Source of the DNA: a virus
Strand: one strand, 5' to 3'
Virus record (IMG/VR): IMGVR_UViG_3300045988_134388
Coordinates: 1 to 31,230 of that record
DNA: 31,230 nt
Shown: positions 1-31,230 of the stretch, piece by piece
Layout of the letters: every line of letters starts with the position of its first letter
Position numbering within the stretch: the stretch's first letter is position 1
Translations under genes and position numbers: made by a program
The notes under the pieces: model-generated
Seen by the model: the letters and a program-made list of their open reading frames with translations, nothing else
Databases searched by the model: none
What the model was told of the DNA's origin: nothing

Positions 1-287
1 ATAATGCAGCAGCAGTGAATGGAAATAAATTGCTAAGAAATGCTAAGATTCAAGAATATCTTAGTCAGAACATGCAAACAAGAGCTGATGCAACTATAGC
101 AACACAAGATGATATATTAAATAAACTTACTGAAATAGCATTCAATGATGGCTATAAAACAAAGGACCAGTTAAGAGCTTTAGAACTACTTGGCAAAAGA
201 TATGCATTATGGACTGAGAGAGTAGAGACAGAAAATGTAAATACTAATTTTGAGATAACTATAATAGGTGATGATGATGAAACTTAA
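1..287 (+). CDS. terS: Terminase small subunit, C-terminal part (ORF wraps the circular junction; N-terminal part at 31070..31230)
   Basis: The frame of track ORF 15..287 stays open back to nt 1. Bases 1-55 equal 31176-31230, where the same frame starts at ATG 31070. The joined product is 130 aa on a 31175-bp circle. It lies directly upstream of and overlaps terL, the canonical position. Confidence 0.8.
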   Translation, partial: NAAAVNGNKLLRNAKIQEYLSQNMQTRADATIATQDDILNKLTEIAFNDGYKTKDQLRALELLGKRYALWTERVETENVNTNFEITIIGDDDET

Positions 288-1512
288 TCTTCATAAAAGA
301 TTATTTAATGATACATACTATCCTTTATTATTTGATTACTCTCATAGATGGGAAGTTTACAGAGGCTCTGCTGGCTCTGGTAAATCTCACTTTATAGCTC
401 AAAAGATAATAATAAAAGCTCTACAAGAAAAAAGAAGAGTTTTAATCTGTAGAAACACTGGAACAACAATAAGAGAAACAGTATTTAAATTATTTGAAGA
501 AAATCTCCAAAAATTAAAAATATATAATGAATGTTCTATAAACAAAACAAATAGAACAATTACACTTCCAAGTGGCTCAGAGCTTATATTTACTGGATTA
601 GACAGTGAAACTAAGCTATTATCACTTCAAAATATATCAGACATATTCATAGAAGAAGTATATGAAGTCAAGAAAGATATAGTTGAACAGCTTAACCTAA
701 GAATGAGAGGGAAAGCTCCAAATCAACAAATATTTATGGCTTTTAATCCAATATCATCAAAACATTGGCTATATGAGTTTTGTGAAATTAACCCTCCAGA
801 ATCTTTTAGGTACACAGTTACAACATATAAAGATAATAGATTCCTTTCAGATGCTTATATTAAATCTTTAATAGATATGAAAACTCAGAATCCTAAAAAA
901 GCTAGAGTCTATGTGGATGGAGAGTGGGGAGTTCTTATAGATGATGTGGTACTACCTAATCACTCTATAGAAGAATTTAATATCCAAGAGCTTCTAAAGA
1001 ATCCAAAGATAGAAGTTAGAGCAGGAATGGATATGGGATATGTAGACCCAACAACAATAGTTTTAAGTTTGTATGATAAAGAAAATAAAATTATTTATAT
1101 AGCTGATGCTTTTTATGAAAGAGGAGCAACTCTTGATGAAATTGCACAAGCTGCAAGAGATATGGGCCTACATAAAAAGAAAATATATTGTGATTCAGCT
1201 GACCCAAGAGCAATAGCTTTCTTTAATCAACAAGGTTTAAGGGTAGAAGGAGCAAAGAAAGGTAAAAACTCAGTTAAAACTGGTATATCATTCTTACAGA
1301 ATCACAAAATAGTTTGCCATAACAAAAAAAAATGCAAAGAAGTGGCTGCTGAACTTGAAAACTATGTTTATCTTAGAGATAAATTAGGACATCTTATGGA
1401 AGATAAGACTGACCATGATTATTCACATGCTATAGATGCATTAAGATATGCTTATTCAGATATTTATACTCAAGGACTTATATTAATGGACAAGTCAATT
1501 TTCAGCTTATAA
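268..1512 (+). CDS. terL: Terminase large subunit (PBSX/Terminase_3-like)
   Basis: 414-aa ORF. Walker A GSAGSGKS lies near the N-terminus and an acidic nuclease-like tail DHDYSHAIDALRYA at the C-terminus. Start is ambiguous (GTG 268, ATG 271/274/277); AGGTG at 266-270 favours ATG 277. Confidence 0.93.
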   Translation: MMMMKLNLHKRLFNDTYYPLLFDYSHRWEVYRGSAGSGKSHFIAQKIIIKALQEKRRVLICRNTGTTIRETVFKLFEENLQKLKIYNECSINKTNRTITLPSGSELIFTGLDSETKLLSLQNISDIFIEEVYEVKKDIVEQLNLRMRGKAPNQQIFMAFNPISSKHWLYEFCEINPPESFRYTVTTYKDNRFLSDAYIKSLIDMKTQNPKKARVYVDGEWGVLIDDVVLPNHSIEEFNIQELLKNPKIEVRAGMDMGYVDPTTIVLSLYDKENKIIYIADAFYERGATLDEIAQAARDMGLHKKKIYCDSADPRAIAFFNQQGLRVEGAKKGKNSVKTGISFLQNHKIVCHNKKKCKEVAAELENYVYLRDKLGHLMEDKTDHDYSHAIDALRYAYSDIYTQGLILMDKSIFSL

Positions 1513-1617
1513 AAACTTATATCAGTTAGAAAATATCAAACTTTAATTTTTAAAGTATTTTTTGAATTAAAGAATAAAAAACTTAATATTTTAAAGTATT
1601 GATATGTTTTTTAGATT

Positions 1618-1628
1618 TTTGACAGATT
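1618..1628. repeat. Direct repeat TTTGACAGATT, left copy
   Basis: An identical 11-mer recurs at 1926..1936. The two copies bracket the minus-strand small-ORF unit. It contains TTGACA, but no usable -10 follows at 16-18 nt. Confidence 0.6.
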
Positions 1629-1708
1629 CAAATACAGCTAGATGTTCACTTTATTTTTTTAAGTTAGCTCACTTAAAAAATAAAACCATTGAAAATGCTA
1701 TATTCTTT

Positions 1709-1746
1709 CAAACTATTCCCTAAATACATATTTAGAGGATAGTTTG
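1709..1746. repeat. Imperfect 17-bp inverted repeat (hairpin)
   Basis: CAAACTATTCCCTAAAT (1709-25) and ATTTAGAGGATAGTTTG (1730-46) pair at 15/17 positions with a 4-nt loop. Confidence 0.6.
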
Positions 1747-1752
1747 AATTAA

Positions 1753-1780
1753 CAAAGAAAAAGAGCCAAAAGGCTCTTTC
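1753..1780 (-). terminator. Rho-independent terminator for a minus-strand transcript
   Basis: On the minus strand the sequence reads GAAAGAGCC-TTTT-GGCTCTTT followed by TTCTTTGTT. The stem is 8 bp with a 4-nt loop. The U-run exists only on the minus strand. Confidence 0.7.
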
Positions 1781-1796
1781 TCTCCCCTATGCTTTT

Positions 1797-1898
1797 TTAT
1801 GCAAGGGCTATGATAGCTGTTAAACAAGTGATGGCTACAAAAATTGTATTAATCACTCCAAGCACAAAAGAGCATAAGTTATATGTTTCTTGGCTCAT
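1797..1898 (-). CDS. 33-aa hydrophobic peptide MSQETYNLCSFVLGVINTIFVAITCLTAIIALA (candidate type I toxin-like / small membrane protein)
   Basis: Hand-translated and below the track cutoff. AAAGGAGG lies 10 nt upstream of the ATG (complement of 1896-98). It has one predicted TM helix and is followed by the minus-strand terminator at 1753-1780. It is embedded antisense in the + strand late operon. Confidence 0.45.
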   Translation of the reverse strand: MSQETYNLCSFVLGVINTIFVAITCLTAIIALA

Positions 1899-1925
1899 AC
1901 TTCAAAAGCCTCCTTTAGTTTATGA

Positions 1926-1936
1926 TTTGACAGATT
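1926..1936. repeat. Direct repeat TTTGACAGATT, right copy
   Basis: Identical to 1618..1628, located 308 bp away. Confidence 0.6.
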
Positions 1937-1957
1937 TCTATATAGGCATCTGTCTTT

Positions 1958-2015
1958 TCATACTAAAGTAAATACAAACTTCAAATACTTGAAATTCACA
2001 TTTACTTTAGTATGA
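1958..2015. repeat. Long perfect inverted repeat / hairpin
   Basis: CATACTAAAGTAAAT (1959-73) and ATTTACTTTAGTATG (2000-14) are perfectly complementary over 15 bp. The spacer holds a nested TTCAA-ATAC-TTGAA hairpin. Confidence 0.75.
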
Positions 2016-2115
2016 GCTATAAATTAAAGGAACTTATATAGTATAACAGAAAAATACATTAAATTCCATCTAAAATTTAAATTTAAAATTCACTTCAAAA
2101 TAAGGAGCAAATCAA

Positions 2116-3456
2116 ATGAAAGTAAGATTATCAAAAAACACTGGCTTAACTCCAGATGTAATTAAATCATTAATAGATTCACATAAAAAAGAAATAACTA
2201 GACTTGATTTATTAGACTCTTATTATAGAAGTAATGCTCCTATAATGAAGAGAAGAAAAAAAGACCCAACTAAATCAAATAATAAACTGGTTACAAACTA
2301 TGCAAGATATATAACTACAATGTCTACTGGTTATTTTATGGGTATACCAATACAAATAAGATGCAAAGATGAAAATTTATTAGACAGATTAACAGCTATT
2401 TTTAAATATAATGATGAGCCAGATTTAAATACTACACTGGCTACAAATAACAGTAAATATGGATATTCATATGAATTACACTATATGGATGAGCAAGGCA
2501 GAAACAGAATGGCAGCTGTTGACCCAAGAGAAATAATTTATATAACAGATAATACTTTAAATGATGAGCCAACAGCTGCTATAAGATACTTTGAAATAAA
2601 AGATGCTGTAGATGATAATAAAAAGATATACTCAATAGAAGTTTATACAAAAGATTCTATATTATATTACAGCATGGATGGAGACTCTGTAGCTCTTATA
2701 GATGAACAGCAACATCCATTCAAAGATATACCTATAATAAGATATATAAACAATGCAGATGAAATTGGAGACTATGAGCCAGTTTTAACCTTAATAGATG
2801 CTTATGATAAGATTCAATCAGACACAGCTAATGACTTTGAAGAACTAACAGATTCATTCTTGTTGGTATCTGGGGAAGTTTTAGATGTTGAGCAAGCATT
2901 GAGATTAAAAGAAGTAAAAGTATTTAATTTTCCTAATAAAGAAGGAAGAGTTGAATTTGTAACTAAAAATATAAATGATTCAGCTTTAGAGAATTTTAAA
3001 ACAAGACTTGATAAAGATATTCATAAAAACTCATATACTCCTAATATGTCAGATGAAAACTTTGTAGGCAATAGCTCTGGTGTTTCTATGGCTTATAAGC
3101 TGCAAGGATTAGAATTCTTAACTGGAGTAAAAGAGCAGAAGTTTAAAAAAGGACTATTCAGAAGAGTTGAGCTTCTTTCTAATGTATTAAATATAAGAAC
3201 TAATCAGCAAATGAATTTTACAGATGTTGAATTTATATTTACTAGAAATAATCCTAAGAACTTAGTTGAAATAGTTGAGATGGCTACTGATTTGACTGGA
3301 ATAATATCAAATGAAACTCAGCTTGATTTACTTCCAATGGTTGATAAAGACCAAGAGTTAAAAAGGCTTGAACAAGAGAAAAAGCAACAATCAGAAGAGA
3401 TGAATCTATTTGATTTTAATAATGACATACAAATGTATGAGACTAAACCAGAGTAG
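2116..3456 (+). CDS. Portal protein (SPP1 gp6-like)
   Basis: 446-aa ORF with SD AAGGAG. The N-terminal NNKLVTNYARYITTMSTGYFMGIPI block is typical of SPP1-family portals. It lies after terL. Confidence 0.9.
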   Translation: MKVRLSKNTGLTPDVIKSLIDSHKKEITRLDLLDSYYRSNAPIMKRRKKDPTKSNNKLVTNYARYITTMSTGYFMGIPIQIRCKDENLLDRLTAIFKYNDEPDLNTTLATNNSKYGYSYELHYMDEQGRNRMAAVDPREIIYITDNTLNDEPTAAIRYFEIKDAVDDNKKIYSIEVYTKDSILYYSMDGDSVALIDEQQHPFKDIPIIRYINNADEIGDYEPVLTLIDAYDKIQSDTANDFEELTDSFLLVSGEVLDVEQALRLKEVKVFNFPNKEGRVEFVTKNINDSALENFKTRLDKDIHKNSYTPNMSDENFVGNSSGVSMAYKLQGLEFLTGVKEQKFKKGLFRRVELLSNVLNIRTNQQMNFTDVEFIFTRNNPKNLVEIVEMATDLTGIISNETQLDLLPMVDKDQELKRLEQEKKQQSEEMNLFDFNNDIQMYETKPE

Positions 3457-3465
3457 GTGATGTAG

Positions 3466-5001
3466 ATGCCACATTACACAAGAGGCATGGGAAGCAGAGC
3501 TTACTGGGAAGAAAGAATGCTAGACAGAGATTTATTTGCTAGACAGACAGAGGATGAAGTTTTAAGAATTATTAATAGCAAATATCAAGCTGCATTCAGA
3601 GAAATCAGAAGAGATTTAAATGATTTCTATAATAGATATGCAACTGAAAATGGATTAACACTTCAACAGCTGCAACAGAGGCTCTCACCTATAGAAATGA
3701 GAGAATATCAAACACAGATGAGAGAATTACAAAGAATGTATTCTCAATATCAAAGTGAAAGAATACTTCAAGAAATGCAAATCTTATCTAATAGAGCTTA
3801 TATAACAAGACAAATGGCTCTATTAGATTCAATAAATATAAAGTTAATAGAAACAGCACACAATGTTCAAATAACTATGCAAGACCATCTAGAAGGCATA
3901 TACAGAAGAGAATATGCTGCTGCTTTAGAAGGACTTGGAGTTAATTCTAATGTAGTTATTCCAACAAGAGCTGTTAGAGAAATAATAGAATATCCTTATG
4001 CTGGAGCAATGTTTTCAGATAGAATCTGGAGAAATAAGGACCAGCTATTAAATTATATTAATGATGATTTAGTTAAAGGAATTATTAAAGGTTCTTCTAT
4101 TCAAAATATGTCTAAGGACCTAATGAATAGATGCAATACTTTATATTATCAAGCAGAAAGATTAGTAAGAACTGAAACTAATTATGCTATGACTCAAGGC
4201 CATTTGAATGGTTATAAAGATGCAGGAATAGAGCAATATCAATTCTTTGCTTTCATAGATAATAGAACATCAAGACAATGTAAAACACTTGATAATATGG
4301 TTTACAATATAAGAGAGGCTCAAGCAGGAACTAATCTGCCTCCTATGCATCCTAATTGCAGGAGTACAATAATTCCTATAGTAAACAGAAAAGCTCCTAT
4401 AGATATAATAGAGAAAGAGCCAGCAAAAACAGATGCAGCTGCTCCAGAAATAAAACATCTTGAATTTAAGGATAAAAAATCAGCAACTGAATATGCTATT
4501 AAAAATCTTGGATTTGAGAAAGTAAACTGGGGAAGAAAACTGACTCAAGAAATGATAAATGATACAATAAGTTCTATAGATAGAGTATTTAATATGTACC
4601 CACAACTTAAAGGCTCTATGAAGGAAATAACAACAGCTTCTGATATGGGAAGAGCTATTGCTTCTGTAAGTTATTATGGAACTCTAAAATTATCTACTTC
4701 TTTATACTATAACCAAAATAAAGCAAAGAGAATTCATACTATAACTCATGAATGCTCTCATATGATAGAGAGAATAAAAGACTGGAACAAATTTGCTCCA
4801 AAAGTAGTTGATGAAGCAATTAACAATCTTGGTTATGATGCAAAGGAAGCAGCAAGTGCAGTTAGAGCAATATCAAGATATGCTACAACTGGAAAAGATG
4901 AATGCATGGCTGAGGCTTTTGCAGAAGCATTAACAGAGGGAGATAAAGCAAGTCCATTGGCTAAGGAGATATTAAAAATATTAAATAAGGAGTTAAGATA
5001 A
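3466..5001 (+). CDS. Head morphogenesis / minor capsid protein (MuF, SPP1 gp7 family) with ~205-aa C-terminal extension carrying HExxH
   Basis: The N-terminal ~305 aa end in the family signature NRTSRQCKTLD...PPMHPNCRSTIIP. The extension (nt ~4381-5001) contains HECSH (nt 4747-4761) and a later acidic ECMAEAFAEAL. Confidence 0.85.
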   Translation: MPHYTRGMGSRAYWEERMLDRDLFARQTEDEVLRIINSKYQAAFREIRRDLNDFYNRYATENGLTLQQLQQRLSPIEMREYQTQMRELQRMYSQYQSERILQEMQILSNRAYITRQMALLDSINIKLIETAHNVQITMQDHLEGIYRREYAAALEGLGVNSNVVIPTRAVREIIEYPYAGAMFSDRIWRNKDQLLNYINDDLVKGIIKGSSIQNMSKDLMNRCNTLYYQAERLVRTETNYAMTQGHLNGYKDAGIEQYQFFAFIDNRTSRQCKTLDNMVYNIREAQAGTNLPPMHPNCRSTIIPIVNRKAPIDIIEKEPAKTDAAAPEIKHLEFKDKKSATEYAIKNLGFEKVNWGRKLTQEMINDTISSIDRVFNMYPQLKGSMKEITTASDMGRAIASVSYYGTLKLSTSLYYNQNKAKRIHTITHECSHMIERIKDWNKFAPKVVDEAINNLGYDAKEAASAVRAISRYATTGKDECMAEAFAEALTEGDKASPLAKEILKILNKELR

Positions 5002-5136
5002 ATGGTTTATGATATAAAAGATATAGAACAATATATCAATATGGATTTATTTAACTGGACTATAAAAGAAGATGCTCCAGACTGGGCAAAAGAACAGTTT
5101 GAGGAGTTTATGGAAAAACTTAATAAAGACAAATAA
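5002..5136 (+). CDS. 44-aa acidic hypothetical protein
   Basis: Hand-translated MVYDIKDIEQYINMDLFNWTIKEDAPDWAKEQFEEFMEKLNKDK. The ATG directly abuts the MuF stop, consistent with translational coupling. Confidence 0.5.
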   Translation: MVYDIKDIEQYINMDLFNWTIKEDAPDWAKEQFEEFMEKLNKDK

Positions 5137-5174
5137 AAAATAGAACATTTATGTTACCATGTATTTACTGATAA

Positions 5175-5203
5175 TTGTAAAAATATGTAAGATAATATAT
5201 AAT
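5175..5203 (+). promoter_or_regulatory. Sigma-A-type promoter of the moron
   Basis: TTGTAA (5175-80), a 17-nt spacer, then a perfect TATAAT (5198-5203). Confidence 0.55.
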
Positions 5204-5247
5204 GAAGTAAAAATTTAAATTTATGTAAATATATGGAGGATAATATT

Positions 5248-5811
5248 ATGAATAGGAATATACATGAAATAGGGTTAAATCAGATTCTTCCACTGTTTAT
5301 ATGTAAGGATATAAATGATTCTATGAGAGATTATATACTGAATCATACTTATACTTACTCAATAGTTGATGATGATAGTAGAGGATGTTCATATTATAGT
5401 TTTTTAGATGGAAATGGACATGAAATAGCAAAGCTTATTTCTGGAGATAATTTTTCTTCTATGCTTATGGGGTTTGATGATACAAATACATTTAAGTTAA
5501 TAAAATTTGAAAAACCAAAATACTCTTATTATTCAGCTCATATTGACAAATCAATAAGAAAAATAGATAGTGAAAGAGAAAAAAATTTAAATGAAACATT
5601 AGTAATTTTACAGGAGTTACTTAAACCAGAATATTATGCAAGAACTACTCAGTTTGCATTCTGCACACATGTCTGGGAGACACAAAAAAAGCATATTGTT
5701 TTTACACAAGAGCTTAAAAAAGTAATTACTATACAATACAATCAAAATACTGGTTCATATGATATTGTTTATATTAATAATGACATATATAGAGACTTAT
5801 TAAATTATTAA
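5248..5811 (+). CDS. Hypothetical protein (moron; no recognisable motif)
   Basis: The track ORF is 5233..5811. ATG 5248 is preferred because GGAGGA at 5235-40 sits 7 nt upstream. It is flanked by its own promoter and terminator between the head morphogenesis and scaffold genes. Confidence 0.8.
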   Translation: MNRNIHEIGLNQILPLFICKDINDSMRDYILNHTYTYSIVDDDSRGCSYYSFLDGNGHEIAKLISGDNFSSMLMGFDDTNTFKLIKFEKPKYSYYSAHIDKSIRKIDSEREKNLNETLVILQELLKPEYYARTTQFAFCTHVWETQKKHIVFTQELKKVITIQYNQNTGSYDIVYINNDIYRDLLNY

Positions 5812-5825
5812 TATACTATAAAAAG

Positions 5826-5850
5826 AGAGCTTTTATGATGCTCTTTTTTT
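5826..5850 (+). terminator. Weak rho-independent terminator
   Basis: AGAGC-TTTTATGAT-GCTCT followed by T7. Confidence 0.5.
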
Positions 5851-5941
5851 ATGCCTTTTTTACTTGATTGTTAGGCTTTAAAGAAATAACATGGCTAATC
5901 ATTCTACAGTCTACACAGACTTTAAACTTGGGAGAATTAGA

Positions 5942-6529
5942 ATGGAAAATAATCAAATACAAAATACAGAAGTTAAAGAGCCAATAGCTCCAGAAACAAA
6001 TAATGGACAAGCTCCACAAGAGCCAGAAGTAAAAACTTTTACTCAAGATGAAGTAAATAAGATGATAGAAAAAAGACTGGCTAGAGAAAAGAAAGACTTA
6101 GCAGCACAGATAGAAAGAGAAAGAGAAGAATCTGCAAAGCTGGCTAAAATGTCTGAATCAGAAAGACAAAAAGCAATACTAGAAAAACAGATGAAAGAAT
6201 TTGAAGAGATGAAGGCAGCTTTTGAGAAAGAAAAGCTATTAAATGAAACATCAAAGCAACTGGCTCAAAATAATTTACCAGTTGAATTTGCAGAGTATTT
6301 AATAACTAAAGATGCTGAATCTACTTTCAATAATATAAACACATTTAAAGAAAAATGGAATGCAGCACTAGAGGCAGCTCTTGATGAAAGAATGAAAGGA
6401 AAGTCTCCAGCAGCAGCTCCATTAAGTAATAAAGTAACTCTTACAATGGCTGATGTTAGAGCAATGTCTACAGCAGAAGTACAAGCAAGATGGGCAGAAG
6501 TTCAAGAGGCTATGAAAAGAGGAATATAA
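5942..6529 (+). CDS. Scaffolding protein
   Basis: The ORF is open from 5891. ATG 5942 has the better SD (GGGAGA). The product is Glu/Lys/Ala-rich, looks like a coiled coil, and lies immediately before the capsid gene. Confidence 0.8.
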   Translation: MENNQIQNTEVKEPIAPETNNGQAPQEPEVKTFTQDEVNKMIEKRLAREKKDLAAQIEREREESAKLAKMSESERQKAILEKQMKEFEEMKAAFEKEKLLNETSKQLAQNNLPVEFAEYLITKDAESTFNNINTFKEKWNAALEAALDERMKGKSPAAAPLSNKVTLTMADVRAMSTAEVQARWAEVQEAMKRGI

Positions 6530-6541
6530 CTCAGTTAAATC

Positions 6542-6573
6542 AGTAGTCTGACAAGTTGTCTGACTACTTTTTT
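6542..6573 (+). terminator. Rho-independent terminator
   Basis: AGTAGTCTGAC / GTCTGACTACT forms a stem of 7 bp, one mismatch, then 3 bp, followed by T5. Confidence 0.7.
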
Positions 6574-6624
6574 ATATATATCAAATCAATTAATCAAATC
6601 TAAAAATCAATTCAAAAAGGTAAG

Positions 6625-6659
6625 CCAGCAAGTCATGCTGGAGCTGCAACACATGCAGC
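6625..6659 (+). promoter_or_regulatory. Two tandem 6-bp/5-nt-loop GC-rich hairpins in the capsid 5' leader
   Basis: CCAGCA-AGTCA-TGCTGG (6625-41) and GCTGCA-ACACA-TGCAGC (6643-59), 20 nt upstream of ATG 6679. Confidence 0.5.
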
Positions 6660-6678
6660 ATAGAAAGGAATTAATTCA

Positions 6679-7482
6679 ATGTCAGTACAAACTTTTATAC
6701 CACAAATATGGGAAGCATCATTATTAAAGAAATTCCATGAAACTTCAATAGCAGAAGTTATAACAACAGCTCCTACTAAAATAGAAGGAAATAGAATAGT
6801 TTTCAATCATGTATCAGATGTAGCTGTTAAAGATTATACTGGAACAGTTTCATGGGATGGATTAACAACTTCTAAAGTTGAATTAAACATGGATGTGAAA
6901 AAATATTTTGCATTCAAAGTTGATGATGTAGATGCTGTTCAAGCTGCTGGAGATTTAATAAATGCTCATACAGAAGAAGCTGCTTATTCTATGCAAGAAG
7001 AAATGGACAAAGCAGTTTTAACAGAAGCTTTAACAACTGAAAATGTTGTAGAAAGAACAAGTGAAAATGCTTATGACTTAATAGTTAAATGTAATACAGC
7101 TTTAAATAAAAAGAAAGTATCTAAAGCTAACAGATATGCAGTAATAAACTCTGAAATATTAGAGCAATTACAATTAGACCCAAGATTTACAGCTAATTAC
7201 ACTGTATTAGAAAATGGTATAGTTGATGGAGCTAAAATAAATGGTGTTCAATTAGTATTATCAGAAGAATTAAATGGTGGAGTTGCTGCAATAGTTGTTC
7301 TTCATAAATCTGCTATAGGATTTGGAAAACAATTAGACAAAGTTGAAGCAATGAGATTAGAAAACTCTATGGCTGATGGTGTAAGAGGTTTAGGAGTTGC
7401 TGGAACTAAGATATTAAGACCAGATGCAGTTGTTAAATGTGTTCCATCATTTGCTGCTAGAGCTGCTAAAGCTTCTAAATAA
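6679..7482 (+). CDS. Major capsid protein
   Basis: 267-aa ORF after the scaffold gene. The N-terminus is FIPQIWEASLLKKFHETS, as in small P22-coat-like/HK97-fold capsid families. It has a strong SD and a terminator downstream. Confidence 0.85.
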   Translation: MSVQTFIPQIWEASLLKKFHETSIAEVITTAPTKIEGNRIVFNHVSDVAVKDYTGTVSWDGLTTSKVELNMDVKKYFAFKVDDVDAVQAAGDLINAHTEEAAYSMQEEMDKAVLTEALTTENVVERTSENAYDLIVKCNTALNKKKVSKANRYAVINSEILEQLQLDPRFTANYTVLENGIVDGAKINGVQLVLSEELNGGVAAIVVLHKSAIGFGKQLDKVEAMRLENSMADGVRGLGVAGTKILRPDAVVKCVPSFAARAAKASK

Positions 7483-7498
7483 TAAAATAAAAATCAAT

Positions 7499-7530
7499 AA
7501 AGCTCTGGCTCTTGCTGGAGCTTTTATTTT
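7499..7530 (+). terminator. Rho-independent terminator
   Basis: AAAGCTC...GAGCTTT stem followed by TATTTT. Confidence 0.65.
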
Positions 7531-7546
7531 ATAAGGAGTTGATAAC

Positions 7547-7897
7547 ATGTTTACATCATTCAACTTCCCTAAAGAATCTGAGATTAATGCTCTTAATAGA
7601 ATAAAAATTAAACTTGGATTAAATGATGGGAACAAAGATGAACTTTTAACAGTTTTATTTGATGATGCATCTAATCTAGTTTGCACTTACATTAACTCAG
7701 ATGTATTACCTAACAAGCTTTCTTGGATGGCAGAAGAGATAGCAATTAAAAGATTTAGAAAAATTGGAGCAGAGGGAATTAAATCTAAACAGATAGATGT
7801 TATTAGAAAAGATTTTGATGAAAATATCTTATCTGAATATATTGTAACTCTTGATAAATACATCAAAGAAAACTCAAATAAACTGAGGCTGTTTTAA
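7547..7897 (+). CDS. Head-tail connector (gp6-like DNA-packaging/connector protein)
   Basis: 116 aa. Assigned from position and the typical small helical N-terminus. Its stop overlaps the next start. Confidence 0.7.
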   Translation: MFTSFNFPKESEINALNRIKIKLGLNDGNKDELLTVLFDDASNLVCTYINSDVLPNKLSWMAEEIAIKRFRKIGAEGIKSKQIDVIRKDFDENILSEYIVTLDKYIKENSNKLRLF

Positions 7898-8190
7898 TGA
7901 ATGAAGATGCAAAAGTAAATATATATTCAAAAGCTTTTGTGCCAGATGGTATGGGTGGTGGAGAGTATAGAGAAACTTATCATGGCTCAATTGATTGTGA
8001 GATTGCTCCAATAACTACAAAATTAATTGATGCTAATGGAAGAGTTATATCACATCAAATATTAAAACTGTTTACAGAAACAAAAATAGAGTTAGATAAC
8101 TTTATAGTTGAATATAACAACAAAAAATATAAAAAGTTCTATGAAACAGATTACACTGAAATAATTATGTATGAGCTGGAGTTGATTTAA
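7897..8190 (+). CDS. Head closure / head-tail adaptor protein
   Basis: 97 aa, translationally coupled (ATGA overlap). Assigned from synteny. Confidence 0.65.
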   Translation: MNEDAKVNIYSKAFVPDGMGGGEYRETYHGSIDCEIAPITTKLIDANGRVISHQILKLFTETKIELDNFIVEYNNKKYKKFYETDYTEIIMYELELI

Positions 8191-8562
8191 ATGAGATTCA
8201 AAATAAATACTAACTTTGATTCATTTACAAGAAATTTAGAAAATTCAAGAGAGCAAGCTCTAATTGCTGCTGTTCAAGAACTTAATAACACAGCTCTCAG
8301 TGTGGAAAGTACAGCAAAACAGAATATCAAAAATAATAAAACTGTAGATACTGGAAGGCTTTTAGGCTCTATTAATACAAAGTTAGCAAAAGTAAGCACA
8401 AATGCAACAGCAGAAGTTGGAACTAATGTTGAATATGCAAATTATATTGAATATGGAACAAGCAAGATGGGAGCAAAACCTTTCTTGAATCCTGCTTTTG
8501 ATGTTGAAACTGATGGCTTAGATAATAGAATAAGACAAGCAGTTAGAGATGCTTTCAGATAA
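8191..8562 (+). CDS. HK97 gp10-family tail-completion/neck protein
   Basis: VEYANYIEYGTSKMGAKPFLNPAF is the characteristic gp10-family block. Confidence 0.8.
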   Translation: MRFKINTNFDSFTRNLENSREQALIAAVQELNNTALSVESTAKQNIKNNKTVDTGRLLGSINTKLAKVSTNATAEVGTNVEYANYIEYGTSKMGAKPFLNPAFDVETDGLDNRIRQAVRDAFR

Positions 8563-8576
8563 GGAGAGCATAAGCA

Positions 8577-8957
8577 ATGACTACAAATACTTTAACAATT
8601 CAATCAGAGCTATATAAACAGCTCTCAACTCTTAATATTCCAGTCTATGATTATATACCTACAGATGCAAAGATGCCTTATATAAAGCTTGGTTATATGA
8701 ATATGAGAGATTATTCAACTAAAACAAATGAAGGCATTCAAGTCAATCAATATATAGATATATTCTCAGATTACAAAGGACAAAAGGAAACAAGAGAAAT
8801 AATGCATCAAATCATGGATAAGATGCAGCAATTCAATATAAATAACCATGATATTAAAACATCTCTAATAAACACAGAAGTTTTAGAAGAGAAGAATGAA
8901 GGCTCACTAGGGCCTATTTTTCATGGTGTTTTAATCTATAAAATCAAATCAATTTAA
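8577..8957 (+). CDS. Tail terminator-like protein (DUF3168-like)
   Basis: 126 aa. Assigned from synteny immediately before the major tail gene. Confidence 0.6.
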   Translation: MTTNTLTIQSELYKQLSTLNIPVYDYIPTDAKMPYIKLGYMNMRDYSTKTNEGIQVNQYIDIFSDYKGQKETREIMHQIMDKMQQFNINNHDIKTSLINTEVLEEKNEGSLGPIFHGVLIYKIKSI

Positions 8958-8995
8958 CAATTCTAAAAATTTATTAATGAAAGGAATAGATAAAT

Positions 8996-9391
8996 ATGGC
9001 TACTAAAAGAGGATTAGATATATTACTTTCTGTTGGTGAAACTTCTATAGGTGGGCAAAGAAATGCATCAATAGAAATGTCAACAGAGGTTATAGATATA
9101 TCAACAAAAACAACTGGAGACTGGACTGCCAAAATGTCTGGAGCTAAGTCTTGGACTTCTGATTGTGATGGAATATACATGGATGGAGATGAAGGTTATC
9201 AAGCAGCTTTAGATGCTTTTATAAATGGGACTGAGGTTAATGTGAAAATAGCAGATGCTACATCAACTGTTGGATTTAGTGGAAAAGCTATAATAACATC
9301 TTTCTCATTTGAAGCTCCATATGAAGATACAGTGACTTATGAAATGTCATTTGAGGGTGTTGGAGAATTAACTCCAATAAAAGCTGCCTAA
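8996..9391 (+). CDS. Major tail protein
   Basis: 131 aa with a strong SD. Assigned from its position before the chaperone pair, and it resembles the small phi13/TP901-type tail tube proteins. Confidence 0.8.
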   Translation: MATKRGLDILLSVGETSIGGQRNASIEMSTEVIDISTKTTGDWTAKMSGAKSWTSDCDGIYMDGDEGYQAALDAFINGTEVNVKIADATSTVGFSGKAIITSFSFEAPYEDTVTYEMSFEGVGELTPIKAA

Positions 9392-9420
9392 ATAAACTAC
9401 AAAGGAGATGCAAGAGCATT

Positions 9421-9741
9421 ATGATTATAAATGGAACTATAAAAATAAACAATAAAGACTATTACTTAAATTATGACATAAATACTTTATGCATGATGAA
9501 AGGACAAGGGCTTGATGTTATGAAGCTTGACCAGATAGAAATGGACATCTTAACTATAAGAGATTTATTCTATTTTGGTTTATGTAGATTACAAAAGAAC
9601 TTAACTAAAGAAGATGCAGGAGATTTAATGAGTGAATACATCCAAAATGGTAGCTCATTTGATGAATTAGCAACAGTTATAACTGATGCTCTTACAAATT
9701 CTTTAGGTTTAAATACAAATAATGATGAAGAGGGAAAGTAG
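9421..9741 (+). CDS. Tail assembly chaperone (G-like, short product)
   Basis: 106-aa acidic ORF that ends just after the slippery heptamer. Confidence 0.85.
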   Translation: MIINGTIKINNKDYYLNYDINTLCMMKGQGLDVMKLDQIEMDILTIRDLFYFGLCRLQKNLTKEDAGDLMSEYIQNGSSFDELATVITDALTNSLGLNTNNDEEGK

Positions 9742-10061
9742 AGGACTTGCCTTCTTTTGATACATACATTGAAACTTTATTTAAAGAGATTGTAGGAGGC
9801 ATAGGGATGTCTCCTCTTTCTTTTTATGCATTAACAGTGCATGAAGCAACTTTAATTCTTGAAGGCCACAATGAAAAGATGGAACAAGATTATAACTTGC
9901 TTATGACTGCAATGTATAATGCAAATGGTGTGTTTCATGGTGGTAAAAAGTTTAAAATGCTTAAACCTTTTGATAAGAAATCAACTGAAAAGAAGGCAAG
10001 AAAAACAACTGTTGAAGAACATAATGAAACTCTAAACTTCTTAAAAAATAAATTTAAATAG
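9421..10061 (+). CDS. Tail assembly chaperone, -1 frameshift fusion (GT-like long product)
   Basis: Fusion of 9421..9738 with the -1 frame through 10061. This is the conserved arrangement upstream of tape measure genes. Confidence 0.8.
9732..9738 (+). promoter_or_regulatory. Programmed -1 ribosomal frameshift site G_GGA_AAG
   Basis: GGGAAAG is in the correct zero-frame phase (gag gga aag tag). A -1 slip reads GTA GAG GAC TTG, which is the frame of ORF 9747..10061. This ORF otherwise has only a TTG start and no SD. Confidence 0.85.
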
Positions 10062-10070
10062 AAATGGAGA

Positions 10071-12038
10071 GTGAGGAATTTGGAAGATTTAAGGGTGCAA
10101 ATGAGCCTTGACTCCTCTCAATTTAATTCTGGTATTGAGCAAGCAAGCAGCAAAGTTGGCTCACTAAAAGGAAAAATGAGTGAGATTGGGCAGGGCCTAA
10201 AAGATGTTGGTACAAAGATGACTGCTGCTGGTGTTGCTATGGTTGCTTCTGTTGGTGGTATAGTTGCAAAAGGTGCTGAATGGAGTGCTTCTGTTGAATC
10301 AACTCAATTCTTATATAATAATTTAGATAAAACTGTTCAAAAAAGTATTTCAACAAATGCTAAAAGTGCCAAGTCATTAGGTATGACTGAGCAGCAGTAT
10401 AAAAAGAATGCTACAACTATTGCAACATATTATAAAAATATGGGACTAGCTGGAGAAGAGTCTGCAAAGCTAAGTCAAAAAACCATGACTCTTTCAGCTG
10501 ATTTAGCAGCTGTTGCTGATGTTCCAGTAGATGAAGCATTAAGAGATGTTAAATCAGCTCTTATGGGGAACTATGAGGCAGTTGATAAATATGGAGTAAG
10601 CTTATCTGCTAATGCTCTTGAAAACTCTGAGTATGTTAAATCATTAGGGAAAAAGTGGAATCAGCTTTCAGAAAATGAAAAGATGATGGCTGCTTATAAT
10701 GAAATAACAAGACAATCATCATCTGCTCAAGGACTTGCAAAGCAAGAAGCAAGTTCTTTTGGTATGCAGATGAAATTATTAAAAGAATCCATAGAAGAAA
10801 CAGTAGGGCAGCTGGGAAGTGCTTTATTGCCTATATTAGAGCCAATAGTTAAGAAGTTCCAAGAAGTAACTGAAAAAGTATCTGAATGGGTAAAAGAAAA
10901 TCCAAAACTAGCACAAGCAATATTAATGGTGGTTGGTGGACTTGGATTATTTTTAGCTGTAGTTGGTCCATTGGTTGCTGCTGTTGGACTTATAACAATG
11001 GGTATTGCTGGATTATCAGCTGTATCATGGCCAGTTGTAGGAGCTGTTGCTGCTATAACAGCTGTAATAGTTGGATTAGTTGCTGCTGGTATATATCTTT
11101 ATACTCATTGGGAAGAAGTAAAAGCTAAAGCCATTGAAATATGGAATGCTATCAAAGAAGGTGTTTCTAATGCTGTTTCAGCTTTAGGAGACTTTATAAG
11201 TGCAACATGGGATGGCATCAAGGCTTTTCTGAGTACATGCTGGGAACTAATTAAATCAGCTGCAAATACAGTTTGGAATGGAATCAAGACTGTTATTAGT
11301 ACAGCAATAAATATAATAAAAACAATAATAACTACTGTTTTTAATGCTATTAAGCTTTATATTACAACTGTTTTTAATGCTATTAAACTTGTTGCAACTA
11401 CTGTTTGGAATGCTATTAAGACTGTTATTACTACAGTAGTAAATGGAATTAAAACTATTATCACAACTGTTTTTAATGCAGTTAAAAATACTATTACAAC
11501 TGTTTTTAACACTATAAAATCATTAACAACTTCTGTATGGAATGGAATTAAGACTGTTATAAATAGTGCTTGTAATACTGTTAAATCTACAGTAAGCAAT
11601 GTATTTAATGGCTTAAAAAATACTGTTAAAAATGCTTTAGATAGTGTTTACAACACTGCTAAAGGAATATGGAACAAAGTAACTGGAATATTTACAAAGC
11701 CAATTAGTGCTGTTGTAAATTTTGTTAAAGGTGGTAAAGCAGGGAAAGCTGCTAAAGCTTCTTATTCAATGCTTAATCCAAAATCAATTCCACAAGCTCA
11801 ATCTTATGCAGCTGTTTCTAAAAATTATTCTGCATCTGAAAAAATGGCTTCTTACTCAAGAAGTAATTCAGCTGGAATAAATAATTCTAGTAGTTCACCA
11901 ATCTCATTAAGTGCAAATCTTAATAGTTTTGTTCAATTAGATGGAAAAACACTAGCAAAAGCAACTGCTCCATATATGAGTAATGAGCTTGATAAATTAA
12001 CTAAGAGAAAAAATAGATTAGGAGGTGCATTTGCTTAA
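10071..12038 (+). CDS. Tape measure protein
   Basis: 655 aa with a central block of TM helices and a C-terminal 11-aa repeat array. Start is uncertain (GTG 10071, TTG 10080, ATG 10101). Confidence 0.9.
   Translation: MRNLEDLRVQMSLDSSQFNSGIEQASSKVGSLKGKMSEIGQGLKDVGTKMTAAGVAMVASVGGIVAKGAEWSASVESTQFLYNNLDKTVQKSISTNAKSAKSLGMTEQQYKKNATTIATYYKNMGLAGEESAKLSQKTMTLSADLAAVADVPVDEALRDVKSALMGNYEAVDKYGVSLSANALENSEYVKSLGKKWNQLSENEKMMAAYNEITRQSSSAQGLAKQEASSFGMQMKLLKESIEETVGQLGSALLPILEPIVKKFQEVTEKVSEWVKENPKLAQAILMVVGGLGLFLAVVGPLVAAVGLITMGIAGLSAVSWPVVGAVAAITAVIVGLVAAGIYLYTHWEEVKAKAIEIWNAIKEGVSNAVSALGDFISATWDGIKAFLSTCWELIKSAANTVWNGIKTVISTAINIIKTIITTVFNAIKLYITTVFNAIKLVATTVWNAIKTVITTVVNGIKTIITTVFNAVKNTITTVFNTIKSLTTSVWNGIKTVINSACNTVKSTVSNVFNGLKNTVKNALDSVYNTAKGIWNKVTGIFTKPISAVVNFVKGGKAGKAAKASYSMLNPKSIPQAQSYAAVSKNYSASEKMASYSRSNSAGINNSSSSPISLSANLNSFVQLDGKTLAKATAPYMSNELDKLTKRKNRLGGAFA
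11263..11690 (+). repeat. Tandem 33-bp (11-aa) repeats inside the tape measure gene
   Basis: About 12 units of the form T-T-V-F/W-N-A/G-I-K-x-x-I with a periodic aromatic residue. Confidence 0.85.
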
Positions 12039-14050
12039 TGTATGTTAAATATGCTGGAATAATTCTCTCTGATTTATTTGATGTAGTAAATCATGAAACT
12101 TCTTTATTACCTTCAAGAGAGAATGTGTCTATTGATATATTTTCTAGACAAGGGCAAATATACAATGGATTTAAATATGGCACTAGAAAGATTAAAATAA
12201 CTTTCTTAGTTAAATCAGAGAATCCATATGAATATTCTCAATATGTAAATGACATTGCAGCTGCATTTGATGTTGATGCTCCTTCTAGATTATATCTTGG
12301 AGATGAATCAAAATATTATTATGCTGTTCCAGATGGAGAAGTTAAAATCTCTGTTATAGGAGCTAGTGCTGATAAGATAGTTGGTGAAGGGGAAGTAACA
12401 TTAATTTGTTATGACCCTATGGCCTATTCTGATGAATATAAAATGTTTACTGGTACAAATAGAGTAACTGTAACAAATGAAGGTACAACAGAAACATATC
12501 CAATTATAAAAGCAAATTTCACAAAGCCAGCTGCATTTGTTCAAGTTTCAGATGAAAGCTCAAGTAAATCTGTTTTAGTTGGAAAATATCCTATGGCTGG
12601 AAATAATACAGCTCAAGAAAAAACTATTAATCTAAATGATACATGTGAAACAACTACAGACTGGCTTGCTGCTGGAAATGTAGTAGATTCTGATAGAATA
12701 GCTGAAGGAGCAATAACAATAAACTCTGGTGGATATGCTATTAAAGCAAGTAATTTTGGAACTACTAATGACCAAAAATGGCATGGTCCAGCTTTTAGAA
12801 GAAATATTGGAGCTAATATTTCAGACTTTGAAGTAATAGCAACTTTTGAGCATGATTCAAAAGGTAAAAATGTTTCTAATGCAGCCAACACTCCTTCATC
12901 AACTGATTCAAATGGGATTAAATATGAAGTAACTCCAAGCTCTGGTTTAAATGTTAGAGCTGGAAGAGGTACAAATCATAAAGTTTTAACAACAATGCCA
13001 AAAGGAACTAAAATATCTGTTACAGATATATCTGGAGGCTGGGGGAAAGTAACTTATAATAGCAAGACTGGTTACTCTTCTATGCAATATCTAAAGCAAG
13101 TCAACACATCAAGTTCATCTAATACTCATAAAACCACAGCAAATCTAAATTTAAGAAGTTCAAGAAACACTTCTAGTAAAATCATCTTAACAATTCCAAA
13201 AGGAACTGCTATAAAAGCTACAGATATAAAAAATGGATGGGCAGCTGTAACATACAATGGTAAATCTGGATATTGCTCAACAAAGTATTTAACAGCTGTT
13301 AAGGCAATAAAAAGTAATGACATACAAATGTATTCAGATGAAACTGCTGATGATAAGCTTGGAATGATTGAGCTTTATGGCTTTGATTCTAATAATCAAA
13401 AGCTTTTTAAATTATCTTTAAGAGATGCAAATTTCTATTATGAATATACACATCCAGAAGTTCAAATAGGAAATAACATAGTATTAAAAGATACTGATAA
13501 TGTTCCAGCTCCAAAAACTCATACAGAGAAGAATGACAAAGGTGAAAATATCACTGTAACTGACTTATCTGGGAAGTTTGGAAAATGGAATGAATTTTAT
13601 GGAAATATAAGAATAAAAAGAGAAACAATTAATGGGAAGCAGCAATGGTATTGTGAAGTTAATAAAATAGTTAATGGAGCTGTTACTGCTACTTTAAAAT
13701 CATCAAGTCTAGTTGCTGATAATTACCCAAAAGGCAGCTTAAATCATGTTGTTTTATATATAGGAGCTTATCAAGATAAACCAACAGTTGATATGACACT
13801 AACTCACCTACAAATTAAATCTTTAAATAAAATCACTACAGAACAAAATGTAAATATTTTTAAAGCAGGAGATGAGTTAATCATTGACTGTAAAGAAAAT
13901 AAAGTGCTTTTAAATAATGAGCCATATATGCAACATGTAGACATTGGCTCTTCATTCTTTAATATTCCAGTAGGTGATACAAATTACAGAATCATATCAG
14001 ATGATAATGAAATAACTTCATCTGTAACATTAACTGAAAGGTGGCTATAA
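12038..14050 (+). CDS. Distal tail protein (Dit) with inserted tandem SH3b-like domains
   Basis: The N-terminal Sipho_tail-like region follows the tape measure gene. There are two ~50-aa repeats: GLNVRAGRGTNHKVLTTMPKGTKISVTDISGGWGKVTY (nt ~12944-13098) and NLNLRSSRNTSSKIILTIPKGTAIKATDIKNGWAAVTY (nt ~13140-13297). Confidence 0.85.
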   Translation: MYVKYAGIILSDLFDVVNHETSLLPSRENVSIDIFSRQGQIYNGFKYGTRKIKITFLVKSENPYEYSQYVNDIAAAFDVDAPSRLYLGDESKYYYAVPDGEVKISVIGASADKIVGEGEVTLICYDPMAYSDEYKMFTGTNRVTVTNEGTTETYPIIKANFTKPAAFVQVSDESSSKSVLVGKYPMAGNNTAQEKTINLNDTCETTTDWLAAGNVVDSDRIAEGAITINSGGYAIKASNFGTTNDQKWHGPAFRRNIGANISDFEVIATFEHDSKGKNVSNAANTPSSTDSNGIKYEVTPSSGLNVRAGRGTNHKVLTTMPKGTKISVTDISGGWGKVTYNSKTGYSSMQYLKQVNTSSSSNTHKTTANLNLRSSRNTSSKIILTIPKGTAIKATDIKNGWAAVTYNGKSGYCSTKYLTAVKAIKSNDIQMYSDETADDKLGMIELYGFDSNNQKLFKLSLRDANFYYEYTHPEVQIGNNIVLKDTDNVPAPKTHTEKNDKGENITVTDLSGKFGKWNEFYGNIRIKRETINGKQQWYCEVNKIVNGAVTATLKSSSLVADNYPKGSLNHVVLYIGAYQDKPTVDMTLTHLQIKSLNKITTEQNVNIFKAGDELIIDCKENKVLLNNEPYMQHVDIGSSFFNIPVGDTNYRIISDDNEITSSVTLTERWL

Positions 14051-14055
14051 AACAT

Positions 14056-17000
14056 ATGATAAATTCAATTTTTATATTAGATAAATCAAAAACAATTGTA
14101 GATGTTTTAAGTAATAATGGAGACTCTCCTCAGTCTCCTTTTTTTGATGATAAATATGTTCAAGATTTAGCAACTGGAGCTGAGACTTTTGAATTTACAA
14201 CTGTATCAAATGAAAGAACAAGCAAATATGCTGTAGAGGGTAATTATGTTGCTTTTAAATTTAAAAATAAAATAAAGATGTTTCAAATCATGGAAACAGA
14301 AGAAGAGCATCAAGAAGCTCTATATAAAAATTATTATTGTGTGATGGCTGGGCTTGAATTAAAATATAATCCTATTAGGGAAAGAGAAATTCCATCTGCT
14401 AATGTTAGACAATTCTTTGAAATAGCTTTAGCTGATACAGACTGGAGATTAGGAATAGTTGATTCTGCTCTAGTTTTATCATCTAATATAAAAATTGAAA
14501 GAGCTACAAATGTATATAGTTTAATACAAGAGCATCTAAGCACTTTTGACATGGAAATAGAATATAGATTTGAGATGACTGGAAACAGAATCTCTGGAAT
14601 GTATATAGATGTTTACAAAAGCAGAGGTAGAGACACTGGCTTTAGATTTGAATATGGAGAAAATGTATCTGGTGTTTCTAAGCAAGTTGACATGTCAGAG
14701 CTTTGCACAGCTATGATAGGTGTTGGAAAAGATAATATAGACTTTAAATCTGTTGAATGGGGAGCTGATATGCCAGCATTAAAGCCATTGAATCAAGATT
14801 TTATAGTAGATGCTGAGGCTCACAAGATATGGAATAATAATGGCTCTTATCTTATGGGAATATATACATCTCAAACTGAATCACCACATGAGCTTTTAAC
14901 TTTAACATGGAATGAGCTTCAAAGAAGAAAGCAGCCTAAAATGACTTATGACATCCAAGTTGAAATGTTACAAGGTTATGATGATGAAATAAATATAGGT
15001 GATACTGTAAAAGTAATAGACAATGATTATATTCCAGCCTTACATTTAACAGCTAGAATAGGCAGATTAGAGCTTTCATTTACAGACTATAGACAAAATA
15101 AATGTATCTTAACAAACTTCAAAGAAGTTAAATCTGGAATATTATCACTTGACACAATTCAAACAATTATAGATGGTAAATTTCCTATAGGCTCTGAACA
15201 AATACAAGATGGAGCTATAACAGAAGGAAAAATAGATACACAGTATCTTCACACTATAAAAACAGATGTTATTATAGCTGCAAAAGCAGAAGTTGAAGAT
15301 TTAATAGCTGATAAAGCAAATATAGAAGATTTAACTGCTGTTAATGCTAAAATAGAAAACTTAAAAGTTAAAGATGCTGAAATAGAAAATGCTGTTATAA
15401 ATAATCTAAAAACTACTACAGCTGAGATAGAAAGTTTAAAAGCTAAAGATGCTACTATAGAGAACTTAGTGGCTGAGAAAGCAAATATAAAAGACTTAAA
15501 TGCTATTAATGCATCAATATCAAATTTAGAAGCTATAAAAGCAGACATAGTAGATTTAGAAGCTACTAATGCTACTATAAATAATTTAAAAGCAGATGTA
15601 GCTGAAATAGATACACTTTTAGCTGGAAACATAACTGCTGATAATATTCAAAGTGGCTCAATAACATCAAATGAATTAGCATCTGGAACAATAACAGCTG
15701 GCTCTGGTGTTATTGCAGATGGAGCTATAGGCTCTGCTCAAATATCTTCACTTGATGCTGCTAAAATAAATGCAGGAACTATAGATACATCAAGAGTAAC
15801 TGTTGCTGGTCCTAATAGTAATTTAAAATTATCTGGAAATAGATTACAAGTCTTTAATGGAGTAGGCTCTAATCAAGTTGAAAGAGTATCTCTTGGAGAT
15901 GTTAGAGGAGATGGCTCTCAATATGGTTTATTAGTTAGGGGAGCAGATGGAAAGACAGTTATAATGGATGAAAATGGTGTAACTAATGCAGGGATTACTG
16001 ATGGAGCTATAACTAATGATAAAATTAATCCAGATGCAAATATAGATGGAGCTAAGTTAAATATTAACTCTGTTATAACTAAAATCAATGAAGATGGCTC
16101 TGAATCTATTCAAGGAACTAAAATAGATATAGAAGGTACAAGCTTATCTACTAAATTATCAAATATAACTACAACTCAAACTGCTCAAGGAAATAAAATA
16201 TCTGAGCATTCTTCAAAAATAGCAGCAAATGAATCTGCTATTAATCTAAAAGTTGATTCTCAAACTTATCAATCAGATAAAGAAGGAATAGAAACACAAT
16301 TAAATAAGAATACAGCTGATATTGCTTTAAATAAAGAGCAAATAGCTTTAAAAGTAGAACAAACAGATATAGATAAAGCTAAATCAGAAGTTGAAGGCAA
16401 AATAGATACAAAAGTTAATGCTGCCAAATCTGAGATTAAAGTTACAACAGATAAAATAAGTCAAAATGTATCTAACTTAACAACTACAGTAAACAACAAA
16501 GCTGATGGCTCAACTGTATCTACTCTATCAAATAAAGTTGGCTCTTTAGAAACTTCTGTAAATGGAATATCTGGGAAAGTAAGTTCTTTAGAAACTACAA
16601 CAACTTCTATAAGTTCTACTGCTACAAATGCTCTTAATAAGGCAAATTCTGCAAGCACAGCAGCATCTAATGCTCAATCTACTGCTAATGCAAATAAAGG
16701 TAATATAACAACTTTACAAGGTGAAGTAAGCACTGTTAAATCTAATGTTGCTTCTTTAGATGTTAATTTACAAGGAATAACTCAAAGAGTAAGTTCAACT
16801 GAATCTGCTACATCTACATTAACAAGTAAAGTCAATACAGCTCAATCTACTGCTGATGCTGCTAAATCAGCTGCTGCTAATGCTCAAAATAGTGCCAACA
16901 ATGCCAATAATGCTTTAAGCATAAACCAACAAACAAAAATGAATGGTATTGAGCTATTCAACAATGAATATAAATCTAACACAAGTGCTAGGCCATTTAC

Positions 17001-19710
17001 AAATGGCAATTATTCAGTAGTAGTAGCAACAGAAATTTCTGGGGCAAATGCTAATGAATCAAACATAATAAAGGTTACAAATGGACAAATATTATATACT
17101 GACTTCATTGCTTGTAATATAAATAATCCTTACTATGCATCTATAGAAGTTTACAATAAGGACACAAATAATGGAACTAATTATATTCAAGTTTGTTATT
17201 ATGATAAGAATAAAACTGCTTTAGCCTCTAATGAGGCAGCATTAAATGTAATAGGTGCTGCTACTATTCCTTCTGCTAATGCTTGGCATAAATTAGAAGG
17301 ATGGGTTAATGCTCCTGCATCAAATGATGTAAGAAGAAAAGCTAAATATGTAAGAGTAAGAATAATAAACAGATATTCTGGATTAGCTGGAATAACTTAC
17401 TGGAGAAATATTAGCTGGAAACAGCTTGGAAGTGGATTACTTGCTGACACTCAAGAAACAAAGACAGAGATAGCATCTACTAAATCAAAAGTGGCTACTA
17501 TAGAAACTAATTTATCTGGAATAACTTCAAGAGTTTCAAATGTTGAAACAAAACAAACTAAAACAGATGGAAAAGTTTCATCTTTAGAGAGTAGGGTGTC
17601 TACAGCAGAGTCTAAAATAACAGAAGATGCTATAACTAACACAGTTAAAAAGAATTTCTATACTAAAACAGAGACAAATTCACAAATAACTTCTAAAGGC
17701 TATCAGACTGCATCTCAAGTCCAACAAGCAGTTGATAAATTTGAAGTCAAGTTTGAAGAGTCTGGTGGTTATAATCTTTTAAGAAATTCTGCTTTTAAAG
17801 ATGGAGCAAATCAATGGAAAACATTGAGATGGGACACTTCAGGTGGTGGAACTTGCTCAACTTATGTTGAAAAAATAGGAAGTTCATATACTCCTACAAA
17901 TAGGAATTCTATTTGTACAGCTGTAAGAAATATTCCTTCAGATAGTTCAAATATAATGAGAGCAGGGTTTGATAGTGAATATATATCATGCAATGCTAAT
18001 ACAGTATATACATTTAGTGCTTTATTTGCTATGCATAGAGCAACTAAAGGGATATTAGAGTTGATTTGTTATGATTCAAACTACAATAGACTTTCAATTA
18101 CAACTACTGAAATTACTCAAAAAAGTGGTGGAAAAGATAGAAAAAATTGGACTAAAATCACAAAATCATTTACAACTCATGCTAATGCATCATTCATATT
18201 AGTAAGAGTATACATGGATAGATATACAGGTAGTTCTCCAAATAGTGCAGTTATTTGGATGTTAGAACCAATTCTTTTAGAAGGTAATTACTCTGATATA
18301 ATGTGGACTCCTAATTCTGATGAAGTCTATACTGGTATAACTACAATAGATAAAGATGGTATAACTGTTACTAATACTTCATCATCTACTCATACTCAAA
18401 TAGATAGTGAATCATTCAGAGTTGAGGACAATAAAGGTGGTACTGTTGCAGAGTTTTCTCAAAATTCTAGGATACCTAATTTATCTGCTGGTATAATTAC
18501 TGCTAATGAAATTTATGCTGGTAATGTATGTTCTAAATCACCAAAGGCTGGAGATATAAAGTTTATATATGTTAATGGCTCAACTGGTAATGATAACAAT
18601 GCAGGAACAAGCTCAAGTCCATATAAAACAGTACAAAGAGCAATAGATGATATCAAAGATAAGCAGGACCAAAGTGTTACTATTTATGTATATAATTCAG
18701 TGCCAGGATTTAATTTAAAAGGTGTTACTGGAACTGGTGTAATTACTTTTAGTTTACAAGATAGTGCTGTAATAAATGGTTATGTTGTCTTGGGTGGAGT
18801 TACAAACACTATAAGAATAACTAATGAATCAGGCTCTTTAAAATCAACATTTAAAAATGGAATCAGCATTTATAGATGCATGAATGTAGATATTTATGGA
18901 GTAACTTTCAGAGGAGTAGATGTTAATGGCAGTAACATATATATTCAAGATACAAATTATTGTGCTGTAAATAGTTGTGATTTAGGTGGGCTAGGCACTC
19001 AATTACTTTGTGCCATTAGAGTTCATTCCTCTTTATTATGGTTACATGGATGTAGAGGCTCAAATATTACAGATGTTGTTGGTCAATATGCTTTTAGTCA
19101 TGTAATGATGGCAAGAGCTGGAACAAGTAATGTGCCAGATTATACAAATGGATTACTTGTTAATTATGATGGCTCTGGAAGAATACAAAACTGGACTGGT
19201 GGTACATTTATAAAAACTCCTTCTAGTGGATGGAATCCAGCTTATACTCCAACACAAAAAACTCAAACTTGGAGTTTTAATAAAATCTGGTCAGATGAAA
19301 CTCTTAATGGATGGAGTGATAGACAAGAGCTTATACAAGGTTATGCATCAACTTGGAACACTGGTAGATGGACTGGATATATGCAATTTACAGATGGTAT
19401 GGCTGCTATTAGAAGTGCAATATCTGGTGGAACTAACTTCTCTGGAAGATTATATATTCAAAGAAGAACAAGCTCTGGTAACTCAACTGGCTCAAAACTT
19501 TGTTTATATGCTTCTGATGGAACTTTAATAACTAACAGTACAACTATAAACAGAGGGCAAGGAGTTTGGGTGAATTTAAGCTCTGCTATTATATCTAAAA
19601 TAGCATCTGGAGCAATAACATATTTCTATTTAAAAGCTGATGCAAATAATACTTCTACTTTCTTTAAGTGTGAAGCTAATCCAAAAATAGAAATAACTTA
19701 TACTAAATAA
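14056..19710 (+). CDS. Tail-associated lysin-like / tail fibre protein with coiled-coil repeats, two CBM-like modules and a C-terminal beta-helix
   Basis: The track ORF runs from GTG 14041; ATG 14056 avoids overlap with Dit. The N-terminus resembles a phage minor structural protein / Tal. Heptad-like repeats of the form xxNIEDLxA lie at nt ~15250-15620. Motifs include NLLRNSAFKDGANQW (CBM-like) and IYVNGSTGNDNNAGTSSSPYKTVQRAIDD (right-handed beta-helix / pectin-lyase-fold entry motif, nt ~18566 onward). Confidence 0.85.
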   Translation: MINSIFILDKSKTIVDVLSNNGDSPQSPFFDDKYVQDLATGAETFEFTTVSNERTSKYAVEGNYVAFKFKNKIKMFQIMETEEEHQEALYKNYYCVMAGLELKYNPIREREIPSANVRQFFEIALADTDWRLGIVDSALVLSSNIKIERATNVYSLIQEHLSTFDMEIEYRFEMTGNRISGMYIDVYKSRGRDTGFRFEYGENVSGVSKQVDMSELCTAMIGVGKDNIDFKSVEWGADMPALKPLNQDFIVDAEAHKIWNNNGSYLMGIYTSQTESPHELLTLTWNELQRRKQPKMTYDIQVEMLQGYDDEINIGDTVKVIDNDYIPALHLTARIGRLELSFTDYRQNKCILTNFKEVKSGILSLDTIQTIIDGKFPIGSEQIQDGAITEGKIDTQYLHTIKTDVIIAAKAEVEDLIADKANIEDLTAVNAKIENLKVKDAEIENAVINNLKTTTAEIESLKAKDATIENLVAEKANIKDLNAINASISNLEAIKADIVDLEATNATINNLKADVAEIDTLLAGNITADNIQSGSITSNELASGTITAGSGVIADGAIGSAQISSLDAAKINAGTIDTSRVTVAGPNSNLKLSGNRLQVFNGVGSNQVERVSLGDVRGDGSQYGLLVRGADGKTVIMDENGVTNAGITDGAITNDKINPDANIDGAKLNINSVITKINEDGSESIQGTKIDIEGTSLSTKLSNITTTQTAQGNKISEHSSKIAANESAINLKVDSQTYQSDKEGIETQLNKNTADIALNKEQIALKVEQTDIDKAKSEVEGKIDTKVNAAKSEIKVTTDKISQNVSNLTTTVNNKADGSTVSTLSNKVGSLETSVNGISGKVSSLETTTTSISSTATNALNKANSASTAASNAQSTANANKGNITTLQGEVSTVKSNVASLDVNLQGITQRVSSTESATSTLTSKVNTAQSTADAAKSAAANAQNSANNANNALSINQQTKMNGIELFNNEYKSNTSARPFTNGNYSVVVATEISGANANESNIIKVTNGQILYTDFIACNINNPYYASIEVYNKDTNNGTNYIQVCYYDKNKTALASNEAALNVIGAATIPSANAWHKLEGWVNAPASNDVRRKAKYVRVRIINRYSGLAGITYWRNISWKQLGSGLLADTQETKTEIASTKSKVATIETNLSGITSRVSNVETKQTKTDGKVSSLESRVSTAESKITEDAITNTVKKNFYTKTETNSQITSKGYQTASQVQQAVDKFEVKFEESGGYNLLRNSAFKDGANQWKTLRWDTSGGGTCSTYVEKIGSSYTPTNRNSICTAVRNIPSDSSNIMRAGFDSEYISCNANTVYTFSALFAMHRATKGILELICYDSNYNRLSITTTEITQKSGGKDRKNWTKITKSFTTHANASFILVRVYMDRYTGSSPNSAVIWMLEPILLEGNYSDIMWTPNSDEVYTGITTIDKDGITVTNTSSSTHTQIDSESFRVEDNKGGTVAEFSQNSRIPNLSAGIITANEIYAGNVCSKSPKAGDIKFIYVNGSTGNDNNAGTSSSPYKTVQRAIDDIKDKQDQSVTIYVYNSVPGFNLKGVTGTGVITFSLQDSAVINGYVVLGGVTNTIRITNESGSLKSTFKNGISIYRCMNVDIYGVTFRGVDVNGSNIYIQDTNYCAVNSCDLGGLGTQLLCAIRVHSSLLWLHGCRGSNITDVVGQYAFSHVMMARAGTSNVPDYTNGLLVNYDGSGRIQNWTGGTFIKTPSSGWNPAYTPTQKTQTWSFNKIWSDETLNGWSDRQELIQGYASTWNTGRWTGYMQFTDGMAAIRSAISGGTNFSGRLYIQRRTSSGNSTGSKLCLYASDGTLITNSTTINRGQGVWVNLSSAIISKIASGAITYFYLKADANNTSTFFKCEANPKIEITYTK

Positions 19711-19715
19711 ATTAA

Positions 19716-19747
19716 GGGAGTCTGACAAAATGTCAGATTCTCTTTTT
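19716..19747 (+). terminator. Strong rho-independent terminator
   Basis: GAGTCTGACA-AAA-TGTCAGATTC forms a 10-bp stem including one G-U pair (12 bp with outer G-U and G-C), followed by T5. Confidence 0.8.
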
Positions 19748-19779
19748 ATATACAAAAAATTATTAATGAGGTGAAGTAA

Positions 19780-20163
19780 ATGTTTGATAACTTAAATATT
19801 ACAAAAGGATATAAATTACAAGACAATATAACTGGAAATGAAGTAGAGATAGCAACTTTTAATGCTGTACTAACAAAAGGTAGCAATATAAATGTTTTTA
19901 TGAATATAAACTATCCTAACCTTTATGAAGTTCATAAAAACAATATATTAATAGCTTACAGAGAATTTAATGCAGAAGTTTCAGCTCTTGCATGTACTAT
20001 GGGACTTGCAGAAGAAGCACATCAAGCAAGTGCAATAAGAGAATTAGAGCCATTAAGAGAAGAATTTAAAGATATGGCTGTTAAAGTATTTTCTGATGTT
20101 ATAGCATCTCTTGGAAATATAAAAGTTAATCCAGTTCCAGTTATGGACATACCAAGATATTAA
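19780..20163 (+). CDS. Hypothetical protein
   Basis: 127-aa ORF with SD GAGGTGA. No motif recognised. Confidence 0.75.
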   Translation: MFDNLNITKGYKLQDNITGNEVEIATFNAVLTKGSNINVFMNINYPNLYEVHKNNILIAYREFNAEVSALACTMGLAEEAHQASAIRELEPLREEFKDMAVKVFSDVIASLGNIKVNPVPVMDIPRY

Positions 20164-20345
20164 AATAAATAGATAGCAAATGATGGCTTTTTATTTGACT
20201 GAAAAGAGCCAAGATTTTATGAGGATAAACAAGAACATTTATATGTTTCTGTTCTTTATTTAGGTGATAATGATTCAATAGATAATTATATACAAGTTGA
20301 AGAATCATCTGCTATTGAATTTTATAAATAGTGCTTTTACCTACT

Positions 20346-20370
20346 GGGCAGTTTAATAGCTGCCCTTTTA
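20346..20370 (+). terminator. Rho-independent terminator
   Basis: GGGCAG-TTTAATAG-CTGCCC followed by TTTTAT. Confidence 0.7.
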
Positions 20371-20417
20371 TAATGCAATAAATTTTAAATATTATCAAAG
20401 GGGCTGACAATAAAAAT

Positions 20418-20612
20418 ATGGATTTAAACACAATTGTTGAAATGGTAGTATCACAAGGGCCTTTTGCTGCTCTTTTTATATGGCTATTAATAGATACTAA
20501 TAAAAAAAATGAGATTAGAGAGCAGAGAATGCAAGAGCAATTAGATAAGACTGTTCCAATATTAAATCAGATAGTAAGTAGACTTGATGTTATAGAAGAA
20601 AAAATAAGATAA
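20418..20612 (+). CDS. Holin, BhlA/UviB family
   Basis: 64 aa. The QGPFAALFIWLL TM segment is followed by a charged coiled tail, matching my recollection of the BhlA/UviB signature QGPFAxLFxWLL. It lies upstream of the endolysin. Confidence 0.8.
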   Translation: MDLNTIVEMVVSQGPFAALFIWLLIDTNKKNEIREQRMQEQLDKTVPILNQIVSRLDVIEEKIR

Positions 20613-20617
20613 TTATT

Positions 20618-20697
20618 TTCCTCTTAAAAGGTGAGAGGAATGGCTTGATTTCAACATTCTTTTAGCTGTTCCTGCCAAAGGGAACAGTGATATTTTT
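20618..20697 (+). promoter_or_regulatory. Two hairpins between holin and endolysin; the second is terminator-like
   Basis: TTCCTCT-9 nt-AGAGGAA (20618-40) and CTGTTCC-8 nt-GGAACAG (20666-87). The second is followed by TGATATTTTT. Confidence 0.45.
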
Positions 20698-20732
20698 ATA
20701 AAAATAAACAATATAATAATGGAGATGATACA

Positions 20733-21395
20733 ATGTTATTTACTATAAATGCAGGACACACATTACAAGGAAAAGGAACTGGAGCTGTTGGCTTCTTAAA
20801 TGAATCAAAAGAAAATAGGGCTGTTGTGGCTCATGTTATAAAACTATTAAAACAATTAGGACATTCTGTTATAGATTGCACTATAGATAAATCAGATAAC
20901 TATTTAAAAGAAGCAGTAGCTGCTGCTAATAAGCATAAAGCTGATTTAGCTGTATCTATACATTTTAATAGCTCTGGTGATTCTTCTGCTAATGGAGTTG
21001 AAACATTAGTATATAATTCTAGTAATGACTATACTAATAAATATGCTAATGCTATTAATAAAGAAATAGCTGCTCTTGGTTATAGAAACAGAGGCATAAA
21101 GCAAAGACAAGATTTATACTGGTTAAAGAATACTACATCAAAAGCAATATTAATTGAATGTTGCTTTGTATCTAATAAAGCTGATTCAGATAAATATAAT
21201 GCTGTTAAGATGGCTGAGGCTATAGTTAAAGGTTTAGTAGGTAAATTACCAACTAATAACTCTAACAGCTCTACAGATTCATCTGAGAAGCTATATGCAG
21301 TATGTGTTGGAGCATACTCAAAAGTTAATGCTGATAGAATCCTTTTAGAAGTTAAATCAAAAGGATATAAAGATGCATATTTAATTCCAAGATAA
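20733..21395 (+). CDS. Endolysin: N-acetylmuramoyl-L-alanine amidase (Amidase_3) with C-terminal SPOR-like domain
   Basis: Amidase_3 layout: INAGH...DLAVSIHFNS...GVE...ILIECCFVSN. After a Ser/Asn linker comes LYAVCVGAYSKVNADRILLEVKSKGYKDAYLI, which is SPOR-like. Confidence 0.88.
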   Translation: MLFTINAGHTLQGKGTGAVGFLNESKENRAVVAHVIKLLKQLGHSVIDCTIDKSDNYLKEAVAAANKHKADLAVSIHFNSSGDSSANGVETLVYNSSNDYTNKYANAINKEIAALGYRNRGIKQRQDLYWLKNTTSKAILIECCFVSNKADSDKYNAVKMAEAIVKGLVGKLPTNNSNSSTDSSEKLYAVCVGAYSKVNADRILLEVKSKGYKDAYLIPR

Positions 21396-21399
21396 AAAT

Positions 21400-21440
21400 A
21401 AGGCATATTGTTATTATGACAGTATGCCTTTTCTTTATTT
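21400..21440. terminator. Bidirectional terminator between convergent genes
   Basis: AAGGCATA (21400-07) pairs with TATGCCTT (21423-30). It is flanked by A-rich sequence on the 5' side and TTCTTTATTTT on the 3' side. Confidence 0.65.
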
Positions 21441-21592
21441 TAATTTCTATTAAACCAAAAAGGTAATATACTCAAGAATTTACCAAAGAACATTGTTGCA
21501 AGTATTAACAGTGTTAATGGCCAAAATACAAAAGCTGCAATAATTCCTAATGTGTAGCCCATAGTAATCCAGTTTTGTTTAAAGTTACTCAT
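21440..21592 (-). CDS. 50-aa small membrane protein MSNFKQNWITMGYTLGIIAAFVFWPLTLLILATMFFGKFLSILPFWFNRN
   Basis: Hand-translated. SD GGAAGGTG lies 6 nt before the ATG (complement of 21590-92). It is strongly hydrophobic and convergent with the endolysin gene. Confidence 0.55.
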   Translation of the reverse strand: MSNFKQNWITMGYTLGIIAAFVFWPLTLLILATMFFGKFLSILPFWFNRN

Positions 21593-21705
21593 TAGTTCAC
21601 CTTCCTTTGCTTTTATATGATATTTAACTAATTAAACATTAACTGAATTATATCCTTCTTTACAATAAAAGATACAAAATAGGGGCAACTTTTACAAAGA
21701 AAAGT

Positions 21706-21733
21706 GTCTCAAACTAAGTAGTTGCAAGGCATT
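21706..21733. repeat. Box A copy 1: TCTCAAACTAAGTAGTTGCAAGGCATT
   Basis: Similar to 22130-22157 at about 22 of 27 positions. The AGTAGTnGCAAGG core also occurs at 22251-70. Confidence 0.6.
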
Positions 21734-21757
21734 CAATAGTGTATGAGTAATGGCTAC

Positions 21758-21798
21758 TAGATAATATAATGTATTATTATTATACTTTATATTATCTA
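21758..21798. repeat. Perfect 12-bp inverted repeat TAGATAATATAA / TTATATTATCTA
   Basis: Arms at 21758-69 and 21787-98 with a 17-nt AT-only spacer. Confidence 0.7.
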
Positions 21799-21911
21799 AG
21801 AGAGTTTTCTTAAACAGCCTTCAATCCCAGTCATAGCAACATATACAGCCATTATTTCTGACTGTTTTTGCCCCTTTTATGATTATAGAATATAATATGC
21901 TGCCTTAATTA

Positions 21912-21947
21912 CTGTATAAATGTTATCTGGTTGCAGCATTAAAAGCT
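21912..21947. repeat. Box B copy 1: CTGTATAAATGTTATCTGGTTGCAGCATTAAAAGCT
   Basis: The second copy at 22067-22101 differs by 3 substitutions and 1 indel. The copies are 155 bp apart in direct orientation. Confidence 0.7.
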
Positions 21948-22066
21948 CTATAAGCTCTTACATGATTAACAACTATTCATTATGAGTGAATTATCATAAG
22001 GATGCTCTAACTATTCTGTATGTTTCTCTTATAAGCTAATTTGATTATCTGATGCTGCTATGTTCT

Positions 22067-22101
22067 CTGTATAAATGTTATAATGTTGCAGCATTAAAGC
22101 T
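22067..22101. repeat. Box B copy 2
   Basis: CTGTATAAATGTTATAATGTTGCAGCATTAAAGCT. Confidence 0.7.
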
Positions 22102-22129
22102 TTTAATACAAAAATGAACAAAAAAAGTA

Positions 22130-22157
22130 AGCTCAATCCAAGTAGTAGCAAGGCATT
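22130..22157. repeat. Box A copy 2: GCTCAATCCAAGTAGTAGCAAGGCATT
   Basis: See 21706-21733. Confidence 0.6.
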
Positions 22158-22184
22158 GAGGCACTTTGGTGAATAGGACCCTGA

Positions 22185-22235
22185 ATAGATAACTAATATA
22201 TATTATATTAGCATATCTATTGGGGGGCATAGATA
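22185..22235. repeat. Alternating ATAGATA / TATCTAT / ATAGATA arms with a G6 loop
   Basis: ATAGATA (22185-91), a near-palindromic AT spacer, TATCTAT (22214-20), TGGGGGGC, then ATAGATA (22229-35). The arms could form two mutually exclusive hairpins. Confidence 0.55.
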
Positions 22236-22250
22236 ACAACATGCACCAAC

Positions 22251-22287
22251 AGTAGTATTTGCAAGGTGTTGAGGCCATTTTTATATA
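22251..22287 (+). promoter_or_regulatory. Box A copy 3 overlapping a possible + strand promoter
   Basis: AGTAGTATTTGCAAGGTGTT. TTGCAA, a 17-nt spacer, then TATATA points rightward, antisense to the 22443..22994 gene. Confidence 0.3.
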
Positions 22288-22442
22288 CTCATTTTTGTAA
22301 TTCTTCTGTATAACATGGCTCTTAACAGCTTACAGAAAGCACTTAATAATCTACATGACTATTTATACTTTAACAGCATTAACTAATCATACAGAGCAAC
22401 TGGAGCTTAAATTAAGTATATATAAAGCAAAAAGAGCCACAA

Positions 22443-22994
22443 TTATTTGCAGCTCTCATACTTTTCTTTGTATCTGTAATAAGTAGCTCTACTGATTCCC
22501 ATTTGAGCAACAGCATCTACAACAGACATGCTTTTAGATTCAACTAAGTTATAATAATGAATAAAATCATCTGGAACATCTTTGATTGGCCTTCCCATGT
22601 GTATTCCTTGTTCTTGAGCAGCCTCTATTCCTTTTCTTTGTTGTATTCTTTCATAAGCATCATATATAACATTAATATCTATTAATCCAATGTTAGGAAT
22701 ATCTATTGTATTGTCTTTAAGATTAACAGTCATATCTTTCTTTAATAGCTCTTTATTATCAAGCTTTACTTTATCATCTTCTTTATTATTGTATTTAATT
22801 ATATAATCAGCTGGACTTCCATCTTGATAATATTGGCATCCCATCCATTTAAAACCATAATCTTTTATATATTGCTTTAGGTCCTTAACAGATACACCAA
22901 GAGCATCTGCAAGCTCAGAAGTTTTATATTGTCTATTATTTAATGGCTCTAATATATCTTTTCTAAAATCTAGATTTAATAATTTAGTATTCAT
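22443..22994 (-). CDS. DNA-binding regulator: N-terminal HTH plus C-terminal serine-recombinase E-helix/HTH_7 remnant, no catalytic domain (repressor candidate)
   Basis: The track ORF extends to 23081, but ATG at 22994 has AAAGGAG 9 nt upstream and a promoter at 23021-49. The C-terminus ERIQQRKGIEAAQEQGIHMGRPIK...MGISRATYYRY matches the ER..GI..AK..G...GRPxK + HTH end of resolvases/invertases. There is no YxRVSxxxQ-type catalytic motif upstream. Confidence 0.75.
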   Translation of the reverse strand: MNTKLLNLDFRKDILEPLNNRQYKTSELADALGVSVKDLKQYIKDYGFKWMGCQYYQDGSPADYIIKYNNKEDDKVKLDNKELLKKDMTVNLKDNTIDIPNIGLIDINVIYDAYERIQQRKGIEAAQEQGIHMGRPIKDVPDDFIHYYNLVESKSMSVVDAVAQMGISRATYYRYKEKYESCK

Positions 22995-23020
22995 ATTTAA
23001 CAGCTCCTTTATAATTATAT

Positions 23021-23095
23021 ATTGTATCATGGACACCTTTTTTATACAATAATATGTATATGACATACATTTTATATACATATGTATGCTATAAT
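23021..23095. promoter_or_regulatory. Divergent promoter/operator switch
   Basis: Leftward promoter: TTGTAT, 17-nt spacer, TGaTACAAT (complement of 23049-23021). Rightward promoter: TGcTATAAT (23087-95). Operator-like half-sites: ATGTAT-N5-ATACAT (23054-70) and the 12-bp palindrome ATACATATGTAT (23076-87), which abuts the rightward extended -10. Confidence 0.65.
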
Positions 23096-23113
23096 AAATG
23101 TGAGGTGATTTAG

Positions 23114-23686
23114 ATGGAAGAAGCTAAAAAACATGAATGGTATGGACTAGCTCCAACACAAAGAGAGAGATTAGTTTTAGAGCTATTGACTCAAGGATAT
23201 ACAGCAGATATGCTTAATGAATATTTTGATGTAAAAACTAAGAGAGTAATAAATGATTTTATGAATGCCAGAGGCTATAGAAAAAGAGGTAATTCATATG
23301 TACCTAAGAAACAATCAGAGAACATGTCAGCTGCTCCTATAATGCATCAACAAAACAATATGTTGCCTAATATACAAATAGATGATGAGACTATATTCAA
23401 TATAATGAGTTTATCAAAACAGTATGATAAGATACAAGAAATAATAGATTCATATGATAATGGAACATTATCAACTAATAATGGACCAACAGAGAGTTAT
23501 ATTGAAGTAGTGGACACATCAATGCCTATATTAAAAATAGAGGGTGAAATCAAAAGAACTACAATAAGAGTTAATGAGAATATAATGAGTGATTTTAATA
23601 AACTATGGAAAGATAAATACTCTGAATATAAGCAACATGACCTTTTAAATTTAGCTCTACAAAACTTTATAGATAAATATAAATAG
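23114..23686 (+). CDS. Early regulator with two DNA-binding modules (N-terminal LuxR/sigma-region-4-like HTH; C-terminal ribbon-helix-helix-like)
   Basis: LAPTQRERLVLELLTQGYTADMLNEYF is GerE/LuxR-like. RTTIRVNENIMSDFNKLWKD...LLNLALQNFIDKY fits a beta-strand plus two-helix RHH pattern. Confidence 0.7.
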   Translation: MEEAKKHEWYGLAPTQRERLVLELLTQGYTADMLNEYFDVKTKRVINDFMNARGYRKRGNSYVPKKQSENMSAAPIMHQQNNMLPNIQIDDETIFNIMSLSKQYDKIQEIIDSYDNGTLSTNNGPTESYIEVVDTSMPILKIEGEIKRTTIRVNENIMSDFNKLWKDKYSEYKQHDLLNLALQNFIDKYK

Positions 23687-23687
23687 A

Positions 23688-23715
23688 TTACATTTTTTAT
23701 GATTTGTAGTATAAT
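23688..23715 (+). promoter_or_regulatory. Promoter of the small-peptide cassette
   Basis: TTACAT, a 16-nt spacer, then a perfect TATAAT (23710-15). Confidence 0.5.
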
Positions 23716-23796
23716 AATATTTAGAAATTGCAATTTAAGAGTGGGGTTTCATATAATCCAAGTTCCTACAGTAAGTAGGAAGGAGGTGTAATCTAT

Positions 23797-23952
23797 ATGG
23801 AACAAAAGAAAAAACTTATCATAAATATTATAGTTATTCCATTTATTATTGGTTTAGCTGTAAACTTTGTTTATGATATAGTAAAAAACCACTCTTACTG
23901 GCATAAGGGTGGTTTTCAAGTTGAATTCAACATAAAAGTTAAATTTGACTAA
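23797..23952 (+). CDS. 51-aa membrane peptide MEQKKKLIINIIVIPFIIGLAVNFVYDIVKNHSYWHKGGFQVEFNIKVKFD (type I toxin candidate)
   Basis: Hand-translated. SD AGGAAGGAGG lies 10 nt upstream and is half-buried in the hairpin TTCCTAC-AGTAA-GTAGGAA (23763-81). The peptide has a KKK N-terminus, one TM helix and a polar tail. The mRNA ends are complementary. Confidence 0.6.
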   Translation: MEQKKKLIINIIVIPFIIGLAVNFVYDIVKNHSYWHKGGFQVEFNIKVKFD

Positions 23953-24027
23953 TATTATATTGTATATATAGAAACCACACTCTACACCACATAGATTGCA
24001 ATTTCTTTTTTTAAATCTAGAATTTAT
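23883..24027 (-). ncRNA. Predicted antisense RNA (type I antitoxin candidate)
   Basis: A minus-strand TAGATA, 17-nt spacer, TATAAT lies at the complement of 24063-24035. A minus-strand terminator AAAACCAC-16 nt-GTGGTTTT plus extra Ts lies at the complement of 23916-23883. The RNA would overlap the peptide ORF 3' half and its 3' UTR. Confidence 0.35.
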
Positions 24028-24102
24028 TAATTATATTATAACCTACATGAACAAAAATATCTAGTTACTTAAAAAATATTTAAAATTTTTAACAAAAAAG
24101 TA

Positions 24103-24131
24103 TTGCATATGTGTCATAAATGTGGTAATAT
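24103..24131 (+). promoter_or_regulatory. Strong sigma-A-type promoter with extended -10
   Basis: TTGCAT (24103-08), a 17-nt spacer, TGg TAATAT (24123-31). An A/T-rich UP-like tract lies upstream. The spacer contains copy 1 of the 16-nt box. Confidence 0.7.
24110..24125 (+). promoter_or_regulatory. 16-nt box copy 1 (TGTGTCATAAATGTGG)
   Basis: Variant of TGTCTCATAAAGGTGT located in the spacer of the 24103 promoter. Confidence 0.5.
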
Positions 24132-24137
24132 TATGAC

Positions 24138-24990
24138 AAGGAACAAAGAGAACAAATGAAAGTTGCAGGAAACAGCAAGAGAAGTCCAGAGATGGAAAAT
24201 CACAGCAGATAACAAGCTAACCATAGAAAGAGTAAGAGTAGCTCCAACAGTTCCAATAAATCAAACCTAATATGGATTTACTGAATAAGCAAGAATACAA
24301 GGATAATCAGAGCTTATAAAAATAGTTAAGAGCAACAGCACTAAGAACTCAATAAATAATGTGTAGCAAATGAATGAAATTGAAGGCCAGCTCCTAAGAA
24401 AGAGTGATGGCTGAGGGAGACATAGGAGGCACATTAAGAGGATGATTCAAAGAATCACAAGGAGAAAGCTAATAAGACTTTTAAGATACTATAGAATAAA
24501 AGCTACTGGTGAGTCTAGTACACAGAGCAAATAGTAACCATTCTAAGATAATTTCAATTAATAATATAGATAATTTTTCAAGTACATACTTTAATAAGAA
24601 TAGGATAAGAAATAAACTGGCCAGATTTCCTAATATAAAAAATAAAAATATTTTATACTTTTATGTTAATAGAGTAAAAATAATAGTAATATGTAGATGT
24701 AAGCAACTATAACTAAAATGTCTCATAAAGGTGTCATGTGAAACAGTATCACAACATCTTATAAGGAAATAAAAAAATATGAACAAAACTGCATAGAGGT
24801 ATGCACTGTTCATATAGTAAAGTTAAGAGCAAATAGCTCTGAAAAACTTAATATTTGTCTTTATTTATCATTATATGATTAATTTTGATTTTATACCCTG
24901 CTGGAGCTGGAAAGCTCCATTCCCTTTAAGGAACAGAGGACCCAAAGATGATAAGTAGAGATAAATATAAAAAATAAATGGGGGAAATTA
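24138..24990 (+). ncRNA. ORF-free transcript: candidate long ncRNA, long leader, or transcription-activated origin region
   Basis: It lies downstream of the strong promoter. All three + frames are broken by mixed TAA/TAG/TGA, and no RBS-bearing ORF occurs before ATG 24994. Composition resembles a sense strand (purine-rich) up to ~24540, then becomes extremely AT-rich. Confidence 0.35.
24719..24734 (+). promoter_or_regulatory. 16-nt box copy 2 (TGTCTCATAAAGGTGT)
   Basis: Exact consensus, followed by CATGTGAAACAGTAT. This resembles the sequence downstream of copy 4. Confidence 0.5.
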
Positions 24991-24993
24991 CAC

Positions 24994-25491
24994 ATGAAAC
25001 TTTTAAAAATAACAACACAAGGACTTATAGATATAACAAATACAGAGGTTATGAGCTACAACAGAGCTGCAATATTAAAAGAAGGTTGGAGATTAAAGAG
25101 AGCAGGAATTAAAGATGGATTAGCTCAAGCATGGAAAGCAGCAAGAACTCAAATGAATAACCTAAAAGAATTAATAGCTGAAACAGAGCAAGAGAGAGCA
25201 GATTATATAGAAGATTATTCAATGGCATATGAAGTTGCTGGAGATTTAATCTCAGATGGAATAGAGCCAGAGGAAGGTCCAATGGCAGATGCTCTTCATG
25301 ACTATAAAGAAATGGTACAAGTTATGGAAGAAATGGGATTCTTAAATCCACAGTCAGAGCTTGAGGAACTATTCCAACAATTAGTGAAAGAATATCTGGA
25401 TGAAAATAAAGAAGAAACTGTAGAGCAGCCAAAGAGCTTTGCAGAGATACAAAAGGAAAGATTAAAAAAATTACTTGGAGAGGTGGCATAG
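24994..25491 (+). CDS. Hypothetical acidic early protein
   Basis: 165-aa ORF with SD GGGGGA. No motif recognised. Confidence 0.8.
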   Translation: MKLLKITTQGLIDITNTEVMSYNRAAILKEGWRLKRAGIKDGLAQAWKAARTQMNNLKELIAETEQERADYIEDYSMAYEVAGDLISDGIEPEEGPMADALHDYKEMVQVMEEMGFLNPQSELEELFQQLVKEYLDENKEETVEQPKSFAEIQKERLKKLLGEVA

Positions 25492-25494
25492 GAT

Positions 25495-25680
25495 ATGGCA
25501 GCAAGAAAAGACTTAACTGATAGAAATGGAAAATCACAAGATATGGTTAAAAGGAGCTTTAGATTAACAGATGCAGAGAATGCAATGCTAAATCACTTAA
25601 CAGCTCAAACTGGTTTAACACTTAGAGACTTAATGGCTCAATTAGTAGAAGAAAAATACAATAAGTTAAATAAGAACTAA
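25495..25680 (+). CDS. Ribbon-helix-helix (CopG/Arc-like) DNA-binding protein
   Basis: KRSFRLTDAENAMLNHLTAQTGLTLRDLMAQLV fits the RHH strand-helix-helix pattern. 61 aa. Confidence 0.7.
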   Translation: MAARKDLTDRNGKSQDMVKRSFRLTDAENAMLNHLTAQTGLTLRDLMAQLVEEKYNKLNKN

Positions 25681-25698
25681 AAAAGGATGGTAGATAAC

Positions 25699-25854
25699 AT
25701 GGTTAATAAATTACAAGCTTTAGAAACAGTAATAGGAATGACAATAGATGCAGCAGCAGATGTTGATGATTTACAAATAATAATGGAGCTTTTATACAGC
25801 AAAGCAGAAGCTCTGGATGCAAAGATAATAGAAGTTGAAGAAAAAAGTTTATAA
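25699..25854 (+). CDS. 51-aa acidic helical hypothetical protein
   Basis: Hand-translated MVNKLQALETVIGMTIDAAADVDDLQIIMELLYSKAEALDAKIIEVEEKSL. SD AAGGATGGTA is the same context as neighbouring genes. Confidence 0.6.
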   Translation: MVNKLQALETVIGMTIDAAADVDDLQIIMELLYSKAEALDAKIIEVEEKSL

Positions 25855-25956
25855 AAAATTTTAAAAATGAAATGTAAAAAGTAACACACATATAGTAATA
25901 CATGAACAAAGGGAAATAAATCAAACTAAAATAATCACAAAGGATGGTAAATTAAT

Positions 25957-28134
25957 ATGAATAAAAGATTAGAAAAATTATACAAGGAATTAAATGAATT
26001 AGAAGCTACTAGAAAAGGAGCAATGGAAAACATAAATGCTTACACAGATGAAGAATTAGATTTAATGTTAGAAGCAATAAATGCAAAAGAAGCAGAAATA
26101 GATGCTGAATTAGAAAATCCAACAGAAGATGCTCAAGAAGAGCTAGAGACAGTAAAAGTTACAATGGATAACTTAGAGGAAGTAACAGCATTAATATTTG
26201 GAGCAGAAGAGTTCCAAGCTATGAAAGAAAGAGCTGCAAGAAGAACTGAAGCTGCATTAGAAGTATTTAAAAATGAAATAGAAGAAATAATGCATGAAAT
26301 TGATGAAAATAATGATATAATGTCTATAGAGGAGGCTGAACAAATGACACATAAAGTATTATTAGATAGTGTTGAGTTCACTCAAAAGCCTACAGACAAA
26401 GAAACTGGTGGAATACAAAACAGACTTCCAGAGAGTGTTGCAGAAGTAACAATAGAAGAGCTTGCAGCAGCATTGACATCTGGGAGAACATTTAAGCCTA
26501 ACTATATGACTGGAAGAGGTCAATCAAGCTTTGTGTCATCATCTTTAATAGCAATAGATATAGATAACAAAGGAAAAGAGCTTGATGAATATGGCTACAT
26601 CTCTATAGAAGATTTTAAATCAAGAGTAGAAGATTCAGAATTTAAGCCAGCTATAATTTATACTACTTTTAGCCATACAGATGTATGTCATAAGTATAGA
26701 GCTATATTCCAACTTAAAAGATTAGTAACTAAAATAGAAGAGCTTAAAGCTGTAGGAGCTGCAATAAAGAGTGAATATCCTTTTGCAGATGCTAAGGTTT
26801 CAGTTGTACATCCAATCTATGGTGGAAATAATTTAATAGAATTAAATCCAGATGCTGTTGTAGATATGGATAATAACATAATATTTAGCTTAACAATGCA
26901 AGATGCTAAAGTTGAAGATACAGTTATAACTGAAATAACAGAAGCTGCAAGAACAACAAAAGAAACAACAAAATTAACTAAAGACAGTATAATAACAGAA
27001 ACATTAATGAATTTATATGGCAATAGAACTTTTGAATCATATGATGAATTAAAAAAATACTTATTAGGAATCAATTTAGCAGATTTATTAAGAGTTAAGA
27101 ATCCAAGCAAGTTTAAATGTATATTCCATAATGATTCAAGACCATCTGCTGGAATATTTGAAGCAAATGGAGAGTTCATATATAACTGTTTCAGTGGATG
27201 TGAACATGGAAAGAAAGATATATTTAATATAGTTGCAAAATTACAAGAGTTTGAAGGCTCTGCATCTGAGCAATATTTAAAAGCATCAAAATTCCTAATG
27301 GATAAACTTAACTTAAAAGTTAGAAATGAAGAATGGATGCAAGCACAATTCACAACTATAAGAGAAAACAGATTAATATTAATCCAAAATAGAATAAATA
27401 AAAGCAACTATCCAGCATTATCTCCAAGAATGAGACACATAACAAACTTATTAAGAGCAATGCTAGACCATGCAGAAGCTGCTGTAATGAGTTACCCAAC
27501 TAAAGATATAACTGGACAAGCTTTATTCTTTGTATCTTATAATCAATTATCAGAGCTTTTAAATGGTAAAGATGAAAGAACAATAAGAAAACAAATAACA
27601 GAATTAACTATGTTAGGACTTATAAGAAAAATATCAGATGAAGAAGTTCAACAAGTAGCTCCAAAGAGATTTAATGAATCTTTAAAATATAAAATACAAA
27701 ATAATCTAGCTCACACAGTTCAATATTATTCAATACCTTTATGGAATGCTGATACATTATCAAAAGCAAATGAAATAAAAGCTCAAGGTAATGCTGCTGG
27801 AATAACATCAAAAGGAATAGGAATGAGAGCTGCATCTGCTATAAATAAAACTGTATCAACTAAAGTAGAGCATAAAGAATCTGTTCAAACAAATGCAGAT
27901 ATAGATAAAATGATAAAATGGACTAAGAGAACTATAACAAGAAATGGAGCTGTTTTAAAAGATGATTTTGTTAAATATGCAAAGAAAAACAGTATTGGAG
28001 CAACATATGCTGCATCTATCCTTCCAGTAGTTATAGCTCAATTAGAACTAAAAAAAGCCATAATAACAAATGAACTAATAAAAAAATACAGCCTTTCTAA
28101 GAACTCATTAAGAAAGACTGCATTCACAAAATAA
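25957..28134 (+). CDS. Replication initiator: primase-like fusion (acidic coiled-coil N-terminus, AEP/prim-pol-like core, CHC2-type zinc finger, C-terminal DNA-binding-like region)
   Basis: 725 aa. LIAIDIDN (nt ~26549) and TFSHTD resemble AEP motifs I and II. CIFHNDSRPSAG...YNCFSGCEHGKKDIFN (nt ~27118-27215) is a primase zinc-finger pattern. Confidence 0.75.
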   Translation: MNKRLEKLYKELNELEATRKGAMENINAYTDEELDLMLEAINAKEAEIDAELENPTEDAQEELETVKVTMDNLEEVTALIFGAEEFQAMKERAARRTEAALEVFKNEIEEIMHEIDENNDIMSIEEAEQMTHKVLLDSVEFTQKPTDKETGGIQNRLPESVAEVTIEELAAALTSGRTFKPNYMTGRGQSSFVSSSLIAIDIDNKGKELDEYGYISIEDFKSRVEDSEFKPAIIYTTFSHTDVCHKYRAIFQLKRLVTKIEELKAVGAAIKSEYPFADAKVSVVHPIYGGNNLIELNPDAVVDMDNNIIFSLTMQDAKVEDTVITEITEAARTTKETTKLTKDSIITETLMNLYGNRTFESYDELKKYLLGINLADLLRVKNPSKFKCIFHNDSRPSAGIFEANGEFIYNCFSGCEHGKKDIFNIVAKLQEFEGSASEQYLKASKFLMDKLNLKVRNEEWMQAQFTTIRENRLILIQNRINKSNYPALSPRMRHITNLLRAMLDHAEAAVMSYPTKDITGQALFFVSYNQLSELLNGKDERTIRKQITELTMLGLIRKISDEEVQQVAPKRFNESLKYKIQNNLAHTVQYYSIPLWNADTLSKANEIKAQGNAAGITSKGIGMRAASAINKTVSTKVEHKESVQTNADIDKMIKWTKRTITRNGAVLKDDFVKYAKKNSIGATYAASILPVVIAQLELKKAIITNELIKKYSLSKNSLRKTAFTK

Positions 28135-28178
28135 CAATTCATTTGTTTAAAAAATATAAAAGTCAATAATTTATTTTC

Positions 28179-28207
28179 AGAGGAGCTGCCAACTCCTCTT
28201 TTTTTTA
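28179..28207 (+). terminator. Rho-independent terminator
   Basis: AGAGGAG-CTGCCAA-CTCCTCT followed by T8. Confidence 0.85.
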
Positions 28208-28375
28208 TTCAATAATTCATTTATGTTATAAGTATACCACAATATTTTATATATATTCCATTAATTTTTTTTATTTATGTGTAATTAATTACCTTTATTT
28301 AGTAATACATCCATGAAGGCCCATATAGTAATAACTAGAGGGAATAAAAATTTTTTTACTTTTCTATGTTAAATA

Positions 28376-28391
28376 TGTCTCATAAAGATGT
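28376..28391 (+). promoter_or_regulatory. 16-nt box copy 3 (TGTCTCATAAAGATGT)
   Basis: It ends 50 nt before ATG 28441. It sits between TTAAAT and TAATAA, the same architecture as the 24103 promoter. Confidence 0.5.
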
Positions 28392-28440
28392 AATAAGTAG
28401 TTAAGGAAACAAAATATAAAAATAAAGGTGGTAAATATAC

Positions 28441-29133
28441 ATGATAAAAAAAGTAGACAAAACAAACAAATATTATAAAATGGCTCAGTCAATAGATTCA
28501 TTCTCTGATTTTATGCCAACTGGAGATGTAAGTAAAGACTTATTAGACCCAGTAAGAAAAGGCACACATACTTTTGATGAAATAGCAACAGAGGTTGCTG
28601 AATATATCTGGCTATCAATGAATTATGATACAAACCCACAATGGATAAGAGAAAATGGATTAGCTGGAAAGAAAAAATATTATCCAGAAGGAAATTGGAT
28701 AAATGATAGACTTCATATAGATGTAGAAGGAGAAGATGCTCAACTACAGCATTATATAAAAGTAAGGCTAATGAATTTTGAATGTATGCTTTATGAAGAT
28801 TATCTAATGAATACATTAAATGAGCTGCAATTATTTCAAGAAGTAAAGAATGCTGACTCAAGGATGGATAAAATCTTTAAGATAGATTTAATAGCAAAAG
28901 ATATAGAAGGAGAAGATTTTAATATATCAGTTTATAAATCTACAGATGAAACAGCTTTATATAAATTAAATAATAGCCAAGCATCAAGGAGATATAATAA
29001 TAGATTATCATATAATGTTAATAAATCTGGAGACCCAAGAGACCCAGAAAATGTATATAAATGGTTTTATGAAATAGTGGAGCAAGGAAAACACATAATA
29101 TATAGACAAAACAATTCATGGAAAGTTTCTTAA
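28441..29133 (+). CDS. Hypothetical protein
   Basis: 230-aa ORF with SD AAAGGTGG. No motif recognised. Confidence 0.8.
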   Translation: MIKKVDKTNKYYKMAQSIDSFSDFMPTGDVSKDLLDPVRKGTHTFDEIATEVAEYIWLSMNYDTNPQWIRENGLAGKKKYYPEGNWINDRLHIDVEGEDAQLQHYIKVRLMNFECMLYEDYLMNTLNELQLFQEVKNADSRMDKIFKIDLIAKDIEGEDFNISVYKSTDETALYKLNNSQASRRYNNRLSYNVNKSGDPRDPENVYKWFYEIVEQGKHIIYRQNNSWKVS

Positions 29134-29301
29134 AAAATAATTCAAATCTAATGTAAATAGATTCCCAAACATAGTAATAACTAAATAAGAAGAGCATGAC
29201 ATACCTTTGTATAACACTCATATAGTATATATACACAAAGTTTTACACTACTGTAACCACAGTATTTTGAGCATACTTTGTTGGCTAGTAAATACTATAA
29301 G

Positions 29302-29317
29302 TGTCTCATAAAGGTGT
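29302..29317 (+). promoter_or_regulatory. 16-nt box copy 4 (TGTCTCATAAAGGTGT)
   Basis: Exact consensus, ending 48 nt before ATG 29365. It is followed by TGaTAAACT, a possible extended -10. Confidence 0.5.
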
Positions 29318-29364
29318 TTCATGATAAACTATAAAAATTATAAAAAAAAGGATGGTATACACAT

Positions 29365-30288
29365 ATGAAAAAACAAAGATTAGAACAATTAACAAATGAA
29401 ATGATAGAAATATTAATAATAGATTTACAAGAGGAAAATGCAACAGAAGAATCTCAAACAATAAAGTTTAAGCATTATAATCACCATATGCTAAATGGCT
29501 TAATAAAAAATGCAAGAGCTAAATATTCTCTAGAATGGTCAGCAGATATAATAAGAGATGAAGTTTATGCAACATTGTATGAATCAATGGAAATAATAGC
29601 TGCTAATATGGATATAGAAGAATTAACACTAGATAATTCAGAATTCATGGGACAATCTTATAACTTAACTATGCTAAAACTTAAAGAAAAACTTATTCCA
29701 AGAAGTAAGGTTGACAGAAATGGAGCAATAATAGGAACTACAGAATTAATTGTCTCACCTAAAGCAGAAGTTGATGCAGATGGAAATTCTGTTAATTTAT
29801 CATTAGAGGACTTACTGGCTGGACAAATAGTTTATAATACAGATATGGAAGAGGAGAGAGTTAATCACTTCTTAAGATGGTTTGATGCTAATAAATCTAA
29901 AATATTAACTAAAAAGCAAATAGACTTTATAGATGGTGGACATATAGCAGAAGATAAAACAAATGCTTATAAAATGAGAAAGAGAATATCTGAAAGAGTA
30001 TCAAGAGCTTACAGTGAACAATATGGAGATGTATCTCCAAGAATAGCAGTATTAAAGGACCAAGAAAGAATACTGGAAGAAATACTAGATGCTAAAAGTT
30101 TCAGAGCTGCTTATGATAAATATAAAGATGAAGATTTTATAATAGATGCAGTTGCTGAATATGTTGCTCTTGATTATCTAAGAGCTTTTGATAAAGGAAA
30201 TGATAATCCAGAAACAATAAGAGCAATGAGAATTGCTTTATATAAAAGATTAGGTGAAGTAATAAACATGATAGAGGCTGTTAAATAG
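29365..30288 (+). CDS. Hypothetical protein in the late-regulator position (weak sigma region-4-like segment; speculative)
   Basis: 307-aa ORF, the last large gene before the packaging genes. LTKKQIDFIDGG...NAYKMRKRISERV loosely resembles a sigma region 4 / HTH. Confidence 0.75.
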   Translation: MKKQRLEQLTNEMIEILIIDLQEENATEESQTIKFKHYNHHMLNGLIKNARAKYSLEWSADIIRDEVYATLYESMEIIAANMDIEELTLDNSEFMGQSYNLTMLKLKEKLIPRSKVDRNGAIIGTTELIVSPKAEVDADGNSVNLSLEDLLAGQIVYNTDMEEERVNHFLRWFDANKSKILTKKQIDFIDGGHIAEDKTNAYKMRKRISERVSRAYSEQYGDVSPRIAVLKDQERILEEILDAKSFRAAYDKYKDEDFIIDAVAEYVALDYLRAFDKGNDNPETIRAMRIALYKRLGEVINMIEAVK

Positions 30289-30301
30289 TCTCTATTTTTT
30301 T
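30271..30301 (+). terminator. Rho-independent terminator overlapping the stop codon
   Basis: ATAGAG-13 nt-CTCTAT followed by T6. Confidence 0.6.
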
Positions 30302-30457
30302 ATGTCTAAAAAAACTGAGGCTCTAAATCAAACACAGAGAGCTTTTAAAGATATAGTTAATGTATTTATACCTTGCAAATCAAATGAGAACATTCTGGAG
30401 CTTGCTATTTTTTAGATAAATTTCCCAGTAGGTAAAAAAATGGCATACAGTGTTGCC

Positions 30458-30493
30458 TAGTAAAGAGTATAAGAGAATTACTTCTCTTTACTA
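30458..30493. repeat. Perfect 10-bp inverted repeat TAGTAAAGAG / CTCTTTACTA
   Basis: Arms at 30458-67 and 30484-93 with a 16-nt loop. Confidence 0.65.
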
Positions 30494-30525
30494 AGTACAT
30501 TATATAAAACACTCCTTTTTTTTTA

Positions 30526-30605
30526 CAGCTATAGCAGCAGAAATATTTACCTCCTTTCAAAAAATCCTCCTCCTATAAGTAATTCTGCTATAGCTGCTTT
30601 TTTTA
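30526..30605 (+). ncRNA. Stem-loop RNA with anti-Shine-Dalgarno-like loop plus U-tract (sRNA or unusual terminator)
   Basis: A 12-bp perfect stem, CAGCTATAGCAG (30526-37) / CTGCTATAGCTG (30585-96), closes a 47-nt loop. The loop contains ACCTCCTTTC (30549-58) and CCTCCTCCT (30566-74). CTTTTTTTA follows the stem. Confidence 0.35.
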
Positions 30606-30688
30606 TGTCATGAGTAAGCTGGAGCTTTTACTTTAGTTCAATTCTAAGGATACTCACCAATTAATTTAACAGACAAAGGAGAACACAC

Positions 30689-30865
30689 ATGGAATACATA
30701 GAAGAAACTTATTGTATAGGTTGTGGCTCTGAACTTATACCAACTGGTAATGACCCATTAACAGCAGAAGCATATTTTACATGTCCAAGCTGTAATATGG
30801 ATTATACAGTTACAATAACAGATGACTATACAATAGTTGCTGAAATAGATACAACAGATAAATAA
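30689..30865 (+). CDS. 58-aa zinc-ribbon protein
   Basis: Hand-translated. It has CIGC...CPSC (two CxxC pairs) and SD AAAGGAG. Confidence 0.65.
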   Translation: MEYIEETYCIGCGSELIPTGNDPLTAEAYFTCPSCNMDYTVTITDDYTIVAEIDTTDK

Positions 30866-30888
30866 ACCTAAAATAGGAGCTGATAATT

Positions 30889-31053
30889 ATGAGTAAGTTA
30901 AGAAGTAACCAAGAAGAAATAAATGATTCAATATTAACTTTAATGTGTTTAACTTTTAATAAGAAAGAAATGAAAAGACTTATAGAGGCTTATGTCTTAA
31001 CTAATGATTTAACTAATGATATAGAGGCTCTTAAAAAAGAACTAAACAAATAA
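30889..31053 (+). CDS. 54-aa hypothetical protein
   Basis: Hand-translated MSKLRSNQEEINDSILTLMCLTFNKKEMKRLIEAYVLTNDLTNDIEALKKELNK. SD TAGGAGC. Confidence 0.55.
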   Translation: MSKLRSNQEEINDSILTLMCLTFNKKEMKRLIEAYVLTNDLTNDIEALKKELNK

Positions 31054-31069
31054 TATGAAAGGTGATGCT

Positions 31070-31230
31070 ATGGCTGCTAAACTAACAGATAAACAAAAGG
31101 CTTTTGCTGATTATTACATCATCTCAATGAATGCTACAGATGCTTATAAAAGAGCTTATCCTAATGTTAAGACAGATAATGCAGCAGCAGTGAATGGAAA
31201 TAAATTGCTAAGAAATGCTAAGATTCAAGA
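31070..31230 (+). CDS. terS: Terminase small subunit, N-terminal part (continues at 1..287)
   Basis: ATG 31070 is preceded by AAAGGTGA; an in-frame ATG at 31055 is also possible. MAAKLTDKQKAFADYYIISMNATDAYKRAYPNV resembles the small-terminase N-terminal HTH region. Confidence 0.8.
   Translation, partial: MAAKLTDKQKAFADYYIISMNATDAYKRAYPNVKTDNAAAVNGNKLLRNAKIQ
31176..31230. repeat. 55-nt exact terminal overlap with 1..55
   Basis: ATAATGCAGCAGCAGTGAATGGAAATAAATTGCTAAGAAATGCTAAGATTCAAGA is present at both ends of the window. Confidence 0.95.

Follow-up and report, generated by a model that had tools for sequence, protein, structure and literature searches.

[quoted passage not shown] The toxin mRNAs of C. 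difficile are 298-306 nt long with 5' UTRs of 83-88 nt, as mapped by RACE, and the short forms of RCd8, RCd9 and RCd10 measure 134-140 nt with an overlap of 131-134 nt (PMC5961336). Toxicity and antitoxin rescue were demonstrated for these homologues (PMC5961336, PMC7699646), which act as TA pairs and stabilise prophages (Maikova 2018, PMC5961336; Peltier 2020, PMC7699646), and the structures of their RNAs are given in the original papers only as 'data not shown' (PMC5961336, PMC7699646).

The window analysed here is a whole stretch of 31,230 nucleotides of virus DNA (IMG/VR record IMGVR_UViG_3300045988_134388). In it a self-contained cassette spanning ~340 bp encodes the mRNA of a small membrane peptide on the plus strand and a predicted antisense RNA of ~146 nt on the minus strand (Table 1). 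Very probably this unit, an accessory cassette in a phage whose hosts are uncultured gut Clostridia, belongs to the type I TA modules of the C. difficile phage type. It is a known kind of system, an unannotated and divergent relative of the modules proven in C. difficile prophages. A sequence-only reading of this DNA had pointed out the sense promoter, a 51-aa ORF, a hairpin on the Shine-Dalgarno (SD) sequence, two complementarities between the mRNA ends, and the convergent antisense promoter with its terminator. All six observations were found again on re-check of the sequence, and the type I architecture, which had been read from one sequence, was recovered by comparative analysis with strand-specific covariation in both RNAs. 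The reading had claimed no homology, and here it needs correction: the peptide and the UTR nucleotides are distantly related to CD2517.1/CD0956.2-RCd8/9/10.

Like the C. difficile modules, the window combines convergent RNAs with a 3' overlap of ~130 nt, SD sequestration, an antisense terminator that falls on the K(N/S)HS...K(S/G)G codons of the ORF, an antisense -10 box directly after the sense U-tract and carriage by a phage or prophage. The UTRs share the nucleotide motifs AATCTAAGAGTGGRGTTYCATA and CTCTAC..ATAGATTG, and the P2 motif GAGTGGRGTTYC is also common to the C. difficile phage loci. The predicted sizes of mRNA, 5' UTR, antitoxin and overlap agree with the published values to within ~15 nt (~290 nt versus 298-306 nt for the mRNA, 74 versus 83-88 nt for the 5' UTR, ~146 versus 134-140 nt for the antisense RNA). 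The identical end-prediction rule gave an mRNA of 299 nt and a 5' UTR of 88 nt in phiCD6356, and the C. difficile phage loci show the same closure, the same internal antisense terminator and the same placement of the antisense -10. On the other hand, the N-terminus of the window peptide is MEQKKK followed by IIVIPFIIGL instead of MDNFLLNxLAGVIAS, and its tail ...FNIKVKFD, with two Lys and a final Asp, is not the Lys-rich, positively charged C-terminus of the C. difficile toxins. The Lys cluster of the window peptide lies at the N-terminus (MEQKKK), and some family members found here have KKKK, KRK or IKK ends. The CRISPR array that lies adjacent in the CRISPR-associated group of C. difficile is absent from the window, the RNA does not have the outer AGCAAGRR/YYCTTGCT helix, and the hosts of the window family are uncultured Clostridia, not C. 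difficile.

The top NCBIfam match of the window peptide was NF047374, 'type I toxin-antitoxin system toxin' (17.1 bits, E 0.0054), which does not reach the curated cut-off of 60 bits, and the peptide is therefore outside this equivalog family as curated. Bridging family members score 30-40 bits against the same model, and the C. difficile phage toxins, whose cluster bears the type I toxin name, score 92-95 bits. By hhalign, the peptide family was matched to the C. difficile phage toxins at 96.2% probability (E 2.2e-9), a detectable common ancestry whose aligned part overlaps RNA-constrained codons. The shared motif is G-x4-N-x-x-YDKxKNHSxxxKSGxxxEFxxKxKF. This homology lies in residues 20-50, where RNA hairpins put the nucleotides under constraint as well, so that conservation of the RNA may account for part of the protein signal. 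A Pfam search with the window peptide returned no family, Hok and AapA included, NCBIfam gave no match to Fst, TxpA, Hok or AapA, and tblastn against phages gave chance matches only.

The B. subtilis prophage systems txpA/RatA, bsrG/SR4, bsrE/SR5 and yonT/SR6 resemble the window in their small transmembrane (TM) toxin, a convergent antisense RNA at the mRNA 3' end, a partly sequestered SD and their prophage location. Binding of SR4 refolds the bsrG mRNA, and the accessibility model of the window, in which the start site is predicted to be less accessible when the 3' overlap is occupied, resembles this refolding. However, peptide and RNA homology to these systems is absent; the window peptide does not fit the family profiles of Fst/Ldr, TxpA or BsrG, and the Fst match of a remote family member was insignificant. 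[quoted passage not shown] In hok/Sok of plasmid R1 and aapA1/IsoA1 of H. pylori, the ends of the full-length toxin mRNA are paired as predicted for the window (fold-back inhibition or long-distance interaction), which makes the mRNA stable and translationally inert. In both, the antisense RNA targets the 5' region or leader and activation requires 3' trimming, whereas the predicted antisense RNA of the window overlaps the closing helices themselves on their 3' side. These systems are from Gram-negative hosts, and sequence homology, at the peptide level as well, and a mok-like leader ORF are absent from the window, which has the closure principle alone in common with them.

The predicted sense RNA and its peptide

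Table 1. Features of the cassette, with positions counted in the window.
Feature	Position	Strand	Details
Sense (toxin mRNA) promoter	23688..23715	+	TTACAT 23688-93, 16-nt spacer, TATAAT 23710-15
Predicted toxin mRNA	23722..24012	+	~291 nt; 5' UTR 74-75 nt
P1 5' arm (terminal closing helix)	23722..23737	+	partner 23992-24007, 16 bp
P2 5' arm (AGAGTGGGGTTTC)	23738..23750	+	partner 23971-83
UUUCAUAUA element	23747..23755	+	complementary to start-codon region UAUAUGGAA (23794-23802)
SD-sequestering domain	23756..23787	+	apical hairpin 23763-69/23775-81; extension 23756-58/23785-87 onto GGAGG 23782-86
51-aa ORF (MEQKKK, TM helix, polar tail)	23797..23952	+	ATG 23797, TAA 23952
ORF hairpin 1, sense RNA	23829..23862	+	11 pairs, 4 with double changes
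ORF hairpin 3	23920..23949	+	forms in antisense RNA too (23926-43)
3' arms (P2 23971-83, P1 23992-24007)	23971..24007	+	joined by linker ACACCACA 23984-91
T7 tract, presumed toxin mRNA 3' end	24006..24012	+	from sequence
Antisense promoter	24035..24063	-	TAGATA 24063-58, 17-nt spacer, TATAAT 24040-35
Predicted antisense (antitoxin) RNA	23883..24028	-	~146 nt; overlaps last ~130 nt of toxin mRNA
Antisense RNA 5' stem-loop	23971..24005	-	complement of P1 3' arm pairs with complement of P2 3' arm
Antisense intrinsic terminator	23883..23916	-	13-bp hairpin, one C·A mismatch, then U6; inside ORF, codons K30-F40

The recurrence of the unit as a bounded cassette, for which blastn and tblastn had been proposed, was observed in 17 other cassettes with unrelated flanks, and these together with the window formed a comparison set of 18 loci. 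In every one of the 17 the 5' end pairs with the 3' end. The sense promoter of the window (TTACAT, 16 nt, TATAAT) follows the stop of the upstream gene at 23686. The -35 boxes of the cassette are weak and are not conserved among related loci, and a perfect TATAAT at equal distance upstream of the 5' arm is also found in related loci; in L001, L002, L013, L017 and L019, where the transcript start was set by hand, and in L029 and L030, which were read by eye, the P1 arm itself also contains a TATAAT. Promoter-like matches are no commoner in this AT-rich stretch than in shuffles of it (20 found versus 26 expected), so a single match of this kind is no more than chance would give.

Folding of the predicted sense RNA, also proposed earlier as a check, gave closed ends and an MFE of -91.4 kcal/mol; the fold exceeds chance because its z is -9.5 and none of 200 shuffles was equally stable. 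The 5'-3' closure is present in the MFE and centroid structures alike, and 14-20 closing pairs formed in 18/18 loci, each folded independently. The complementarity of 23723-34 to 23995-24006 is perfect and extends to 15 nt at 93%, and 12 of 13 positions pair between 23738-50 and 23971-83, ahead of the T7 tract. Covariation was evaluated in 16 aligned sequences by RNAalifold and pair counting. Of the pair cells in the sense helices 95% are paired, and double (compensatory) changes occur at 18 pairs, the opposite of the complementary ends without covariation that would have spoken against the earlier reading. No shuffle of 500 reached the observed pairing values, and slid controls were 36-50% paired. 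P1 is paired in 95.7% of cells with compensatory double changes at 6 pairs, P2 in 98% of cells with 17 G·U against 1 A·C, and in ORF hairpin 1 the G·U cells outnumber the A·C cells by 30 to 4. The linker between the 3' arms is variable and single-stranded, and it is the least conserved part of the 3' UTR. In every locus a run of T4-T8 comes after the P1 3' arm; a strong local G+C hairpin before the T7 tract is absent in the window (-3.4 kcal/mol; terminator scan negative). The modelled end-paired fold is compatible with high mRNA stability.

The ORF has a strong SD (GGAGG, 10 nt before the ATG). The hairpin TTCCTAC/AGTAA/GTAGGAA, which had been said to bury the 5' half of the SD, does cover AGGAA of AGGAAGGAGG; the GGAGG core lies outside it and is caught by the extension helix. 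In the apical hairpin 96% of cells are paired and 2 pairs show a double change from C-G to U-A, and at least three of the five SD core positions are paired in 17/18 MFE folds. The models add to the earlier reading that the start codon is predicted to be sequestered as well as the SD: the AUG is fully paired in 14/18 MFE folds, with the UUUCAUAUA element as the partner in 11 of those 14, and the UUUCAUAUA/UAUAUGGAA helix also appears in the antisense-masked model of the window. This helix shows little covariation because both of its sides are conserved, and we infer it from complementarity and folding.

The reading frame from ATG to TAA was confirmed, with a predicted TM helix, and AF2 gave a helix over residues 2-32 (pLDDT 77-90). 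Like type I toxin genes in general, the ORF encodes a hydrophobic peptide of small size (<60 aa), has a ribosome-binding site to itself and is under selection at the protein level. By analogy with the C. difficile homologues, the only ones for which toxicity was demonstrated, the peptide may be toxic.

The predicted antisense RNA and a proposed model of control

On the minus strand, TAGATA-17-TATAAT and a hairpin (23885-23916) followed by U6 delimit the predicted antisense RNA, and the in silico layout is that of a cis-encoded antisense RNA which overlaps the toxin mRNA and has a promoter and a terminator of its own. The predicted RNA folds at -34.8 kcal/mol (z -3.7). Its terminator helix is 96% paired with 5 double-change pairs, and the terminator hairpin with its U-run is conserved, also in L013, L014 and L022 despite altered peptide sequence. 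The 5' stem-loop is 97.4% paired, also with 5 double-change pairs, and counted in minus orientation ~28 of its cells are G·U and 1 is A·C. Its apical loop is complementary to the linker at 23984-91.

In the mechanism that we propose, a constitutive-looking promoter (-10 at 23710-15) would produce the ~291-nt mRNA of a 51-aa single-pass membrane peptide. This mRNA would close by pairing its first ~30 nt with its last ~37 nt (P1, P2) directly before the U-tract, and the SD and AUG would be buried in a stacked 5'-UTR hairpin domain; because of the closed fold and the buried SD and AUG, the full-length RNA is expected to be stable and poorly translated. The convergent promoter beyond the sense terminator (-10 at 24040-35) would give the ~146-nt antisense RNA, which would cover the 3' UTR together with the final ~23 codons and end at the intrinsic terminator in the ORF (23916-23883). 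The antisense 5' stem-loop likely makes the first contact, through its apical loop, with the single-stranded linker that joins the 3' arms of P1 and P2; complementary hairpin loops would follow, and then a duplex of ~130 bp. By analogy with the validated systems of C. difficile and B. subtilis, the duplex would be cut by RNase III and/or the 5' UTR would be locked closed, and no peptide would be made. Once the supply of antisense RNA ends, e.g., when the element is lost, the presumably longer-lived mRNA would give the peptide, leading to growth arrest. A lysogenic or plasmid state is the setting where such an addiction module would make sense.

A further joint reading is tentative and, in our view, possible rather than probable. 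According to it, positions 23971-24007 would be under triple selection, in that the halves of this ~36-nt segment would pair with the mRNA 5' end (P1, P2) and their antisense complements would pair mutually via strand-only G·U; the helix formed by the very first and last nucleotides of the transcript would double as the sense terminator stem; and the best-conserved 'protein' motif of the superfamily, K(N/S)HS...K(S/G)G, would mainly encode the antitoxin terminator hairpin. If this joint reading is true, the family would be a model of dual-strand, dual-code constraint, and protein profiles alone could not reliably trace such toxin families.

Other explanations of the cassette

The sequence-only reading had itself offered another explanation, in which the inverted repeats work as DNA, whether they delimit a miniature mobile element or form palindromic protein sites, and the RNA fold is a by-product. 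The unit is indeed bounded with flanks unrelated among loci (identity 73-87% within the cassette versus 55-66% in the flanks, against a background of 61% for unrelated 200-mers), the outer 12-mer is nearly palindromic, and a related palindrome, AAATCTAGAWTT, stands at 22966 and 24013. An action as DNA is nevertheless extremely improbable and found no support here, because the arms accept G·U and not A·C (117 versus 12 cells in the sense helices), which fits plus-strand RNA only and therefore argues for selection on that RNA instead of on DNA inverted repeats; in L013, P1 is preserved through three U·G pairs. The homology borders among the loci are the sense -10 and the antisense -10, not the repeats, and neither repeats conserved as DNA with a target-site duplication nor a transposase was found. 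The palindrome at 24013 lacks conservation in the other loci, and it was also rejected as an operator on the antisense start (3 sites versus 0.57 expected, matched by 2/100 shuffles). A structured non-coding sense transcript with an incidental 51-codon ORF is likewise highly improbable. Conserved hairpins do hold much of the ORF, and a compensated frameshift in L014 alters 8 residues and retains the hairpin nucleotides. But the ORF is present in every related locus at 43-58 aa, with its GGAGG SD, start and stop retained despite 30-60% divergence, it is under purifying selection (pN/pS 0.14-0.62), and its hydrophobic N-terminal half, over which the strongest hairpins do not extend, nevertheless remains a conserved TM segment.

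Whether the minus-strand signals could be AT-rich chance or the mirror of the sense structure, with no functional antisense RNA, has to be considered because promoter-like matches are not enriched in the region and every sense hairpin has a mirror on the opposite strand. This is very unlikely given that a perfect minus-strand TATAAT stands in the same place, ~10-40 nt past the sense T-run, in 18/18 loci with unrelated flanks, where the background probability per 45 nt is 0.079. The G·U pairs that hold the antisense 5' stem-loop together occur only in the antisense orientation and are A·C mismatches in the sense RNA, and this stem-loop is stabler than the sense mirror hairpin in 17/18 loci; the internal hairpin is followed by a U-run on the minus strand only, and antisense RNAs of equal size were mapped in the homologous C. 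difficile loci (PMC5961336). Accepting the RNA pair as real, the peptide could still be a regulated phage membrane protein (lysis-timing, holin-like or superinfection-exclusion) instead of an addiction toxin, and the mRNA fold and the antisense RNA would delay its synthesis until a given infection stage. The cassette lies ~2.3 kb downstream of an amidase lysis gene and borders early genes, the peptide is without the Lys-rich C-terminus of the proven toxins, and the window has no recognisable lysogeny genes (an integrase and a partition gene were looked for and not found, nor was a CRISPR array, and a spaced direct-repeat array is absent throughout). We consider such a role unlikely, since the bounded cassette occurs in many unrelated contexts untied to lysis genes and the C. 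difficile homologues are TA pairs that stabilise prophages. A type I TA module is the reading that we prefer.

Distribution and implications

The region 23100-25000 had no blastn match among GenBank phages, tblastn of the 725-aa neighbour protein found remote matches only, and a search of IMG/VR with the 190-aa upstream protein did not find related loci. Rfam gave no match at the gathering threshold, and at E<=1 one chance match to PyrR (E 0.92); PADLOC found no relevant system. The motif scan of IMG/VR with TAAGAGTGGNGTTYCATA returned the four known contigs and six chance matches without the cassette. Scanning for loci with the broad alignment A2 was precluded by its divergence.

The module widens the reach of the C. 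difficile type I TA family, toxins of which already serve as counter-selection markers, to uncultured gut Clostridia, both their phages and their MAGs, and with 18 divergent loci now available both RNAs show strong covariation. In this Gram-positive family, too, a 5'-3' closure like that of hok and AapA1 is a conserved trait. The variable linker and the antisense apical loop make up a concrete candidate recognition element, which could explain the reported cognate-only neutralisation. The hosts of the related cassettes are uncultured Clostridia (Tyzzerella and Peptostreptococcaceae MAGs), and elsewhere the cassette stands beside AbrB-like, HTH, FtsK-like, sigma-70-domain and resolvase genes as well as on bacterial MAG contigs. 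The RNA architecture permits annotation of the cassette where protein models fail; the exact window peptide occurs on 235 public contigs, annotated as 'hypothetical protein' only.

Cassette borders and coding sequence

All the elements listed by the sequence-only reading were found in place on sequence inspection, and the sense promoter lies immediately 3' of the stop codon (23686) of the 190-aa gene. Promoter-like hexamers by themselves mean little here, as 20 were observed and 26 were expected in shuffles.

Positions of the cassette elements and of the nearby amidase gene
Feature	Position	Strand	Detail or source
Amidase gene	20733-21395		gene annotation
Sense promoter	TTACAT 23688-93, TATAAT 23710-15	+	16-nt spacer; sequence
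Outer complementarity	23723-37 with 23992-24006	+	15 nt, 93%
Inner complementarity	23738-50 with 23971-83	+	12/13; adjoins outer 5' segment
SD hairpin TTCCTAC/GTAGGAA	23763-81	+	sequence
SD GGAGG	23782-86	+	upstream of 51-codon ORF
51-codon ORF	23797-23952	+	ORF call
T7 tract	24006-12	+	3' of complementary arms
Antisense promoter TAGATA-17-TATAAT	24063->24035	-	promoter scan
Antisense terminator hairpin, 13 bp, then U6	about 23885-23916	-	inverted-repeat search and fold

Searches with the 51-aa peptide recovered 4 IMG/VR contigs and relatives in 7 protein clusters (78-94% identity), a profile search added 15 more distant representatives, and MAG contigs carrying relatives came from Tyzzerella and Peptostreptococcaceae. 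A set of 18 loci was built with the DNA of these relatives. Identity to the window within the unit was 73-87%, the 200-nt flanks showed 55-66% (background for unrelated 200-mers, 61%), and the aligned homology spans from the sense -10 box to the minus-strand -10 box, which makes the unit a bounded, self-contained cassette present in many different gene neighbourhoods. Its recurrence elsewhere, a question raised by the sequence-only reading, was thus found. Two related loci, L013 (224-438) and L016 (3954-4170), are mosaic. L013 matches the L002 type exactly as far as the internal hairpin; from there on it has a different C-terminal tail (…SSSANRKSGLEFEF…), 3' UTR and local terminator (GAAACCAC…GTGGTTTC), which also occur in L016 and P0018, and the 5' UTR of L016 is unrelated. 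Recombination therefore seems to occur within the cassette.

All loci kept the start, stop and SD, with an ORF length of 43-58 aa, and pN/pS was 0.14-0.62 in 21 pairwise comparisons, which indicates that the 51-aa ORF is coding. AlphaFold gave a single long helix over residues 2-32 (pLDDT 77-90) with an uncertain tail. A 30-aa ORF (…RVGFHIIQVPTVSRKEV) at 23699-23791 (+), upstream of the toxin, begins upstream of the predicted start of the toxin mRNA and is translated 5' UTR. In the distant homologue P0009, which begins VGFHIIQVPTVSREEVSY, the gene caller joined this frame onto the toxin; the protein-like conservation of the frame is RNA conservation.

Structure and covariation of the two RNAs

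The sense RNA of about 290 nt folded at -91.4 kcal/mol against -49 ± 4.4 in shuffles (z = -9.5), far from chance, and the closure of the 5' end on the 3' end was present in the MFE and centroid structures alike. When the 18 transcripts were folded one by one, the first 20 and last 32 nt formed 14-20 base pairs in every case, at least three of the five SD core bases were paired in 17, and the AUG was fully paired in 14, its partner in 11 of these being the UUUCAUAUA element 3' of the helix P2. RNAalifold on 16 sequences gave a terminal closing helix, P1, of 16 bp (23722-37/23992-24007), the adjacent P2 of 10 bp, an SD hairpin extending onto GGAGG and three hairpins within the ORF. In these sequences 95.0% of cells were paired (shuffles 90.6 ± 0.4), 58 cells carried double changes (17.6 in shuffles), and sliding the partners by 1-3 columns lowered pairing to 36-50%. 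The complementary ends, whose conservation had been named as a point on which the interpretation depended, covary; over all the sense helices 18 pairs were changed on both sides (10 ± 1.9 in shuffles), and 0 of 500 shuffles attained any of these measures. P1, for example, includes TTGCAA/TTGCAA in the window, TTATAA/TTATAA in L001, CTTCAA/TTGAAG in L014 and GCTATA/TATAGC in L017, and is maintained in L013 via three U·G pairs.

On the minus strand, each of the 18 loci has a perfect TATAAT about 10-40 nt past the sense T-run, within unrelated flanks and against a background expectation of 0.079 per 45 nt. The predicted antisense would start near 24028, end at the U6 after its hairpin (23915-23886), measure about 146 nt and overlap the toxin mRNA by about 130 nt. 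Its fold (-34.8 kcal/mol, z -3.7) comprises a 5' stem-loop, a middle hairpin and the terminator; among 16 sequences 95.9% of cells were paired, double changes occurred in 12 of 29 pairs, and none of 500 shuffles was as good. In the 5' stem-loop, the sequence complementary to the P1 3' arm pairs with that complementary to the P2 3' arm. Read in minus orientation, this stem-loop has about 28 G·U cells and 1 A·C, and in 17 of 18 loci its stability exceeds that of the sense mirror (typically -11 to -15 versus -3 to -8 kcal/mol); without minus-strand transcription such a structure would not exist. The convergent antisense of about 145 nt proposed previously is thus borne out in silico by the promoter box, the covarying fold and the retained terminator hairpin, which is kept even where the peptide differs. 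In L014 (Tyzzerella MAG, 4084-4120) a compensated frameshift (one base missing where the 5' arm begins, one added in the loop) changed KNHSYWHKGGF to KSTLTPNKSGF, rewriting 8 residues and leaving the stem nucleotides unchanged; in this segment RNA constraint appears to outweigh protein constraint. L013, L016 and L022 have a different, compensated terminator stem.

A perfect palindrome, AAATCTAGATTT, lies at 22966-22977, in the 5' portion of the HTH gene on the minus strand, and a one-mismatch copy, AAATCTAGAATT, at 24013-24024, at the predicted antisense start; the window has 3 such sites against 0.57 expected. Conservation of the 24013 copy does not extend to the other cassettes. This copy could serve as an operator specific to the window and put the antitoxin under phage control.

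Relation to C. difficile modules and proposed mechanism

No homology had been claimed by the sequence-only reading, but it was found with C. difficile toxins. The window peptide had no Pfam match; its best NCBIfam match was NF047374 'CD_typeI_toxin' (17 bits, E 0.005), below the cut-off of 60 and therefore outside this curated equivalog family, against which other members recovered here scored 30-40 bits. With a divergent family member as query, tblastn gave matches in C. difficile phages, whose form of the toxin occurs in 44 Clostridioides phage records; against NF047374 the peptides of phiCD6356 and phiCD24-1 reach 95 and 92 bits, and the cluster they belong to is named 'type I toxin-antitoxin system toxin'. 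When the window subfamily was compared with 6 C. difficile phage peptides, profile against profile, the probability was 96.2% (E 2.2e-9, residues 20-50). The C. difficile phage loci share with window-type loci AATCTAAGAGTGGAGTTCATA in the 5' UTR, CTCTAC..ATAGATTG in the 3' UTR, the closure (plus an extra outer helix, AGCAAGRR/YYCTTGCT) and the internal hairpin with its minus-strand U-run, and have TGGTATAAT on the minus strand directly after the sense T-run, which indicates that the RNAs too are homologous. Differences were also seen: the window peptide is Lys-rich at the N-terminus, whereas the C. difficile toxins are so at the C-terminus, and the window cassette has no CRISPR neighbour, unlike the CRISPR-associated C. 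difficile modules.

Maikova et al. reported by RACE that C. difficile toxin mRNAs are 298-306 nt with 5' UTRs of 83-88 nt, and that the short antitoxins are 134-140 nt with overlaps of 131-134 nt (PMC5961336). Our end-prediction rule gave a 299-nt mRNA with an 88-nt 5' UTR for phiCD6356, and for the window an mRNA of about 291 nt with a 5' UTR of 74-75 nt. Closure of the 5' end on the 3' end is also predicted for the toxin mRNAs of LIBA2945, phiCD6356, phiCD38-2, phiCDHM13, phiCD24-1 and HGP05 (L018, L026-L030), by way of the extra outer helix and the shared inner helices; no description of this closure was found in PMC5961336, PMC7699646 or PMC6563280. The toxin ORF is unannotated in several of these records.

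Comparative analysis thus shows two convergent, structured and covarying predicted RNAs and a conserved small TM peptide, and in the folding models the mRNA is closed and its SD and AUG are taken up in base pairs. Together with the C. difficile homology, the RNA pair and the peptide support the type I interpretation of the sequence-only reading, the cassette being most probably an unannotated, divergent, phage-borne toxin-antitoxin module of C. difficile type. Modules of this kind are known; what is new is the reach of the family outside C. difficile and the covariation-backed structures of both RNAs, including the conserved 5'-3' closure and the antisense-only stem-loop.

Toxicity and antitoxin rescue have been demonstrated for the C. 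difficile modules (PMC5961336, PMC7699646), as have membrane localisation, duplex formation, RNase III cleavage in vitro and prophage stabilisation. By analogy, the window peptide would be toxic, and the antisense would neutralise it by forming a duplex over the last 130 nt, leading to RNase III cleavage and/or a translational block, with an mRNA longer-lived than the antisense. In the predicted fold the closed 3' region leaves just one long stretch single-stranded, the linker ACACCACA (23984-91), whose sequence complements the apical loop of the antisense 5' stem-loop and varies more than any other part of the 3' UTR. We propose that it may be the first antisense contact and the specificity determinant, which fits the cognate-only rescue reported for C. 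difficile modules. The antisense-bound state was modelled in 12 loci by forcing the 130-nt overlap single-stranded; AUG accessibility was unchanged or lower in 11 (in the window the unpaired probability dropped from 0.35 to 0.12), and the released 5' UTR formed a three-tier hairpin over AUG and SD, so antisense binding should not open the message. Candidate routes to toxin translation are processing, or leak after antisense loss. The local hairpin before the window T7 tract reaches just -3.4 kcal/mol and a terminator scan of the window gave no sense terminator there; on these predictions sense termination has to rely either on P1 or on a transient AGAAA/UUUCU hairpin.

Rival readings and genome context

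The sequence-only reading had offered a miniature mobile cassette or a protein site as the alternative. DNA-level inverted repeats predict no asymmetry between G·U and A·C, but the sense helices contain 117 G·U cells, which pair only as plus-strand RNA, and 12 A·C cells, whose pairing would need the minus strand; a terminal-inverted-repeat element or symmetric protein site is thereby excluded as the cause of the complementarity. That the peptide is instead a regulated phage membrane protein is improbable. The window is a segment of a siphovirus-like genome with terminase, SPP1-type portal and tail genes; searches of it revealed neither an integrase or partition gene nor a CRISPR array, so a lifestyle served by an addiction module would be hypothetical. 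The amidase gene is followed by the minus-strand HTH protein, the 190-aa PHROG-2727 protein, the cassette and the promoter at 24103, downstream of which lie early or replication genes whose families were unassigned by searches.

The promoter at 24103 reads TTGCAT-17-TAATAT with an upstream TG. The next ~870 nt (24103-24990) hold no ORF longer than 67 aa, show A/purine enrichment of the plus strand (AT skew between +0.2 and +0.38), have no Rfam match and end in a terminator-like hairpin (24902-19) just 5' of a 165-aa gene at 24994; this stretch may correspond to a long leader or to a non-coding RNA. The ORF-poor region 21690-22300, which separates the lysis genes from the minus-strand HTH gene, contains diverged direct repeats of 56 nt (21888/22043, 77% identity) and 40 nt (21694/22118, 78% identity) and an imperfect inverted repeat of 50 nt (21728-21828), which may be duplicated small-RNA or regulatory units. 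A very hydrophobic 50-aa ORF (MSNFKQNWITMGYTLGIIAAFVFWPLTLLILATMFFGKFLSILPFWFNRN) at 21440-21592 (-), with a strong SD, no PHROG match and an orientation convergent with the amidase gene, is a second small membrane peptide near the cassette region. Four tandem copies of a 33-nt (11-codon) repeat lie at 11328-11492, inside the 655-aa gene at 10071-12038.

Follow-up and report, generated by a model that had tools for sequence, protein, structure and literature searches.

Among the cis-acting RNAs with which a long non-coding phage tract can be compared is, reportedly, the put RNA of HK022. The conAn2 elements, RNAs of 260–600 bp that head long operons of Gram-positive mobile elements, also act in cis, on termination (PMC8191782). 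In Lactococcus phage c2 two early promoters flank an ORF-free region, and initiation needs PE1-T, a non-coding transcript from the first of them, whose length and sequence/structure are reported as critical (PMC7150918). The tract described here occupies positions 24103–24993 of a 31,230-nucleotide stretch of viral DNA (IMG/VR record IMGVR_UViG_3300045988_134388; the whole stretch is termed the window), which derives from a ~31-kb gut phage, probably of Clostridia. It is functional and non-coding, it is the most conserved non-protein feature of the phage early region, and it matches no described RNA family. Judged from sequence, it is best read as a conserved non-coding early transcription unit.

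The layout resembles that of the Ceduovirus origins (c2, bIL67 and 923 types). In both, a Bacillota siphovirus has, between its first two early promoters, a region of several hundred bp free of ORFs and ribosome-binding sites (RBSs), and the first promoter makes a non-coding transcript, one that is predicted here; the hexamers of the second promoter-like site in the tract are weak. The c2 region lies between divergent early and late modules, whereas here all is co-directional and follows a divergent regulator pair. The c2 origins fall into three unrelated types, whereas the core of the tract is conserved across the whole family, and the tract phage, unlike c2, encodes its own primase-type protein and carries a second origin-like element at 21.7–22.4 kb.

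At least 94 blocks of a public assembly collection contain the ~31-kb phage, and the contigs fetched came from human-gut or other metagenome samples. Promoter and core occupy the same position in 10 lineages, with identities of the primase-like protein spanning 28–100% across the lineages compared; L061 is the sole exception among the ten related lineages examined. Synteny of the tract is kept across lineages in which that protein is at about 28–32% identity. Although lineages differ in the upstream neighbour and in whether the first downstream gene is present, the core is always co-oriented with, and directly upstream of, an operon encoding a 61-aa small DNA-binding protein, read as ribbon–helix–helix (RHH), and a 725-aa replication protein with an AEP PrimPol-like fold (best match 6zp9_A). 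Searches of GenBank phages with the tract (blastn/megablast) returned chance AT-rich matches or none, and tblastn with the flanking proteins found no close phage. In IMG/VR, close-protein scans gave no relatives, and two 18-mer motif scans gave loci that blast and the covariance model R1 marked as chance, with L049 (= L052) the single true relative. A three-part motif yielded a single chance match in a genome scan, in a Desulfobacteraceae MAG, and one close relative in a metagenome scan. Clostridial plasmids with homologues of the 190-aa protein had no homologous RNA downstream of that gene, PDB sequence searches with the neighbouring proteins gave uninformative matches, a tRNA/tmRNA search found none, and a literature search found no described equivalent of the core.

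The tract begins with promoter P1 (24103–24131, + strand), composed of a −35 hexamer TTGCAT (24103–08), a 17-nt spacer and an extended −10 element TGgTAATAT (24123–31), at the positions reported in the earlier note. The pattern TTG(c/t/a)A(t/a)-17-TA(a/t/c)(t/a)AT following GGTG is present in all nine lineages aligned there, and strong intrinsic terminators of the upstream gene immediately precede P1 in L021, L025, L047 and L064. P1 had been called the strongest promoter of the window. That rank is weakened: a generic σ70 scan omits the site, because TTGCAT matches TTGACA at only three of six positions, and promoter-like sites in the whole window are no more frequent than in shuffles. What points to P1 as a σA-type promoter driving the tract is its conservation in all lineages with a recovered 5′ end. 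Its spacer contains the motif GTGTCATAAATGTG (24111–24), which recurs at 24720, 28377 and 29303 and precedes the start codons at 28441 and 29365 by 62–64 nt.

No protein gene occupies the tract. Between 24133 and 24993, frames +1, +2 and +3 contain 27, 25 and 31 stops, with TAA, TAG and TGA mixed, and their longest open stretches are 47, 71 and 26 codons; gene callers left the tract empty in all 10 lineages, bearing out the earlier description of it as gene-free. The proposal that it is a decayed, or alternatively a recoded, gene is rejected as extremely improbable. It could draw on the sense-strand-like composition of the tract and on two short ORFs (18 and 14 codons) common to the window-type lineages. 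Their frame is lost between lineages, however, core indels of 1, 2 and 4 nt are frame-breaking, and compensatory stem changes are non-synonymous within them. An intact homologous ORF was found in none of the 10 lineages, a conserved reading frame was sought in the relatives and not found, and the flanking genes are read in the standard code, which argues against recoding.

Conservation is concentrated in a core of ~410 nt (about 24138–24545, + strand), its 5′ end, about 7 nt past P1, placed from the promoter and its 3′ end set by the limit of conservation. Nucleotide identity of the core to L025, L021 and L096 is 77–82%, level with the best-conserved genes, against 56–64% for the AT-rich spacer that follows; in the comparison with L096 the core is 80% identical, whereas the primase-like protein is at 32% aa and 54% nt identity. 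Purifying selection on the core is as strong as that on neighbouring genes. The earlier picture of one homogeneous 0.85-kb RNA is not upheld by a tract that divides into a conserved core, an AT spacer of low conservation with DNA-level features, another promoter-like site and a structured leader of its own. The purine-rich, sense-like character attributed to the first part does hold, with a purine fraction of 0.666 at 24136–24545 against a window mean of 0.573 (sd 0.044), but coding DNA at 25100–26400 is equally purine-rich. ACAAGGA does recur at 24136, 24297 and 24457, but its 160/161-nt spacing is lost in relatives, where the modules are rearranged, and the whole window holds 8 copies against 4.2 expected. 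Tandem repeats or iterons were absent from the tract, and neither antisense nor sense targets were found elsewhere in the phage.

Folding of the aligned core with RNAalifold gave −35.3, against −16.8 ± 4.0 in column shuffles (z −4.65), whereas the single sequence folds no better than shuffles (z −0.58). The alignment energies show no strand preference (+ −35.3, − −36.6). Searches of Rfam with cmscan gave no match at the gathering threshold in the window or in eight related loci, and at E ≤ 10 returned three eukaryotic snoRNA/miRNA noise matches; large phage RNAs such as ROOL and GOLLD, proposed earlier for comparison, gave no match even at this relaxed level.

The core consists of modules in which short covarying hairpins alternate with single-stranded purine stretches that hardly vary. 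Module M (24146–24250) is made up of GGAAACAGCAAGAGAAG, hairpin hp1 (TCCA 24185–88 with TGGA 24193–96), AAAUCACAGCAGAUAACA and an outer stem (AGCUA 24215–19 with UAGCU 24239–43) that encloses GAGUAAGAG and within which relatives insert a variable hairpin. Model R1 locates module M in all lineages that are not 5′-truncated, with two copies in L064. In alignment A5, which was fitted to the structure model, six of the nine pairs of module M change on both sides, and covariation is 0.348 against 0.181 in shuffles (0/500) and 0.04–0.14 with partners slid; this test, like the others below, uses only about 10 lineages. Module N (24296–24349) contains CAAGAAUACAAGG, a variable hairpin (AGCU 24311–14 with AGUU 24324–27; pairs 191–194/205–208) with compensatory changes, and the nearly invariant GCAACAGCACUAAGAACU (24332–49). 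It precedes module M in L045, so module order is variable.

In window-type lineages the third position is taken by module M′ (24357–24436), in which a long-range helix of UAAUGUGU (24357–64) and GCACAUUA (24429–36) is arranged around hairpin hp4 (24385–93 with 24402–12, loop CUAAGAAA); other lineages have a second M-like module in this slot. In the ungapped MAFFT alignment A7, 96% of the cells of M′ are paired, against 30–42% with partners slid, both partners change in 5 of the 17 pairs (GCCA/UGGC, GCUC/GAGC, GUUA/UAAC), and covariation is 0.282 against 0.172 shuffled (2/500). Hairpin hp5 (UGAUUC 24443–48 with GAAUCA 24452–57) precedes the invariant GAAAGCUAAUAAG (24464–76) and is absent from L096. 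In alignment A6, which was not structure-fitted, 78.6% of its cells are paired (21–43% slid), four of six pairs change on both sides, and covariation is 0.333 against 0.175 shuffled (0/500). The 3′ part of the core (24477–24545) has two alternative pairings and no consistent structure, and a helix closing the 5′ and 3′ ends of the core was rejected, being absent outside window-type lineages. By lineage, the modules are arranged M-N-M′, M-N-M or N-M.

Compensatory base pairs are thus present in A5, A6 and A7 across about 10 lineages and, together with syntenic conservation and the conserved promoter, support the reading of the tract as functional and non-coding, as the earlier note had argued. 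One structural element of that note does not survive. CCAGCTCC is indeed found at 24387–94, but its long-range complementarity to the segment at 24903 shrinks to 4–5 bp in L021 and L025, and both partners lie in local hairpins, the 5′ one supported by covariation.

The AT-rich spacer (24546–24705) follows the core, with about 20% GC at 24546–24740, as had been noticed before. Within it, a GC-cored perfect palindrome, CTGGCCAG (24617–24), forms a perfect dyad of 8–12 bp whose arms change symmetrically between lineages; having no loop, it is read as a DNA-level site. A 30-nt AT box is identical in three relatives. The spacer ends at a P2-type promoter-like site (24706–24745, + strand), in which the P1 spacer motif appears as GTCTCATAAAGGTG (24720–33) between poor hexamers. 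Most lineages have their own promoter-like P2 site between core and operon; in L059 a recognisable P2 was not found.

These DNA-like features (palindrome, P2-type motif and AT box), together with the equal folding energy of both strands, would suit a control region acting purely at the DNA level, with an RNA product that has no function. We consider this improbable. It is the 410-nt core that is conserved and not the spacer with the DNA-like sites, and 400 bp of near gene-level conservation far exceeds the needs of operators. Core helices spanning up to 65 nt carry compensatory changes, and strand information, although unsettled in module M by equal counts of G·U and A·C, favours the + strand in the M′ domain alone, through its invariant G·U pairs.

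The same segment invites comparison with a transcription-activated or transcript-primed origin of the c2 kind, in which P1 RNA would open or prime the AT-rich palindrome segment. Besides the c2-like layout at the head of the early genes, the low-GC segment with its perfect dyad lies directly downstream of the core, and the replication genes, including that for the 725-aa AEP PrimPol-like protein, follow. The transcript-plus-AT-element origin proposed earlier consequently stays live, but in weakened form, and we regard it as unlikely. Divergence of the RNA does not follow that of the replication protein (80% nt against 32% aa), nor does the type of spacer palindrome track the replication-protein clade, and a phage-encoded primase-type initiator would make a host-RNAP primer unneeded. 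A palindrome of ~210 bp with flanking direct repeats at 21.7–22.4 kb, present in every lineage examined, is the better classical origin candidate; L061 retains this long palindrome and iteron-like repeats while lacking the RNA. The tract itself has no iterons and does not resemble the c2 origin in sequence: a blastn search of 50,697 phage records returned only short AT-rich chance matches in Acinetobacter phages, and model R1 found no match in the c2 locus (L093). Gene orientation confounds the use of GC skew to mark an origin.

Downstream of P2 lies a structured leader. At 24740–24993 it folds to −63.1 kcal/mol, against −39.1 ± 4.3 in shuffles (z −5.6). Its two hairpins (24778–24840, + strand) are formed by UAUGAACA (24778–85) with UGUUCAUA (24807–14), enclosing UGCAUA-GAGG-UAUGCA (24790–24805), and by AGAGC (24826–30) with GCUCU (24836–40), preceded by the conserved UAUAGUAA. 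The first can alternatively be read as a promoter, TGCATA-17-TATAGT. The leader stems persist with differing sequence in L021, L025, L046, L049, L064 and L096. A long inverted repeat on the + strand (24848–71 with 24948–71; 24 nt, 83% complementary) brackets a terminator-like hairpin, T1 (24902–24929, + strand), with the structure UGGAGCU-GGAA-AGCUCCA and an interrupted U-rich tail, about 75 nt before the ATG at 24994. The enclosed TGCATA hairpin and the GGAGCT-GGAA-AGCTCC stem of T1 (24903–18) both lie where the earlier note had placed them. T1 (−13.9 kcal/mol) is the sole + strand terminator-like site between P1 and the gene; its hairpin and T-rich tail are kept in L021, L025 and L096, and it is not present as a terminator in L045, L049, L059 and L064. 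Other + strand terminators follow at 28179 and 30270; one with a long stem spans 30526–30604.

From this arrangement we tentatively favour, at less than even confidence, a core that acts in cis as a 5′ leader controlling the downstream operon for the small DNA-binding and primase-like proteins. Transcription from P1 would continue across the AT spacer and P2 and enter the structured leader, so that the core would physically form the 5′ part of the replication-operon transcript. A conserved partner would recognise the single-stranded motifs of the core; the most likely candidates are the host machinery for transcription or translation and a factor that protects against RNases. Its binding would set both the share of P1 transcripts passing T1 and the later terminators and the survival of those transcripts. 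Passage and survival would in turn control expression of the RHH-replication operon. At the DNA level, the same control region may have operators in the P2-type motif and the perfect palindrome, the latter possibly a site for the RHH protein. P1 activity, transcript ends and read-through are all predictions within this scheme.

The conserved, syntenic core and the lack of a terminator before the operon keep the long regulatory leader suggested earlier a live proposal. In no lineage does a terminator separate the core from the downstream operon, and in the window none occurs from P1 to 24902. Where P2 is not recognisable, as in L059, the core must be the operon's 5′ UTR. The core is also promoter-proximal, in cis and upstream of terminator-like sites (24902, 28179 and 30270), as a cis-acting antitermination element should be. 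On the other side, P2 in most lineages means that the operon does not strictly need P1, the U-tract of T1 is interrupted and T1 is not a terminator in four lineages, and L061 manages without the element. The weak folding of the core by itself, the strand left unsettled by folding energy and the absence of any Rfam resemblance to a known antiterminator or riboswitch also sit uneasily with a cis leader, and duplication and reordering of modules would be less expected of a fixed cis-regulatory fold than of RNAs that serve as binding platforms.

This last feature bears on a less likely alternative, a trans-acting decoy or scaffold RNA that P1 would express within the early regulon and whose repeated purine motifs titrate or organise a conserved host factor; candidate partners are an RNA-binding protein, the 30S subunit, an RNase or a toxin. 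Module number and order vary, as in multi-site binding RNAs, and the unpaired sequence is nearly invariant while the phage proteins diverged, which suggests a conserved, probably host, partner; a complementary target within the phage is absent. The P1 spacer motif is shared with promoter-like sites before three protein-coding units, so the core RNA may be regulated like a gene. A trans-acting RNA, however, would not require strict linkage to one operon, and in none of the lineages does the core end in its own terminator. The more specific suggestion of a CsrA-type sponge is not supported: the 9 AGGA/GGAG motifs do not significantly exceed the 5.4 ± 2.4 that composition predicts (p about 0.1), and, as read from the sequence, the loops of hp1, hp5 and hp4 (GAGA, AAA and CUAAGAAA) contain no GGA.

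Action in trans or on the transcribing complex would both be accommodated if the core were the founding member of a new class of modular, largely unpaired, purine-rich phage RNAs that capture a host machine, an idea we hold to be rather doubtful. Early in infection, shuffled modules would present invariant motifs (GGAAACAGCAAGAGAA, AAUCACAGCAGAUAACA, GAGUAAGAGUAG, GCAACAGCACUAAGAACU and GAAAGCUAAUAAG) to a conserved target such as RNA polymerase, the ribosome, or a protein that binds RNA or acts in defence. The consequences differ between readings. To our knowledge, few long leader or antitermination-like elements are known in Bacillota phages, and control in cis, the reading we favour, would add a new type. 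An origin transcript would carry the c2 model over to phages of quite another group, and a trans-acting RNA would be a new kind of phage decoy. In any reading, the 410-nt core is a well-delimited target for mutation, and its motifs and helices are clear.

Compared with the described RNA classes, the core resembles CsrB/RsmZ and CrcZ in its repeated short motifs and modular make-up, with module number varying between relatives, but GGA is neither enriched in it nor located in loops, and it has no terminator of its own. With conAn2, HK022 put and EAR it shares the position of a non-coding RNA near the start of a co-directional array, upstream of intrinsic terminators. It is without Rfam similarity to these elements, lacks the GC-rich box that conAn2 needs, is purine-rich and weakly folded, and has its own promoter after a terminator; antitermination is suggested here by analogy. 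With ROOL, GOLLD and HEARO it has in common a length of several hundred nt, carriage by phages and conservation, but in place of their ornate, GC-supported folds it consists mostly of single-stranded purine sequence set between hairpins of 4–8 bp.

The gene-free tract of the window (24133–24993) contains a purine-rich core of ~410 nt (24138–24545), preceded by promoter P1 (24103–24131), that is retained across divergent phage lineages. The phage itself is siphovirus-like, with a genome of ~31 kb and a GC content of about 30%, and no close relative was found in GenBank. The exact 165-aa protein encoded downstream of the gap is present in at least 94 blocks of public assemblies, mostly on contigs of ~31 kb, one being labelled human gut metagenome, and among contigs with this exact protein the gap is 96.7–100% identical. 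Divergent relatives were reached via homologues of the 725-aa protein (28% to 82% identity) and then their contigs. Promoter and homologous core occur in L021, L025, L045, L046, L047/L048, L049/L052, L059, L064 and L096, always 3′ of a gene for a ~190–200-aa protein and its terminator, and the operon for a 61–66-aa protein and the 725-aa homologue comes next. One lineage, L061, lacks the core element.

The sequence features listed for this tract in the earlier note were all found in place. Stop codons of all three types number 27, 25 and 31 in frames +1, +2 and +3 of 24133–24993, the longest ORFs on either strand do not exceed 67 aa, and no gene was called in the gap of any of the RNA-bearing relatives named here. 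Purines make up 66.6% of 24136–24545, about 2 s.d. over the window mean and equal to the purine-richness of coding DNA at 25.1–26.4 kb; GC is about 20% in 24546–24740. Decay of a former gene was considered and rejected as unlikely, because the short ORFs common to window-type lineages (those with the window's module arrangement) go out of frame elsewhere, with frequent indels of 1–4 nt.

Identity of the core to L021, L025 and L096 is 77–82%, on a par with the best-conserved genes; values for the AT spacer (24546–24705) and the P2-leader region are 56–64% and 65–69%, respectively. The predicted architecture of the core is modular. The covariance model of module M (24146–24250), composed of two helices, finds a match in every lineage not truncated at the 5′ end and two in L064; both sides have changed in six of nine pairs, with covariation above that of 500 of 500 shuffles and all slid controls. 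Module N terminates in the nearly invariant GCAACAGCACUAAGAACU, and the third slot is occupied by module M′ (window type) or by a second M-like copy; L045 has the order N–M. In M′, hairpin hp4 lies inside a long-range helix; pairing holds in 96% of cells, versus 30–42% with partners slid (ungapped, unfitted alignment), and the stem occurs in three versions (GCCA/UGGC, GCUC/GAGC and GUUA/UAAC). Covariation is likewise seen in hairpin hp5. Folded alone, the window core is no better than its shuffles (z = −0.58); the four-lineage alignment folds far better than column shuffles (z = −4.65). The resulting picture is one of long purine stretches, unpaired and invariant in sequence, held by short predicted helices; no Rfam family corresponds to it. 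Invariant G·U pairs in M′ favour the + strand, and a control region operating solely as DNA is unlikely. The CsrA-type GGA motifs proposed earlier are not enriched and, by our reading, do not lie in loops; neither the ACAAGGA periodicity nor the 24387/24903 complementarity is conserved, and both partners of the latter are tied up in local hairpins.

Each of the nine lineages aligned at P1 retains this promoter, in the form TTG(c/t/a)A(t/a)-17-TA(a/t/c)(t/a)AT with GGTG before it, and terminators precede it in L021, L025, L047 and L064. Its description as the strongest promoter in the window cannot be read from the sequence alone, since it is missing from a generic sigma-70 scan and promoter-like sites show no excess over shuffles. 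The P1 spacer is filled by the motif GTCTCATAAAGGTG, which returns at 24720, 28377 and 29303 and is matched with up to two mismatches 10 times against 3.1 expected. Four + strand copies of the 14-nt motif GT(n)TCAYAAA(G/T)GTG (24111–24124, 24720–24733, 28377–28390 and 29303–29316), all intergenic and in the early region, each form the spacer of a promoter-like site. GTCTCATAAAGGTG marks a small family of such sites, the hexamers of P1 being by far the best among them, and has the appearance of an operator common to these sites or of a promoter class of its own.

No terminator directly follows the core in any lineage examined. The AT spacer carries a perfect, loopless, GC-cored palindrome of 8–12 bp (24617–24624 in the window, with matching sites in L021, L045, L049, L064 and L096), the arms of which vary symmetrically by lineage (CTGGCCAG, AACCAGCTGGTT, TTCTGGCCAGAA, TCCTGGCCAGGA, ATCTGGCCAGAT and ATCTAGCTAGAT), as does the centre (for example, ATCTGGCCAGAT and ATCTAGCTAGAT). 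Judged by this variation, the palindrome is a DNA-level dyad with selection acting on its symmetry; it may be the operator to which the 61-aa protein binds. Three diverged lineages (L021 1989–2018, L025 5197–5226 and L064 3859–3888) share, without any difference, a 30-nt AT-only box, TGTAATTAATnATTATATATAGGTATTAAT, that the window lineage lacks. Beyond the weaker promoter-like site P2 (24706–24745), the leader (24740–24993; folding z = −5.6) ends in a terminator-like hairpin (24902–24919) kept in L021, L025 and L096. The two small hairpins of the earlier note are real and belong to this P2 leader, not to the core. Ordinary terminators lie at 28179–28199 and 30270–30296, and a long-stem hairpin (about 12–20 bp, large loop, then U7; 30526–30604) after the 307-aa gene closes the early region.

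The model of the 725-aa protein (25957–28134; mean pLDDT 76) has a PrimPol (AEP)-like fold with C-terminal winged-helix-like domains, and matches best, in the PDB, the AEP domain in the PrimPol of cyanophage S-2L. One remote homologue among the family members listed has Pfam PF01807, the primase CHC2 zinc finger, so that the genes may fairly be called ‘replication genes’; by our reading the 725-aa protein has such a finger too. The protein is exchanged or highly diverged between lineages (28–82% amino acid identity) within flanks of 70–80% nucleotide identity, which suggests module swapping by recombination. Relative to L096, the core is 80% identical and the 725-aa protein 32% (54% in nucleotides), and the two do not co-evolve. 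The 61-aa protein (25495–25680) looks like a ribbon-helix-helix (RHH) repressor of the CopG/Arc type; every lineage with the RNA has a 61–66-aa gene 3′ of the non-coding tract, in a plasmid-like cop-rep arrangement. Always just upstream of P1, the 190-aa protein gene (23114–23686; phrog_2727) encodes what looks like an N-terminal HTH and a C-terminal RHH-like region; plasmids of Clostridium, Clostridioides and Paraclostridium carry homologues adjoining ParM or ParA genes, a hint that the host is clostridial and that the lifestyle is that of a phage-plasmid. Between this gene and P1, the window lineage and near-identical relatives carry an inserted 51-aa ORF (23797–23952) with an apparently hydrophobic N-terminal segment, not seen in L021, L025, L045, L047 or L064.

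Two copies of an imperfect ~210-bp palindrome (21675–21881 and 22107–22300) and direct repeats 155 nt apart (21888–21943 and 22043–22098) lie within 21660–22400, a stronger candidate for a classical origin, partition site or resolution site than the gene-free tract. The palindrome's presence in every lineage examined, including the RNA-less L061, weakens the reading of the tract as a c2-like origin transcript, as do L061 itself and the lack of co-variation between RNA and replication protein; despite an agreeing two-promoter, ORF-free layout, such a transcript is rather unlikely. Tandem repeats of 132-nt period (33/66-nt sub-periods; 11253–11628) occur inside a 655-aa ORF (10071–12038), probably a tape-measure or other tail protein.

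The terminators before P1, the lack of one after the core and the fixed operon linkage argue that in P1 transcripts the core would form a long 5′ leader running into the replication operon. This leader may bind a conserved, probably host, partner, and binding would then control how far transcription of the replication operon reads through or how stable its transcript is. A decoy or scaffold RNA acting in trans would account for the module shuffling and gene-like regulation, but leaves unexplained both the missing terminator and the strict tie to one operon, and is doubtful. A cis-acting leader that binds a partner and controls the replication-operon transcript is the reading we tentatively favour, with precedents in conAn2, put and EAR.
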